Virus record (IMG/VR): IMGVR_UViG_2713896899_000008 | From: a virus | Taxonomy: Duplodnaviria; Heunggongvirae; Uroviricota; Caudoviricetes | Direction: 5' to 3' (one strand) | DNA: 6,453 bases | Part shown: piece by piece, positions 1 through 6,453 of the stretch | Layout of the letters: each line of letters begins with the position of its first letter | How positions within the stretch are numbered: position 1 is the first letter of the stretch | Notes under the pieces: model-generated | Told to the model about the DNA's origin: nothing | Database searches by the model: none | What the model saw: only the letters and a program-made list of their open reading frames with translations | Made by a program: the position numbers and the translations under genes

Positions 1-291
1 ATAGAAGTTCTGGCGAAAGAGCTGGTAGTTAGTGGCACGCTATATGGTTCAGGCCATGGAATATTTCCTTCAGAACAGGCTCGTAAGGACTGGATAAAAG
101 CCTGCAAAAAAATGTCGAGAGCGGCAGTGAAAAAGAAGAACGACCCCGACCTGGTTTATTCGTTGCCAGATAGCGAGATACGCCGTTACAACAGGAGACA
201 GAACATAATTTGCCGAGAGTGCCGTCAGAGCGAAACTATGCAGCGCGTGCTGGCTTTCTGGAAGGGAAGTTTGCAGGAGGTGGTACTGTGA
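1..291 (+). CDS. Hypothetical protein, C-terminal fragment (start lies upstream of window)
   Basis: Frame 1 is open from base 1 to TGA at 289-291 (96 codons, ...CRECRQSETMQRVLAFWKGSLQEVVL). Contains one CxxC pair. Same orientation as downstream phage genes. Family not recognised. Confidence 0.45.
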   Translation: MEVLAKELVVSGTLYGSGHGIFPSEQARKDWIKACKKMSRAAVKKKNDPDLVYSLPDSEIRRYNRRQNIICRECRQSETMQRVLAFWKGSLQEVVL

Positions 292-418
292 GCCAAATTA
301 ACAATCAGGACTGCGTGAAGTGAAAGAGAAAACATAATTCAAATCTGAATAATTAATCTCAGCACTGTAAATAAAATTTAATCCTTAACAGGAGGGATTC
401 CTGCACCCTCAAAACATC

Positions 419-452
419 AGGAGGCCGCCCGAAAGGGCGGTAATGAAAAATG
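419..452 (+). promoter_or_regulatory. Translation initiation region: AGGAGG (419-424), perfect 6-bp GAAA-tetraloop hairpin (425-440), ATG (450)
   Basis: CCGCCC-GAAA-GGGCGG is a perfect stem-loop placed exactly between a consensus SD and the start codon. Linear SD-ATG spacing is 25 nt; with the hairpin folded it is about 9 nt. Confidence 0.4.
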
Positions 453-857
453 ACTGAATTAACAAAAGAGCAATTAATCGAAGAAGCTAAATTAAAAATA
501 GCGATTGCGAAATGCCACCCCAATTCAGGGGTGGCACGAGTAGAGGGTGAGTTATTCAAAATTGCTCTGGCATCGCTGGAAGCAGAGCCGATAGCGTGGG
601 AATACGGCGAAAACATAATCCTGTTTAATCCTGACACAGTTGAAGCATACGCAAAACGTGCAGAGATAACACCTAAACCTCTATTCACCGCTACACCTGT
701 GCCACTGACACCAGAAGGATTGATTAAAGCAGTGTGTTTCTATGAACAGGTTAAGCGTGAAAATCCGCCAGTCGAAACCGGAGCATGGAAAGACGCTGTT
801 GACTGGGTACTCAAAGAGGCTTGCCAGGCTGTAAACATTGGCATCAAAGGAGAGTGA
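450..857 (+). CDS. Hypothetical phage protein (135 aa)
   Basis: ORF from ATG 450 to TGA 855-857. Its stop lies 1 nt before the next gene's ATG, inside that gene's SD spacer. No family recognised. Confidence 0.6.
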   Translation: MTELTKEQLIEEAKLKIAIAKCHPNSGVARVEGELFKIALASLEAEPIAWEYGENIILFNPDTVEAYAKRAEITPKPLFTATPVPLTPEGLIKAVCFYEQVKRENPPVETGAWKDAVDWVLKEACQAVNIGIKGE

Positions 858-858
858 T

Positions 859-1056
859 ATGGATAAAAACACAACTGCCTACTGGAGTCTGTCACTTGAT
901 ACCGAATGTCCCAGATGTGGTCACAATTTCGATCTGCTTTGTGATCCAGATTTCTGGGAGTTTTCTGGAGCTAAACAGGCATGTGAAGAAATAAAAGGTT
1001 ACGAAACATGCTGTCCAGAATGTAACCATGAATTTAAAACAGATTTCGTGTATTGA
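859..1056 (+). CDS. Small zinc-ribbon protein (65 aa, two CxxC pairs)
   Basis: ATG 859 is preceded by AAGGAG (847-852) at 6-nt spacing. The ORF-track start at 838 would overlap the upstream gene and has no SD. Product has CPRCG...CCPECNH, a typical 4-Cys zinc ribbon. Confidence 0.6.
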   Translation: MDKNTTAYWSLSLDTECPRCGHNFDLLCDPDFWEFSGAKQACEEIKGYETCCPECNHEFKTDFVY

Positions 1057-1066
1057 GGCATAACAA

Positions 1067-1282
1067 ATGACCACTATTACCAGAGAACAAGCTCTGAAAA
1101 TTATTGAAGCTGCCGATGAGGTTATTAGTGCGCTTGCCGGAACTAACGAGGATGTTCACCCTGGTAGCGATAACATGCTACGCCTGTGGGATGACCTGAA
1201 TGACCGTTACGCGCCGCCGGAAGTTGTGCGTGAGCTGGCACGGATTGCACTGGCGGTGTATTCGATTTGCCGCTGGGGGTAA
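1067..1282 (+). CDS. Hypothetical small protein (71 aa)
   Basis: ATG 1067 with GAGG (1055-1058) 8 nt upstream; the SD overlaps the stop of the preceding ORF. Ends TAA 1280-1282. Confidence 0.55.
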   Translation: MTTITREQALKIIEAADEVISALAGTNEDVHPGSDNMLRLWDDLNDRYAPPEVVRELARIALAVYSICRWG

Positions 1283-1404
1283 GGTATTAAAAAACGCTCC
1301 GCACACATAAGTTGGGCGCCTGAGATGCGGGGATAGGGAGTTGGTTAAATAGTTATACAACAATACCTGATTTTGCATTGAAGCAAGGAGGAGGTTGCCA
1401 CATA

Positions 1405-1533
1405 TTGAATCATGCACGTGTACGTCAAATGTGGGAGGTCATCGTGCTGGTTCTGAAATGTGCGCTGGCTATTGCGGCTGTAATGGCAATTTATTGTCTT
1501 GTTATTGTTCTTATGGAGCACCTTTCTGATTGA
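1405..1533 (+). CDS. Candidate small single-pass membrane peptide (42 aa from TTG 1405; 34 aa from ATG 1429)
   Basis: Strong SD AAGGAGGAGG (1385-1394), then in-frame TTG 1405 and ATG 1429, stop TGA 1531-1533. Product (MNHARVRQ)MWEVIVLVLKCALAIAAVMAIYCLVIVLMEHLSD has a basic N-terminus and one hydrophobic helix. T is regular at codon position 2. An overlapping frame is also open, so coding status is unproven. Confidence 0.3.
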   Translation: MNHARVRQMWEVIVLVLKCALAIAAVMAIYCLVIVLMEHLSD

Positions 1534-1557
1534 TTTCATATTGGCGAGGTGACGGGA

Positions 1558-1587
1558 GTTAAGTAGAATTGCTGTGGGTGCTTGAGG
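1558..1587 (+). promoter_or_regulatory. hok mRNA 5' element complementary to the 3' end (tac-like)
   Basis: GTTAAGT (1558-1564) and GGGTGCTTGAGG (1576-1587) are antiparallel-complementary to ACTTAAC (1965-1971) and CCTCAACGCACCC (1950-1962, one bulged C), which sit just 5' of the hok terminator. Confidence 0.4.
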
Positions 1588-1744
1588 CTATCTGTCTCAG
1601 GCATGAACACCAACGGCAGATAGAGAAAAGCCCCAGTTAACATTACGCGTCCTGCAGGACGCTTAACATTAATCTGAGGCCAATTTCATGCTAGACACAT
1701 GTAGGTTAGCCTCTTACGTGCCGAAAGGCAAGGAGAAGCAGGCT

Positions 1745-1900
1745 ATGAAGCAGCAAAAGGCGATGTTAATCGCCCTGATCGTCATCTGTTTAACCGTCAT
1801 AGTGACGGCACTGGTAACGAGGAAAGACCTCTGCGAGGTACGAATCCGAACCGACCAGACGGAGGTCGCTGTCTTCACAGCTTATGAACCTGAGGAGTAA
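1745..1900 (+). CDS. hok: Hok/Gef-family type I toxin (51 aa), HokD/RelF-like
   Basis: Product MKQQKAMLIALIVICLTVIVTALVTRKDLCEVRIRTDQTEVAVFTAYEPEE matches the Hok family hallmark (N-terminal TM helix, conserved Cys, C-terminal periplasmic tail) and is near-identical to E. coli HokD as I recall it. SD AAGGAG (1730-1735) at 9-nt spacing. Confidence 0.9.
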   Translation: MKQQKAMLIALIVICLTVIVTALVTRKDLCEVRIRTDQTEVAVFTAYEPEE

Positions 1901-1949
1901 GAGACCAGGCGAGGGAGAAATCCCTCGCCACCTCTGATGAGTCAGGCAT

Positions 1950-1971
1950 CCTCAACGCACCCGCACTTAAC
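1950..1971 (+). promoter_or_regulatory. hok mRNA 3' fold-back element (fbi-like), partner of 1558-1587
   Basis: See the 1558-1587 feature. Position immediately upstream of the terminator hairpin matches the hok-family mRNA architecture. Confidence 0.4.
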
Positions 1972-1995
1972 CCGCTCCGGCGGGTTTTGTTTTTT
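1971..1995 (+). terminator. Rho-independent terminator of the hok transcript
   Basis: Stem CCCGC (1971-1975) / GCGGG (1980-1984) with loop TCCG, followed by TTTTGTTTTTT (1985-1995). A 9-bp GAAA-loop hairpin lies upstream at 1908-1929. Confidence 0.75.
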
Positions 1996-2067
1996 CCTGG
2001 CATTCTGGTTTACAATTCGCACGCCAGCCTGAACAACTGGCACCTGCTGCGCCAGCAGAGACAGCCG

Positions 2068-2346
2068 ATGGCGCACGATACCAAATTACACAATTCTGAT
2101 GATTCTGCCGTCTTTGCCAGCAGGTGTGGACGGCGTTTTCACGCATTCAAATCGGACTGGTTCCAGCATCCCCCATGCACTGAAGAGCAGGCTGAATGGA
2201 TAATTCAGTGTTACCGCAGGCGCGGATACGAGGTTAAGAAAGCCCTTAGTCTCGACTACCGTCACTGGATAATCTCAGTCAGATTGCCTTACTCCGAACG
2301 CCCACCACGTGCGTCCCGCACTTTCCAGCAACGGATCTGGAGGTAA
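2068..2346 (+). CDS. Hypothetical small protein (92 aa), at the position rem occupies between hokD and ydfU in Qin
   Basis: First ATG in the open frame is 2068. The ORF-track start at 1987 is a TTG inside the terminator T-tract. Stop TAA 2344-2346 lies inside the SD spacer of the next gene. SD for 2068 is weak. Confidence 0.4.
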   Translation: MAHDTKLHNSDDSAVFASRCGRRFHAFKSDWFQHPPCTEEQAEWIIQCYRRRGYEVKKALSLDYRHWIISVRLPYSERPPRASRTFQQRIWR

Positions 2347-2347
2347 C

Positions 2348-3403
2348 GTGCGGGTATTACTTAGACCTGTTCTGGTGCCTGAGCTTGGGCTGGTGGTCCT
2401 TAAGCCGGGCCGTGAATCCATACAGATATTTCATAATCCTCGAGTGCTGGTGGAACCGGAACCAAAAAGCATGCGTAATCTGCCATCCGGAGTCGTTCCT
2501 GCCGTTGGCCAGCCGCTGGCGGAAGACAAAACATTGCCGCCGTTTTTTAGTAACGAACGGGTGATTCGTGCTGCTGGCGGCGTTGGCGCATTGTCTGACT
2601 GGCTATTACGTCATGTTACATCCTGCCAGTGGCCTAATGGCGATTACCATCACACTGAAACAGTCATTCACCGTTATGGTACCGGCGCAATGGTGTTGTG
2701 CTGGCACTGCGACAACCAACTGCGTGACCAGACATCGGAATCACTGGAGCTGCTTGCTCAACAAAATCTGACAGCATGGGTGATTGACGTCATCCGTCAC
2801 GCAATAAGCGGTACGCAGGAGCGGGAATTATCTTTGGCTGAATTATCCTGGTGGGCGCTCTGCAATCAGGTGGCGGATGCGCTACCTGAGTCAGTATTAC
2901 GTCGTTCGCTGGGGTTGCGTGCGGAAAAAATCCGCTCAGTGTACCGTGAAAGCGACATCGTACCGGGAGAGCAGACCGCCACCAGCATACTGAAGCAGCG
3001 CACAAAAAATCTTGCGCCGCTGCCTCACGCCCACCAGCAAAACCCGCCACAGGAAAAGACGGTGGTCAGCATTGCCGTTGATCCGGAGTCACCGGCTCAG
3101 TATCTCCAGCGCCAGAAACCACAACGGGAAGAGATGCCTGTATACACGCGCTGGGTAAAAACGCAGAAATGCATGACGTGCGGTAATCAGGCGGATGATC
3201 CGCATCACATCATTGGTCATGGACTGGGAGGAATGGGAACAAAGGCTGATGATTTGTTTGTTATTCCGCTGTGTCGCAAATGCCATAACGAACTACACGC
3301 CGGAGTAAAAGATTTTGAAGACAAACACGGCAGCCAGTTGTTGTTGCTGATTCGTTTTTTAATGCACGCGAGAAATTCGGGCGTCCTGAAGTGGAAAGCA
3401 TAA
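2348..3403 (+). CDS. DUF968-family protein (YdfU-like) with C-terminal HNH-like zinc-binding nuclease motif
   Basis: GTG 2348 preceded by GGAGG (2339-2343). C-terminus CMTCGNQADDPHHIIGHG...CRKCHNELH has the CxxC...HH...CxxCH spacing of an HNH-type motif. Start is less certain: in-frame GTG 2309 and ATG 2471 are alternatives. Confidence 0.65.
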   Translation: MRVLLRPVLVPELGLVVLKPGRESIQIFHNPRVLVEPEPKSMRNLPSGVVPAVGQPLAEDKTLPPFFSNERVIRAAGGVGALSDWLLRHVTSCQWPNGDYHHTETVIHRYGTGAMVLCWHCDNQLRDQTSESLELLAQQNLTAWVIDVIRHAISGTQERELSLAELSWWALCNQVADALPESVLRRSLGLRAEKIRSVYRESDIVPGEQTATSILKQRTKNLAPLPHAHQQNPPQEKTVVSIAVDPESPAQYLQRQKPQREEMPVYTRWVKTQKCMTCGNQADDPHHIIGHGLGGMGTKADDLFVIPLCRKCHNELHAGVKDFEDKHGSQLLLLIRFLMHARNSGVLKWKA

Positions 3404-3769
3404 ATGACTGAACATATAGAATTTGTTTTGCCTTACCCGCCGTCGGTGAACACCTACTGGCGCCGTCGTGGTGGCGTATATTTTGTATCAAAAGCCGGTG
3501 AGTGTTATCGCCGGGATGTGGCGCTTATTGTTCGCCAGAAGCGACTGAAATTAAATCTGTCCGGTAGGTTGGCAATCAGGATTATTGCAGAGCCACCGGA
3601 TAAGCGCCGCCGCGACCTGGACAATATCCTGAAAGCACCACTGGATGCGCTGACGCATGCCGGACTTCTTATAGACGACGAGCAGTTTGATGAAATCAAT
3701 ATTGTGCGCGGTCAGCTCGTTCCTGGTGGGCGGCTGGGGATAAAAATCACAGAACTGGAGTGCGCATGA
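3404..3769 (+). CDS. rusA: RusA-family Holliday junction resolvase (121 aa)
   Basis: ATG 3404 directly abuts the upstream stop (TAA 3401-3403). Product carries the RusA signature PPDKRRRDLDNILKAPLDALT and a C-terminal GGRL motif, closely paralleling E. coli RusA. Confidence 0.88.
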   Translation: MTEHIEFVLPYPPSVNTYWRRRGGVYFVSKAGECYRRDVALIVRQKRLKLNLSGRLAIRIIAEPPDKRRRDLDNILKAPLDALTHAGLLIDDEQFDEINIVRGQLVPGGRLGIKITELECA

Positions 3770-4455
3770 ATAGCCAGTATTTACAGTTTGTGCGTGAGCA
3801 GCTCATTATCGCCACCGCTGATTTGAGTGGGGCAACAAAAGGTCAGCTTGAAGCCTGGCAGGAGAATGCCATGTTCGATACAGGGCGTTACAGGCGTAAA
3901 AAAATCCGGTACCGGGATGAGGTGACTGGAAAAATGATAACGCGGGATAATCCACCAATCCCGGGAAAACAATCACTGGCGAAGGGGACGTCAATTCCTC
4001 TGGTCAGTCCGGTTGAGTTTTCGACATCATCGTGGCGGCGGGCTGTTCTGTCTCTTGAAGAACATCATAAAGCCTGGTTGTTGTGGTGTTACAGCGGGAA
4101 TATTTGTTGGGAATATCAGATCGCGATAACACAGTGGGCGTGGAATGAATTTAATACTCAATCCGGTACCAGAAAAATTGCAGGGAAAACGCAGGAACGC
4201 CTGAAAAAATTAATCTGGCTGGCGGCGCAGGCAGTAAAAGCAGAACTTTTTGGTGGGGAAGGTTATGAATACCAGGAGCTGGCATTACTGGCGGGAGTGA
4301 CAACTAAAAACTGGTCCAAAACATTTACTCGTCACTGGGTTGCAATGAAACACATTTTTTACCGACTGGATAGTGAGGCTTTATTGTTTGTAATGAGAAC
4401 ACGTTCAAAACAAAAGGTGGCATTTTCAAAGCAAAGTGTTGCAAAAGTAGATTGA
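3766..4455 (+). CDS. Putative late-gene antiterminator Q (QuuQ/phage-82-type, not the lambda zinc-finger type)
   Basis: ATG 3766 overlaps the rusA stop (ATGA). It sits immediately upstream of a promoter-terminator pair and the lysis cassette, the canonical Q position. Assignment is mainly positional; no zinc-finger motif. Confidence 0.55.
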   Translation: MNSQYLQFVREQLIIATADLSGATKGQLEAWQENAMFDTGRYRRKKIRYRDEVTGKMITRDNPPIPGKQSLAKGTSIPLVSPVEFSTSSWRRAVLSLEEHHKAWLLWCYSGNICWEYQIAITQWAWNEFNTQSGTRKIAGKTQERLKKLIWLAAQAVKAELFGGEGYEYQELALLAGVTTKNWSKTFTRHWVAMKHIFYRLDSEALLFVMRTRSKQKVAFSKQSVAKVD

Positions 4456-4467
4456 AAGGCATATATT
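4439..4467 (+). promoter_or_regulatory. PR'-like late promoter (TTGCAA, 17 nt spacer, TATATT)
   Basis: -35 TTGCAA (4439-4444) and -10 TATATT (4462-4467), overlapping the Q stop codon. Predicted start near 4474, about 50-70 nt upstream of the tR'-like terminator. Confidence 0.45.
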
Positions 4468-4521
4468 TCATGCAAATCTGATATTTTGCCGATTTTGTAC
4501 GTGATGGCAAAAGCAAACAAA

Positions 4522-4547
4522 ACCCGCCCACAAGCGGGTTTTTTTTG
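4522..4547 (+). terminator. tR'-like intrinsic terminator
   Basis: Stem ACCCGC (4522-4527) / GCGGGT (4534-4539), loop CCACAA, followed by an 8-T run ending at 4546. Confidence 0.75.
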
Positions 4548-4628
4548 TGCCACTTATCTCGGATAGACATGGTGAATGCGCTGGTGGAGGAAGTAAGGGT
4601 GATTTTTAATCAGGTGATTTTTGAATGC

Positions 4629-4657
4629 TTGCAACATTGATTTCGTAACGTTATTAT
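4629..4657 (+). promoter_or_regulatory. Sigma70-type promoter of the tRNA array (TTGCAA, 17 nt spacer, TATTAT)
   Basis: -35 at 4629-4634 and -10 at 4652-4657; the first tRNA starts at 4667, about 10 nt downstream. Confidence 0.5.
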
Positions 4658-4666
4658 CCTGCACCC

Positions 4667-4742
4667 GGCCCTTTAGCTCAGTGGTGAGAGCGAGCGACTC
4701 ATAATCGCCAGGTCGCTGGTTCAAATCCAGCAAGGGCCACCA
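4667..4742 (+). tRNA. tRNA with CAU anticodon, ileX/ileZ-like (tRNA-Ile2, lysidine type; Met not excluded by anticodon alone)
   Basis: 76 nt cloverleaf: acceptor GGCCCTT/AAGGGCC, D-stem GCTC/GAGC, anticodon loop CTCATAA, T-loop TTCAAAT, A73, encoded CCA. Overall sequence resembles E. coli ileX. Confidence 0.88.
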
Positions 4743-4743
4743 A

Positions 4744-4820
4744 CCGCCACTAGCTCATCAGGAAAGAGCGTCAACCCTTTAAGTTGAGTGTGCGAGGTTC
4801 GAGTCCCCGGTGGCGGTCCA
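4744..4820 (+). tRNA. Atypical tRNA, anticodon loop CCTTTAA (nominal anticodon UUU, Lys)
   Basis: 77 nt cloverleaf: acceptor CCGCCAC/GTGGCGG (C1:G72), D-stem GCTC/GAGC, anticodon stem TCAAC/GTTGA, T-arm CGAGG-TTCGAGT-CCCCG, U73, encoded CCA. C at position 33 and U73 are unusual for a Lys tRNA. Confidence 0.6.
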
Positions 4821-4822
4821 GT

Positions 4823-4898
<76 letters not shown>

Positions 4899-4901
4899 TA
4901 T

Positions 4902-4976
<75 letters not shown>

Positions 4977-5083
4977 GTATTTATCTGCATATTTCCTTTT
5001 GAGTCCCGTTTTGTTAGAGGTATTGGGCTGTTGACGGGGCTGATATCCACTCTCCACCTTTCAGGGAGATAGGATTTAAGGAG

Positions 5084-5121
5084 CCAACCGGTTAGAGTCT
5101 GCTTTGTTCCTAACCAGTTGG
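5084..5121. terminator. Inverted-repeat hairpin between the converging tRNA operon (+) and YagU-like gene (-)
   Basis: CCAACCGGTTAG (5084-5095) and CTAACCAGTTGG (5110-5121) pair at 11 of 12 positions with a 14-nt loop. A T-rich tract follows on the + strand only. Confidence 0.3.
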
Positions 5122-5139
5122 TTATGTTATTTGAGATGG

Positions 5140-5703
5140 TTAGTTTTTATTCGCCGTCCATTTACCACAAATTGGTCTGGAGAAGATTGCCAGAATGGCA
5201 ATAAAGGATATTTCAATTGAAACAGACCAGCATATATGTCCAATCAGTTCGCTCCAGAATTCATAGCCGTTTAGATTCCATAGCCACCCTCTTTCATGGC
5301 CGGGAAGATACGCGGGAAATCTGAAGCCCAGCGCGGGTATTAAAATACCATGCATGACTAATGTAATAAGAATTCCATATACAGCCCCATACCACATGCG
5401 GACTCGTGGAATAAAAACAGACAGGTATATGTATACAAAGGCAAAAATGAAACTAAAAAGCCAATGATAGAGCATAACAGCTCCGGGAATTGTTACTCCC
5501 TGGTAAATGTAATCCAGCGAGTGTGAATTTATTCCCAGAAAACCCAACCAGGCGTCGATATTCATTGCTGGTGGAGAAATTTCTCCGGCCATTCTTGGGG
5601 GCATGTTAGCTTCAGTTCCTGATTTCACCAGAGAGCTGATCGCGCCACCGACCAGTGTTGCCCAAAGTATGATTTTTAGATTTACGCTATTCCATTTACA
5701 CAT
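5140..5703 (-). CDS. DUF1440/YagU-family inner membrane protein (187 aa)
   Basis: Minus-strand ATG at 5703-5701 is preceded by GAGG at 6-nt spacing; stop is TAA (complement of 5140-5142). Product shares blocks with E. coli YagU as recalled (VKSGTEANMPPR, MWYG, MHGILIPALG, SELIGHICWSVSIEI). The 280-aa ORF-track version is rejected as an N-terminal extension. Confidence 0.62.
   Translation of the reverse strand: MCKWNSVNLKIILWATLVGGAISSLVKSGTEANMPPRMAGEISPPAMNIDAWLGFLGINSHSLDYIYQGVTIPGAVMLYHWLFSFIFAFVYIYLSVFIPRVRMWYGAVYGILITLVMHGILIPALGFRFPAYLPGHERGWLWNLNGYEFWSELIGHICWSVSIEISFIAILAIFSRPICGKWTANKN

Positions 5704-6453: not shown

Follow-up and report, generated by a model that had tools for sequence, protein, structure and literature searches.

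A candidate portable, hairpin-split translation initiation region in lambdoid and Rac-like prophages of Escherichia coli

Positions 419–452 of an Escherichia coli prophage sequence hold a strong SD that is separated from its start codon by a perfect, tetraloop-capped hairpin, and this segment is on balance probably one copy of a portable, hairpin-split translation initiation region of the type found at T4 genes 38 and 25. The sequence analysed, hereafter the window, is the whole 6,453-nt stretch of IMG/VR record IMGVR_UViG_2713896899_000008 (Caudoviricetes), and positions count from its first letter. According to the proposed mechanism, lambdoid and Rac-like E. coli prophages would place this cassette before small early genes of many different kinds. 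AGGAGG (SD2) would be the pairing site of the 30S subunit, and the next 16 nt would fold by themselves into a GNRA-capped stem of very high stability, which would remain closed and be looped out. A start codon 22–25 nt away in the linear sequence would thereby come to lie at an effective distance of 6–9 nt from the SD (9 nt in the window), which is within working range, and the A/U-rich spacer would provide no alternative SD. To our knowledge, the natural hairpin-bridged ribosome binding sites that are usually cited are those of T4 genes 38 and 25 only. Bridging at these two sites was proven by stem mutations, lacZ fusions and DMS probing: in gene 38 the hairpin shortens a 22-nt SD-AUG spacing to 5 nt, and in gene 25 it brings 27 nt down to 11 nt (PMC3014915).

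Genomic setting of the window

The window comes from a lambdoid or Rac-like E. coli prophage, of which it represents the early-right region. It opens with the C-terminus of a DUF977 protein, identified by domain search (1–291), which is followed by an intergenic region (292–449). Beyond this region the gene order is three small ORFs, hok/sok, a DUF968/HNH protein, a RusA-like resolvase, a Q-like antiterminator and four tRNAs. The hok/sok type I toxin-antitoxin locus (1576–1986) is complete, with an Rfam sok match of 115 bits at 1576–1750 and a Hok ORF that ends at 1900, and a canonical terminator with a T-run stands after hok/sok at 1969–1986. The tRNAs, Met(CAT), Lys(TTT), Thr(TGT) and Gly(TCC), are located directly downstream of the Q-like antiterminator gene at 4667–4976. 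In Stx phages the position downstream of the Q-like antiterminator is occupied by tRNAs and toxin genes; in the window an ORF for a 280-aa membrane protein (5140–5982, minus strand) follows the tRNAs in place of a toxin.

Architecture of the SD, hairpin and start codon

On the plus strand SD2 (AGGAGG) occupies positions 419–424 and the ATG start codon positions 450–452. Between them lie hairpin 2 (425–440), which reads CCGCCC-GAAA-GGGCGG with arms at 425–430 and 435–440 and a loop at 431–434, and a 9-nt A/U-rich spacer, TAATGAAAA (441–449), that has no SD potential. Hairpin 2 is composed of six perfect G-C pairs capped by a GNRA tetraloop (GAAA). The linear gap of 25 nt between SD2 and ATG 450 exceeds the working distance of an SD (up to ~15 nt), and with the hairpin looped out the gap would be 9 nt, inside the ~5–11 nt characteristic of split initiation; at normal distance from the start codon the window contains no conventional SD. 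The original prediction had proposed this same arrangement, from AGGAGG at 419–424 through a 6-bp GNRA stem to ATG 450 with a shortening from 25 to about 9 nt, and both coordinates and folding agree with it exactly.

Folding predictions give hairpin 2 an energy of −12.4 kcal/mol in isolation and −15.5 kcal/mol with its flanks (z = −4.2; none of 200 shuffles equally good), the latter value being due to a seventh pair between G424 and U441. The hairpin is present in the MFE as well as the centroid structure of 400–480, and its predicted probability of formation is 0.86–1.0 across 31 different gene contexts. The computed duplex between SD2 and the 16S 3′ end amounts to −10.3 kcal/mol, and that between the window spacer UAAUGAAAA and the anti-SD to merely −0.8 kcal/mol. 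The G-rich 3′ arm of hairpin 2 could pair with the anti-SD at −8.3 kcal/mol, which would require melting the −12.4 kcal/mol stem. SD2 adjoins the stem with zero linker, and G424 is possibly a member of the stem; the closed stem is assumed to be sterically compatible with the SD:anti-SD helix. The rest of SD2 lies outside hairpin 2, unlike the sequestered SD of an RNA thermometer or a riboswitch platform. An ‘insulator’ role, in which the hairpin keeps the SD accessible, was rejected, as the unpaired probability of the SD is similar with the hairpin present, deleted or mutated in one arm (31 contexts).

The start codon belongs to a 135-aa ORF (450–857, plus strand) with the N-terminus MTELTKEQLIEE. 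The ORF matches phrog_660 (E = 6e-49) and is thus a member of a real phage gene family; it has an ead/Ea22-like N-terminus, its function is not assigned, and a Pfam search with it returned no match. Within the spacer an in-frame TGA (444–446) closes the reading frame upstream, so that ATG 450 is the sole possible start of this ORF, and the same start is annotated in relatives, by PGAP in two near-identical prophages. An alternative start with its own SD, the finding that the original prediction had set against its own proposal, is excluded for this gene. ATG 443 was rejected as a start, since it opens a 4-codon ORF merely 2 nt past the stem and is not conserved in relatives, which carry TAGTG, TAAGAA and TAATAA variants. 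A leader peptide overlapping the ATG was similarly rejected: the frame that ends at TGA 451–453 is open from 382 and lacks any ATG, GTG or TTG, and spacer indels in relatives shift it. Inside the 135-aa ORF, 65 nt past its start, there is a further perfect 7-bp hairpin, CCACCCC-AATTCA-GGGGTGG (515–534).

Hairpin 2 resembles a Rho-independent terminator in being a G+C-rich intergenic stem-loop, but differs from one in the lack of a U-tract on either strand. On the plus strand the stem is followed by UAAUGAAAAAUG, and a scan of 400–460 revealed no terminator-like site; on the minus strand it is followed by CCUCCUGAUG, with merely weak alternative pairing. A terminator was therefore rejected as an identity. 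A search of 280–520 against Rfam 15 gave no match at the gathering threshold, the hits below it being chance-level snoRNA with E of 0.16 or worse.

The intergenic module and its two contexts

SD2 and hairpin 2 form the 3′ part of a conserved intergenic module of ~107 nt that is ~90% identical everywhere. In the alignment of loci with differing upstream genes, homology begins at CTGAATAATTAA and ends no more than a few nucleotides from the start codon. This 5′ edge (345–356, plus strand) supplies stops in three frames, TGA 346–348, TAA 350–352 and TAA 354–356. In many relatives (e.g. L005 and L012) CTGAATAATTAA is the left half of a perfect 18-bp palindrome, CTGAAT-AATTAA-ATTCAG, which is imperfect in the window (345–362). 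The palindrome may serve as a protein site or as a weak RNA stem, or be no more than a universal gene end. Upstream of the module, between it and the DUF977 stop, positions 292–343 appear to retain, in frameshifted form, a remnant of the 3′ terminus of an ead/Ea22-like gene, whose intact relatives end in ...LREEEKA* just before the module (e.g. in L048).

The 5′ edge is followed by an A/T-rich spacer (357–390, plus strand; ...CAGCACTGTAAATAAAATTTAATCCTTAACA) that is conserved in the alignment and listings, and a plus-strand scan of these positions detected no sigma-70-like promoter and no terminator-like site. Folding places hairpin 1 next (391–411, plus strand), in which SD1, GGAGGG (391–396), pairs with an anti-SD-like CCCTC (406–410) at −7.2 kcal/mol. 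SD1 forms a stronger duplex with the anti-SD than SD2 does (−13.0 kcal/mol); in the window no start codon follows SD1, which hairpin 1 is predicted to sequester. One variant, L038, keeps hairpin 1 through a register-shifting double change, GAGTG/CACTC.

Sampling of IMG/VR contigs with an anchor outside hairpin 2 revealed two versions of the module. The long version, present in the window and designated context A, comprises GGAGGG without a start codon, hairpin 1 and then ...CATC-AGGAGG-hairpin 2. The large majority of context-A copies are predicted to form hairpin 1. In this version part of SD2 is also predicted to pair with a UCCUU located upstream, at an opening cost of ~3–4 kcal/mol, which weighs against split initiation. 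In the short version, ...TTAAC(C/T)GGAGGTATATCTATG, the first GGAGG acts as the ordinary SD for a gene of 70 aa (phrog_4659) whose start lies 7 nt downstream. Phage ArgO145 and many contigs carry in series the short module, the 70-aa gene and TAATGTC-AGGAGG-hairpin-TAGTTAAATG, and in this context B the SD2-hairpin sequence begins 4 nt past the stop codon of the 70-aa gene. The presence of SD2 and hairpin behind two unrelated upstream sequences, the long module and the end of the 70-aa gene, identifies them as a separable unit.

The position just past a stop codon in context B is also the usual place of 3′ protective stems. The main role of hairpin 2 might accordingly lie in mRNA stability or processing, as a barrier to exonucleases or the mark of a processed end, with a location between SD and AUG that is merely tolerated; translation would then proceed through the A/U-rich spacer, upstream coupling or a long-range or standby use of the SD. 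This explanation is given a limited chance. A stem far more stable than the shortening of a spacer needs is in line with it; in contrast, the window and all context-A copies have no end of a translated cistron nearby, the nearest upstream gene ending at 291.

Distribution of the unit and spacing of its start codons

Of 5,426 complete E. coli genomes, 2,698 gave a blastn match to positions 330–560. The 36-nt segment with SD2 and the hairpin (411–446) is present in 2,625 of the 5,426, at 4,748 places, with up to 8 copies per genome and no annotated feature at any of these places. The carriers include O157 and other Shiga-toxin-producing (STEC) lineages, and the unit is absent from the Rac prophage of K-12. 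Strain EC4115, for instance, has it at 5 places. It occurs in both early operons, located after the replication genes. The original prediction had tied the hairpin to the 135-aa ORF of the window; the hairpin is indeed present there, but as one copy of a widespread portable cassette, an aspect that the prediction had missed. In some prophage contigs (L014, L027, L044 and L050) two copies of the unit are located ~1,060 bp apart in one operon, before different genes. An E. coli-type module together with a DUF7167 gene, at 91–95% identity, was also observed in PP818812.1 (‘Actinobacillus phage vB_Apl-pPE4’; H2, H105 and H136), which would be surprising for a Pasteurellaceae host; the record may be mislabelled or may represent a contaminating E. 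coli phage. A contig scan with the A/T-rich anchor returned chance matches alone, in unrelated AT-rich genomes, and a 14-base viral scan returned mostly chance matches.

A total of 270 copies of the unit were tabulated, of which 256 could be scored and 14 were truncated or frameshifted. In approximately 250 of the 256 scorable copies the start codon of a real ORF is positioned 6–9 nt past the stem, at 6 nt in 65 contigs, 7 nt in 102, 8 nt in ~18 and 9 nt in ~64. Two contigs display an 11-nt spacer with its own GGAG, and in five a remnant mini-ORF comes first, with a new SD located 36 nt further on. Three contigs (L048 12038–12650; also L112 and L113) have neither spacer nor start; an A/T-rich insert that codes an opposite-strand gene adjoins the stem, with the junction exactly at the 3′ base of the stem. 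With few exceptions the 270 copies retain the GGAG or GAGG core of SD2, and in some copies the SD is degenerate (GGGATG) and the hairpin is kept. The retention of the hairpin next to a degenerate SD, before a gene with a separate SD of its own, or with no gene downstream speaks against split initiation and would fit the stability or processing explanation.

The proteins encoded downstream of the unit belong to at least six unrelated N-terminal families, represented by MRKFKIIIETG (DUF7167), MTELTKEQL (the type in the window), MTTLFRKEYPRK, MAELTKWLQ, MQEIKENIRQ and MEITKERLL. The spacers that precede them (TAGTGAA, TAGTTAA, TAAGAA, TAATGA, TAATGAAAA and others) are without SD potential, although a minority of copies has its own GGAG. 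A stability element would leave unexplained why AGGAGG always adjoins the stem and why unrelated SD-less genes all start 6–9 nt beyond it. Among Klebsiella phages, DUF7167 homologues are devoid of the hairpin, and those examined for an alternative hairpin at the same place have none; they carry instead a conventional GGAGG or GGGAG 7–8 nt before the ATG, a distance equal to the effective distance in the E. coli copies if the hairpin is looped out. This normal SD at an equal effective distance is likewise left unexplained by a stability element. The stability role and split initiation are not mutually exclusive. When 2.35 Mb of these prophage loci were scanned for further combinations of SD, G-C hairpin, 4–10 nt and start codon, the only matches were a terminator followed by GTG and one isolated case. 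Thus, with no other plausible site in 2.35 Mb, the arrangement is not a common chance pattern.

Variation in the stem and loop

In an unbiased sample 97 of 106 copies of the stem are fully paired, and ~8% have one mismatch. The pair-preserving variants C426U, C428U, C430U and C438U yield G·U wobble pairs in the sense RNA, where an antisense RNA would hold A·C mismatches. The pair-disrupting variants are CGGCCC (G·G mismatch), CCACCC (A·C mismatch), CCGACC (A·G mismatch) and a mismatched U·U closing pair. Every natural stem variant folds at −10 kcal/mol or better. C-to-U changes exceed G-to-A changes by ~17–18:1 when contigs of the unbiased sample are counted, the lineages not being independent. 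In addition, a compensatory exchange converts G427-C438 to A-U (CCACCC/GGGTGG) in a background otherwise identical to the A·C lineage. This A-U derivative is present in 7 IMG/VR contigs, with an exact match in 30 complete genomes, and the step from A·C to A-U regains ~4 kcal/mol (−10.1 to −14.0). For 428U, 430U and 426U, targeted scans that looked for a compensatory partner detected the G·U state alone. Together the C-to-U bias and the compensatory A-U pair are suggestive of maintenance of the stem, as read from these natural variants. The formal covariation count comprises 96.8% paired cells and one pair changed on both sides, and shuffles were as good in 167 of 500 cases; because the family is shallow the count is underpowered and indistinguishable from shuffled controls. 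The covariation in homologues that the original prediction had put forward as a check is therefore represented by one compensatory pair and by G·U-compatible changes, at a level that shuffling also attains. Its wider proposal of structure-dependent initiation draws partial support from the presence of the unit before at least six unrelated SD-less genes, from the ordinary SD of hairpin-less homologues, from stem changes that mainly keep pairing and from the T4 precedent; the covariation statistics are not significant.

The absence of significant covariation and the occurrence of mismatched variants would fit a unit that has no RNA function and is a young, recombination-spread linker at the gene boundaries of mosaic lambdoid phages, with the palindrome carried along. 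With a ~107-nt module ~90% identical everywhere, conservation alone says little against such a linker, and exchange junctions located right at the edges of the block are what it would produce. A linker of this kind is nevertheless considered rather unlikely. Across 300 dinucleotide-preserving shuffles, the expected number of perfect 6-bp stems that enclose a 4-nt loop and contain 5 or more G/C pairs is 0.12 per window, and that of such stems with a GNRA loop is 0.06. Stem changes biased to C-to-U, which keep pairing in the sense RNA alone (17–18 contigs against 1 with G-to-A), are also at odds with neutrality, as are the compensating U gained by the A·C lineage and the invariance of two loop positions. 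Finally, the downstream genes need some SD and no other is present. In a more elaborate arrangement, considered doubtful here, the whole block would be a mobile gene-start module. Its three-frame stops, decoy SD in hairpin 1, SD2 and GNRA hairpin would be exchanged by recombination and would give new small genes a uniform start, and the hairpin might act as a shared handle for an RNA-binding factor or RNase of phage or host, with up to 8 genes per genome forming a post-transcriptional regulon.

In the loop, position 1 (G) and position 4 (A) are invariant in 37 distinct variants, and positions 2–3 vary (GAAA, GGCA and GUCA). An invariant G and A in a GNRA-type loop on a G-C stem would suit an operator for an RNA-binding protein, either a phage translational repressor of a small regulon or a boxB-like site for N-type antitermination; a repressor bound between SD and AUG would be ideally placed, and up to 8 copies per genome stand before different early genes in both early operons. 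The variation at the two central positions argues, in contrast, against sequence-specific reading of the loop. No boxA-like CGCTCTTA is found upstream, the loop is a tetraloop and not a pentaloop, the position is not promoter-proximal, and the searches yielded neither a candidate protein nor an Rfam match. An operator is consequently regarded as very unlikely. A canonical lambdoid nut site was rejected, on the grounds of the 4-nt loop, an upstream sequence (CACCCTCAAAACATC) without CGCTCTT(T)A, and a location after the replication genes with up to 8 occurrences per genome, sometimes two within ~1 kb.

Comparison with known elements

The unit shares with T4 gene 38 a strong SD that is too far from its start codon (22 nt in T4, 25 nt here) and a stable tetraloop hairpin that fills the gap, leaving an effective distance of 5 and 9 nt, respectively. 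There is no sequence relationship between the two, and the loop of gene 38 is of the UUCG type, that of the unit a GNRA loop. Gene 38 represents one gene at one site in a virulent phage, whereas the unit is a multi-copy cassette that serves many genes in temperate prophages; the function of the former is proven by mutation, and the latter is known from sequence and predicted folding. Similarly to T4 gene 25, the unit in context B is intercistronic and directly past the upstream stop. Close relatives keep the gene 25 hairpin and distant ones lack it, a pattern similar to the difference between E. coli and Klebsiella phages described above. In contrast, gene 25 involves one junction that is vertically inherited, and the unit is found before at least six unrelated genes and behind two upstream sequences.

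Boundary or linker sequences of mosaic lambdoid phages have reportedly been viewed as recombination scars or anchors, with no RNA structure assigned to them. The module resembles them as a short conserved block at gene boundaries between unrelated neighbours, its edges being exchange junctions, and differs from them in carrying three-frame stops, two SDs and two hairpins, so that it appears to supply translation signals. Lambda boxB likewise combines a short G-C stem with a GNRA-like loop in early phage transcripts, but its 5-nt loop, boxA partner, promoter-proximal position and single occurrence per operon do not apply to the unit. The anti-sRNAs of EHEC prophages were rejected as an identity, being located downstream of PR′ and thus elsewhere than the unit (Tree 2014, PMC4104026). 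A literature search for the hairpin 2 sequence did not find it, and the lambdoid and EHEC sRNA literature searched contains no description of such a cassette. The mechanism is known, and the element appears to be undescribed and to be unusual in being portable and very abundant.

Implications

If confirmed, the unit would constitute a third, independent family of hairpin-bridged initiation regions and by far the most abundant one, carried by about half of the complete E. coli genomes and currently unannotated. The natural allelic series of G-C, A·C and A-U on one background constitutes ready-made experimental material. The arrangement bears on the design of insulated synthetic RBS parts, and also on the prediction of start sites, as gene callers that require an SD within ~15 nt would score such starts poorly. 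Confirmation would also establish that the split arrangement can be modular and transferable between genes, a point relevant to the way in which mosaic phages maintain the expression of genes that have just been shuffled.

Follow-up and report, generated by a model that had tools for sequence, protein, structure and literature searches.

A tightly packed gene trio in an Escherichia albertii prophage as a probable assortment of interchangeable ea-type accessory-gene cassettes

The small-ORF cluster at positions 450–1282 of a 6453-nucleotide stretch of viral DNA (the whole stretch analyzed, hereafter the window) is best explained as one assortment of interchangeable "ea-type" accessory-gene cassettes, each product of which would act alone. 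We put the probability of this reading at about 0.75. The same junctions join the middle gene, ORF2, to interchangeable partners, and therefore the tight coupling of the three genes belongs to the junctions and not to a joint function. The cluster is a new assortment of an already known mosaic kind, and the understanding of lambdoid phages is unchanged by it.

The features of the window are listed in Table 1. The preliminary description had reported three small ORFs of 135, 65, and 71 aa separated by gaps of 1–10 nt, and these coordinates and lengths were confirmed from the sequence, with a 1-nt gap lying between ORF1 and ORF2 and a 10-nt gap between ORF2 and ORF3. The overlap of each downstream SD with the preceding stop codon was also read directly at both junctions. 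At junction 1, the SD of ORF2 lies in the last three codons of ORF1, which encode its K-G-E C terminus, and at junction 2, a GAGG at 1055–1058 overlaps the stop codon of ORF2. The arrangement exceeds chance: the sequence of both junctions is almost unchanged across 61 independent loci. The first cassette is preceded by a leader, which also stands before an ORF1-type gene or a DUF7167 gene in loci L002–L005 and L009. It contains AGGAGG (419–424), then a predicted 7-bp hairpin with a GAAA tetraloop (~424–442; z = −2.6 for the 76-nt stretch), and then 8 nt to the ATG of ORF1. The hairpin of L004 has one compensatory change (G:C to A:T). No Rfam match was obtained for the hairpin, and the Rfam scan of the window gave only sok and the tRNAs.

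Table 1. Positions of the cluster, its modules and junctions, and the flanking genes in the window
Feature	Position	Strand	Remarks
DUF977 gene, 3′ end	1–291		
Leader before first cassette	332–449	+	84–95% identical in L002–L005 and L009
ORF1	450–857	+	135 aa
ORF1 N-module	aa 1–38 (450–563)	+	helical hairpin
ORF1 ALASLEAEP linker	aa 39–47 (564–590)	+	
Linker island, intragenic	559–599	+	codes (K)IALASLEAEP(IAW)
ORF1 middle module	aa 48–79	+	small beta/alpha
ORF1 connector		+	Pro-rich, PLFTATPVPLTPEG; alignment pattern PLFxAxPVPxxPEG
ORF1 C-terminal module	aa 88–135 (from ~682)	+	helical hairpin aa 88–132
Junction 1	846–861	+	AAAGGAGAG(846–854)-TGA(855–857)-T-ATG(859–861)
ORF2	859–1056	+	65 aa, ATG start
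Putative ORF2 zinc ligands	C17 907–909, C20 916–918, C52 1012–1014, C55 1021–1023	+	family alignment
Junction 2	1051–1069	+	TAT-TGA(1054–1056)-GGCATAACAA-ATG(1067)
ORF3	1067–1282	+	71 aa
ORF3 authentic N-module	1067–1254	+	aa 1–62, MTTITREQALKII...ELARIALA
ORF3 fusion point and foreign tail	1247–1282	+	8-nt overlap GCACTGGC at 1247–1254
sok/hok	1576–1900		
DUF968	2309–3403		
RusA	3404–3769		
Q	3760–4455		
Four tRNA genes	4667–4976		
YagU/DUF1440 gene		minus	

The window is lambdoid prophage DNA of Escherichia albertii. The exact ORF1, ORF2, and ORF3 proteins are each on record from this species (22–30 contigs apiece), and several of its assemblies have the order replication genes, DUF1627, DUF977, ORF1, ORF2, ORF3, hok, DUF968, RusA, and Q. 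The cluster occupies the nin-equivalent slot of the early-right operon, flanked by the DUF977 gene on one side and by hok/DUF968/rusA/Q on the other, in agreement with the nin-region placement made at the outset. The mosaic Eaa/Ea22-type families, to which ORF1 and ORF3 belong, are otherwise met mostly in the early-left exo-xis region and seldom in the nin region. Among the ORF2 loci that could be placed, 33 are on the exo-xis ("ea") side, where the cassettes adjoin abc2, ssb, xis, and int, versus two in the nin slot; one more is on a phage-plasmid. Classical nin genes were considered and rejected, since they have no homology to ORF1–ORF3. A search of 5426 complete E. coli genomes and of 50,697 phage records for the ORF1–ORF2–ORF3 arrangement gave partial matches only. 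In some E. albertii strains, IS elements are inserted within and beside the cluster. In one strain, ORF2 itself is interrupted by an IS element; therefore, ORF2 is dispensable for the lysogen.

The survey covered 66 loci with an ORF2 cassette, of which 61 formed a close set at ≥89% nucleotide identity. In the close set, the SD of junction 1, AAAGGAGA[GC], is intact in 58 of the 61 loci, and the gap measures 1 nt in 55 loci and 5 nt in the other six. The upstream gene, of whichever type, closes with ...KG[ED] and a stop codon in 59/61 loci. At junction 2, all 61 loci have the 10-nt gap in a near-identical sequence (0–4 substitutions), and the gene downstream begins with MTT[IF]T[KR][ED] in every case. 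The genes joined in this way are diverse. At 50% identity, the neighbors of ORF2 in these loci fall into 15 upstream types, eight downstream N-module types, and about 13 C-terminal types, which occur in 39 distinct combinations. The C-terminal module of ORF1 is found upstream of ORF2 in only two loci (the window and L005), and the N-module type of ORF3 is found downstream in 30. Five loci at ~77% nucleotide identity have unrelated neighbors, for example, a 547-aa DEAD-box helicase downstream, and the neighbors of ORF2 relatives in virulent Klebsiella phages are likewise unrelated. Conserved synteny, in the sense of the same partners across independent lineages, was not found in the 61 close loci or in the distant ones, the neighborhoods of the wider family being thinly sampled (two distant members gave one viral locus each).

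An alternative, which we regard as unlikely, is that ORF2 and the next gene (Ea22-type, with the MTT[IF]T[KR]E start) form a functional pair via the N-module or the linker. The constant start of the gene 10 nt downstream in the whole close set is what such a pair would predict, as is the linker motif, which is present in at least 49 of the 61 downstream genes and in variant form (e.g. IVLASLEAEP) in several of the other 12. The N-module type of ORF3 as the partner in nearly half of the loci (30/61) points the same way. ORF2 always lies between Ea22-type modular genes in the close enterobacterial subfamily (61/61), which may reflect a loose functional link with this class. However, the eight N-modules are unrelated to each other, and the constant first seven residues belong to the junction DNA. 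Klebsiella-phage relatives of ORF2 at 85% amino-acid identity precede the helicase instead, and the distant members L073 and L074 have no such neighbor immediately downstream.

A single co-functional unit of ORF1–ORF3, acting as a complex or as a host-takeover or anti-defence system with its stoichiometry set by the coupling, is very improbable. It would account for the short gaps and the SDs overlapping the stop codons, and the trio is stably inherited in an E. albertii lineage. Against it, the combination is missing from the E. coli genomes and phage records searched, and the same two junctions link ORF2 to all the 15 upstream and eight downstream module types. One of the supposed members, ORF3, is a truncated chimera, and in Klebsiella, Erwinia, and Yersinia phages, ORF2 is found with neither of its partners. 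PADLOC-DB (defence and candidate defence models) gave no match for ORF1, ORF2, or ORF3 at E ≤ 0.1, and literature searches on anti-defence roles of ea or exo-xis genes turned up no mention of their families. A toxin–antitoxin or defence system was thus rejected as a candidate, with no matches and no conserved partners. The preliminary description had argued from translational coupling to co-function. The junction architecture is as expected for coupling, but the step from there to co-function receives no support from the 39 neighbor combinations.

ORF1 is a modular Eaa/Ea22-type protein, and the likeness of ORF1 and ORF3 to Ea22 is architectural only. HMM matches extend across most of the protein, to phrog_660 (E = 5.9e-49, aa 1–134), phrog_26213 (E = 6.9e-33, aa 62–135), and phrog_5117 (E = 1.2e-26), all three of which are labeled as of unknown function. 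No Pfam or NCBIfam family was found for ORF1 at E ≤ 0.1. The alignment of 1614 ORF1 homologues is mosaic module by module. Full-length 135-aa homologues with 87–91% identity are present on hundreds of contigs, and the particular module combination of ORF1 is common to few genomes only. Its modules recur with other partners in further proteins, among which are DUF551 proteins, "Eaa protein," and one whose N terminus is Pfam Ead_Ea22; the database names "Eaa protein" and "EaA protein" appear among the close relatives. Breakpoints at the DNA level are located at 559–599, in the linker, and at 682. In the AF2 model (mean pLDDT 67), two helical hairpins are separated by a small beta/alpha unit and then a disordered connector, and the N-terminal hairpin (residues 6–43) reaches 80–90. 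A Foldseek search with this fold against PDB and BFVD retrieved uncharacterised phage proteins only.

The linker between the N-module and the remainder of ORF1 is a further conserved island. ALASLEAEP(I/V)AW is almost invariant in the alignment of ORF1 homologues, and over 29–32 nt, the underlying DNA matches several different genes of L002 and L003 at 100% identity. The linker codons are also the same to a high degree in 35 unique contexts, although their flanking sequences are unrelated (TCG, 74%; GCA, 83–86%; GAA, 100%; CTG, 94%). The shared codons and the complete DNA matches point to shared DNA rather than to convergence at the protein level.

ORF2 is a member of PHROG 4173. It matches the family over its full length (E = 1.9e-27), has the same length and the same W...CPxC...CPxC signature, and all 61 diverse relatives in its alignment match the family as well. 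An exhaustive HMMER search (E ≤ 1e-3) gave at least 215 clusters at 50% identity, most of which are stand-alone proteins of 60–70 aa. In the 61-member alignment, W9, C17, C20, C52, and C55 are invariant. Since C51 varies, the metal ligands are assigned to the two CxxC knuckles. The minimal four-Cys zinc ribbon (CPRC...CCPEC) recognized in the preliminary description is thus borne out by the family alignment, with C52/C55 rather than C51 as ligands. In the AF2 model (pLDDT 64), a helix and two beta-hairpin knuckles make up a zinc-ribbon topology. Judged from sequence and model, ORF2 is a genuine four-Cys zinc ribbon, and zinc binding is predicted. Foldseek found no significant PDB or BFVD match for the model, and PDB sequence searches with the single proteins and the ORF2 family profile gave chance-level zinc-finger matches only. 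Pfam searches with the ORF2 family returned sub-threshold generic zinc-ribbon signals only. PHROG 4173 weakly resembles YnfU, TRASH, and generic Zn_ribbon families, and ORF2 falls below every Pfam zinc-ribbon cut-off. Two named families were rejected: YnfU (NF038384/PF23499), for which ORF2 scored 19.3 bits against a curated cut-off of 36 and PF23499 gave weak matches in just 13/61 relatives, and Cys_rich_CPXG (PF14255), with no match to ORF2 at E ≤ 0.1 and weak ones only in 7/61 relatives. Cluster mates of ORF2 carry the UniRef source label "CPXCG motif-containing cysteine-rich protein." A start at TTG 838 was also ruled out, because the family alignments begin at the ATG.

ORF2 is a real, constrained, and self-contained phage gene. 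Its pairwise dN/dS is ~0.06 among 26–31 alleles, indicating strong purifying selection. Of the 5426 E. coli genomes, 83 carry the 198-nt gene intact, phage-plasmid-sized plasmids included, and so do 43 phage records. The latter are from P22-like Salmonella phages, from virulent Klebsiella myophages (82–86% amino-acid identity), and from Enterobacter, Erwinia, and Yersinia phages (40–55%).

ORF3 is a chimeric remnant without its linker and C-terminal domain, both of which were lost. Its first 61–63 residues are 98–100% identical to the N termini of proteins of 100–125 aa or longer, and the pairwise dN/dS of the N-module is 0.14 (first 61 codons, 10 alleles, loci with the ORF3 module type), indicating purifying selection. 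In the full-length relatives, SLEAEP follows and leads into diverse C-terminal parts, some annotated as DUF551/DUF550, and in other loci, the gene after ORF2 is full length and encodes 137–423 aa. ORF3 ends at the linker; it is not a member of DUF551 (PF04448) or DUF550 (PF04447), and no Pfam or NCBIfam family was found at E ≤ 0.1. Two alignments bracket the fusion point. Positions 836–1254 of the window align to ORF2 and the 5′ part of a DUF551-type gene in L001, L006, and L007, and positions 1247–1750 align to what follows the final cassette of L004 and L009. The tail, VYSICRWG and the stop codon, represents the last eight codons of a 27-aa hydrophobic ORF, MTWPEAFTTVGIAMAVALVVYSICRWG, fused in frame. 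In other prophages, this unannotated ORF closes the cassette array and overlaps the preceding gene by ATGA. The exact 71-aa chimera is found in E. albertii only (22–24 contigs). ORF3 probably has no function; at most, it would be an N-module without a head. The packed genes of the preliminary description are real, ORF1 having many full-length homologues and ORF2 showing strong purifying selection, but ORF3 is a truncated 5′ remnant instead of an intact gene and does not represent a third independent family. That the small ORFs as a whole are chance ORFs or decaying prophage debris is very improbable: the truncated fusion, the IS insertions, and a prophage that may be cryptic are what decay would leave, but the low dN/dS of a full-length ORF2 in so many E. 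coli genomes and phages, virulent ones included, its five invariant residues across 61 diverse members, and the many full-length ORF1 homologues are not.

The comparison of loci shows how the assortment is built. The cassettes are arranged head to tail, and the SD of each following gene is placed in the final codons, or the stop codon, of the gene before it. The 30-nt linker inside the Ea22-type genes is a second conserved DNA island, separating the N-terminal helical-hairpin module from the variable C-terminal domains. Around these islands, the flanking modules are exchanged freely among phages, prophages, and phage-plasmids. ORF3 looks like the product of one such exchange gone wrong: the N-module is fused in frame at the linker, via the 8-nt overlap, to the tail of the hydrophobic ORF, and the C-terminal domain is deleted. 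From these comparative patterns, we propose that the junctions and the linker provide the short homology at which phage recombination crosses over, so that both genes and domains would be shuffled. The SD-in-stop arrangement probably couples translation on the early transcript, with roughly equimolar output.

As to the individual products, the analogy with lambda Ea22 makes ORF1 most likely a small scaffold-plus-variable-head accessory protein. For ORF2, which temperate and virulent phages alike retain, the most likely role is that of an independent zinc ribbon binding, early in infection, to a host or nucleic-acid target. The AF2 models (pLDDT 64–67) agree with small independent modules. HMM and structure searches on each protein, suggested earlier as a check, returned PHROG families of unknown function only and no significant known structure. 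The initial impression that none of the three proteins was recognizable is correct in that no protein of known function was matched, but the families can be named: ORF1 and ORF3 are of the Eaa/Ea22 type, and ORF2 belongs to PHROG 4173.

A more far-reaching interpretation, which we consider doubtful, is that the junctions and the in-frame linker are a selected "grammar" and that the array is a combinatorial generator of early effectors. If this were true, the islands would be more than passive traces of recombination: the grammar would allow N-modules, C-terminal heads, and whole small genes to be recombined at will by lambdoid, P22-like, and phage-plasmid genomes, and the effectors generated might include counter-defence or superinfection-related factors. 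The array would then have a constant member, the PHROG 4173 zinc ribbon, with its own host target. For the cassette reading itself, the cluster illustrates that tight spacing and SD–stop overlap in phage early operons can be a property of cassette junctions and not evidence of co-function. It also provides a clean example of domain shuffling at a 30-nt in-frame linker, including a failed product (ORF3). PHROG 4173, broadly conserved and strongly constrained, is a reasonable candidate for functional screening.

Among the closest known systems is Ea22 of lambda, an early, oligomeric (tetramerisation), and pro-lysogenic protein with swappable C-terminal domains (PMC10834534, PMC7093339). The pro-lysogenic activity was demonstrated for lambda Ea22 (PMC7093339), and mosaicism is documented for the Ea22 variants of Stx phages (PMC10834534). 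Ea22 and ORF1 are alike as early-operon accessory proteins in which a short N-terminal segment and a helical region are combined with a swappable C-terminal domain. Some of the Ea22 variants (exo-xis; InterPro Ead_Ea22) have a DUF551 C-terminal domain, and the full-length relatives of ORF3 carry DUF551/DUF550. ORF1 and ORF3 do not match the Ead/Ea22-like HMMs (Pfam PF13935, NCBIfam) at E ≤ 0.1, whereas the Ead/Ea22-like modular build, with modules shared by bona fide members, is seen in the modules of ORF1, the ALASLEAEP linker, and the AF2 model. For instance, the PF13935 protein P0086 carries the middle and C-terminal modules of ORF1 fused to a PF13935 N terminus. The two systems differ in that Ea22 has a long coiled coil and is encoded between exo and xis, whereas ORF1 and ORF3 have a short helical hairpin and are located in the early-right nin-equivalent slot. 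The P22-type "ea" genes (EaA/Eaa, Ead, and others) of P22-like and lambdoid prophages mark the region in which the ORF2 cassette lies in the 33 exo-xis-side loci. In comparison with them, the cassettes of the window have been moved to the other early operon, and ORF3 is truncated.

In the classical model of modular evolution, conserved "linker" sequences at gene boundaries were proposed as the crossover points of lambdoid mosaicism. The cluster shares with this model the short near-identical DNA islands that separate unrelated modules, here at the gene junctions and at one intragenic linker. The difference is that one island is intragenic and lies at a domain boundary. Because this island is inside a coding sequence, protein domains would be shuffled as well as whole genes.

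The SD-like AGGAGG upstream of ORF1, the 135-aa first gene of the cluster, lies 26 nt from the ATG, and a stable 7-bp hairpin with a GAAA tetraloop (GCCGCCC-GAAA-GGGCGGT) is predicted to fold between them. Because of this intervening position, folding of the hairpin would shorten the distance between the AGGAGG and the start codon to ~8 nt. Might the two elements together act as a split ribosome-binding site? In the comparison loci, the same conserved leader precedes different first genes, and the hairpin stem in the related prophage locus L004 carries one compensatory change. The leader was assigned to no Rfam family.

A conserved but mostly unannotated hydrophobic ORF of 27 aa (MTWPEAFTTVGIAMAVALVVYSICRWG) is the last element of the cassette array in related prophages, where it overlaps the preceding gene by ATGA. 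Only its final eight codons are retained in the window, as the tail of ORF3. The region of the 34-aa ORF (MWEVIVLVLKCALAIAAVMAIYCLVIVLMEHLSD), which may encode a small membrane peptide, is 89–92% conserved in the Escherichia coli prophages L004, L009, and L010. The adjacent toxin–antitoxin locus encodes the sok antitoxin RNA, which scores 115 bits against Rfam RF01794, and an overlapping mok/hok reading frame that matches Pfam HOK_GEF; a terminator-like hairpin (1969–1986) lies 3′ of the locus. In some Escherichia albertii strains, the zinc ribbon gene ORF2 is broken by an IS3-family element (L075, 2457–3929), leaving a 51-aa stump, and a second IS is found between ORF3 and hok (L075–L077, 4620–5714). 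Disruption of the ORF2–hok region is tolerated in lysogens. Farther downstream, the tRNA array and the YagU/DUF1440 gene, whose 280-aa ORF has a long N-terminal extension, are a moron-like insertion ahead of the lysis genes.

Features surrounding the three-gene cluster (window coordinates unless a locus is named)
Feature	Position	Strand	Remarks
Leader	332–449		SD-like AGGAGG and hairpin within 419–449
27-aa hydrophobic ORF	L004 3329–3412		Also in L009, L002, and L005; equivalent to window 1255–1282
34-aa ORF	1429–1533	+	Strongly hydrophobic; immediately 5′ of sok/hok
Type I toxin–antitoxin locus	1576–1900		Complete; sok RNA and mok/hok reading frame
Four-gene tRNA array	4667–4976		Met-CAT, Lys-TTT, Thr-TGT, Gly-TCC; downstream of Q
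YagU/DUF1440 membrane-protein gene	5140–5982	−	After tRNA array

The gene 3′ of the ORF2 cassette in E. coli LR-28 (L001, 6232–6752) joins the ORF3 N-module to the ORF1 C-terminal module, a direct case of modules from both window genes within one protein. Two tandem small ORFs on an unrelated viral contig (L073, 4926–5464) are built like ORF1, with an N-terminal helical segment followed by EPEPVAW/EPEPVGY and a short domain ending in PLY/PVY; this type of architecture may therefore extend beyond the enterobacterial phages.

What the first reader, a model, noticed from the sequence alone, without database searches (positions are those of the whole stretch)
1283..1995. Free-standing hok-family toxin locus with tac/fbi-like long-range mRNA complementarity
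The hok CDS (1745-1900) is preceded by about 460 nt without a convincing long ORF and followed by a strong terminator. Two leader segments (1558-1564, 1576-1587) are antiparallel-complementary to two segments just before the terminator (1965-1971, 1950-1962). That is the 5'-3' fold-back expected of hok mRNAs, which keeps full-length mRNA translationally inert. In E. coli K-12, hokD sits behind relBE and is described as lacking its own mok/sok elements; here there is no relBE and the leader looks intact, so this copy may be a functional antisense-regulated module inside a prophage.
Basis: partly seen in the sequence, partly recalled or inferred. Interest (0 to 1): 0.6.

Follow-up and report, generated by a model that had tools for sequence, protein, structure and literature searches.

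The report
Intact hok/mok/sok toxin-antitoxin locus in prophage
This is a complete but ordinary copy of the well-known hok/sok RNA-controlled toxin-antitoxin cassette in a lambda-like prophage, nearly the same as the characterised hokW-sokW locus of Shiga-toxin phages and found in most E. coli genomes.

Summary
Window 1541-1995 (+) holds a complete hok/mok/sok type I toxin-antitoxin cassette in the nin region of a lambdoid prophage (Ren-like, nin ORFs, hok, DUF968/HNH, RusA, Q, four tRNAs). Rfam's hok-leader model ('sok', RF01794) scores 115 bits and Pfam HOK_GEF 77 bits.

GGGUGCUUGAGG (1576-1587, tac) pairs with CCUCAA-C-GCACCC (1950-1962, fbi). It closes the minimum-energy fold and co-varies across Escherichia, Kluyvera, Photorhabdus, Pantoea and Erwinia loci.

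The second pairing (1558-1564 with 1965-1971) is an exact 7-mer complement. However, it lies in the hok promoter upstream of the predicted start (about 1576), is at chance level and does not co-vary.

Removing the 3' end in silico reproduces the published tac/ucb plus mok-SD/dcb refolding. The antisense promoter matches the mutated sokW -10 element.

K-12-type relBE-hokD keeps homology only from 1731 onward, so this copy is the intact form. It is not new: hokW-sokW is characterised and 4956 of 5426 complete E. coli genomes match.

Side notes: an almost unannotated, conserved 29-aa membrane-peptide ORF (1444-1533), and a private TAC-to-TAT change that removes the TadA editing motif in hok.

The parts
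1541..1569 (+). hok promoter: -35 TTGGCG (1541-1546), 17-nt spacer, -10 TAGAAT (1564-1569). The predicted transcription start is about G1576.
   Evidence: It is the only sigma-70-like site on the + strand of 1200-2100. A -10-like hexamer sits 6-8 nt before the conserved GGGYGCUUGAG in all hok loci, while sequence further upstream diverges.
1576..1587 (+). tac (translational activator element), the 5' end of hok mRNA: GGGUGCUUGAGG.
   Evidence: It aligns to position 1 of the Rfam RF01794 model. It pairs with fbi in the MFE fold and co-varies with it.
1588..1623 (+). Conserved leader hairpin (GCUAUCUGU...GCAGAUAG).
   Evidence: It appears in the MFE fold. Helix 2 is 95.5% paired, with 3 pairs changed on both sides.
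1628..1636 (+). ucb / anti-SD box (AAGCCCCAG). It sequesters the mok SD in the full-length fold and pairs with tac in the truncated fold.
   Evidence: the Rfam consensus structure; the model is described in PMC9841398.
1622..1697 (-). Predicted Sok-like antisense RNA (about 72-76 nt). It has a single-stranded 5' tail complementary to the mok start codon and SD, then a long hairpin followed by a CUUUUCUCU tail.
   Evidence: Fold energy is -32.3 kcal/mol, z = -5.6. The ends are inferred from the promoter and U-tract, not mapped.
1703..1731 (-). Sok promoter: -35 TTGCCT (1731 to 1726), 17-nt spacer, -10 TAACCT (1708 to 1703).
   Evidence: The sequence is identical to Stx2-phage hokW-sokW here. 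Primers YO-421/422 of PMC8621323 mutate exactly this -10 to make the 'pro-less' sokW. The key positions are invariant in 42 loci. The consensus scan did not call it, because the -10 matches only 3 of 6.
1676..1679 (+). mok Shine-Dalgarno GAGG, 8 nt before the mok ATG at 1688.
   Evidence: It is paired with ucb in the full-length fold and with dcb (1709-1713) in the truncated fold. The columns are invariant.
1688..1900 (+). mok reading frame (70 codons). It starts 57 nt upstream of hok and is in frame with it.
   Evidence: PHROG 251 'MokW-like host killing', 8e-32. The same 57-nt in-frame layout occurs in 30 of 42 loci; 8 have 58 nt (+1 frame).
1711..1735 (+). Hairpin CUCUU-ACG-UGCC-GAAA-GGCA-AGGAG, which sequesters the hok SD (AGGAG, 1731-1735).
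   Evidence: MFE fold. Helix 7 is 99.5% paired across 42 loci.
1745..1900 (+). hok toxin CDS, 51 aa: MKQQKAMLIALIVICLTVIVTALVTRKDLCEVRIRTDQTEVAVFTAYEPEE.
   Evidence: Pfam PF01848, 76.6 bits. It is 98% identical to the HokD-type proteins of E. coli, E. albertii and Shigella. PGAP names the equivalents hokD.
1883..1886 (+). Tyr47 codon in the context TAT-G instead of the family-wide TAC-G (the TadA A-to-I editing motif).
   Evidence: Of 129 hok copies held, 121 have TACG, 4 have TAAG and only the window has TATG. The nearest relative, L142, has TACG. Motif rule: PMC5630033.
1908..1929 (+). 3' UTR hairpin GGCGAGGGA-GAAA-UCCCUCGCC. It is the expected protective 3' stem-loop of the processed (truncated) mRNA.
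   Evidence: Helix 17 is 97.7% paired, with 4 pairs changed on both sides. The role is inferred from R1 (PMC9841398).
1950..1962 (+). fbi (fold-back inhibitory element): CCUCAA-C-GCACCC.
1969..1995 (+). Intrinsic terminator of hok mRNA (AACCCGC-TCCG-GCGGGTT followed by TTGTTTTTT).
1444..1533 (+). Adjacent, separate small gene: a 29-aa hydrophobic peptide MLVLKCALAIAAVMAIYCLVIVLMEHLSD. It has a GTG start 5 nt after the SD GGGAGG and ends 8 nt before the hok -35.
   Evidence: It is open in all 84 copies held. Variable sites by codon position are 5/5/15. Identical-length 29-aa 'membrane protein' calls exist in E. coli. It has no Pfam, PHROG or NCBIfam family.

Best explanation
Window 1541-1995 is a complete, canonical hok/mok/sok type I toxin-antitoxin cassette of the hokD/hokW lineage. 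It sits in the nin region of a lambdoid prophage and points the same way as the early-right operon.

Mechanism (inferred from the R1 and hokW systems; the elements themselves are shown here):
1. A promoter at 1541-1569 makes a roughly 420-nt hok mRNA starting near G1576.
2. In the full-length RNA, the 5' tac (1576-1587) pairs with the 3' fbi (1950-1962). The mok SD (1676-1679) is held by ucb (1628-1636), and the hok SD sits in its own hairpin (1711-1735). The RNA is therefore neither translated nor bound by Sok.
3. Slow 3' trimming back to the hairpin at 1908-1929 removes fbi. tac then pairs with ucb, and the mok SD moves to a weaker stem with dcb.
4. Either Sok RNA binds the mok start region, giving a duplex that is degraded, or ribosomes translate mok, open the hok SD hairpin and make the membrane-depolarising Hok peptide. 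Sok is transcribed from the minus strand (promoter 1731 to 1703; RNA about 1697 to 1622).

By analogy with hokW-sokW, the likely biological role is to add to host killing or lysis when the prophage is induced or lost. K-12 hokD is the truncated derivative of this arrangement.
For: - Family matches: Rfam RF01794 at 115.3 bits (threshold 59) over 1576-1750, end to end; Pfam HOK_GEF 76.6 bits; PHROG 251 MokW-like, 8e-32.
- Promoter: the only + strand promoter-like site puts the start at about 1576.
- Fold: the MFE fold of 1576-1995 closes tac on fbi, z = -8.7.
- Conservation of the fold: across 42 loci the structure is 85.9% paired against 37-45% for slid controls. It has 42 pairs with changes on both sides against 17-26 for slid controls. 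The tac/fbi helix is 90.7% paired.
- Compensatory changes in tac/fbi: U-A to C-G and G-C to A-U.
- Refolding: deleting the 3' 50 nt gives tac/ucb plus mok-SD/dcb, exactly as described for R1 (PMC9841398).
- Sok: the fold is -32.3 kcal/mol, z = -5.6. The Sok promoter is identical to that of hokW-sokW, whose -10 was inactivated by mutation with loss of antitoxin activity.
- Precedent: hokW-sokW was shown to be a functional type I TA in Sp5 (PMC8621323).
- Comparison with K-12-type hokD: the relBE-hokD locus matches the window only from 1731 onward.
Against: - No expression data exist for this locus; the transcript ends, Sok RNA and toxicity are all inferred.
- The consensus promoter scan did not detect the Sok promoter, whose -10 matches 3 of 6.
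- Duplex-energy significance of tac/fbi alone is modest, at 30 of 2000 shuffles.
- This copy carries a private TAC-to-TAT change that removes the TadA editing motif needed to recode Tyr to Cys, plus G37D. Its Hok may therefore be less toxic than relatives.
- Chromosomal hok loci tested in the literature often fail to show post-segregational killing (bioRxiv 10.1101/2025.08.07.668861).
Confidence: 0.9

Rival explanations
1. The cassette looks intact but is a functionally attenuated or decaying copy. The Hok peptide cannot be converted to its more toxic Cys form because the TadA editing motif is lost, so the locus no longer kills effectively.
For: Tyr47 is TAT-G, whereas 121 of 129 hok copies held have TAC-G, and only the window has TATG. 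PMC5630033 reports that this Tyr is always TAC within TACG and never TAT. Cys at this position is reported as important for toxicity in HokB (PMC12214031). Four other copies have TAA (a stop) at the same codon, suggesting recurrent inactivation there. The G37D substitution is also present.
Against: Every regulatory element is intact and nearly identical to functional hokW-sokW. Editing of K-12 hokD is reported at only 6% (PMC12214031), so loss of editing may matter little. Unedited Hok proteins, including HokD, are toxic on overexpression (bioRxiv 10.1101/2025.08.07.668861). The change is a single synonymous transition relative to a 97%-identical neighbour, so it is recent. D37 also occurs in other hok sequences.
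Confidence: 0.2
2. The hok mRNA starts near 1550 and is closed by two helices (1558-1564 with 1965-1971, and 1576-1587 with 1950-1962), giving an extended fold-back.
For: The 7-mer complement is exact. Both segments are conserved among the closest prophage-type relatives: 55 copies hold GTTAAGT and ACTTAAC.
Against: - The 1558-1564 segment lies in the promoter spacer and -10.
- It is not used in the MFE fold of 1550-1995.
- It is at chance level.
- Variants change on one side only.
- The functional hokW locus has GCTTTAC at the 3' site.
- K-12-type hokD keeps ACTTAAC with no 5' partner at all.
- The 3' segment overlaps the terminator stem.
- The Rfam model and all distant loci start at GGGYGC.
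Confidence: 0.04
3. Activation comes mainly from phage early-right (PR) read-through rather than from decay of Sok after gene loss. On induction, N-antiterminated transcription enters from upstream on the + strand and runs against the convergent Sok promoter, silencing it. It also produces 5'-extended hok transcripts that cannot form the proper tac-ended structures. Hok then appears as a lysis helper.
For: hok points the same way as ren, the nin ORFs, rusA and Q, and Sok is convergent to them. In Sp5, sokW RNA disappears and HokW appears after mitomycin C in a RecA-dependent way, and phage release is halved without the locus (PMC8621323).
Against: This is purely inferential here, with no transcript data. 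The published work did not identify the step that removes sokW. The cassette has its own promoter and terminator, and it is also found on plasmids and outside prophages with the same anatomy.
Confidence: 0.3

Closest known systems
hokW-mokW-sokW of Stx2 prophages (Sp5 of E. coli O157:H7 Sakai; 933W-type phages)
   Same: Both sit in lambdoid prophages. The leader, the tac and fbi sequences, the hok SD hairpin, the Sok promoter and the first 43 Hok codons are nearly identical. Both have the in-frame 70-codon mok. Both match PHROG 251 'MokW-like'. The system is experimentally proven as a type I TA (PMC8621323).
   Different: The Sok 5' tail and its target patch differ (1680-1696: CCAATTTCATGCTAGAC versus CTCAATCCATGCTGAAC). 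The Hok C-terminus differs (FTAYEPEE versus FVDYESEK). The terminator after fbi is different. The window has TAT instead of TAC at the editable Tyr. The neighbouring genes also differ.
hokD (relF) of the E. coli K-12 Qin prophage, behind relBE
   Same: The toxin is the same (51 aa, one residue different). The hok SD, 3' UTR hairpin, fbi and terminator are the same, and the downstream gene is shared (window 2051-2400 at 86%). PGAP names the window-type gene hokD.
   Different: The K-12 type has relB-relE immediately upstream and matches the window only from 1731. It therefore lacks the hok promoter, tac, ucb, the mok start and the Sok -10. The window has all of these and no relBE.
hok/mok/sok of plasmid R1 (parB), the reference system
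   Same: The architecture and predicted RNA switch are the same: tac/fbi closure, ucb/mok-SD sequestration, tac/ucb plus mok-SD/dcb after 3' trimming, antisense Sok over the mok start, and a Hok/Gef toxin (PMC9841398). An R1-like plasmid locus (L140) shows GGCGCUUGAGG / CCUGAAGCGCC in the equivalent places.
   Different: Nucleotide similarity is limited to about 80 nt of the leader, and HokW-type toxins are 44% identical to R1 Hok (PMC8621323). In the R1-like locus mok is 58 nt upstream (+1 frame), against 57 nt in frame here. The window's Sok/leader hairpin carries an extra palindrome, GCGTCCTGCAGGACGC. The location is a prophage, not a plasmid.

Membership tests
hok/mok/sok type I toxin-antitoxin loci | Hok/Gef-family toxin of about 50 aa with an N-terminal transmembrane helix | tested here: met
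   PF01848 at 76.6 bits (cut-off 22) on 1745-1900. NCBIfam Hok models hit below their curated cut-offs, 44.8 against 73.
hok/mok/sok type I toxin-antitoxin loci | Conserved hok mRNA leader / Sok locus (Rfam RF01794) | tested here: met
   115.3 bits against a gathering score of 59, model positions 1-157 of 157, at 1576-1750. The Rfam model is on the hok-mRNA strand, so it shows homology of the locus, not expression of the antisense RNA.
hok/mok/sok type I toxin-antitoxin loci | 5' tac pairs with 3' fbi to close the full-length mRNA, and the pairing is maintained by compensatory change | tested here: met
   MFE closure, z = -8.7. Helix 1 is 90.7% paired. The column pair 29/427 is UA 27 / CG 12 / UG 2 / other 1.
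hok/mok/sok type I toxin-antitoxin loci | The 3'-truncated mRNA refolds into tac/ucb and mok-SD/dcb stems | tested here: met
   The MFE fold of 1576-1945 shows both stems, matching the description in PMC9841398. This is in silico only.
hok/mok/sok type I toxin-antitoxin loci | An overlapping mok frame with its own SD, upstream of a structurally sequestered hok SD | tested here: met
   mok runs 1688-1900 with SD GAGG at 1676-1679. The hok SD hairpin 1711-1735 is 99.5% paired in 42 loci.
hok/mok/sok type I toxin-antitoxin loci | Antisense Sok gene with a promoter inside the mok/hok overlap, a 5' tail complementary to the mok start region, and a terminator hairpin | tested here: met
   The promoter TTGCCT-17-TAACCT (1731 to 1703) is identical to the sokW promoter whose -10 was mutated in PMC8621323. 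Hairpin plus U-tract fold at -32.3 kcal/mol. The generic promoter scan missed it.
hok/mok/sok type I toxin-antitoxin loci | Sok RNA is expressed and represses hok; Hok kills when Sok is lost | not testable with these tools
   This needs Northern blots or RNA-seq and toxicity assays. It has been shown for the near-identical hokW-sokW (PMC8621323).
HokC/HokD/HokE subgroup (editable Tyr) | Tyr at alignment position 46 encoded by TAC within TACG, the TadA A-to-I editing motif | tested here: not met
   The window has TAT-G at 1883-1886. Of 129 copies held, 121 have TACG. Rule from PMC5630033.
K-12-type relBE-hokD arrangement (leaderless hokD) | relB-relE directly upstream and the hok leader truncated | tested here: not met
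   No RelB/RelE ORF is present in the window, and the leader is complete. For contrast, L005 has RelB and a ParE/RelE-family toxin and matches the window only from 1731.

The most novel reading that the evidence does not exclude
The 29-aa hydrophobic peptide gene at 1444-1533 is almost never annotated and ends 8 nt before the hok promoter. In roughly 90% of the prophage copies retrieved through the peptide, the hok promoter follows directly. It may be a functional partner of hok/sok, for example a second membrane-active peptide or a modulator of Hok. That would make this a two-peptide membrane module of lambdoid prophages rather than a lone hok cassette.
Probability: 0.12. Interest if true: 0.4.

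Novelty: already known. Interest (0 to 1): 0.15.

Why it matters
It adds little new knowledge. The window confirms that the intact form of the 'hokD' locus, with its own promoter, tac, ucb, mok, Sok and fbi, is what lambdoid prophages normally carry. K-12's relBE-hokD is the truncated exception.

This is useful for annotation, because PGAP labels only the toxin CDS and marks neither mok nor the Sok RNA.

Two small leads could be worth a bench test:
- a naturally 'uneditable' hok allele (TAT instead of TAC at the TadA site), which could serve as a natural control for the role of A-to-I editing in HokD-type toxins;
- a conserved, essentially unannotated 29-aa membrane peptide gene next to the cassette.

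Tried and rejected
Rejected after shuffle tests, folding, promoter placement and a covariation census.
- Exact-run complementarity as a statistic for tac/fbi. This is uninformative because a bulge splits the pairing into 6+6. I replaced it with duplex energy and covariation.
- MAFFT alignment A1 mis-registers the 5' half of fbi in the Photorhabdus rows by one column, because of the bulged C. Helix 1 counts therefore understate pairing; register-aware counts are. My locus selection used loose regular expressions for tac and fbi. This guarantees part of the complementarity but did not constrain the co-varying positions.
- In-frame mok as a possible peculiarity. Rejected as unusual: 30 of 42 loci, and an IncHI1 plasmid locus, have the same 57-nt in-frame layout.
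- Family searches for the 29-aa or 40-aa upstream ORF in Pfam, PHROGs and NCBIfam found nothing meaningful. A search of 5.8 billion proteins returned only 20 unnamed or 'membrane protein' Escherichia entries.
- A first attempt at search for related loci with the 40-aa form failed because the query was too short.
- Weak Rfam hits (isrK, ceN48, CRISPR-DR28, CsrC, Phe/Leu leaders) are all below their gathering scores and were treated as noise or terminator resemblance.
- Minus-strand ORFs across 1345-1539 and 1536-1643, which some phage records annotate, were judged non-genic. The codon-position signal lies in the + frame.
Full report
CONTEXT

The window is the early-right/nin-to-lysis stretch of a lambdoid prophage, with all genes on the + strand:
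- a Ren-like exclusion protein (1-291, PHROG 142) and nin-region ORFs (450-1282);
- the hok locus;
- a 92-aa ORF (2068-2346, PHROG 1212);
- a DUF968/HNH protein (to 3403), RusA (3404-3769) and antiterminator Q (3760-4455);
- four tRNAs (4667-4976);
- a minus-strand YagU/DUF1440 gene (5140-5703);
- the start of a holin gene at the window's end.

The closest complete E. coli genome matches 1418-6453 at 97.2%. No genome in that collection covers 80% of the window.

CHECKING THE OBSERVATION

The coordinates are accurate. hok lies at 1745-1900 (Pfam HOK_GEF 76.6 bits). The previous ORF ends at 1282. A terminator follows at 1969-1995. Both complementarities exist in the sequence. They differ sharply in quality.

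First pair: 1576-1587 GGGUGCUUGAGG with 1950-1962 CCUCAA-C-GCACCC.
- It closes the minimum-energy fold of 1576-1995 (-173.4 kcal/mol, z = -8.7).
- Its duplex energy is reached by 30 of 2000 shuffled 3' UTRs.
- It co-varies. Escherichia loci have U4-A; Photorhabdus and Pantoea have C4-G. Kluyvera and Photorhabdus have A12-U where Escherichia has G12-C. U-G intermediates also occur.

Second pair: 1558-1564 with 1965-1971.
- It is at chance level: 77 of 2000 shuffles of the narrow flanks and about 30% of wide-flank shuffles reach a 7-mer or longer complement, and its duplex energy is weaker than the shuffle mean.
- It is absent from the MFE fold of 1550-1995.
- It shows only one-sided changes among relatives.
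- It is not preserved in the functional hokW locus.
- It lies in the spacer and -10 of the only + strand promoter, TTGGCG-17-TAGAAT at 1541-1569.

In every hok locus collected, a -10-like hexamer sits 6-8 nt before the conserved GGGYGCUUGAG, and similarity ends upstream of it. Rfam's model also begins exactly at 1576. The predicted 5' end is therefore about 1576, not about 1550.

WHAT IT IS

All parts of a canonical hok/mok/sok cassette are present.
- Leader: Rfam RF01794 matches 1576-1750 end to end at 115 bits. This model is on the hok-mRNA strand and ends at the hok AUG, so it identifies the leader and Sok locus rather than the antisense transcript itself.
- Full-length fold: ucb (1628-1636) holds the mok SD (GAGG, 1676-1679). 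The hok SD (1731-1735) is buried in a hairpin that is 99.5% paired across 42 loci.
- Truncated fold: deleting the last 50 nt makes the MFE structure switch to tac/ucb plus mok-SD/dcb. This is the switch described for R1 (PMC9841398).
- 3' UTR hairpin: 1908-1929 is conserved with compensatory changes. It is positioned to protect the processed 3' end.
- Minus strand: TTGCCT-17-TAACCT (1731 to 1703) precedes a sequence that folds into a free 5' tail covering the mok AUG and SD, followed by a long hairpin with a U-rich tail.
- Sok promoter: it is base-for-base identical to that of hokW-sokW. The primers used by Takada et al. to make the promoter-less sokW change exactly this -10.
- Whole structure: across 42 loci from Escherichia, Shigella, Kluyvera, Pseudocitrobacter, Citrobacter, Photorhabdus, Pantoea and Erwinia, it is 85.9% paired against 37-45% for slid controls. 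It has more than twice the covariation score of the slid controls. One caveat applies: the structure was derived from the window itself.

RELATION TO KNOWN LOCI

- A relB-relE-hokD locus (L005, Pfam-confirmed) shares homology with the window only from 1731, 14 nt before the hok AUG. It shares it again downstream of the terminator. The window shows the intact arrangement at the same prophage position.
- The intact arrangement is common and known. 4956 of 5426 complete E. coli genomes have a match, and 1498 cover at least 80% of 1283-1995.
- Phage records annotate it as MokW, mok/hok or 'host killer'.
- The near-identical hokW-sokW of Sp5 has been shown to be a functional type I TA that aids lysis and phage release after induction (PMC8621323).
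- A recent survey reports hok enrichment in prophages (bioRxiv 10.1101/2025.08.07.668861).
- PGAP annotates only the toxin CDS as hokD.

HOW IT MOST LIKELY WORKS

The elements above are shown in the sequence; the dynamics are inferred from R1 and hokW.
1. The full-length hok mRNA is inert.
2. 3' trimming activates it.
3. Sok binding at the mok start leads to decay of the duplex.
4. When Sok is lost, mok translation opens the hok SD and Hok depolarises the membrane.

hok points the same way as the PR operon and Sok is convergent to it. Read-through on induction could therefore silence Sok, which would fit the RecA-dependent loss of sokW. That is inference only.

PECULIARITIES OF THIS COPY

1. 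The editable Tyr codon is TAT-G (1883-1886). Of 129 hok copies held, 121 have TAC-G, four have TAA-G and none other has TAT. The 97%-identical neighbour has TAC. Bar-Yaacov et al. state that this Tyr is never TAT. This allele should therefore escape TadA recoding to Cys. Whether that matters is uncertain, because hokD editing in K-12 is only 6%.
2. Hok carries G37D.
3. The Sok tail and target patch (1680-1696) differs from hokW. It is the most variable part of the leader across loci. This fits copy-specific antisense recognition, but I did not test it.
4. mok is in frame with hok, but so it is in 30 of 42 loci.

THE 'EMPTY' 460 NT

The interval contains a conserved small gene at 1444-1533.
- It has the SD GGGAGG and a GTG start, and encodes a 29-aa peptide, MLVLKCALAIAAVMAIYCLVIVLMEHLSD.
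- It is open in all 84 copies held.
- Variable sites by codon position are 5/5/15, and amino-acid replacements are conservative.
- The sequence upstream of the SD diverges between groups and contains stop codons.
- A few E. coli records call exactly this 29-aa 'membrane protein'.
- It has no described family.
- It is usually followed directly by the hok promoter, but five loci have it without hok. Several hok loci lack it. It is therefore a separate module.

VERDICT

The feature is already known, and interest is low.

Noticed in passing
window 1444-1533 (+): A conserved 29-aa hydrophobic peptide ORF (MLVLKCALAIAAVMAIYCLVIVLMEHLSD) with a GTG start after the SD GGGAGG. It shows a third-codon-position bias in variation (5/5/15) and is open in all 84 copies. 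It is almost never annotated, has no family, and was found only in Escherichia prophages. It ends 8 nt before the hok -35.
   Followed up: partly
window 1883-1886 (+): The hok Tyr47 codon is TAT-G rather than the family-wide TAC-G TadA editing motif. This is the only such case among 129 hok copies held, and the 97%-identical E. coli neighbour has TAC. Four other copies have TAA (a stop) at the same codon.
   Followed up: partly
window 1680-1696 (+) / Sok 5' tail (-): The patch between the mok SD and the Sok -10, which is the Sok recognition tail and its target, is the most variable part of an otherwise near-identical leader. It reads CCAATTTCATGCTAGAC here and CTCAATCCATGCTGAAC in hokW. This suggests copy-specific antisense pairing among the several hok loci per genome (median 2, up to 9 matching places per E. 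coli genome).
   Followed up: no
window 1646-1662: A palindrome, GCGTCCTGCAGGACGC, extends the leader / Sok terminator hairpin relative to the Rfam consensus, where it appears as an 18-nt insertion. It is shared by prophage-type and Kluyvera loci but is absent from hokC-like and Photorhabdus loci.
   Followed up: no
window 1688-1900 (+): mok is in frame with hok (57 nt upstream), so mok translation would give an N-terminally extended 70-aa Hok. The same holds in 30 of 42 loci and in an IncHI1 plasmid locus. R1-like and some Kluyvera/E. coli loci have 58 nt (+1 frame).
   Followed up: yes
window 4667-4976 (+): A cluster of four tRNAs lies just downstream of Q and the late-promoter/terminator region: CAT (called Met by ARAGORN and Ile by PGAP in the homologous locus), Lys-TTT, Thr-TGT and Gly-TCC. 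This differs from the ileZ-argN-argO set that I recall for Stx phages (from memory, not checked here).
   Followed up: no
window 4464-4548 (+) and 1909-1990 (+): There are sub-threshold Rfam resemblances to the Salmonella prophage sRNAs isrK and isrJ: 22.7-28.3 bits against gathering scores of 37-50. One lies after Q, at the expected late-promoter leader and terminator. The other lies on the hok 3' UTR. They are probably just terminator-type similarity.
   Followed up: no
window 5140-5703 (-): A YagU/DUF1440 inner-membrane protein gene sits on the opposite strand between the tRNAs and the lysis cassette, in a moron-like position. It is flanked by several hairpin-plus-T-run terminators (about 5985-6015, 6240-6280 and 6330-6385).
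   Followed up: no
L001 (E. coli P4), L034, L065, L066: These hok copies have TAA at the editable Tyr codon, giving a 46-aa truncated Hok. PGAP still annotates this as HokD in L001.
   Followed up: no

Follow-up and report, generated by a model that had tools for sequence, protein, structure and literature searches.

A probable gene for a 29-residue, predicted single-helix membrane peptide in Escherichia lambdoid prophages, mostly upstream of hok, and on Shigella pINV

The window analysed here is a stretch of 6,453 nucleotides from a virus of the Caudoviricetes (IMG/VR record IMGVR_UViG_2713896899_000008). The DNA immediately upstream of its hok locus raises the question of whether a small membrane peptide is encoded there that annotation has missed and, if so, where its translation begins. 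A preliminary description had proposed such a peptide, with the Shine-Dalgarno-like run AAGGAGGAGG as the ribosome-binding site and TTG 1405 or ATG 1429 as the start codon. The run was found at 1385–1394, both codons were in frame with TGA 1531–1533 (giving 42 and 34 aa respectively), and the 5′-end of the hok mRNA, located from the hok promoter and an RF01794 match, was just 3′ of the candidate (Table 1). Analysis of the interval did reveal an unannotated, predicted gene for a small hydrophobic peptide in the chosen frame; it had a different Shine-Dalgarno sequence and a different start codon. The observation was partly confirmed in this way and its interpretation partly supported. Positions 1378–1533 are best explained as an autonomous mini-gene that encodes an inner-membrane peptide of 29 residues, with a conserved layout of TTGAAG, a 17-nt spacer, CATATT, a leader of approximately 30 nt, GGAGG and 29 codons from GTG 1444 to the TGA ending at 1533.

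Table 1. Positions, in the window, of the elements of the small gene and of the adjoining hok locus.
Feature	Position	Strand	Basis or remark
-35-like hexamer TTGAAG, putative sigma-70 promoter of the small gene	1378–1383	+	TTGAA(G/T) in most of 46 upstream haplotypes
Shine-Dalgarno-like run AAGGAGGAGG of the preliminary description	1385–1394	+	Lineage-specific, within the promoter spacer, not above chance
-10-like hexamer CATATT	1401–1406	+	ATATT invariant in 46/46 upstream haplotypes
Predicted transcription start	1412–1414	+	6–8 nt past the -10, from promoter geometry only; leader of about 30 nt
Leader motif GTGTACGTC	1418–1426	+	GT(G/A)TACGTC nearly invariant across lineages
Shine-Dalgarno GGAGG	1434–1438	+	5 nt 5′ of GTG 1444; matches the pattern GGAGG-N4-8-DTG
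29-codon ORF, GTG start, TGA stop, product MLVLKCALAIAAVMAIYCLVIVLMEHLSD	1444–1533	+	Intact in 29 alleles; single transmembrane helix predicted
hok promoter TTGGCG-17-TAGAAT (neighbour, not part of the small gene)	1541–1569	+	Promoter scan
hok mRNA leader including the Sok target region (neighbour)	1576–1750	+	Rfam RF01794, 115 bits, E = 1.6e-26
mok (70 aa), within which hok (ATG 1745, 51 aa) lies in the same frame (neighbour)	1688–1900	+	Pfam HOK_GEF, E = 2.8e-21, 75 bits
hok terminator, the first intrinsic terminator 3′ of the small ORF	1969–1996	+	Terminator scan

Alleles were collected from IMG/VR by way of the hok promoter, an anchor that lies outside the ORF, which yielded 129 copies. 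The ORF was intact in 73 of these, representing 29 distinct alleles and 20 proteins with 0 stop codons, so that the frame passed the test of conservation in homologous prophage regions that the preliminary description had suggested. The distinct variants within the 29-aa frame comprised 19 synonymous and 21 non-synonymous changes and no stop, compared to a null of 11.6 synonymous changes in 40 (P = 0.002–0.003), a statistic that, like all those on selection here, rests on few sites because the ORF contains only 84 informative bases. The other five frames gave P = 0.05–0.997, of which the antisense mirror frame was the best (P = 0.049) and the remaining four had P ≥ 0.8. The non-synonymous changes were conservative (A/T/V, V/I/L, D/E/N and R/H), and three independent indels of -3, +3 and +6 nt all kept the frame. 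For pairs with dS >0.5, dN/dS was 0.09–0.43; the values were 0.19 between the window and pWR100, 0.33 between the window and the divergent member L181, and 0.09 between two haplotypes that had no hok. A larger set of 37 alleles, also with no stop codon, showed 25 synonymous and 23 non-synonymous changes (P < 5e-5) and is biased toward synonymous change because it was partly gathered with a protein-level pattern.

GGAG was invariant in 46/46 haplotypes, 5–6 nt before the start codon, and was kept in L181 and in L182, another divergent member. The position of the start codon was fixed as GTG or ATG (ATG in pWR100 and L061), and start codon and Shine-Dalgarno were unchanging across the 46 haplotypes while the neighbouring bases varied. 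These allele comparisons show that the frame from GTG 1444 to TGA 1533, together with GGAGG and the start codon, is under protein-level purifying selection in Escherichia lambdoid prophages and on Shigella pINV. On the same basis we consider it very probable that this is a real gene, starting at GTG 1444, for a 29-aa membrane peptide whose translation is predicted. A literature search did not find the peptide sequence in any paper.

The run AAGGAGGAGG had no comparable conservation, and it is GGAGG, not this run, that serves the conserved gene as ribosome-binding site. It degenerated to AAGGAAGAGG and AAGAAATAGG within the window's own lineage or in close relatives, and unrelated sequence was present in its place in the other four lineages (CACTGACGAG, CAGTTGAGAT, TAACGAGCAC and CCGGGAAGGG). 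The motif AAGGAGG occurred once in the window, compared to 0.69 expected, and at least once in 106 of 200 shuffles, which is chance level. Neither TTG 1405 nor ATG 1429 was conserved, even in close relatives; these positions were TTT or ATA in other lineages, and close relatives had an out of frame ATATGG. Products of 51, 42 and 34 aa, starting at TTG 1378, TTG 1405 and ATG 1429 respectively, were rejected, as their starts varied and the proteins in databases shared the 29-aa core only. This core was the common part of proteins called by various annotators, to which N-terminal extensions had been added arbitrarily. The strongest-looking Shine-Dalgarno of a region can therefore be a lineage-specific accident, with the real gene having a plainer site and a GTG start.

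The preliminary description had also cautioned that the T/G-rich composition may create ORFs by chance. The overlapping Cys-rich frame was open as described (TTG 1395 to 1529, 44 aa) and was also open in many haplotypes; it had 5 synonymous and 33 non-synonymous changes (P = 0.997) and was rejected as a gene. A 64-aa minus-strand ORF, likewise open in many haplotypes, showed no synonymous excess and acquired stops, and was rejected as well. An A/T-rich region upstream of the hok promoter extends over the final codons of the small ORF. The presence of several open frames would fit an explanation in which no peptide is made; conservation of the block would then concern its DNA or RNA (for example a regulatory site, or an element upstream of the hok promoter), and the frame would be open through base composition. 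The last ~25 nt of the ORF were retained with the hok promoter even where the rest was gone, which agrees with this explanation, as do the missing RefSeq call and the dRNA-seq result described below. We regard it as highly improbable. It does not account for a strong synonymous excess that is confined to the 29-aa frame, with a deficit in the Cys-rich frame, for three of three indels being in frame, or for a start codon and Shine-Dalgarno that are invariant amid varying bases. Additionally, the ORF was conserved in loci that have no hok promoter downstream, and there was no RNA structure signal on either strand. A leader peptide or regulatory uORF was also rejected, given that a conserved promoter of hok follows the stop codon of the ORF, that no structure signal was found and that the peptide sequence is conserved.

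Upstream of the ORF, TTGAA(G/T) was always 17 nt from CATATT, despite unrelated spacers in five lineages, and ATATT was kept even in haplotypes with unrelated DNA further upstream. CATATT was present in L182 and absent from L181 and E. coli B; the promoter-like element was missing or altered in these last two and in three haplotypes. The pair TTGAAG/CATATT was not listed by the consensus promoter scan because it matches the consensus at only 8/12 positions. In the one start-site data set examined, M90T dRNA-seq (PMC7132871, Table S3), no transcription start was recorded where the promoter of the pWR100 copy is predicted; the nearest one on that strand was 321 nt upstream. A LexA-type box was sought by eye in the leader and the spacing did not fit. 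Judging from the conserved hexamers and their spacing, we lean towards transcription of the small gene from its own weak sigma-70 promoter, TTGAAG-17-CATATT, which would start near 1413. The gene would also be covered by read-through from the early-right operon of the prophage after induction.

The product is predicted to be a single-transmembrane-helix peptide outside known families. AlphaFold2 predicted one helix (residues 2–33, pLDDT 94.8). Residues 6–24 of the 29-aa peptide were all hydrophobic, and the helix was uniformly hydrophobic rather than amphipathic, with a net charge of about -1. Of the basic N-terminus and hydrophobic helix proposed in the preliminary description, the helix is upheld as a prediction; the basic N-terminus is not, as the 29-aa product has a single Lys5 only. 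Pfam and NCBIfam profiles (Ldr, TisB, Ibs, Fst, GhoT and others) gave no match to a toxin or small-protein family, only sub-threshold noise from ATP synthase c (13–17 bits compared to a cutoff of 116) and CoxIIa (11 bits). There was no match to Pfam HOK_GEF (PF01848) even at E ≤ 10, no BLASTP alignment between the peptide and the adjacent Hok, no match in PHROGs or PADLOC, and no relative in a profile search of the PDB. Among 1.84 billion representative proteins, a search with a profile revealed 16 matches only, and all of those with an identifiable source were from Escherichia. Patterns back-translated from P0040, the most divergent member, did not match any viral or metagenome contig. The peptide would insert as one transmembrane helix with Lys5 in the cytoplasm and the acidic tail (E/D-H/R-L-S-D) in the periplasm. 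Small residues at i, i+4 and i+8 (A7, A11 and A15) and a conserved Tyr17-Cys18 may form a helix-packing face, through which it could exert its effect either by associating with itself or by binding a different membrane protein.

E. coli has several small membrane toxins of type I, among them TisB (29 aa), ZorO (29 aa), DinQ (27 aa), ShoB (26 aa) and IbsC (19 aa), and the leaders of type I toxin mRNAs are usually long and structured. The peptide is similar in size and architecture to TisB, ZorO, DinQ and ShoB (<60 aa, one predicted transmembrane helix and very short termini), members of a class described in PMC12648545. Like theirs, its gene is carried by mobile DNA or adjoins it and was missed by standard annotation; it also has a bona fide type I system as its neighbour. 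It could on these grounds be a second, type I-like toxin beside Hok that depolarises the inner membrane and is restrained by an undetected antisense or trans RNA or by very weak expression, a reading that we consider unlikely. Consensus scans, in which absence is weak evidence, found no minus-strand promoter or terminator at the locus, and no Rfam family was present over 1378–1533. Neither strand folded better than shuffled sequence (z = +0.73 for 1413–1580, the extent of which rests on the inferred transcription start, and z = -0.47 for the minus strand of the locus). In contrast to the small type I toxins, neither an antisense RNA nor a long structured leader nor mRNA-processing signals could be detected for the small gene, its predicted leader being only ~30 nt. 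Its product matched none of the toxin HMMs of Pfam or NCBIfam and had a uniformly hydrophobic instead of an amphipathic helix and a net charge that was not positive. Additionally, ORF and promoter-like element were intact where every neighbour had been swapped, a situation that fits poorly with an unguarded toxin.

The link between the small gene and hok is positional and frequent, and it is not obligatory. The ORF usually abutted hok/sok, and in most copies, including the most divergent members L061, L181 and L182, its stop was 8 nt from the hok -35; each also occurred without the other. In 44 copies, homology with hok loci started within the small ORF, in its last 6 codons. The 51-aa hok was intact in 36 copies in which the small ORF was truncated (27 of them retaining these last 6 codons and 9 with other truncations), and the small ORF was absent from 933W and Sakai-type hokW loci. 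Conversely, the ORF was intact without hok on pINV and in at least 13 prophage copies in which an opposite-strand DUF1971-like gene, as judged by eye, replaced hok. The equivalent gene of mok/hok is annotated as 'HokD' in RefSeq. In comparison with the Hok/Gef family and the hokW-sokW locus of lambdoid prophages (Sp5 of O157 Sakai; PMC8621323), the small gene is the immediate neighbour, in the same prophage slot; the paper on hokW-sokW does not mention an upstream ORF, and the small ORF is absent from the characterised Sp5/933W locus. Like Hok, the product is a predicted single-helix inner-membrane peptide that has a Lys near its N-terminus and a conserved Cys within the helix or close to it. 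Unlike Hok, it has 29 instead of 51 aa, no periplasmic domain and neither a HOK_GEF match nor a BLASTP alignment, and unlike hok its gene has no mok-like overlapping frame and no fbi or tac elements.

The terminator scan revealed no convincing terminator between 1533 and 1576. The transcript of the small gene probably continues past the hok promoter and ends at the hok terminator because no terminator separates the small ORF from hok, and this read-through product would be a 5′-extended hok mRNA. The missing terminator, and the short distance between the ORF stop and the hok -35, would fit a partner of Hok. The peptide would then be a membrane modulator, either an inhibitor that confers immunity or an enhancer, that gates, inhibits or potentiates Hok pores. 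Alternatively, the effect would be in cis, with transcription through the hok promoter altering the hok mRNA isoform and a translated, 5′-extended hok mRNA shifting the timing of Hok. The HokW homologue of Sp5 was reported to aid phage release (PMC8621323), and a membrane co-factor would make sense in that setting. Such a partnership, if true, would add a third layer (protein or read-through) to hok/mok/sok in about a third of E. coli genomes. We regard it as rather improbable, both as a general explanation and for the protein-level and promoter-level forms given here. It is difficult to reconcile with the 36 copies that have hok intact beside a truncated small ORF, with the hokW loci that have no small ORF, and with purifying selection on the ORF that persists where hok is gone. 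The peptide and Hok share no sequence similarity, and shared ancestry of one cassette can explain the adjacency.

Phage morons, such as lambda bor and lom, are autonomous accessory genes that have their own promoter and are inserted among the conserved genes of lambdoid phages. The small gene resembles them in being a compact unit with a conserved promoter-like element, variable flanks, junctions at its borders and dispensability. It differs in having no terminator of its own in the window and in being far smaller than described morons. The upstream neighbours varied widely and encoded dATP pyrophosphohydrolase, DUF977, NACHT, HigBA, ORF6N or AAA ATPase proteins. Mosaic recombination junctions were found on the 5′ side of the promoter-like element and, at the other end, either around the stop codon or shortly beyond the hok -35; because they fall at its borders, the small unit moves as a gene between phage genomes that otherwise differ. 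Recombination had truncated the ORF in ~40% of the hok-promoter-anchored copies, some of them mid-ORF, which indicates that the gene is dispensable. We give somewhat less than an even chance to the peptide being a prophage accessory, moron-type membrane effector that works independently of Hok and that could disturb the membrane or modulate one of the membrane proteins of the host. The regulatory peptides MgtS, MgrB, AcrZ, KdpF, PmrR and MgtR (PMC12648545) are similar in having ~30 aa, a single helix and small-xxx-small motifs suited to binding a larger membrane protein. They share no homology with the peptide, which is encoded by prophages and plasmids and not by the core genome.

Small membrane proteins are systematically missed by annotation, and the present one lies beside one of the most-studied toxin-antitoxin loci. 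If translated, it would be a widespread, uncharacterised prophage-borne membrane peptide that could affect membrane physiology, phage lysis or exclusion, or the activity of Hok. Cloning of 'the hok promoter region' of hokW-type loci may also unknowingly include or cut the small gene. Of 5426 complete E. coli genomes, 2625 contained locus DNA (1818 of these 2625 with ≥80% of the 186-nt query), and an estimated third or more of the complete genomes carry the gene. The RefSeq pipeline almost never annotates the small ORF, and no feature was annotated over it in any RefSeq row among those listed. A species-level scan with the hok-promoter anchor gave mostly chance matches, the true ones being E. 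albertii, E. ruysiae and a few metagenome-assembled contigs. Locus DNA was also present in these two species, UTI89, Shigella pINV and, among laboratory strains, E. coli B and a large DH5alpha assembly, the last possibly via phi80. Approximately 140 Shigella/EIEC plasmid records, mostly pINV-sized, carried locus DNA, and pWR100 was the one inspected.

Sequence comparison with related loci was decisive against the strong Shine-Dalgarno (SD) element and the start codons that had been proposed for a 42- or 34-aa membrane peptide. The preliminary description had positioned these features correctly (AAGGAGGAGG at 1385-1394, TTG 1405, ATG 1429, a stop at 1531-1533 and a second open frame from TTG 1395), and its placement of them just 5′ of the hok transcript was also right, as demonstrated by the RF01794 match and the hok promoter. 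A real gene is present here, while the reasons given for it were partly wrong. The single AAGGAGG in 6.4 kb is no more than shuffled sequence gives (0.69 copies expected; at least one copy in 106 of 200 shuffles). The site read AAGGAAGAGG or AAGAAATAGG in close relatives and was unrelated sequence in four other lineages. It lies inside the variable spacer of a putative promoter, 5′ of the start site that such a promoter would give. TTG 1405 was TTT in related loci, and ATG 1429 was either ATA or moved out of frame.

Alignment of the window with phage Tritos, a DH5alpha assembly (4.83 Mb; the copy is possibly in a phi80 prophage), UTI89, phage HannyBb, Shigella pWR100 and 120 IMG/VR contigs revealed a different, smaller gene with a conserved architecture. 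The nearly invariant motif in its short predicted 5′ leader may serve as an operator or act at the RNA level.

Features of the window, with their conservation or the evidence for them
Feature	Position	Strand	Remarks
DUF977 gene, 3′ end	1-290	+	
Three small ORFs	between DUF977 gene and small-ORF locus	+	
TTGAA(G/T)	1378-1383	+	conserved in alignments
Spacer, exactly 17 nt	between hexamers	+	length fixed, sequence wholly different among five lineages
CATATT	1401-1406	+	conserved in alignments
Leader motif GT(G/A)TACGTC	1418-1426	+	nearly invariant, surrounding bases vary between lineages
GGAG(G)	1434-1438	+	conserved in alignments
Start codon	1444	+	GTG in most lineages, ATG in two
29-codon ORF, TGA stop	1444-1533	+	conserved in alignments
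hok promoter TTGGCG-17-TAGAAT	1541-1569	+	consensus scan
sok/hok-leader model RF01794	1576-1750	+	Rfam, 115 bits
mok/hok	1688-1900	+	Pfam HOK_GEF
DUF968 protein gene, RusA, antiterminator Q	after mok/hok, in that order	+	
Four tRNA genes (Met-CAT, Lys-TTT, Thr-TGT, Gly-TCC)	4667-4976	+	directly after Q
DUF1440 membrane protein gene, 280 aa	5140-5982	-	downstream of Q and tRNAs

The comparisons demonstrated that the locus codes for protein, that purifying selection acts on it and that its translation-initiation region is conserved. The anchor used to collect copies was a hok-promoter pattern, ATATTGGCGAG-N12-15-GTAGAAT, which is outside the ORF and so did not select for it. The ORF was intact in 73 of 129 anchored copies, which represented 29 distinct 90-nt alleles and 20 proteins. 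Conservation of the frame in homologous prophage loci, the check that the preliminary description had called for, was found for this ORF: no allele contained a stop codon, and the indels of three lineages were all in frame (-3 nt in loci L061, L063 and L073, +3 nt in L181 and +6 nt in L182). Mean pN/pS was 0.34 in the small-ORF frame versus 0.47-0.86 in the other five frames. Codons 2-29 held 40 distinct variants (19 synonymous, 21 non-synonymous and no stop), an excess of synonymous change (P=0.002) over the 11.6 ± 2.4 expected when each variant was moved to a random site having the same base; the same test gave P=0.05-0.997 in the other frames. The Cys-rich second frame, which had raised the worry that ORFs arise here by chance, showed no such excess (5 synonymous versus 33 non-synonymous). 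Amino acid replacements were conservative (A/T/V, V/I/L, M/V/I/T, D/E/N, R/H), and dN/dS was 0.19 between the window and pWR100, 0.16 between the phi80-type copy and pWR100, 0.09 between two haplotypes without hok and 0.33 between the window and L181. In a larger set of 37 alleles, synonymous variants numbered 25 and non-synonymous ones 23 (P<5e-5), but this set is biased towards synonymous change because part of it was gathered by a protein-level pattern. These lines of coding evidence agree despite the shortness of the ORF, and we rank last the reading that no peptide is made.

A search of 5.8 billion proteins returned 23 clusters, the named ones all from E. coli or E. albertii, with members labelled 'hypothetical' or 'membrane protein' that shared a 29-aa core behind unrelated N-terminal extensions. 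Profile searching against 1.84 billion representative proteins gave only 16 matches in total and extended the family by a few diverged sequences, MLAALKGFVAILAVVAIYCLVVVLMDRLSD and MLIIKGVLAIVIVVAIYCLVVTLWERLSD among them. The family signature is (A/G)(I/V)YCL-x2-3-(V/T)L(M/W)(D/E)(R/H)LSD. The peptide had no match in Pfam, NCBIfam, PHROGs, PADLOC or PDB and no similarity to the adjacent Hok; AlphaFold2 predicted a single continuous helix (pLDDT 94.8). On pWR100, the ORF called by Prokka was precisely the 29-aa one. Among the RefSeq entries listed, nothing was annotated over the ORF itself, with the exception of a single WP_ entry for a 30-aa variant. Small hydrophobic peptide genes on prophages are a familiar kind, and the present family is uncharacterised and effectively unannotated. 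No description of it was found in the literature covered, outside which falls a CFT073 Ribo-seq preprint mentioning hok, and its translation may have been detected earlier.

The distance from the ORF stop to the hok -35 was 8 nt in most copies, the most diverged members included, an arrangement that would suit a partner of Hok. Each gene was, however, found without an intact other. In 44 anchored copies the ORF was reduced to its last six codons, with a QueH/DUF208-like gene (by eye) upstream that stops 4 nt short of the remnant; ten further anchored copies were truncated elsewhere in the ORF. hok was intact (51 aa) in the truncated-ORF copies wherever the contig reaches that far. Conversely, pWR100 retained the intact ORF and, of hok, only the promoter and ~55 nt of leader, upstream of icsP. 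At least 13 prophage copies kept the ORF and promoter-like element with other DNA from just beyond the hok -35; in place of hok, these have a DUF1971-like gene (by eye) encoded on the opposite strand. At the 933W/Sakai hokW locus, shared sequence started only at the hok -10. Junctions thus fell at three kinds of place: upstream of the promoter-like element, in the interval from this element to the SD (E. coli B), and close to the stop codon or immediately beyond the hok -35. In this the small gene behaves as an autonomous module, not as a hok regulatory element; a Hok partner ranks third among the readings.

The commonest truncated class comprised L009 (2106-2817), 43 similar IMG/VR loci and E. 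albertii L130. Its upstream gene encodes 228 aa and ends ...AAGGAGTGA before the remnant ATGGATCACCTTTCTGATTGA; the junction creates an accidental strong SD together with a mini-ORF of six codons, directly at the hok promoter. In L192 (5144-5811) and 12 similar IMG/VR loci, the DNA replacing hok/sok includes a 120-aa opposite-strand gene (DUF1971/YeaR-like by eye) and a hairpin, which could be a terminator for both strands. In E. coli B (L129, 1204-1613; NZ_CP014269.1) an annotated DUF977 CDS overlaps the first 40 nt of the small ORF, the promoter-like element is absent and the hok -35 is TTGGAG instead of TTGGCG.

As the hexamers and their spacing are conserved, the small gene would have its own weak promoter, although the consensus match is only 8/12 and no start site was recorded at the predicted promoter in pWR100, which counts against it. 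Expression would also be expected after prophage induction, because the gene is co-oriented with the early-right operon, and the transcript probably runs through hok since there is no terminator before 1969. A single pass through the inner membrane is predicted for the peptide, which would place Lys5 on the inner side and the acidic tail on the outer side; its small-residue face (A7, A11, A15) and conserved Tyr-Cys may suit helix-helix contacts. We favour an independent accessory membrane effector, with a type I style toxin as the second choice.

The pWR100 copy (NZ_CP037924.1, 90866-91030; locus L006, 1958-2135) has an ATG start and 76% amino acid identity, and this relic lies ~290 nt upstream of icsP/sopA. 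In M90T dRNA-seq, icsP has start sites at positions 90709 and 90726, and position 91318 of the same strand is listed as the start of a 'novel transcript'. By tblastn, ~140 plasmid records from Shigella and E. coli carry this 29-aa allele class.

The 186-nt block 1360-1545 was present in 2625 of 5426 complete E. coli genomes (at least 80% of it covered in 1818), in four sequenced phages and on 143 plasmid records, mostly pINV-sized and from Shigella and E. coli (EIEC-like), of which pWR100 alone was inspected. K-12 MG1655 is without the block, and among species-representative genomes it was found only in E. albertii, E. ruysiae and a few metagenome-assembled contigs. This is a widespread gene beside a paradigm locus.

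The window corresponds to the nin-like early-right region of a lambdoid prophage. An identical copy was present in no complete E. coli genome, the top match being 95% over 1250-1620. Stx phages carry a tRNA cluster at the same position but with another anticodon set, and related phages carry cargo such as stx at the place held here by the DUF1440 gene. The Rfam 'sok antitoxin' model matched in the orientation of the hok mRNA leader, opposite to the strand that would give Sok. The upstream small ORF at 859-1056 (65-72 aa) encodes paired CxxC motifs and gave weak, below-threshold Pfam matches of zinc-hook/TRASH type; a small zinc-ribbon protein belonging to the nin region is its probable product. 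Additionally, weak sub-threshold Rfam matches (23-28 bits versus gathering scores of 37-50) to the Salmonella prophage sRNAs isrK and isrJ were found at 1909-1990 and 4471-4544, in the hok terminator region and just past Q, the expected place of a late-promoter leader RNA.

What the first reader, a model, noticed from the sequence alone, without database searches (positions are those of the whole stretch)
1676..1747. Upstream reading frame entering hok is in-frame (ATG 1688), not an out-of-frame mok
An ATG at 1688 with GAGG 8 nt upstream opens a frame continuous with hok, giving a 70-aa extended product. The other two frames cannot supply an overlapping leader ORF: one has stops at 1692, 1707 and 1746, the other has ATG 1699 followed by a stop at 1702 and no start codon afterwards. 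If hok translation here depends on an upstream frame, it would have to be this in-frame one, unlike the classical separate mok frame as I recall it.
Basis: partly seen in the sequence, partly recalled or inferred. Interest (0 to 1): 0.45.

Follow-up and report, generated by a model that had tools for sequence, protein, structure and literature searches.

The report
In-frame mok leader of hok toxin
The upstream ATG really does open a frame continuous with the hok toxin gene, but this in-frame "mok" leader is the ordinary, already annotated layout of this branch of the hok/sok toxin-antitoxin family (mokW of phage 933W, mokC of E. coli K-12), so it is correct but not new.

Summary
Observation confirmed. 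ATG 1688 has GAGG at 1676-1679, 8 nt upstream. It lies 57 nt upstream of hok ATG 1745 in the same frame, giving a 70-codon ORF (1688-1900). The other two frames are blocked exactly as described.

[quoted passage not shown] It is 97% identical to E. coli "hokD" loci and 93% identical to hokW/mokW/sokW of phage 933W.

The contrast with plasmid R1 is real: R1 mok starts 58 nt upstream, out of frame. The in-frame layout is already on record, though. GenBank annotates mokW as a 70-codon ORF sharing its stop with hokW. K-12 mokC shares its stop with hokC. F-plasmid srnB also has an in-frame start 57 nt upstream.

Across 81 distinct leaders from about 165 loci, the mok-to-hok distance is 57 or 60 nt in 54 (in frame), 58 nt in 16 (R1-type overlap) and 56 nt in 11. 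In the 56-nt class a 19-codon leader ends in a TGA that overlaps the hok ATG.

The 19-residue extension shows no peptide-level selection. Its conserved nucleotides are RNA and Sok-promoter elements. Best reading: a translational-coupling leader whose frame is evolutionarily labile. Already known; low interest.

The parts
1541..1569 (+). predicted hok mRNA promoter (TTGGCG, 17-nt spacer, TAGAAT)
   Evidence: The only sigma-70-like site found in 1480-2050. It sits 7 nt before the 5' end of the Rfam match at 1576.
1576..1996 (+). hok mRNA (about 420 nt), from the conserved 5' end GGGUGCUUGAGG to the intrinsic terminator
   Evidence: Rfam RF01794 scores 115 bits over 1576-1750, with model position 1 at 1576. 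Terminator at 1969-1986 plus a T run. The fold has z = -7.8 against shuffles.
1576..1587 (+). 5' element (tac-like). It pairs with the 3' fbi element in the full-length RNA and with 1628-1634 once the 3' end is removed
   Evidence: MFE partners 1576-1587:1950-1962 in the full-length RNA. Partners 1576-1583:1628-1634 when the RNA is truncated at 1945.
1628..1635 (+). ucb-like box (AAGCCCCA). It pairs with the SD(mok) region in the full-length fold
   Evidence: MFE pairs 1630-1635:1675-1680.
1676..1679 (+). Shine-Dalgarno of mok (GAGG). It is part of GAGGC 1676-1680, which pairs with GCCUC 1709-1713 in the processed RNA
   Evidence: The stem is kept in 78-81 of 81 distinct leaders.
1688..1900 (+). 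mok-equivalent ORF, in frame with hok: 70 codons, a 19-codon leader fused to hok
   Evidence: It maps base-for-base onto the annotated mokW of phage 933W.
1626..1696 (-). predicted Sok antisense RNA: single-stranded 5' tail, long hairpin, U tail. It is complementary to SD(mok) and the first 9 nt of mok
   Evidence: Coordinates transferred from the annotated sokW. sokC has the same geometry. The fold has z = -5.3.
1703..1731 (-). predicted Sok promoter inside the mok leader: -10 TAACCT (reverse complement of 1703-1708), 17-nt spacer, -35 TTGCCT (reverse complement of 1726-1731)
   Evidence: Read from the sequence. It is too weak for the consensus scan. The position fits a start at about 1696. 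The blocks are invariant in 26 related leaders.
1730..1735 (+). Shine-Dalgarno of hok (AAGGAG), 9 nt before ATG 1745. It overlaps the Sok -35 by two bases and is paired with 1711-1715 in the full-length fold
1745..1900 (+). hok toxin gene (51 aa, Hok/Gef family)
   Evidence: Pfam PF01848, E = 1e-21. RefSeq annotates the homologous ORF as hokD. The Hok core shows purifying selection.
1950..1962 (+). fbi-like 3' element (CCUCAACGCACCC), complementary to the mRNA 5' end
   Evidence: 12 pairs with 1576-1587 in the MFE and centroid folds.
1969..1996 (+). intrinsic terminator of hok mRNA

Best explanation
[quoted passage not shown] ATG 1688 with its GAGG is the start of the mok-equivalent leader frame. 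In this lineage that frame is the hok frame itself.

Proposed working, by analogy with R1 hok/sok, with each step marked:
1. The full-length mRNA is locked by 5'-3' pairing, and SD(mok) is paired. This is predicted here.
2. 3' trimming lets the 5' end switch partner, and SD(mok) and the ATG move into a hairpin that Sok recognises. The refolding is predicted here; the trimming is inferred from R1.
3. Sok RNA is transcribed from a promoter inside the leader. It covers SD(mok) and ATG 1688 but not the hok ribosome-binding site, so it blocks initiation at 1688. The geometry is shown by sequence; the function is inferred and was shown for the 93%-identical hokW/sokW.
4. Without Sok, ribosomes start at 1688 and read through the paired SD(hok) region. 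This yields a 70-aa extended Hok. It also opens the structure so that ribosomes can start at ATG 1745 and make the 51-aa toxin. This step is inferred.

The leader acts through being translated, not through its peptide. Whether it continues in frame, continues out of frame, or stops on the hok ATG varies among relatives.
For: Identity of the locus: Pfam HOK_GEF; Rfam sok RF01794 at 115 bits against a gathering score of 59; 97% identity to RefSeq 'hokD' loci; 93% identity to 933W hokW/mokW/sokW, where mokW is annotated in frame at the homologous ATG.

In-frame mok elsewhere: mokC/hokC share their stop, mokA/hokA share their stop, and srnB has d=57. Out-of-frame mok: R1, mokB and pnd.

Survey: 81 distinct leaders give d=57/60 in 54, d=58 in 16 and d=56 in 11. 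By locus, the genome set gives 47/14/11, and the prophage set gives 68 in frame, 9 with d=56 and 2 without a leader.

The leader peptide is unconstrained. Variable columns by codon position are 9/9/8. Nonsynonymous to synonymous codon differences are 1652:479, against 1169:1244 in hok. The conserved block GCCTCTTA lies 20, 21, 22 or 24 nt from the mok ATG, so it is read in all three frames.

RNA architecture: tac-fbi pairing, ucb-SD(mok) pairing and partner switching on truncation; Sok fold.

Experimental support in a close relative: the 51-aa HokW is toxic on its own, and sokW expressed from its own promoter suppresses toxicity of the native-leader construct (PMC8621323). Met20, the hok ATG, is invariant in 26 distinct in-frame sequences while the flanking codons vary.
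Against: No expression or translation data exist for this window. Translational coupling has never been tested for an in-frame member with the tools used here, and the classical papers on gef/orf69 and srnB are not in the held library, so what they showed about coupling rests on my recollection. The predicted Sok promoter is weak (-10 TAACCT) and failed the consensus scan. The refolding prediction depends on the chosen 3' end: truncation at 1945 gives the tac-ucb switch, while 1950 and 1935 give other folds. In the processed fold SD(hok) is already about half unpaired, so independent initiation at 1745 without mok cannot be excluded. Frame counts are not phylogenetically independent.
Confidence: 0.8

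Rival explanations
1. The 70-aa product started at ATG 1688 is itself a functional toxin proteoform, possibly the main one. On this view in-frame loci make a long and a short Hok with different properties, as the S. aureus SprG1 type I toxin does from two in-frame starts.
For: Any ribosome starting at 1688 must synthesise the whole Hok sequence with a 19-residue extension. By inspection the extension is hydrophilic and net positive (MLDTCRLASYVPKGKEKQA), so it would probably stay cytoplasmic and should not prevent membrane insertion; this is inference. The in-frame state is the commonest: 54 of 81 distinct leaders and 22 of 23 distinct leaders in the window's own lineage. A precedent for two in-frame toxic peptides is described in the review PMC4147584.
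Against: The extension shows no peptide-level constraint: 9/9/8 variable columns by codon position and nonsynonymous:synonymous 3.4:1. Its conserved nucleotides are read in different frames in different in-frame loci. Close relatives switch to d=58 or d=56, where no long Hok can be made. The 51-aa HokW alone is toxic. The hok ATG and its SD are kept in all in-frame loci.
Confidence: 0.2
2. ATG 1688 is not used. Hok is translated only from ATG 1745, and the frame continuity is incidental, being one of three possible phases.
For: An open 19-codon stretch is not rare by chance, and the phase varies among relatives. SD(hok) AAGGAG is a good ribosome-binding site and is partly unpaired in some predicted folds. 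The relE-hokD junction loci keep only SD(hok) and hok and lack the leader (L010, L015, L034, L037 and the degraded copy L063).
Against: In every one of 81 distinct leaders a start codon follows the conserved GAGGC (in a few GGGG or AGGG) by a few nucleotides (ATG in all but a few, which have TTG or GTG). In all but one (L071, where the start assignment is ambiguous) the ORF runs at least to the hok ATG. Sok covers this start and not the hok start, which makes sense only if initiation at 1688 matters or if only RNase III cleavage matters. The same site is annotated as the start of mokW and mokC.
Confidence: 0.07
3. The locus is a decayed, non-functional prophage copy, like several chromosomal hok loci of E. 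coli K-12, so the frame arrangement has no present function.
For: Reviews state that many chromosomal hok/sok copies are inactivated by insertions or rearrangements (PMC8309996). K-12 mokA is cut by IS150, and IS186 sits next to hokC. The predicted Sok -10 is poor.
Against: Every element expected of an active locus is present and uninterrupted: promoter, 5' element, ucb, SD(mok), ATG, Sok hairpin and tail, SD(hok), intact hok, fbi and terminator. Hok is under purifying selection in this lineage. The 93%-identical hokW/sokW works as a toxin-antitoxin pair.
Confidence: 0.08

Closest known systems
hokW / mokW / sokW of Shiga-toxin phage 933W and Sakai prophage Sp5 (GenBank AF125520)
   Same: 93% nucleotide identity over the locus. 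mokW is a 70-codon ORF starting at the homologous ATG and sharing its stop with hokW. sokW is antisense over SD(mok) and the first 9 nt of mok. The element is carried by a lambdoid prophage. It was shown to be a working toxin-antitoxin pair (PMC8621323).
   Different: There are a few substitutions, for example leader codon 3 (Asp here, Asn in 933W) and the Hok C-terminus (TAYEPEE here, VDYESEK in 933W). The position within the phage differs: here it is upstream of DUF968-RusA-Q, in 933W near the right end of the genome.
hokD-type loci of E. coli prophages (RefSeq 'type I toxin-antitoxin system toxin HokD')
   Same: 97% identity. The same neighbours follow: DUF968, RusA, Q, four tRNAs and YagU. 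The leader sequence is identical in L002.
   Different: RefSeq annotates only the 51-aa hokD and neither mok nor sok. The K-12 hokD (relF) copy type has lost the whole leader to the relBE junction (seen in L010 and L015).
hokC (gef) / mokC / sokC of E. coli K-12
   Same: mokC (16751..16960) and hokC (16751..16903) share their stop. The starts are 57 nt apart, so mokC is an in-frame 69-codon ORF. sokC overlaps the first 9 nt of mokC. mokC is cited as a regulatory peptide that fully overlaps hokC and enables its expression (PMC8825762, citing Pedersen and Gerdes 1999).
   Different: Hok is about 80% identical. The conserved block GCCTCTTA lies one base closer to the mok ATG, so the leader peptide differs (MLNTCRVPLTDRKVKEKRA). 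The locus is chromosomal, not in a prophage.
srnB of F-type plasmids
   Same: An upstream ATG with GAGG lies 57 nt before the toxin ATG, in frame, giving a 68-codon ORF.
   Different: The toxin is distant. The leader sequence is unrelated apart from the GAGG and AGCCTCTT blocks. The element is plasmid-borne.
hok / mok / sok of plasmid R1 (parB), the textbook case
   Same: The RNA architecture and the conserved blocks are the same (GAGGC, AGCCTCTTAC, CAAGGAGAAG). Sok targets the mok start in both. mok is 70 codons in both.
   Different: R1 mok starts 58 nt upstream, so hok is read in the +1 phase relative to mok, and mok ends 4 nt before the hok stop. The extra base lies in the loop between the mok ATG and the AGCCTC block.

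Membership tests
[quoted passage not shown] | Toxin ORF of the Hok/Gef family (about 50 aa, one transmembrane helix, conserved Cys-Glu core) | tested here: met
   PF01848, E = 1e-21 and 76.6 bits against a cut-off of 22. PHROG 251. NCBIfam Hok subfamily scores below its cut-off (44.8 against 73).
[quoted passage not shown] | Conserved structured hok mRNA leader | tested here: met
   Rfam RF01794 at 115.3 bits against a gathering score of 59, full model 1-157, over 1576-1750.
[quoted passage not shown] | cis-encoded antisense Sok RNA complementary to the mok translation initiation region, with its own promoter and terminator | tested here: inconclusive
   The geometry was transferred from the annotated sokW and sokC. 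The predicted RNA has a single-stranded 5' tail, a long hairpin and a U tail, with z = -5.3. The promoter was read by eye and is too weak for the scan. Transcription is not testable here.
[quoted passage not shown] | Long-range pairing of the mRNA 5' end with a 3' fbi element that locks the full-length RNA | tested here: met
   12 predicted pairs, 1576-1587:1950-1962, in the MFE and centroid folds, with P(unpaired) 0.01. This is prediction only.
[quoted passage not shown] | Upstream leader ORF (mok) with its own SD that is translated into or up to hok | tested here: met
   GAGG 1676-1679 and ATG 1688; the ORF runs through hok. It is conserved in relatives.
[quoted passage not shown] | hok translation depends on mok translation (coupling); killing after loss of Sok | not testable with these tools
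   This needs genetics or toeprinting. The only indirect support is the hokW/sokW experiments.
R1-type arrangement (mok out of frame, long overlap with hok) | The mok start is in a different phase from hok (distance 58 nt) and mok ends near the hok stop | tested here: not met
   The distance is 57 nt and the stop is shared. R1, mokB and pnd have 58 nt.
mokC / mokW / srnB-type arrangement (mok in frame, N-terminally extended Hok) | The mok start is 57 (or 60) nt upstream in the hok phase, there is no intervening stop, and the stop is shared | tested here: met
   It is identical in layout to the annotated mokW and mokC.

The most novel reading that the evidence does not exclude
The phase between mok and hok is an evolutionarily labile three-state character: in-frame fusion, R1-type -1 overlap, or a 19-codon leader whose TGA overlaps the hok ATG. 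It flips by single-base indels even among near-identical loci. As a consequence, in-frame loci such as this one would make two Hok proteoforms (70 aa and 51 aa) that differ in toxicity, stability or membrane targeting. The ATGA stop-start class may not have been described before. A 2026 survey of Hok diversity explicitly left Mok unanalysed.
Probability: 0.25. Interest if true: 0.35.

Novelty: already known. Interest (0 to 1): 0.12.

Why it matters
For this window it matters little. The in-frame leader is the standard layout of the hokC/hokD/hokW branch and has been annotated for decades.

It is a useful reminder for annotation. RefSeq calls only the 51-aa hokD, while other pipelines call the 70-aa ORF as "Hok family toxin", so the same locus appears under two lengths in protein databases.

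The survey made along the way has some general value. Translation through the hok ribosome-binding site is conserved; the leader peptide and its phase are not. This agrees with mok acting through the act of translation. It also leaves one cheap open experiment: is the long in-frame product toxic?

Tried and rejected
1. I tested whether the R1-type mok phase (open here from 1705 to 1885) is kept open by selection in in-frame loci. Against synonymous-codon shuffles the window's openness is unremarkable (P about 0.18), and most in-frame loci have early stops in that phase. Rejected.

2. A 21-sequence Hok alignment was too diverse for the search for related loci. A 7-sequence alignment worked.

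3. Literature. The classical papers are not in the held library. These are Thisted and Gerdes 1992, Poulsen 1991 on gef/orf69, Pedersen and Gerdes 1999, and Nielsen 1991 on srnB/pnd. One search was wasted on 'gef' and one was malformed. The held reviews describe only the R1 arrangement. Statements about what those papers showed are my recollection; the in-frame and out-of-frame facts themselves were re-derived from sequence and GenBank annotation.

4. The two initiation-profiling preprints for E. coli do not mention hok or mok in the main text. Supplements were not searched.

5. I considered structure prediction of the 70-aa form but did not run it, because a model could not decide toxicity.

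6. Covariation in the leader is weak because the stems are nearly invariant. It neither adds to nor detracts from the structure.

Full report
**1. The observation**

Direct reading of the window confirms every detail.
- GAGG lies at 1676-1679, 8 nt before ATG 1688.
- ATG 1688 is 57 nt upstream of ATG 1745 and in the same frame.
- The nearest upstream in-frame stop is TAA 1670.
- The ORF 1688-1900 encodes 70 residues: MLDTCRLASYVPKGKEKQA followed by the 51-residue Hok.
- Frame +1 has stops at 1692, 1707 and 1746.
- Frame +2 has ATG 1699 followed by TAG 1702, then no ATG, GTG or TTG before TGA 1885.

An open 19-codon stretch in one of three phases is not improbable on its own. The feature is real because of homology, described below.

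**2. What the locus is**

The 51-residue ORF is a Hok/Gef toxin (PF01848, E = 1e-21; PHROG 251 'MokW-like host killing'). Rfam's sok/hok-leader model RF01794 matches 1576-1750 over its full length at 115 bits, against a gathering score of 59.

The 461-base locus is 97% identical to loci that RefSeq labels hokD in E. coli. 4934 of 5426 complete genomes hold a relative, with a median of 2 copies and up to 9. It is 93% identical to hokW/mokW/sokW of phage 933W.

The neighbours are those of a lambdoid prophage late-regulation region: DUF968, RusA, antiterminator Q, four tRNA genes, and a YagU/DUF1440 gene on the other strand. No complete E. coli genome in the collection contains the whole window. 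The best match covers 78% at 97% identity.

**3. Anatomy**

- *Promoter and terminator.* A promoter-like site (TTGGCG, 17-nt spacer, TAGAAT; 1541-1569) precedes the conserved 5' end at 1576. An intrinsic terminator lies at 1969-1996.
- *Full-length fold.* The 421-nt RNA folds much better than shuffles (z = -7.8). Its 5' end (1576-1587) pairs with 1950-1962, the equivalent of the fbi element of R1. SD(mok) (1675-1680) pairs with 1630-1635. SD(hok) (1731-1735) pairs with 1711-1715.
- *Truncated fold.* With the 3' end cut at 1945, the 5' end pairs instead with 1628-1634, and GAGGC 1676-1680 pairs with GCCUC 1709-1713, a hairpin that carries the mok ATG. This matches the published R1 folding pathway as I recall it. 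The prediction is sensitive to the exact 3' end.
- *Sok RNA.* On the minus strand, coordinates transferred from the annotated sokW, and the same geometry in sokC, place Sok at about 1696 to 1626. The predicted RNA has a single-stranded 5' tail, a long hairpin and a U tail (z = -5.3).
- *Sok promoter.* Read by eye, it is TTGCCT (reverse complement of 1726-1731), a 17-nt spacer, then TAACCT (reverse complement of 1703-1708). It lies inside the 19-codon leader and is too weak for the consensus scan.
- *Consequence.* Sok covers SD(mok) and ATG 1688 but stops 49 nt short of ATG 1745.

**4. Is the in-frame layout unusual?**

In a plasmid locus encoding a Hok identical to R1 Hok, mok is annotated at 543-755 and hok starts at 601. 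The starts are 58 nt apart, so mok is out of frame, and it ends 4 nt before the hok stop.

The in-frame layout is nonetheless already on record.
- GenBank AF125520 annotates mokW as a 70-codon ORF that starts at the base homologous to 1688 and shares its stop with hokW. The record note reads 'similar to Gef+leader protein of Escherichia coli'.
- The K-12 reference genome annotates mokC (16751..16960) and hokC (16751..16903) with a shared stop.
- The mokA pseudogene shares its stop with hokA.
- mokB, by contrast, starts 58 nt before hokB and ends elsewhere, so it is out of frame.
- In an F-type plasmid, srnB has an in-frame ATG with GAGG 57 nt upstream, giving a 68-codon ORF. pndA of IncI plasmids has the 58-nt out-of-frame form.
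- One held paper cites mokC as a regulatory peptide that completely overlaps hokC and enables its expression (PMC8825762).
- Protein databases hold hundreds of 69-70-residue clusters from E. coli and Salmonella that cover the whole 70-aa ORF. Representatives of divergent Hok lineages (42-72% identity) also carry an extension of about 19 residues.

**5. Survey of the phase**

I fetched 79 loci from species-representative genomes (Escherichia, Kluyvera, Photorhabdus, Pantoea, Pseudocitrobacter, Mixta, Enterobacter and others). I also fetched 80 prophage loci with Hok at least 98% identical. The mok start was taken as the first start codon after the conserved GAGGC.

| Set | In frame (d=57/60) | Out-of-frame overlap (d=58) | 19-codon leader, TGA on hok ATG (d=56) | Other |
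|---|---|---|---|---|
| Genome set plus reference loci and the window, by locus | 47 | 14 | 11 | 6 without leader (5 relE-hokD junctions), 2 at contig ends, 1 ambiguous |
| Prophage set, by locus | 68 (22 distinct leaders) | 0 | 9 (1 leader) | 2 without leader |
| Pooled distinct leaders, n=81 | 54 (57 nt: 51; 60 nt: 3) | 16 | 11 | none |

All three states occur inside the hokD/W-like clade:
- the window has d=57;
- L009 has d=58, through one extra base in GGCACAGGAG;
- L016-L018 have d=58;
- L022 has d=56.

Two of the states each occur in the hokC-like clade (K-12 with 57; L023 and L027 with 56) and in the R1-like clade (R1 with 58; L076 with 57).

The phase therefore flips by single-base indels on short time scales. 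The counts are not phylogenetically independent, so I draw no conclusion about selection for the in-frame state.

**6. Is the extension a protein domain?**

No evidence supports that.
- In 26 distinct in-frame sequences with the same register, variable columns fall evenly on codon positions 1, 2 and 3 (9, 9, 8).
- Pairwise codon differences are 1652 nonsynonymous to 479 synonymous. In the Hok part they are 1169 to 1244.
- The invariant block GCCTCTTA lies 20, 21, 22 or 24 nt after the mok ATG in different in-frame loci, so it is translated in all three phases.
- The conserved nucleotides coincide with the 3' half of the SD(mok) stem, the Sok -10 and -35 hexamers, a small hairpin between them, and SD(hok).
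- Met20, the hok ATG, is invariant while codons 17-19 vary.

**7. Mechanism**

The best-supported reading is the R1 model with a different phase. Sok blocks initiation at 1688. Without Sok, ribosomes starting at 1688 read through the paired SD(hok) region, which permits initiation at 1745 and unavoidably also yields a 70-residue extended Hok.

- *Shown here:* the sequence geometry, its conservation and the predicted RNA pairings.
- *Shown in a 93%-identical relative:* the 51-residue HokW is toxic alone, and sokW expressed from its own promoter suppresses killing by the native-leader construct (PMC8621323).
- *Inferred:* 3' processing, coupling, and the fate and toxicity of the long product.

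**8. Rivals**

- *The long product is itself a functional toxin.* It is necessarily made if 1688 is used, and the extension is hydrophilic and basic. The lack of peptide constraint and the frequent phase switches argue against a specific role.
- *ATG 1688 is unused.* This is unlikely because a start codon follows the conserved GAGGC in all 81 leaders, with an ORF reaching at least the hok ATG in all but one ambiguous case (L071), and Sok targets exactly this site.
- *The locus is decayed.* This is unlikely because every element is intact.

**9. Verdict**

The arrangement is an already annotated, common variant, arguably the majority form, of a textbook system. Novelty: already known. Interest is low.

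The by-products are the three-state phase survey and the ATGA stop-start class. A 2026 survey of Hok diversity left Mok unanalysed because it was hard to call.

Noticed in passing
window 1680-1687 and 1691-1702 (also L090-L169 and L001-L084 at the homologous positions): Among loci whose Hok is at least 98% identical and whose leaders are otherwise nearly invariant, two short blocks are hypervariable by substitution but constant in length: the SD-to-ATG spacer and the 12 nt after the mok ATG. There are more than 20 variants, for example CTAGACACATGT, CTCTACACACGT, AACGGCAAATCT and TCTCACAAATGT. These bases lie in the hairpin loop that carries the mok ATG. On the other strand they are the 5' tail of Sok and the stretch between its -10 hexamer and its start. 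This looks like diversification of Sok-hok recognition specificity among the several copies that one genome carries.
   Followed up: partly
L022, L023, L027, L052, L055, L056, L064, L074, L075, L080, L081; nine prophage loci among L090-L169: A third leader geometry: the mok start lies 56 nt upstream, giving a 19-codon ORF whose TGA overlaps the hok ATG (ATGA). This is a stop-start coupling layout. It is found in Escherichia, Pseudocitrobacter, Pantoea, Erwinia and prophage contigs. I do not know of a description of it.
   Followed up: partly
L010, L015, L034, L037 (and the degraded copy L063); two prophage loci: These are hokD copies in which the whole leader (mok start, Sok, Sok promoter) is replaced by unrelated upstream sequence up to just before SD(hok) (..GTTGACAGGAGAAGCAGGCTATG). 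I take it to be the relBE-hokD (relF) junction known from E. coli K-12, where hok would no longer be under Sok control. The upstream sequence was not itself identified.
   Followed up: no
window 1576-1750, + strand: The Rfam family named 'sok antitoxin' (RF01794) matches the hok mRNA sense strand, from its 5' end to the hok ATG. The Sok RNAs annotated in 933W and K-12 lie on the opposite strand. The model therefore behaves as a hok-leader model.
   Followed up: no
window 1909-1990 (+) and 4471-4548 (+): There are sub-threshold Rfam hits to the Salmonella prophage sRNAs isrK and isrJ (28 and 23-25 bits; gathering scores 50 and 37). One falls on the hok 3' untranslated region (fbi plus terminator). 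The other lies just downstream of the Q gene, where a lambdoid late-promoter leader RNA would be expected.
   Followed up: no
window 4667-4976 (+): Four tRNA genes in a row lie downstream of Q: CAT (ARAGORN calls it Met; PGAP calls the homologue Ile), Lys-TTT, Thr-TGT and Gly-TCC. This is a typical prophage tRNA cluster.
   Followed up: no
window 1378-1533 (+), especially 1430-1533: A small, strongly hydrophobic ORF (MWEVIVLVLKCALAIAAVMAIYCLVIVLMEHLSD from ATG 1430) lies immediately upstream of the hok promoter. It has no Pfam or PHROG match, no obvious Shine-Dalgarno, and no annotation in the closest genome. It could be chance or an unannotated small membrane protein.
   Followed up: no
window 5140-5982 (-): The DUF1440/YagU-family ORF is 280 codons from its first ATG, but the domain covers only residues 114-257, and the homologue in the closest genome is annotated at 187 aa. 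The real start is probably internal.
   Followed up: no

Follow-up and report, generated by a model that had tools for sequence, protein, structure and literature searches.

The window, a 6,453-nt stretch of caudoviricete DNA (IMG/VR record IMGVR_UViG_2713896899_000008), comes from a lambdoid prophage of Escherichia coli resembling Qin and PPompW, and it includes the end of the delayed-early (nin) operon that lies next to Q. Four genes lie end to end on the plus strand: a small open reading frame (ORF) at positions 2068–2346, a YdfU-family (DUF968) gene at 2348–3403, the gene of the Holliday-junction resolvase RusA at 3404–3769, and the antiterminator gene Q at 3766–4455. These boundaries were read from the sequence and recomputed; the successive junctions measure +1, 0, and −4 nt, and none of the four genes has an internal stop codon. 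The initial annotation described an unbroken chain of stops and starts (TAA 2344–2346 then GTG 2348, TAA 3401–3403 then ATG 3404, and ATGA 3766–3769), which is borne out by the sequence and by the four identical boundaries (279, 1056, 366, and 690 nt) that PGAP gives in a 96 per cent identical E. coli locus. At least 80 per cent of the stretch 1650–4600 is present in 1271 of 5426 complete E. coli genomes, 4782 of which have a homolog of some part of it, and phage records carry genes annotated as ydfU, rusA, and Q. The chain is an ordinary, already annotated end of an early operon, and annotations of its genes exist in thousands of genomes.

An intrinsic-terminator-like hairpin with a T-run (1969–1995, plus strand; a 7-pair stem with 5 GC pairs and the tail TTGTTTTTTC) lies between hokD and the chain and forms the upstream boundary of the latter. 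The hok/sok toxin–antitoxin system adjoins the chain. Because of this hairpin at its upstream edge, transcription of the chain would have to arrive by read-through from upstream, and a consensus scan found no promoter-like site between the hairpin and position 2068. On the other side, consensus scans identified a candidate late promoter (TTGCAA-17-TATATT, 4439–4467) and a strong intrinsic terminator (stem 4519–4542 plus a T-run). The resulting plus-strand element (4439–4548) is probably the expected pR'/tR'-like target of Q, and its placement relative to Q matches the arrangement in lambda.

The small ORF (ATG 2068, TAA 2344–2346, 92 codons) matches phrog_1212, a PHROG without an assigned function, over amino acids 27–92 (1.1e-35); no Pfam or NCBIfam match was found for it, and PGAP, which places its ends identically, labels the product hypothetical. 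It consists of a conserved 66-aa core, with dN/dS of about 0.07–0.14, preceded by an extension of 26 N-terminal residues under little constraint (0.4–1.4). Homologs are present in 21 of 80 species-level loci. We rejected its identification as Rem, since PPompW phages and K-12 have a separate rem further upstream; rem is absent from the window.

The second gene encodes 351 amino acids between GTG 2348 and TAA 3401–3403. Its product belongs to DUF968 (PF06147; 1.3e-63, 214.5 bits versus a Pfam cut-off of 27.8, amino acids 160–343) and matches phrog_96, annotated as ‘HNH endonuclease’, end to end (1e-161). An alternative start at GTG 2309 was rejected, because the MRxLL with which the homologs begin, the strong Shine–Dalgarno sequence (GGAGG, 2339–2343, plus strand, within the 3′ end of the small ORF), and the choice made by PGAP all fall at GTG 2348. 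The gene has a dN/dS of 0.11 overall and 0.03 in its HNH part. Among database proteins, the N-terminal part also occurs joined to a tail-tip, tail-fibre, portal, or Q domain, and the HNH part to pieces of Dam, MT-A70, or DUF977. The partners are neighboring prophage genes, so we regard these architectures as likely deletion chimeras or erroneous gene calls and not as evidence. Fusions of DUF968 to Erf, Rad52, and RusA have been reported (PMC4118853). A literature search turned up neither biochemical nor genetic studies of YdfU.

The closest named relative is YdfU of the K-12 Qin prophage, which likewise belongs to PF06147, has a similar length (349 versus 351 amino acids), and is encoded immediately before Q, downstream of an unannotated 92-codon ORF at a 1-nt junction. 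The two proteins are 96 per cent identical over amino acids 1–225 but only 65 per cent across the HNH portion; a mosaic breakpoint lies close to the linker joining the two domains, and K-12 YdfU has CRKHH where the protein studied here has CRKCH. In Qin, furthermore, no RusA gene separates ydfU from Q, and Q is of a different family.

The last approximately 90 residues of the YdfU-family protein form a predicted nuclease domain, a zinc-stabilized HNH (His-Me finger). Its core (amino acids 275–317; 3170–3298, plus strand) contains the motif C275-M-T-C278 ... H286-H287 ... C309-R-K-C312-H313 ... H317, together with D302; C275, C278, C309, and C312 are the predicted zinc ligands. The initial annotation had attributed the CxxC...HH...CxxCH motif to HNH-type nucleases and had proposed comparing the C-terminus with HNH and NinG profiles. 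The HNH half of that proposal stands: the C-terminal 85 amino acids alone match HNHc_6 (PF16784) above the gathering score (1.8e-8) and, weakly, PF01844 HNH and HNH_5. The HNHc_6 match, at 32.5–34.6 bits versus 26.6, covers only positions 119–184 of the 204 in the model. The NinG half does not stand, as neither the whole protein nor its C-terminal 85 amino acids have a match to Pfam NinG (PF05766). The domain has the beta-beta-alpha-metal fold, and all predicted catalytic and zinc residues are present, although the roles of individual residues (a catalytic His ending strand 1, a polar residue following strand 2, a metal-binding His in the helix, and the zinc Cys) are those that the motif suggests. 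In a 31-sequence alignment, D302 is invariant (31/31), H287 is conserved in 28 sequences, and H313 and H317 in 27 each. The HH dyad is lost in three family members and the zinc cysteines in six, so nuclease activity is not universal in the family.

The N-terminal region (amino acids 1–226; 2348–3025, plus strand) comprises approximately 225 residues, for which structural comparison gave no match and nothing was found in PDB-sequence and Pfam profile searches. It lacks the Orf/NinB-like N-terminal domain of the HNHc_6 (Orf-HNH fusion) proteins of PF16784. A conserved Cys/His cluster (C93, H101, C118, and C121; codons 2624–2713) lies in a predicted beta-hairpin plus helix, and in hhalign the region aligns in register with the family's own HNH profile, but at P = 0.044. 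One speculative reading, to which we give little credence, is that the cluster (C93, C/H101, C118, H/C121, then W-H-x-D-N) is a second, degenerate and non-catalytic His-Me-like zinc module and that the protein as a whole is a dedicated partner of RusA. On this reading, the module may derive from a duplication of the C-terminal HNH, and YdfU-type proteins may be Ref-like, perhaps RecA-guided, D-loop nickases that feed junctions to RusA.

Among characterized proteins, the HNH domain is structurally closest to P1 Ref and YbcO. YbcO (DLP12 and phage 82; DUF1364; PDB 3G27) is nothing more than a nuclease core of 96 amino acids, without the approximately 260-residue N-terminal region and linker of the protein studied here. 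In DLP12, YbcO and rusA overlap by 4 nt. P1 Ref (PDB 3PLW; RecA_dep_nuc) is an HNH nuclease that depends on RecA and cleaves D-loops, and it is not a nin-region gene product; its N-terminus is disordered and basic (PMC4330346), whereas the DUF968 protein has a folded 225-residue region in its place. Despite the high structural similarity to Ref, the protein has no match to RecA_dep_nuc (PF16786), and its relatives have only sub-threshold matches (E 0.02–0.7). PhiNM1 Gp16 and phiETA Orf20 of Staphylococcus aureus (HNHc_6) are RecA-dependent nickases in which an Orf(NinB)-like domain and the HNH are fused; the DUF968 protein resembles PhiNM1 Gp16 in its HNHc_6 match, early-operon location, and two-part architecture with a C-terminal nuclease. 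Both Ref and PhiNM1 Gp16 are RecA-dependent HNH nickases (PMC3973344, PMC12817073). Lambda Rap (NinG; PF05766), a branch-specific endonuclease, shares the His-Me finger superfamily with the DUF968 protein (PMC5714182), the nin-region location between replication genes and Q, and the proposed role, yet there is no profile-level similarity past a CxxCG knuckle: BLASTP against lambda NinG was not significant, and hhalign gave 9.9 per cent probability over 13 columns, confined to that knuckle. The absent profile match and the 13-column alignment rule out membership in the NinG/Rap family.

RusA (121 codons, 3404–3769, with ATG abutting the DUF968 stop and TGA at 3767–3769) matches PF05866 (1.5e-14, 55.1 bits versus 22.8) and PDB 1q8r (E 4.8e-25), is 44 per cent identical to K-12 RusA, and has a dN/dS of 0.15–0.23. 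It retains RRRDLDN and DD; D70, D72, and D91 are presumably its catalytic residues. Q (PF06323 family, 229 amino acids, TGA 4453–4455), which shares the 4-nt ATGA at 3766–3769 with RusA, matches the Phage_antiter_Q profile (1.3e-91, 306.7 bits) and phrog_304, and the candidate late promoter and terminator lie directly downstream. The G+C content of Q is 0.457 versus about 0.52 in the three upstream genes. All four genes of the chain are under purifying selection.

The chain has the geometry of a coupled operon, with stops and starts overlapping or a few nucleotides apart on a single strand. To score the conservation of junctions and gene order, we used 80 species-level loci; the related-locus search used a 14-sequence alignment. 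The DUF968 start overlaps the preceding stop by 4 nt in 46 of these loci, and among the 78 loci where an upstream ORF could be scored, it lies −16 to +2 nt from that stop in 66. Because nearly all junctions in the lambda nin region and DLP12 are overlaps as well (1–34 nt), close spacing is a trait of the operon class rather than of this module. Translational chaining is plausible, though generic. Predicted Shine–Dalgarno/anti-SD duplexes are strongest for DUF968 (−10.6 kcal/mol), followed by Q (−5.9), RusA (−3.3), and the small ORF (−2.9). With its weak Shine–Dalgarno sequence and a start that abuts the preceding stop, RusA probably leans most on ribosome restart.

That DUF968 is an HNH protein with RusA and Q as neighbors, and that it may act like NinG, was already published in 2017: Jablonska et al. 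(PMC5714182) place YdfU/DUF968 in their His-Me finger group 7, which unites DUF968 with DUF1364 and has RusA and Q as neighbors, and a function in recombination resembling that of NinG or Ref was proposed (PMC5714182). Our counts bear on how regular the association is. RusA is found near DUF968 in 59 of the 80 species-level loci: upstream and non-adjacent in 37, upstream and adjacent in 19, downstream in three, and absent from 21. DUF968 followed by RusA occurs in 3/80 loci, and the order DUF968–RusA–Q only in Escherichia and Shigella; the loci differ in both the order and the distance of the genes, and an antirepressor gene often separates nuclease and RusA. In Q-anchored regions, counted after dereplication because most hits of the QuuD-anchored viral scan were identical copies of DLP12, RusA accompanies a YbcO/DUF968-type nuclease in 21 of 23 cases versus three of eight without one (p = 0.006), in samples that are anchored and partly redundant and in which YbcO–RusA may travel as a single inherited block. 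RusA is absent from all 20 dereplicated NinG regions (p about 1e-10), and neither RusA, DUF968, nor YbcO was found in NinG regions (0/80 raw, 0/20 dereplicated). The association of this nuclease type with RusA is statistical, and the pairing is not obligatory.

These results bear on the initial annotation. The pairing of a nuclease with a resolvase survives in that the nuclease type recurs with RusA, though not with DUF968 as a member of the NinG family. The comparison with the position of lambda NinG/Rap fits RusA rather than DUF968: since RusA and NinG are mutually exclusive in our samples, and rap and rusA have been described as alternatives downstream of orf (PMC4118853), RusA is the counterpart of Rap and DUF968 an extra partner. 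Rap thus corresponds to RusA, or to the RusA/nuclease pair, and not to DUF968 alone. Finally, the layout with DUF968 before RusA is uncommon, at 3/80 loci, and K-12 Qin lacks RusA altogether.

The data establish the identities of the genes, the HNH fold with its catalytic and zinc residues, purifying selection, and the statistical link to RusA; we consider it quite likely that these, with a recombination role of the nuclease and RusA, explain the locus. Transcripts would reach the chain by reading through the terminator that follows hokD, and ribosomes ending one gene would restart at the next. The HNH protein would nick or cut branched or D-loop DNA and RusA would resolve four-way junctions, so that the two would jointly do the job of lambda's single Rap/NinG enzyme. 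Q, the last product, would then act on the adjoining downstream promoter and terminator to start late transcription.

It is less probable, but worth weighing, that the nuclease and RusA are no functional pair and represent optional cargo of a mosaic nin region, in which blocks such as YbcO–RusA are co-inherited. The variable position of RusA, the unrelated antirepressor and methylase genes between or beside the two, the RusA-free YdfU of K-12 Qin, and the dominance of DLP12 copies in the QuuD-anchored sample all fit this explanation. Pure linkage, however, does not predict a co-occurrence kept through at least three gene orders and many genera, and the contrast of 21/23 with 3/8 and 0/20, as well as the reported DUF968–RusA fusion proteins (PMC4118853), also argues for a pair. 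A role of the HNH protein mainly as a host-directed or conflict nuclease outside phage recombination (host DNA nicking, growth inhibition, a lysis–lysogeny bias, or exclusion of other elements) seems to us unlikely. The closest characterized relatives do target host DNA, P1 Ref underlying phage-enhanced ciprofloxacin killing (PMC4713147) and PhiNM1 Gp16 nicking DNA, condensing the nucleoid, and inhibiting host growth (PMC12817073), and hok/sok adjoins the gene. Yet within the early operon the gene has a constant location directly ahead of Q, its association is with RusA and not with defence genes, and matches to defence-enzyme folds weigh little because HNH folds are common to many unrelated functions. 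That the DUF968 gene is a decaying prophage remnant without current function, as its many truncated or chimeric database relatives fused to tail, portal, or Q fragments and the cryptic state of K-12 Qin might suggest, is very improbable and largely refuted by its dN/dS values, given also the intact 351-codon frame with every predicted catalytic and zinc residue and the presence of the same gene in inducible phage genomes.

The YdfU-family protein is very common among E. coli prophages, the full module being present in 1271 of 5426 genomes. The data sharpen the idea that a lambdoid phage has one of two sets, Rap by itself or RusA together with an HNH nuclease of the YbcO/YdfU type. If true, this would shed light on the handling of recombination intermediates by temperate phages. 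Should the more speculative reading of the N-terminal zinc module and a dedicated RusA partner also hold, the two-enzyme system would be an evolutionary alternative to the single Rap/NinG enzyme and would account for the occurrence of RusA with YbcO/DUF968 and never with NinG. P1 Ref has been turned into a programmable nickase, and YdfU-type enzymes might follow.

The four-gene chain reads along the plus strand from a small open reading frame (ORF) of 92 codons (ATG 2068 to TAA 2344–2346) into the DUF968 gene (GTG 2348 to TAA 3401–3403; 351 codons; Pfam DUF968, 1.3e-63), preceded by a Shine–Dalgarno GGAGG at 2339–2343, and on through rusA (ATG 3404, abutting the DUF968 stop; 121 codons; Pfam RusA) to Q, which overlaps rusA by 4 nt (ATGA 3766–3769) and ends at 4455 (229 codons; Pfam Phage_antiter_Q). 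Sequence reading and recomputation reproduced every coordinate of the chain in the initial annotation, and in an E. coli chromosome that is 96% identical the NCBI pipeline places the gene boundaries at exactly the same positions. Such tight junctions are not special to this chain but a generic property of these operons, since the lambda nin region and DLP12 (same tight spacing at nearly all junctions) and 80 DUF968 loci from different species share the pattern. In 46 of the 80 loci, the DUF968 start and the stop before it share a 4-nt overlap, and in 66 of the 78 with a scorable upstream ORF the start lies −16 to +2 nt from that stop; the following gene mostly begins 0–21 nt past the DUF968 stop. 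Coupled translation in the chain is plausible, above all for RusA, because its Shine–Dalgarno sequence is weak (−3.3 kcal/mol versus −10.6 for the DUF968 gene).

The DUF968 protein carries the C-terminal motif ascribed to it (C275xxC278 ... H286H287 ... C309xxC312H313 ... H317), and the claim that this part is HNH-like held: taken by themselves, the 85 C-terminal residues hit HNHc_6 (1.8e-8, above the gathering score), with weak matches to canonical HNH (0.007) and HNH_5 (0.011). The same residues do not match NinG. Profile–profile comparison with lambda NinG (Rap) recovers only a 13-column zinc knuckle, and relates the C-terminal part to YbcO, the DUF1364 nuclease of DLP12 (84%, E 7e-6). An AlphaFold model, for which 31 diverse homologues served as the basis, has high confidence (pLDDT 88.1); a Foldseek search returned no significant match. 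The catalytic and zinc residues are complete, and dN/dS in the HNH part (0.03) is the lowest of the module. Based on these profile, model, residue, and dN/dS results, we assign the C-terminal part to the HNH nuclease domains of the YbcO/YdfU subgroup, structurally similar to Ref (the P1 RecA-dependent HNH nuclease) and outside the NinG family.

Residues 1–160 are covered by no Pfam model in a Pfam profile search. They include a near-invariant cluster (C93, 31/31; position 101, C in 18 and H in 12; C118, 31/31; W119; position 121, H in 23 and C in 8; D122) on a predicted beta-hairpin and helix. Two of these positions alternate between Cys and His, which suggests a metal site. In a family alignment (A1), the HH dyad is lost in three full-length members (P0192, P0199, and P0233) and the HNH zinc cysteines in six (P0173, P0187, P0224, P0211, P0230, and P0244). 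All nine sequences retain the C93/C118 cluster, so the N-terminal region may serve a role that does not depend on catalysis.

Identity to ydfU of the K-12 Qin prophage falls stepwise, from about 100% (2308–2847) to 88% (2848–3084) and 47–77% (3085–3403), pointing to mosaic breakpoints inside the DUF968 gene at 2848 and 3085, with a breakpoint near the interdomain linker. It seems that the HNH-coding end was replaced in concert with the genes behind it (rusA present or absent, a different Q family). Qin has the same small ORF and ydfU as the window, but its Q directly follows ydfU without the intervening rusA. The small-ORF homologue in K-12 MG1655 is intact (92 codons), is flanked by rem and ydfU, again with a 1-nt junction (1307–1585, minus strand, of the Qin locus L004; NC_000913.3 about 1644306–1644584), and is unannotated in the reference record. 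Strong purifying selection acts on a 66-codon core of the small ORF, and its 26-codon extension is almost free of constraint; the ORF occurs in 21 of the 80 loci, sometimes ahead of RusA rather than DUF968.

Q belongs to the PF06323 family, for which we found no relative with a solved structure. Its G+C content (0.457, versus 0.51–0.53 in the three preceding genes) fits a separately exchanged cassette. DUF968 genes of other species precede at least four Q families (PF06323, lambda-Q type, QuuD type, and DUF1133); evidently, this junction allows free exchange of Q cassettes.

The window RusA is 44% identical to K-12 RusA, conserves the acidic motifs, and matches solved RusA structures. The initial annotation also proposed that the DUF968 protein occupies the NinG/Rap position and forms a nuclease–resolvase pair with RusA. 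The pairing is frequent, with RusA on the same strand within 4 kb in 59 of 80 species-level loci, but not obligatory. RusA is upstream and non-adjacent in 37 loci (commonly with a Rha/KilAC antirepressor gene between), upstream and adjacent in 19, and downstream and adjacent, as in the window, in 3, all Escherichia or Shigella. The nuclease–RusA association holds across several gene orders. Among 80 contigs anchored on lambda-type NinG, with three Q families downstream, RusA, DUF968, and YbcO each occur in 0, and NinB/Orf occurs in 76; among 80 anchored on QuuD-type Q, RusA occurs in 65, YbcO in 50, DUF968 in 6–7, and NinG in 0. NinG/Rap and RusA thus occur together in 0 of 160 viral contigs (L166–L245 and L086–L165). 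After dereplication, RusA is present in 21/23 regions with a YbcO/DUF968 nuclease versus 3/8 without (P = 0.006), in 20/20 with YbcO, and in 0/20 NinG regions (P about 1e-10), in samples anchored on chosen genes and with statistics that ignore phylogeny. The rap and rusA genes have been described as alternatives downstream of orf, and DUF968–RusA fusion proteins have been reported (PMC4118853). Given the NinG/RusA exclusion, we read RusA, rather than the DUF968 protein, as the counterpart of Rap, and the HNH protein as a frequent, non-obligatory companion of RusA.

The window represents part of a lambdoid prophage. Directly upstream of the chain is a complete hokD/sok type I toxin–antitoxin locus (1576–1900, plus strand; sok RF01794, 115 bits) encoding a 51-aa Hok (1745–1900, plus strand; a longer overlapping mok-like frame starts at 1688), followed by a predicted intrinsic terminator (1969–1986, plus strand); in K-12 and PPompW phages, rem separates hokD from the small ORF, but the window lacks it. 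A promoter-like site and strong terminator are predicted at 4439–4548 (plus strand). Four tRNA genes (4667–4976, plus strand) with their own promoter-like site (4629–4657) separate the Q terminator from the late region: CAU (Met per ARAGORN, Ile per PGAP in a related genome), Lys-UUU, Thr-UGU, and Gly-UCC. The set in related PPompW phages is instead Met, Lys, and Arg. A DUF1440/YagU-like membrane protein gene follows (5140–5982, minus strand); the first ~95 codons of its 280-codon open frame are probably untranslated, because a related genome annotates 187. Lysis genes come next in the best-matching genome. The match of the 59-codon ORF at 112–291 to DUF977 is confined to the C-terminal half (profile positions 75–134), whereas a related genome has a full 140-codon gene; the ORF is probably a fragment left by deletion. 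Of 5426 complete E. coli genomes, 1271 contain at least 80% of the queried 1650–4600 stretch and 4782 contain some part of it; the stretch also occurs in sequenced phages, annotated as ydfU, rusA, and Q. Enterobacterial prophage with the module also turned up in assemblies titled Veillonella parvula (L010), Chryseobacterium sp. (L014), Geobacteraceae (L015), Vagococcus sp. (L063), and Actinomycetes (L068), with MAGs making up three of the five (L010, L015, and L068). These public records appear to be contaminated or mis-binned.

The nuclease–RusA–Q finding itself is already known: DUF968 (YdfU) and DUF1364 (YbcO, PDB 3G27) have been placed in one His-Me finger group, with RusA, Q, and antirepressor genes listed as neighbours and a recombination role proposed, like that of NinG and RecA-dependent nucleases (Jablonska et al. 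2017; PMC5714182), and PHROGs labels the DUF968 family HNH endonuclease. A literature search found no experimental study of YdfU. New from our analysis are the structural match to Ref, the variation in gene order, and the NinG/RusA exclusion figures, as well as the conserved N-terminal Cys/His cluster and the intragenic mosaic breakpoint.

What the first reader, a model, noticed from the sequence alone, without database searches (positions are those of the whole stretch)
4439..4547. Compact PR'/tR'-like late control unit with a short leader transcript
A good sigma70 promoter (TTGCAA, 17 nt, TATATT) overlaps the end of the Q-like gene and is followed within about 60 nt by a strong intrinsic terminator. 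This matches the late promoter plus tR' of lambdoid phages, where Q modifies RNA polymerase to read through this and all downstream terminators. It supports the Q assignment and implies that the tRNAs, the moron and the lysis genes lie in the Q-dependent late transcript.
Basis: partly seen in the sequence, partly recalled or inferred. Interest (0 to 1): 0.4.

Follow-up and report, generated by a model that had tools for sequence, protein, structure and literature searches.

The report
Phage-82-type late promoter, pause site, terminator
This is the ordinary late-gene switch of a phage-82-type E. coli prophage: a promoter, a polymerase pause site and a terminator just after the Q antiterminator gene, which should make a roughly 73-base leader RNA related to the Salmonella small RNA IsrJ.

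Summary
TTGCAA (4439-4444), a 17-nt spacer and TATATT (4462-4467) overlap the end of the Q gene (3766-4455). The window's strongest intrinsic terminator follows (stem 4519-4542, U-tract 4539-4546).

The hexamers alone are no better than chance. Comparison makes the case:
- Q belongs to Pfam PF06323, the Q82 family.
- In 137 of 150 related loci, one composite motif sits once on the + strand at the 3' end of Q (in Gifsy-1, next to isrJ): -35, 17 nt, -10, 11 nt, then an extended -10-like TGnTAnnnT.
- A terminator follows in 61 of 66 loci, with unrelated stem sequences.
- With +1 at 4474, the pause element matches published features of phage 82 pR'.
- The same unit in Salmonella Gifsy-1 is the detected 74-nt sRNA IsrJ; the window's leader is a diverged relative, below Rfam's threshold.

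- The tRNA cassette has its own conserved promoter-like site (4629-4657).
- The moron (a YagU-family gene) is on the minus strand.

This is an unannotated new member of a known kind. Promoter activity, pausing and Q-dependent read-through are inferred, not tested.

The parts
3766..4455 (+). Q antiterminator gene, Q82 family (229 aa); start overlaps the rusA stop (ATGA)
   Evidence: Pfam PF06323 E 1.3e-91. PF06323 is the Q82 family (PMC9388147). It is 73% identical to phage 434 Q, annotated 'Q82-like', and 67% to Gifsy-1 Q, annotated as similar to REGQ_BP82.
4439..4444 (+). -35 hexamer TTGCAA of the late promoter, inside the last codons of Q
   Evidence: TTGCAA is kept in nearly all (about 50) of 55 unique family sequences. 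The Ala codon is GCA in 54/55, and the preceding Leu, Ile or Val codon always ends in TT. In the rest of Q, GCA is 23% of Ala codons, CTT 14% of Leu and ATT 30% of Ile.
4445..4461 (+). 17-nt spacer holding the last codons and stop codon of Q; probable location of the Q-binding element (position inferred only)
   Evidence: The spacer is 17 nt in all 60 matching loci. The literature places the QBE between -35 and -10, and within -31 to +30 of 82 pR' (PMC4914094). The QBE sequence is not identified here.
4462..4467 (+). -10 hexamer TATATT
   Evidence: A-11 and T-7 are conserved (consensus tAtATT) across the family.
4474..4474 (+). Predicted transcription start (+1), uncertain by about 3 nt
   Evidence: It is the seventh base after the -10. 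This numbering puts GCC at +15-17 and T at +25, as published for 82 pR' (PMC5001585). The Rfam isrJ model begins 3 nt further upstream.
4479..4490 (+). Sigma70-dependent pause element: extended -10 TG (+6/+7), -10-like TATTTT (+9 to +14), discriminator GCC (+15 to +17)
   Evidence: TGnTAnnnT lies at a fixed 10-11 nt after the -10 in 60 of 67 loci. It fits the published description of 82 pR'.
4498..4499 (+). Predicted pause positions +25/+26 (T, A)
   Evidence: By analogy with 82 pR', which pauses at +25/26 with U at +25 (PMC5001585). Inferred, not tested.
4484..4512 (+). Leader hairpin 1: UUUUGCC (4484-4490) pairs with GGCAAAA (4506-4512), plus three inner pairs
   Evidence: RNAfold. Compensated versions occur in other lineages. 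Cognate versus non-cognate arm test: 2 of 5000 permutations did as well. It is present in the Rfam isrJ consensus structure and absent from 8 short-leader loci.
4519..4546 (+). Intrinsic terminator tR': stem 4519-4542, loop CCACAA, 8-U tract 4539-4546; also reads as a terminator on the minus strand
   Evidence: both strands. Stem energy -12.4 kcal/mol. A terminator follows at +48 to +125 in 61 of 66 loci, with several unrelated stem sequences. Five of 7 consensus pairs show compensatory changes.
4629..4657 (+). Separate promoter-like site of the tRNA cassette: TTGCAA, 17 nt, TATTAT, then the GC-rich CCTGCACCC before the tRNA at 4667
   Evidence: Both hexamers are identical in an Stx2 phage with a Q21-type Q, where homology begins about 65 nt before ileZ.
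4667..4976 (+). Four tRNA genes (CAT, called Met by ARAGORN and Ile by RefSeq; Lys-TTT; Thr-TGT; Gly-TCC) downstream of tR'
5987..6035 (+). Two further + strand intrinsic terminators (5987-6006 and 6014-6035) between the tRNAs and the lysis genes; a third lies at 6358-6373, before the holin start at 6419
   Evidence: The holin gene essD is annotated at this position in a 99.5% identical genome.

Best explanation
Window 4439-4546 is the late-gene control unit of a phage-82-type lambdoid prophage of E. coli. It holds promoter pR', a sigma70-dependent promoter-proximal pause element, a short leader and the intrinsic terminator tR'.

Proposed mechanism:
1. Sigma70 RNA polymerase starts at about 4474 from TTGCAA-17-TATATT.
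2. Sigma70 stays on the polymerase and rebinds the extended -10-like TGATATTTT at +6 to +14. With the GCC at +15-17, this stalls the enzyme at about +25/+26 (4498-4499).
3. Without Q, the polymerase escapes the pause and terminates at 4539-4546. It releases an RNA of about 73 nt with a free 5' end, an internal hairpin and a terminator hairpin with a U tail. This is the counterpart of lambda 6S RNA and of Salmonella IsrJ.
4. After induction, the Q82-family protein encoded just upstream binds promoter DNA and loads onto the paused complex. The polymerase then reads through tR' and through the later + strand terminators (5987-6035, 6358-6373) into the holin and lysis genes.

Shown here: the sequence elements, their conservation and fixed spacing, DNA-level constraint inside the Q coding sequence, terminator turnover, and homology to the isrJ locus.

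Inferred: promoter activity, the exact start, pausing, Q binding and Q-dependent read-through.
For: - Q belongs to PF06323, the Q82 family. Relatives are annotated as Q82-like.
- The composite promoter-plus-pause motif occurs once in the window against 0.00 expected. It occurs once on the + strand in 137 of 150 related loci, at the Q 3' end or, in Gifsy-1, next to isrJ. The spacer is always 17 nt, and TG lies 10-11 nt after the -10.
- The -35 is kept by synonymous-codon choice: GCA 54/55, CTT 23/23 and ATT 29/29, against 23%, 14% and 30% elsewhere in Q. The amino acid at the preceding codon varies (I, L or V).
- An intrinsic terminator follows in 61 of 66 loci, ending at +48 to +125, with unrelated stems and compensatory pairs.
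- With +1 at 4474, the window has TG at +6/+7, the -10-like hexamer at +9 to +14, GCC at +15-17 and T at +25. These are the features published for 82 pR' (PMC5001585).
- In Gifsy-1, the same promoter, pause element and terminator coincide with Rfam isrJ at 100 bits. IsrJ is a 74-nt RNA detected by primer extension and expressed from its own promoter on a plasmid (PMC2330248).
- isrJ scores above Rfam's threshold directly after Q in 5 of 20 sampled loci.
- Three more + strand terminators precede the holin gene.
Against: - No expression data exist for this window. Every functional step is inferred.
- The hexamers match the consensus only 9 of 12, which alone is at chance level.
- I could not obtain the actual phage 82 pR' sequence, only its verbal description, so near-identity to 82 is unproven.
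- The Q-binding element was not located.
- The window's leader scores only 24.5 bits against Rfam isrJ (threshold 37, E 0.29).
- The mapped IsrJ 5' end is about 3 nt upstream of the start I infer.
Confidence: 0.9

Rival explanations
1. The unit is mainly a small-RNA gene. The roughly 73-nt RNA would be a stable, Hfq-binding, trans-acting regulator of host or phage mRNAs in the lysogen, as shown for StxS and suggested for IsrJ. Late-gene control would be secondary. This does not exclude the best explanation.
For: - The leader has the usual sRNA layout: a free 5' end, an internal hairpin, an A-rich linker and a terminator with 8 U.
- Its Gifsy-1 homologue IsrJ is a detected RNA. Rfam lists it as Hfq-binding, and its deletion lowers invasion and effector translocation (PMC2330248).
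- The pR' leader of Stx phages is a proven Hfq sRNA (PMC7547250).
- Hairpin 1 is maintained by compensatory change, with G-U pairs that fit only the + strand RNA.
Against: - The most conserved bases are the -35, the -10 and the pause element. These are DNA signals for polymerase and sigma70, not an RNA seed.
- The region downstream of +20 is replaced freely between lineages, and 8 loci lack hairpin 1 altogether.
- No target, Hfq binding or abundance data exist for this RNA.
Confidence: 0.25
2. The promoter-like hexamers are a chance match. The hairpin would then simply terminate the early operon that ends with Q, or terminate minus-strand transcripts coming from the moron. There would be no late promoter here.
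For: - The hexamer match is at chance level in the window.
- The hairpin also scores as a terminator on the minus strand, and the consensus scan found no other minus-strand terminator between the YagU-family gene and it.
Against: - The -35, the 17-nt spacer, the -10 and the pause element keep fixed spacing in 137 of 150 loci, with no such motif expected by chance.
- Synonymous-codon constraint holds the -35 in place.
- In Gifsy-1 the same unit is separated from Q by an inserted module and still yields an RNA, also from its own promoter on a plasmid.
Confidence: 0.03
3. The real Q-dependent late promoter is the second site, 4629-4657 (TTGCAA-17-TATTAT), just before the tRNAs. On this view 4439-4547 would be only a terminator region.
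For: It matches the consensus equally well (9 of 12), lies upstream of all late genes, and is highly conserved.
Against: - It has no -10-like pause element in its first 25 transcribed bases. Transcription would start 2-3 nt before a mature tRNA.
- It is shared with Stx2 phages that carry an unrelated Q21-type Q and their own promoter and terminator directly after that Q. It therefore cannot be the recognition site of a Q82-type protein.
- The homology block travels with the tRNA cassette.
Confidence: 0.03

Closest known systems
Phage 82 late control region (82 pR', promoter-proximal pause at +25/26, Q82)
   Same: - Same Q protein family (PF06323).
- Promoter directly after Q.
- Extended -10-like pause element at +6 to +14, GCC at +15-17 and T at +25, as described for 82 pR' (PMC5001585).
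- An intrinsic terminator shortly downstream.
   Different: - I could compare only with the published description, not with the 82 sequence itself.
- Identity of the window's Q to 82 Q is unknown. It is 73% to the 'Q82-like' Q of phage 434.
- Phage 434 has GTA in place of GCC and lacks hairpin 1, so family members differ in detail.
IsrJ sRNA of Salmonella prophage Gifsy-1 (Rfam RF01393)
   Same: - Same promoter hexamers, 17-nt spacer, pause element, internal hairpin position and terminator.
- The Rfam hit in the window spans 4471-4543, the whole model and the whole predicted leader.
- IsrJ is an experimentally detected 74-nt RNA.
   Different: - The window scores 24.5 bits, below the family threshold of 37.
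- The arms of hairpin 1 differ (UUUUGCC/GGCAAAA against GUCG/CGAC), and so does the terminator stem.
- In Gifsy-1 an isrK, C4-like RNA and anti-repressor module separates Q from the unit. Here the unit overlaps the end of Q.
- None of the papers I read describes IsrJ as a pR' leader.
Lambda pR' - 6S RNA - tR'
   Same: Same logic: a constitutive sigma70 promoter after Q, a sigma70-dependent pause at a -10-like repeat, a short terminated RNA in lysogens, and Q loading at the pause (PMC4914094; PMC7547250).
   Different: - Lambda Q belongs to an unrelated protein family, PF03589.
- The lambda pause element lies at +1 to +6 with the pause at +16/17.
- The lambda leader is about 193 nt (termination at +193), against about 73 nt here.
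StxS, the pR' leader sRNA of Stx1/Stx2a phages
   Same: It is a prematurely terminated pR' transcript made in lysogens, upstream of a tRNA cassette and the late genes. It shows that such leaders can act as Hfq-dependent regulators (PMC7547250).
   Different: - It is described in Stx1 and Stx2a phages and shows no sequence relationship to this leader.
- It is a 258-nt primary leader processed by RNase E to 74 nt.
- No Hfq, processing or target data exist for the window's RNA.

Membership tests
Q82-type late control unit (phage 82 pR' / pause / terminator) | Cognate antiterminator gene of the Q82 family (Pfam PF06323) immediately upstream | tested here: met
   PF06323 E 1.3e-91, residues 4-218 against profile positions 1-215 of 220. 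Family assignment from PMC9388147.
Q82-type late control unit (phage 82 pR' / pause / terminator) | Sigma70-type promoter at or just after the 3' end of Q | tested here: met
   TTGCAA-17-TATATT at 4439-4467. Its position and spacing are conserved in 137 of 150 loci. Codon-level constraint holds the -35. Promoter activity was not measured.
Q82-type late control unit (phage 82 pR' / pause / terminator) | -10-like pause-inducing element with extended -10 in the initial transcribed region, followed by a G/C-rich discriminator at +15-17 | tested here: met
   TG at 4479-4480, TATTTT at 4482-4487 and GCC at 4488-4490 fit the description in PMC5001585. The element is conserved in 60 of 67 loci.
Q82-type late control unit (phage 82 pR' / pause / terminator) | Sigma70-dependent pause at +25/+26 | not testable with these tools
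   T at 4498 matches the U at +25 of 82 pR'. Confirmation needs in vitro transcription.
Q82-type late control unit (phage 82 pR' / pause / terminator) | Q-binding element in the promoter DNA | not testable with these tools
Only its rough position (-31 to +30) is known.
Q82-type late control unit (phage 82 pR' / pause / terminator) | Intrinsic terminator shortly downstream that Q-modified polymerase reads through | tested here: inconclusive
   The terminator is present and conserved in position. Q-dependent read-through was not tested.
Rfam isrJ (RF01393) | Covariance-model score at or above the curated gathering score (37 bits) | tested here: not met
   The window's 4471-4543 scores 24.5 bits, E 0.29, over the full model length. 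Gifsy-1 scores 100 bits. Five of 20 related loci score 38-94 bits at the same position after Q.
Rfam isrJ (RF01393) | Same genomic unit by descent (same promoter, same 5' leader sequence, same architecture) | tested here: met
   Alignment A4 shows TTGCAAAA invariant, the -10 nearly so (TATATT or CATATT), and the pause element nearly invariant (AAATCTGATAT in most rows), followed by a hairpin and a terminator.
pR' leader sRNAs (lambda 6S RNA, StxS class) | Short RNA accumulates in lysogens; Hfq binding; trans targets | not testable with these tools
   Only precedent is available (PMC7547250; PMC2330248).

The most novel reading that the evidence does not exclude
The leader may be more than a by-product. 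Across the Q82 family, the pR' leader (the IsrJ family in a wide sense) would be a stable, Hfq-associated small RNA made constitutively by lysogens. Its free 5' end is the RNA copy of the conserved pause element (AAAUCUGAUAU). Its internal hairpin, kept by compensatory changes and built on the GCC of the pause element, would have a function of its own, either in RNA stability or Hfq presentation, or in post-pause handling of the Q/NusA-loaded polymerase. About 16% of complete E. coli genomes (887 of 5426) would then carry this previously unrecognised regulator.
Probability: 0.25. Interest if true: 0.5.

Novelty: new member of a known kind. Interest (0 to 1): 0.25.

Why it matters
This adds little to basic biology, because the mechanism is the textbook lambdoid late switch. 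The practical value is annotation:
- The unit is unannotated in the records I inspected.
- A match covering at least 80% of window 4300-4700 is present in 887 of 5426 complete E. coli genomes, O157:H7 among them.
- It defines where late transcription of these prophages starts and what must be read through to reach the lysis genes.

Two by-products are of modest interest:
- The Salmonella sRNA IsrJ can be read as the terminated leader of a Q82-type late promoter. That gives IsrJ a mechanistic origin and predicts relatives in many enterobacterial prophages.
- The family-wide alignment gives a natural mutational map of the Q82-type promoter and pause site. This is the one Q family still without a solved structure.

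Tried and rejected
- Full-text search for fragments of the leader or promoter sequence, to recover the published 82 pR' sequence, found only unrelated papers. The two Roberts and Hochschild lab papers hold no sequence in the text, and no supplements are held.
- The PDB sequence search with Q found no antiterminator; the only hit was a weak match to a phage endolysin.
- HnrS, a multicopy 66-nt prophage sRNA in EHEC (PMC13502914), was considered as the identity of this RNA. I rejected it provisionally. [quoted passage not shown] The expected complement (CUUCU) is absent from the leader. The HnrS sequence is not in the held text.
- IsrK was considered because of a 22.7-bit hit. In Gifsy-1 it belongs to a separate inserted C4/anti-repressor module, so the resemblance is probably only terminator-like.
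- RNAalifold on a MAFFT alignment recovered only the terminator, not hairpin 1, because the 3' arm sits in different registers. I used shuffles and a cognate versus non-cognate test instead.
- A CII-type TTGC-N6-TTGC site on the minus strand (4431-4444, a possible paQ) was examined. No usable -10 lies at the right distance, and the spacing is not conserved.
- My first motif regular expression used the wrong gap and found nothing. It was corrected.

Full report
**1. What is in the sequence**

The window reads as the late-early junction of a lambdoid prophage of E. coli.
- On the + strand: a hok/sok module, a DUF968 (YdfU-like) gene, rusA, a Q gene, four tRNA genes, and the start of a holin gene at 6419. 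A YagU-family gene lies on the minus strand.
- The Q stop codon is at 4453-4455. The -35 therefore lies in the last codons of Q and the stop codon lies in the spacer.
- The terminator has its stem at 4519-4542 and eight T at 4539-4546. It tops the terminator list of the consensus scan, and it also scores on the minus strand.
- RNA 4474-4552 folds into two hairpins at -25.3 kcal/mol, z -3.4.

**2. Is it more than chance?**

The hexamers alone are not. The scan found 8 sites of this quality in the window, against 9.1 +/- 2.7 in shuffles. The case rests on comparison with related loci.

**3. The upstream gene**

ORF 3766-4455 matches Pfam PF06323 at E 1.3e-91 over the whole profile. PMC9388147 names PF06323 as the Q82 family, one of three unrelated Q families. 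Its relatives include phage 434 Q (73% identity, annotated 'Q82-like') and Gifsy-1 Q (67%, annotated as similar to REGQ_BP82). No member has a solved structure detectable by sequence.

**4.

I collected 80 close viral loci, 65 loci from different enterobacterial species (Q identity 34-93%), and phage records.
- In 60 of 67 diverse loci the same arrangement follows or overlaps the Q stop codon. It is TTGCnn, exactly 17 nt, a -10 hexamer with A at position 2 and T at position 6, then 10-11 nt, then TGnTAnnnT.
- As a fixed pattern it matches the window once, against 0.00 expected.
- It matches 137 of 150 fetched loci exactly once on the + strand, at the Q 3' end or, in Gifsy-1, next to isrJ. There is one stray match in all that DNA.
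- The non-matching loci either end right after Q or carry single-base changes in the motif.

The -35 is conserved at the DNA level, beyond what the protein needs.
- The Ala codon is GCA in 54 of 55 unique sequences.
- The preceding residue varies (I, L or V), but its codon always ends in TT (ATT 29/29, CTT 23/23).
- In the rest of the same genes, GCA is 23% of Ala codons, CTT 14% of Leu and ATT 30% of Ile.

**5. Fit to the published 82 pR'**

PMC5001585 describes 82 pR' as having:
- a -10-like pause-inducing element close to the consensus, with an extended -10;
- a discriminator GCC at +15-17;
- an AT-rich stretch before the pause;
- U at +25, with pausing at +25/+26.

Taking +1 as 4474 (the seventh base after the -10), the window has:
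- TG at +6/+7;
- TATTTT at +9 to +14;
- GCC at +15-17;
- GATTTTG at +18 to +24;
- T at +25.

All the described features fit. I could not obtain the 82 sequence itself, so this is agreement with a description and not an alignment.

**6. The terminator**

A GC-rich hairpin with a T-rich tail follows in 61 of 66 anchored loci. It ends between +48 and +125, mostly +48 to +90.
- The stems fall into several unrelated sequence types, for example AACCCGCC/GGCGGGTT, GAGCCTCGCC/GCGGGGCTT, AAGCCCGAGG/CCTTGGGCTT and AGCCCCGG/CTGGGGCT. The position is therefore conserved while the sequence is replaced.
- Five of the 7 consensus pairs show compensatory changes.
- Two decaying copies (E. coli ECMA0423 and S. 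flexneri) carry a stem mutation and a 1-nt deletion.

**7. Link to a detected RNA**

A permissive Rfam scan matched 4471-4543 to isrJ (RF01393) over the full model, at 24.5 bits. The threshold is 37 and the E-value 0.29.
- In Gifsy-1, isrJ scores 100 bits at a site immediately preceded by TTGCAA-17-TATATT and containing AAATCTGATATCGTCGCC. That is the same promoter and pause element.
- There, an isrK, C4-like RNA and anti-repressor module lies between Q and this unit. A remnant of the usual Q 3' end (TTGCAAAACTGGATTAA) is still attached to the promoter.
- IsrJ was detected as a 74-nt RNA by primer extension, and it was also made from its own promoter on a plasmid (PMC2330248).
- In 20 sampled genome loci, isrJ passes the threshold in five, always at 3206-3280, directly after Q.
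- IsrJ is therefore the terminated leader of a Q82-type late promoter, and the window's leader is a diverged relative.
- None of the papers I read states this.
- The Rfam model starts 3 nt upstream of my +1, so the start site is uncertain by about that much.

**8. A second hairpin in the leader**

In 44 unique 'long' leaders, a hairpin lies between the pause element and the terminator. Its 5' arm includes the GCC discriminator. In the window it pairs 4484-4490 with 4506-4512.
- Different lineages carry compensated versions: UUUUGCC/GGCAAAA, ACUUUGCC/GGUAAAGU, UGCCA/UGGCA, AUGCUGCC/GGCGGCAU, UGCCAA/UUGGCA, GUGCC/GGCAC and UGCCAUCA/UGGUGGCA. A weak GUCG/CGAC version occurs in the IsrJ type.
- Three versions use G-U pairs, which work only in the + strand RNA.
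- Among 22 representatives, 5' arms pair better with their own 3' regions than with those of other lineages. The summed energy is -209.8 against -177.6 +/- 9.4, and 2 of 5000 permutations did as well.
- Eight short leaders, phage 434 among them, lack the hairpin, so it is not essential for Q action.
- Its function is unknown.

**9. What lies downstream**

- A second promoter-like site lies at 4629-4657: TTGCAA-17-TATTAT, followed by a GC-rich discriminator. It ends 9 nt before the first tRNA.
  - Both hexamers and the surrounding 65 nt are shared with an Stx2 phage.
  - That phage has an unrelated, shorter Q, with its own promoter and terminator right after it.
  - The site therefore belongs to the tRNA cassette and probably gives Q-independent tRNA expression.
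- The moron is a YagU-family (DUF1440) gene on the minus strand. Late transcription would cross it antisense.

The broader point holds. Three more + strand terminators (5987-6006, 6014-6035 and 6358-6373) stand before the holin gene, so processive antitermination would be needed to reach it.

**10. Mechanism, and what is shown versus inferred**

- Shown: the elements, their fixed geometry, selection on them, terminator turnover, and homology to a locus that yields a detected RNA.
- Inferred from established knowledge of Q82 and lambda Q (PMC4914094, PMC5001585, PMC9388147): constitutive initiation, a sigma70-dependent pause at about +25, Q loading there with help from NusA, and read-through of tR' and the later terminators.
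- The Q-binding element could not be located.

**11. Comparison and novelty**

This is a member of the phage 82 type of late control unit. It works like lambda pR'/6S RNA/tR' and like the Stx-phage pR'/StxS unit, but with a different Q family. By score it does not qualify as Rfam isrJ, although it is the same unit by descent.

It is not a new kind of element. It is unannotated and widespread: 887 of 5426 complete E. coli genomes have a match covering at least 80% of window 4300-4700. The IsrJ connection and the covarying leader hairpin are the only parts that go slightly beyond what I found stated.

**12. Dead ends**

These are listed under 'tried and rejected'.

Noticed in passing
window 4629-4657 (and L148 1228-1256): Promoter-like TTGCAA-17-TATTAT with the GC-rich CCTGCACCC before tRNA 4667. 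Both hexamers are identical in an Stx2 phage with a different Q type, and homology starts about 65 nt before the tRNA. The tRNA cassette seems to carry its own stable-RNA-type promoter.
   Followed up: partly
window 4667-4742: ARAGORN calls this tRNA-Met (CAT). RefSeq annotates the same gene as tRNA-Ile, like ileZ of Stx phages, which implies a lysidine-modified anticodon.
   Followed up: partly
window 5140-5703 (minus strand): The moron is a YagU-family (DUF1440) membrane protein gene on the minus strand. The consensus scan finds no minus-strand terminator between it and the reverse reading of tR' (4542-4519). Its transcript may therefore run antisense across the four tRNA genes and stop at the bidirectional tR'.
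   Followed up: partly
window 4484-4512: A leader hairpin whose 5' arm contains the GCC of the pause element. Other lineages carry compensated versions, with G-U pairs that fit only the + strand RNA. Eight short-leader loci lack it, and its function is unknown.
   Followed up: partly
L150 (Gifsy-1) 4178-5121: An isrK, C4-like antisense RNA, orf45 and anti-repressor module is inserted between Q and the late promoter. A remnant of the normal Q 3' end (TTGCAAAACTGGATTAA) stays in front of isrJ. IsrJ is thus the pR' leader of Gifsy-1, which the papers I read do not say.
   Followed up: yes
window 4431-4444 (minus strand): TTGCAACACTTTGC fits the CII-binding consensus TTGC-N6-TTGC and overlaps the palindromic -35. 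The phage 434 record annotates the same spot as paQ. I found no good -10 at the right distance, and the spacing differs in other family members.
   Followed up: partly
window 1576-1990: A hok/sok type I toxin-antitoxin module (Pfam HOK_GEF; Rfam sok at 115 bits). A weak isrK-like match lies at 1909-1990 (28 bits against a threshold of 50), next to the terminator at 1969-1986.
   Followed up: no
L083, L084 (E. coli ECMA0423, S. flexneri) 3173-3290: These copies have a 1-nt deletion between the -10 and the pause element, TGATAC in place of TGATAT, a G-to-T change in the terminator stem, and an altered Q 3' end. They look like decaying prophage copies of the same unit.
   Followed up: no
window 5987-6035, 6358-6373: A cluster of + strand intrinsic terminators lies between the moron and the holin start at 6419. 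The first two are in tandem, directly upstream of the divergently oriented moron.
   Followed up: no
window 4510-4483 (minus strand): A weak promoter-like site (TTGCCA-16-CAAAAT) points back into Q and is formed by the 3' arm of leader hairpin 1. It is not conserved, because the arm sequences vary.
   Followed up: no

Follow-up and report, generated by a model that had tools for sequence, protein, structure and literature searches.

The window analysed here, a stretch of 6,453 nucleotides from an IMG/VR virus record, corresponds to the late-regulatory region in a lambdoid prophage of Escherichia coli. It carries a cassette of four tRNA genes in the order Ile2-CAU, a UUU-anticodon member of the argN family that is referred to below as type B, Thr-UGU and Gly-UCC. 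The genes and features relevant to the type-B tRNA, the second gene of the cassette, are as follows.

First in window order: hok/sok (Rfam sok, 115 bits; Pfam HOK_GEF).
Between hok/sok and the RusA gene: gene for a DUF968 protein.
Between the DUF968 gene and Q: RusA gene.
3760-4455, + strand: gene for antiterminator Q (Pfam Phage_antiter_Q, 1.3e-91).
4439-4550, + strand: late-promoter-like site (4439-4467) and intrinsic terminator (stem 4519-4542 plus a T run).
4629-4657, + strand: sigma-70 promoter-like candidate 9 nt before the cassette, TTGCAA-17-TATTAT, its discriminator rich in G+C.
4667-4742, + strand: tRNA with CAU anticodon, first gene of the cassette and counterpart of ileZ (ARAGORN, Rfam; tRNA-Ile according to PGAP, Ile2 after lysidine modification).
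4744-4820, + strand: type-B tRNA, member of the argN family, 77 nt, with anticodon UUU, C33, C1:G72, U73 and an encoded CCA.
4771-4787, + strand: anticodon arm of the type-B tRNA, UCAAC/GUUGA, with A30:U40 and U27:A43; positions 39-41 are G, U and U.
4776-4782, + strand: anticodon loop CCUUUAA of the type-B tRNA (C32 at 4776, C33 at 4777, anticodon at 4778-4780, A37 at 4781, A38 at 4782).
4823-4898, + strand: tRNA-Thr(UGU) (ARAGORN, Rfam), the same as host thrU except for G57A.
4902-4976, + strand: tRNA-Gly(UCC) (ARAGORN, Rfam), identical to host glyT.
After the cassette, opposite strand: DUF1440/YagU gene.

The arrangement at 4439-4550 resembles the pR'-tR' leader of lambda, and the cassette, which lies downstream of it, would be carried within the Q-antiterminated late transcript. 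The hexamers of the sigma-70 promoter candidate are conserved across both of the cassette types distinguished below and the spacer and upstream DNA differ, a pattern that suggests a dedicated tRNA-type promoter beside late read-through. Over 501 bp around the cassette the window is 100% identical to E. coli 377323_2f, in which PGAP has tRNA-Ile, -Lys, -Thr and -Gly annotated in the interval from Q to the lysis genes; the remaining window matches the same genome at 96.9% identity from position 1373 onward and is different before this point. An ORF of 59 aa (4554-4733, - strand) that overlaps the tRNAs was taken as spurious, while on the strand opposite the type-B gene neither ARAGORN nor Rfam gave a tRNA or any Rfam match. 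The G57A change in the Thr gene of the window is rare among cassettes. In some cassettes a thrU-like body carries a UUU or UCU anticodon, which represents other natural switches in the same cassette. A second Lys(UUU) gene on such a thrU-like body is real but rare (6 of 5426 E. coli genomes) and was given little weight as evidence of selection.

The identification of 4744-4820 as a real tRNA is far beyond chance, since it is one of four tRNAs that stand head to tail with gaps of 1-3 nt, and hundreds of genomes contain the identical 77-mer. The plus strand reads CCGCCAC-TA-GCTC-ATCAGGAAA-GAGC-G-TCAAC-CCTTTAA-GTTGA-GTGTG-CGAGG-TTCGAGT-CCCCG-GTGGCGG-T-CCA, which ARAGORN calls as tRNA-Lys(ttt) with boundaries at exactly 4744 and 4820. 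Covariance-model scoring against the Rfam tRNA model (RF00005) gave an end-to-end match of 44.4 bits (E = 3.5e-07), above the gathering score of 29. The two programs therefore agree on the good cloverleaf that the earlier note had described, with stems of 7 bp (acceptor), 4 bp (D), 5 bp (anticodon) and 5 bp (T), all of them regular but for A51.C63 of the T stem, the sole non-standard stem pair. On direct reading the conserved tertiary nucleotides are present, with T8, A14, the GG of the D-loop and GTTCGAGT, as is a 7-nt anticodon loop, CCTTTAA. The U33 of the U-turn that is found in canonical elongator tRNAs is replaced by C at 4777; re-examination revealed no U at this position, and the loop CCUUUAA with C33 and a UUU anticodon stands as it was first reported. 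Other registers of the loop (U34 taken as 'U33' with anticodon UUA, or a loop of 8-9 nt) were rejected, the stem UCAAC/GUUGA being a perfect 5 bp and both ARAGORN and Infernal giving the 7-nt loop. Folding by minimum free energy fails to recover the cloverleaf even for host lysT and is thus uninformative for the type-B tRNA.

The acceptor end, with C1:G72 as the first pair and U73 at 4817 as the discriminator, had been noted as unlike that of enterobacterial tRNA-Lys, and comparison with host lysT (G1:C72, A73, loop CUUUUAA) bears this out. The two tRNAs are only about half identical. The main determinants for LysRS, U34-U35-U36, are provided by TTT at 4778-4780, but U73 stands in place of A73 and the body is unrelated to those of lysT and the tRNA-Lys of phage T5. 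Nevertheless these oddities, real as they are, are not private to the type-B gene, as argN has both. Alignment of the type-B tRNA with argN of AP012530 (an Stx2 phage) shows about 88% identity, and C1:G72, U73, C16, A20, G39, A51.C63 and the encoded CCA are common to the two. The Rfam scores are also similar, argN from a Shiga-toxin phage record reaching 43.0 bits. The presence of C1:G72, U73, A51.C63 and a modest Rfam score in argN as well makes these inherited family traits and not signs of decay. In the ileZ-argN-argO cluster that lies upstream of stx in 933W-type/Stx2 phages, argN occupies the same slot, second after an ileZ-type gene and downstream of Q, and the region upstream of the cassette, including the promoter, is shared with the argN cassette at 90% identity. 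The genes that follow differ, Thr and Gly coming after type B in most cassettes and argO after argN.

Within the family, type A denotes the argN form (UCG, U33) and type B the form with UUU and C33. The two differ in the anticodon, where argN has UCG (C35, G36) and type B has UUU (U35, U36); at position 33, U in argN and C in type B; at pair 27:43, U27.G43 in argN and U27:A43 in type B; and at pair 30:40, where G30:C40 of argN is matched by a compensatory A30:U40 in type B and both CNG motifs of argN are absent. This comparison is unrooted (it has no outgroup) and does not fix the direction of change. By descent we place the type-B gene on a derived branch of the family and not under argN proper, because it has UUU where argN has an Arg anticodon (UCG, with C35).

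Pattern scans of IMG/VR recovered 126 copies of the family which fall into only two discrete classes, approximately 33 copies of type A and approximately 93 of type B, the latter comprising 17 distinct sequences. Among the type-B copies position 32 varies (C, A or U) and position 33 is always C; a pattern scan of 2.9 million viral contigs for type B with any other nucleotide at position 33 gave zero matches, a U33 version of the main type-B haplotype was matched exactly in none of 5426 complete E. coli genomes, and all 38 metagenome copies of type B carry C33. Intermediates (U33 with UUU, or other anticodons on the scaffold) were sought in IMG/VR, metagenomes, a one-genome-per-species set and the E. 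coli genomes, and none was present. The one-genome-per-species search placed the family in Escherichia and Shigella only, while a copy at 90% identity or more is found in 798 of the 5426 complete E. coli genomes (about 15%). Several isolated phages carry the type-B gene, among them two that have it between Q and the lysis genes: vB_EcoM-606R7, in which it is identical and unannotated, and PhiR47_1, in which it is near-identical.

These variants bear on one alternative, that the type-B gene is a relic, a copy of argN which lost its Arg identity through loop mutations and is kept as a neutral passenger by linkage to useful neighbours. The Rfam score of 44 bits compares with 65-74 bits for the neighbouring tRNAs, the mismatch A51.C63 is present, and three substitutions fall in a single 7-nt loop, the near-invariant U33 among them. 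Damaged lineages also exist, with a one-base deletion in the D stem (PPompW phages of EHEC), U8C together with C11U, A9G, or broken T and acceptor stems (L031); about one genome copy in two belongs to a derived form without PGAP annotation, and the form with the D-stem deletion scores under the Rfam threshold. In the Ile-Lys-Thr-Gly cassettes all four tRNAs are conserved (pi 0.004-0.017), with the type-B diversity slightly above that of the adjoining tRNAs and the highest of the four. The flanks were rejected as a neutral yardstick for these values, being mosaic or non-homologous, so that their 'diversity' does not offer a fair comparison. Against the relic must be set the 43 bits of argN with the same A51.C63 mismatch, and the nature of the differences between the two: when 22 variants of the family are aligned, 95.8% of cells form pairs in the cloverleaf, double compensatory changes occur at two pairs, 7:66 and 30:40, and the one-sided changes in the acceptor and D stems are all C to U, giving G.U. 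The most frequent haplotype is undamaged, with one and the same sequence in differing mosaic surroundings and in phage isolates, and the anticodon arm is nearly invariant, with neither back-mutations nor additional loop decay among the copies found. The window copy is this intact, commonest form, in a lineage which decays in places. The decaying pseudo-tRNA that the earlier note had considered thus finds no support in the copy in the window, which scores like argN, has compensatory or wobble-preserving stem differences and shares a C33 that is fixed in all copies found, and a neutral relic is in our judgement an unlikely explanation of the gene.

The identity elements of the type-B tRNA are mixed. 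The E. coli ArgRS recognises A20, C35, U/G36 and A/G73, and LysRS all three anticodon bases UUU together with A73 (PMC9976931). The type-B tRNA keeps A20, lacks C35, has the full UUU anticodon and carries a U73 that suits neither ArgRS nor LysRS, from which we infer that it is charged mainly with Lys, probably inefficiently, and perhaps to some extent with Arg. In vitro the synthesis of t6A37 by E. coli TsaBCDE is prevented by C33, as shown on another tRNA (PMC8887486). U73 is predicted to be sub-optimal for LysRS, and the missing U33 and t6A37 should carry a cost in decoding efficiency. An earlier suggestion of a phage tRNA with altered decoding holds insofar as this is a phage tRNA in which the anticodons of Arg (UCG) and Lys (UUU) mark the difference from argN, but no sign of non-standard decoding was found.

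A functional Lys tRNA might simply add capacity for Lys-rich, A+T-rich phage genes, with C33 as a tolerated hitch-hiker and neither C33 nor the scaffold having any bearing on defence. In 16 genes of a related prophage the frequencies per 1000 codons are 16.1 for ATA, 16.1 for ACA, 14.8 for GGA, 41.4 for AAA and 17.9 for AAG, where the averages for E. coli are approximately 4-5, 7-8, 8-9, 34 and 10 respectively; ATA, ACA and GGA thus exceed these averages roughly 2- to 3.5-fold, and the Lys codons do so about 1.3-fold. As copies of host thrU and glyT, the Thr and Gly genes would provide dosage rather than evasion, and the classical reading of ileZ, argN and argO is one of rare-codon supply. Codon supply is consequently a fair explanation for the Ile2, Thr and Gly genes. 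For Lys it is a poor one, because AAA and AAG do not count among the rare codons and are served by six tRNA-Lys genes in the host, five of them visible at one locus. Added capacity would also call for an efficient Lys acceptor and decoder, in contrast to the U73, Arg-type body and C33 of type B; the replacement of argN sacrifices a reader of Arg codons even though such codons (CGA/CGG and AGA/AGG) are likewise enriched in the 16 prophage genes; and a constant C33 without reversion is left unexplained. Plain supply of Lys tRNA therefore appears improbable as the reason for the type-B gene.

E. coli has a single Lys isoacceptor, tRNA-Lys(UUU). This host tRNA is attacked by at least five kinds of nuclease, namely PrrC, RloC, AriB of the PARIS system, P2-Old, for which it is a secondary target, and a bacterial Schlafen nuclease that cleaves tRNA-Lys (PMC13056530). 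PrrC cuts 3' of U33 and RloC cuts the same bond (PMC2610378), and among the positive determinants reported for PrrC is t6A (Bacusmo 2018, as cited in PMC12409363). AriB needs U36-A-A-U39-C40|A41 together with U16, its cleavage being abolished by U39A and impaired by A41C and U16C, and has further determinants that are unmapped (PMC12409363). The cuts of P2-Old fall 3' of C28 and C40, within paired CNG motifs and in the presence of A37, and in the study that used a library of 245 tRNAs tRNA-Lys was a secondary substrate (PMC12445682). Phage tRNAs can relieve such attack: the tRNA-Lys of T5 rescues from PARIS AriB (PMC11464382; PMC12409363), the tRNA-Thr of lambdoid phage 21 rescues from P2-Old, against which host thrU offers little protection (PMC12445682), and a phage tRNA-Lys rescues from PrrC170 where host tRNA-Lys gives low restoration only (PMC11555353).

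When these positions are read in the type-B tRNA, G39, U40, U41 and C16 are found where AriB requires U39, C40, A41 and U16. The CNG/CNG pair of P2-Old, which is CAG/CUG in argN, is CAA/UUG in type B, whose anticodon arm contains no CNG motif on either strand because A30:U40 has taken the place of G30:C40. At the site of PrrC and RloC the nucleotide whose 3' bond is cut is C33. The type-B sequence thus combines two marks of a nuclease-evading tRNA, the anticodon of a targeted host tRNA and substitutions at mapped recognition and cleavage positions.

The best explanation of the gene, to which we assign a probability of about 0.45, is that it provides a Lys-decoding phage tRNA on an argN scaffold that evades the nucleases which cut host tRNA-Lys. 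Among the options raised by the earlier note, which included a role in defence evasion, this appears the most plausible; it would follow from sequence comparison combined with published nuclease experiments on other tRNAs. On the argN scaffold the Arg anticodon UCG would have been exchanged for the Lys anticodon UUU, and the gene would be transcribed both from its own tRNA-type promoter and within the Q-antiterminated late transcript and processed to a 77-nt tRNA with encoded CCA. LysRS would charge this tRNA mainly via U34-U35-U36, allowing it to read AAA and AAG. Devoid of any mapped AriB or P2-Old determinant, it would be recognised by neither nuclease, and a Lys decoder on an unrelated scaffold could keep phage late translation running once the host tRNA-Lys is destroyed. 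With respect to PrrC, since C33 blocks t6A37 and t6A37 favours PrrC, C33 could lower the recognition of type B.

A stronger claim, that C33 is itself an adaptation in which a near-universal U33 was given up to escape anticodon nucleases of the PrrC/RloC type, is doubtful. Two routes may be envisaged, an altered nucleotide at the scissile 33p34 bond and the failure to install the t6A37 that PrrC favours. On a body of Arg type, which AriB and P2-Old would fail to see, C33 would then make a multi-nuclease-proof Lys decoder in temperate lambdoid phages, one that, given the cassette's own promoter, lysogens might carry too. In a bolder variant of the C33 claim the retained A20 would render the tRNA partly Arg-accepting and introduce a programmed Lys-to-Arg ambiguity.

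The possibility that the type-B tRNA serves outside normal translation, as a decoy that PrrC-type nucleases would bind but, by virtue of C33, leave uncut, so that it inhibits them competitively, or as a mis-translating tRNA charged by ArgRS through A20 that places Arg at Lys codons, is very unlikely. In favour of such roles, the loop resembles that of a Lys tRNA apart from position 33, where PrrC has its scissile bond, competition by viral tRNAs has been raised as a possible means of AriB inhibition (PMC12409363), A20 is the main determinant of E. coli ArgRS, and U73 agrees with the rule of neither Arg nor Lys. Against them, the AriB contacts are absent, which makes a decoy for AriB unlikely, the strong Arg determinant C35 is missing while all three anticodon bases fit the Lys rule, and the encoded CCA and full cloverleaf suit an ordinary tRNA.

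Several observations weigh against the counter-defence reading of the type-B tRNA and account for the probability given above. G39 and C16 are also found in argN and are therefore by-products of the scaffold rather than adaptations. The Thr(UGU) tRNA of the window is host-like, with the AriB site UAAUC|A, U16 and the CNG pair all retained; with thrU being poorly protective, the cassette as a whole does not appear tuned against AriB or Old. For the gamma-toxin of K. lactis, another anticodon nuclease, U33C is without effect, so that C33 need not block cleavage. That about half of the genome copies are derived and unannotated suggests weak or episodic constraint. The enrichment of ATA, ACA and GGA means that ordinary codon supply fits the other three tRNAs. 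Finally, U73 and the missing U33 and t6A37 should make type B a poorer tRNA.

If a counter-defence role of the type-B tRNA is true, the idea of replacement tRNAs would extend to tRNA-Lys in about 15% of sequenced E. coli by way of temperate phages, and through a different evolutionary route in which a new anticodon is placed on an unrelated scaffold instead of a Lys tRNA being mutated. The gene would also offer a natural test of the sacrifice of U33 in a bacterial elongator tRNA and of what is gained by it, linking C33 through t6A37 to PrrC. Lysogens that express type B could weaken abortive-infection systems based on tRNA-Lys, which may be of relevance to phage therapy and to the conflicts of lambdoid phages with defences borne by P2 and P4. 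If the gene is neutral instead, it provides a cautionary case of a 'tRNA-Lys' annotation that rests on the anticodon alone.

The use of phage tRNAs in counter-defence is established for virulent phages, as in T5 against PARIS and retron-Eco7, and the tRNA-Thr of phage 21 against P2-Old is the one lambdoid example known. Like type B, the tRNA-Lys(UUU) of T5 is phage-borne and has a UUU anticodon, a position 39 that is not U, a position 41 that is not A and C16. However its scaffold can be recognised as that of a Lys tRNA (G1-G2-G3, A73, U33), in contrast to the Arg-type scaffold, U73 and C33 of type B, and its resistance and rescue have been demonstrated in a virulent phage, whereas type B belongs to temperate lambdoid phages and is known here from its sequence. 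A laboratory switch of E. coli tRNA-Arg(UCU) to Thr(UGU), the 'alloacceptor shift', was reportedly achieved by Saks, Sampson and Abelson in 1998. There too the body of one identity carries the anticodon of another, presumably re-assigned via anticodon recognition; type B differs in two anticodon bases, position 33 and a stem pair, and is widespread in nature.

The tRNA-Thr(UGU) of phage 21 is, like type B, a tRNA of a lambdoid phage, and its resistance has been attributed to altered CNG motifs of the anticodon stem; further tRNA-Thr genes of phages likewise counter P2-Old (PMC12445682). A Thr gene of this kind, with the stem shortened to 3 bp, occurs downstream of Q in the cassette of JLK-2012. 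The phage 21 case concerns a Thr isoacceptor, whereas in the window the Thr gene is host-like with CNG and it is the Lys-reading gene that is without it. For position 33 the classic natural precedent is the cytoplasmic initiator tRNA-Met of multicellular eukaryotes, an ANN-reading tRNA with C33 in an otherwise normal 7-nt loop, and in vitro C33 blocks the formation of t6A37 by the enzyme of E. coli as well as by that of yeast (PMC8887486). That tRNA is a eukaryotic initiator whose own t6A machinery tolerates C33, and type B is not an initiator. In the literature searched no published description of the type-B gene was found. While the class of replacement tRNAs is already known from T5 and phage 21, what appears to be new is an anticodon-switched, C33-bearing tRNA in temperate phages.

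Two promoter-like elements can be recognized between the end of the antiterminator gene Q and the tRNA cassette of the window.

4439-4550: late promoter-like site, TTGCAA-17-TATATT, overlapping the end of Q, with a terminator
4629-4666: candidate tRNA-type sigma-70 promoter, TTGCAA-17-TATTAT followed by the G+C-rich discriminator CCTGCACCC, directly upstream of the cassette

The first is followed, about 50 nt further on, by a strong intrinsic terminator (stem 4519-4542, then a T run), an arrangement like that of the lambda pR'/6S RNA/tR' leader at which Q acts. The hexamers of the second are conserved in both argN-type and Lys-type cassettes of the compared sequences L002-L193, while the spacer and upstream DNA vary, and this conservation directly before the cassette suggests that the tRNAs may also be expressed in lysogens, from a promoter of their own.

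The Thr and Gly genes of the cassette look like a pair captured from the host. The Thr(UGU) gene (within 4823-4976) is a copy of host thrU with a single change, G57A, which is rare among the cassettes, and the Gly(UCC) gene is identical to host glyT; only 3 nt separate the two, tyrU, which lies between them in the chromosome, being absent. One rare lineage has, in the Thr place (slot 3), a thrU-like gene whose anticodon is UUU through G35U, together with A26G and with U33 retained. This gene is carried by three IMG/VR sequences (L103, L137 and L154) and by six genomes of E. coli (NZ_CP025842, 1040162-1040237, for example), whose cassettes thus hold two different 'Lys' genes, since they also contain a copy of the C33 tRNA-Lys(UUU) gene found at 4744-4820 (+) in the window, as the C4U/U8C/C11U/C63U/U73G variant. 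Phage SerU-LTIIb (L200:701-776) has in the same slot a thrU-like body with the anticodon UCU (Arg) and C16. In phage JLK-2012 (L201:615-848), Q is followed by genes for Asn(GUU), Thr(UGU) and Gly tRNAs; the Thr gene, which ARAGORN did not detect, has an anticodon stem of only 3 bp (ACUGA/UCAUC), the type of change reported to give tRNAs resistance to the nuclease P2-Old.

Two argN-family copies, the argN of Stx2a_F349 (L002:1643-1719) and the PPompW copy (L003:2670-2745), present a G3.U70 acceptor-stem pair (3' strand GUGGUGG). This pair is the hallmark identity element for alanine, which raises the question of which amino acid is actually charged onto argN, nominally tRNA-Arg(UCG), in Stx phages. 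Annotation of the family is inconsistent: a gene identical to that of the window is unannotated in some phage records, such as vB_EcoM-606R7 (L243:3185-3261), and in about half of the RefSeq E. coli genomes carrying the family the copy is a variant, with a D-stem deletion or with U8C and C11U, that lacks an annotation.

Elsewhere the window contains hok/sok, a type I toxin-antitoxin module present in full (1576-1900), the orthologue of its Hok ORF being named hokD by PGAP, and a DUF968 (YdfU-like) protein (2309-3403) that also matches the putative HNH nuclease domain PF16784 (8.8e-08).

1576-1750: sok RNA (Rfam, 115.3 bits)
1688-1900: Hok ORF (Pfam HOK_GEF, 2.8e-21)
5140-5982 (-): DUF1440/YagU-family membrane protein gene

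The last of these has the tRNA cassette on one side and the lysis genes on the other, which is the 'moron' position that is occupied in Stx phages by stx.
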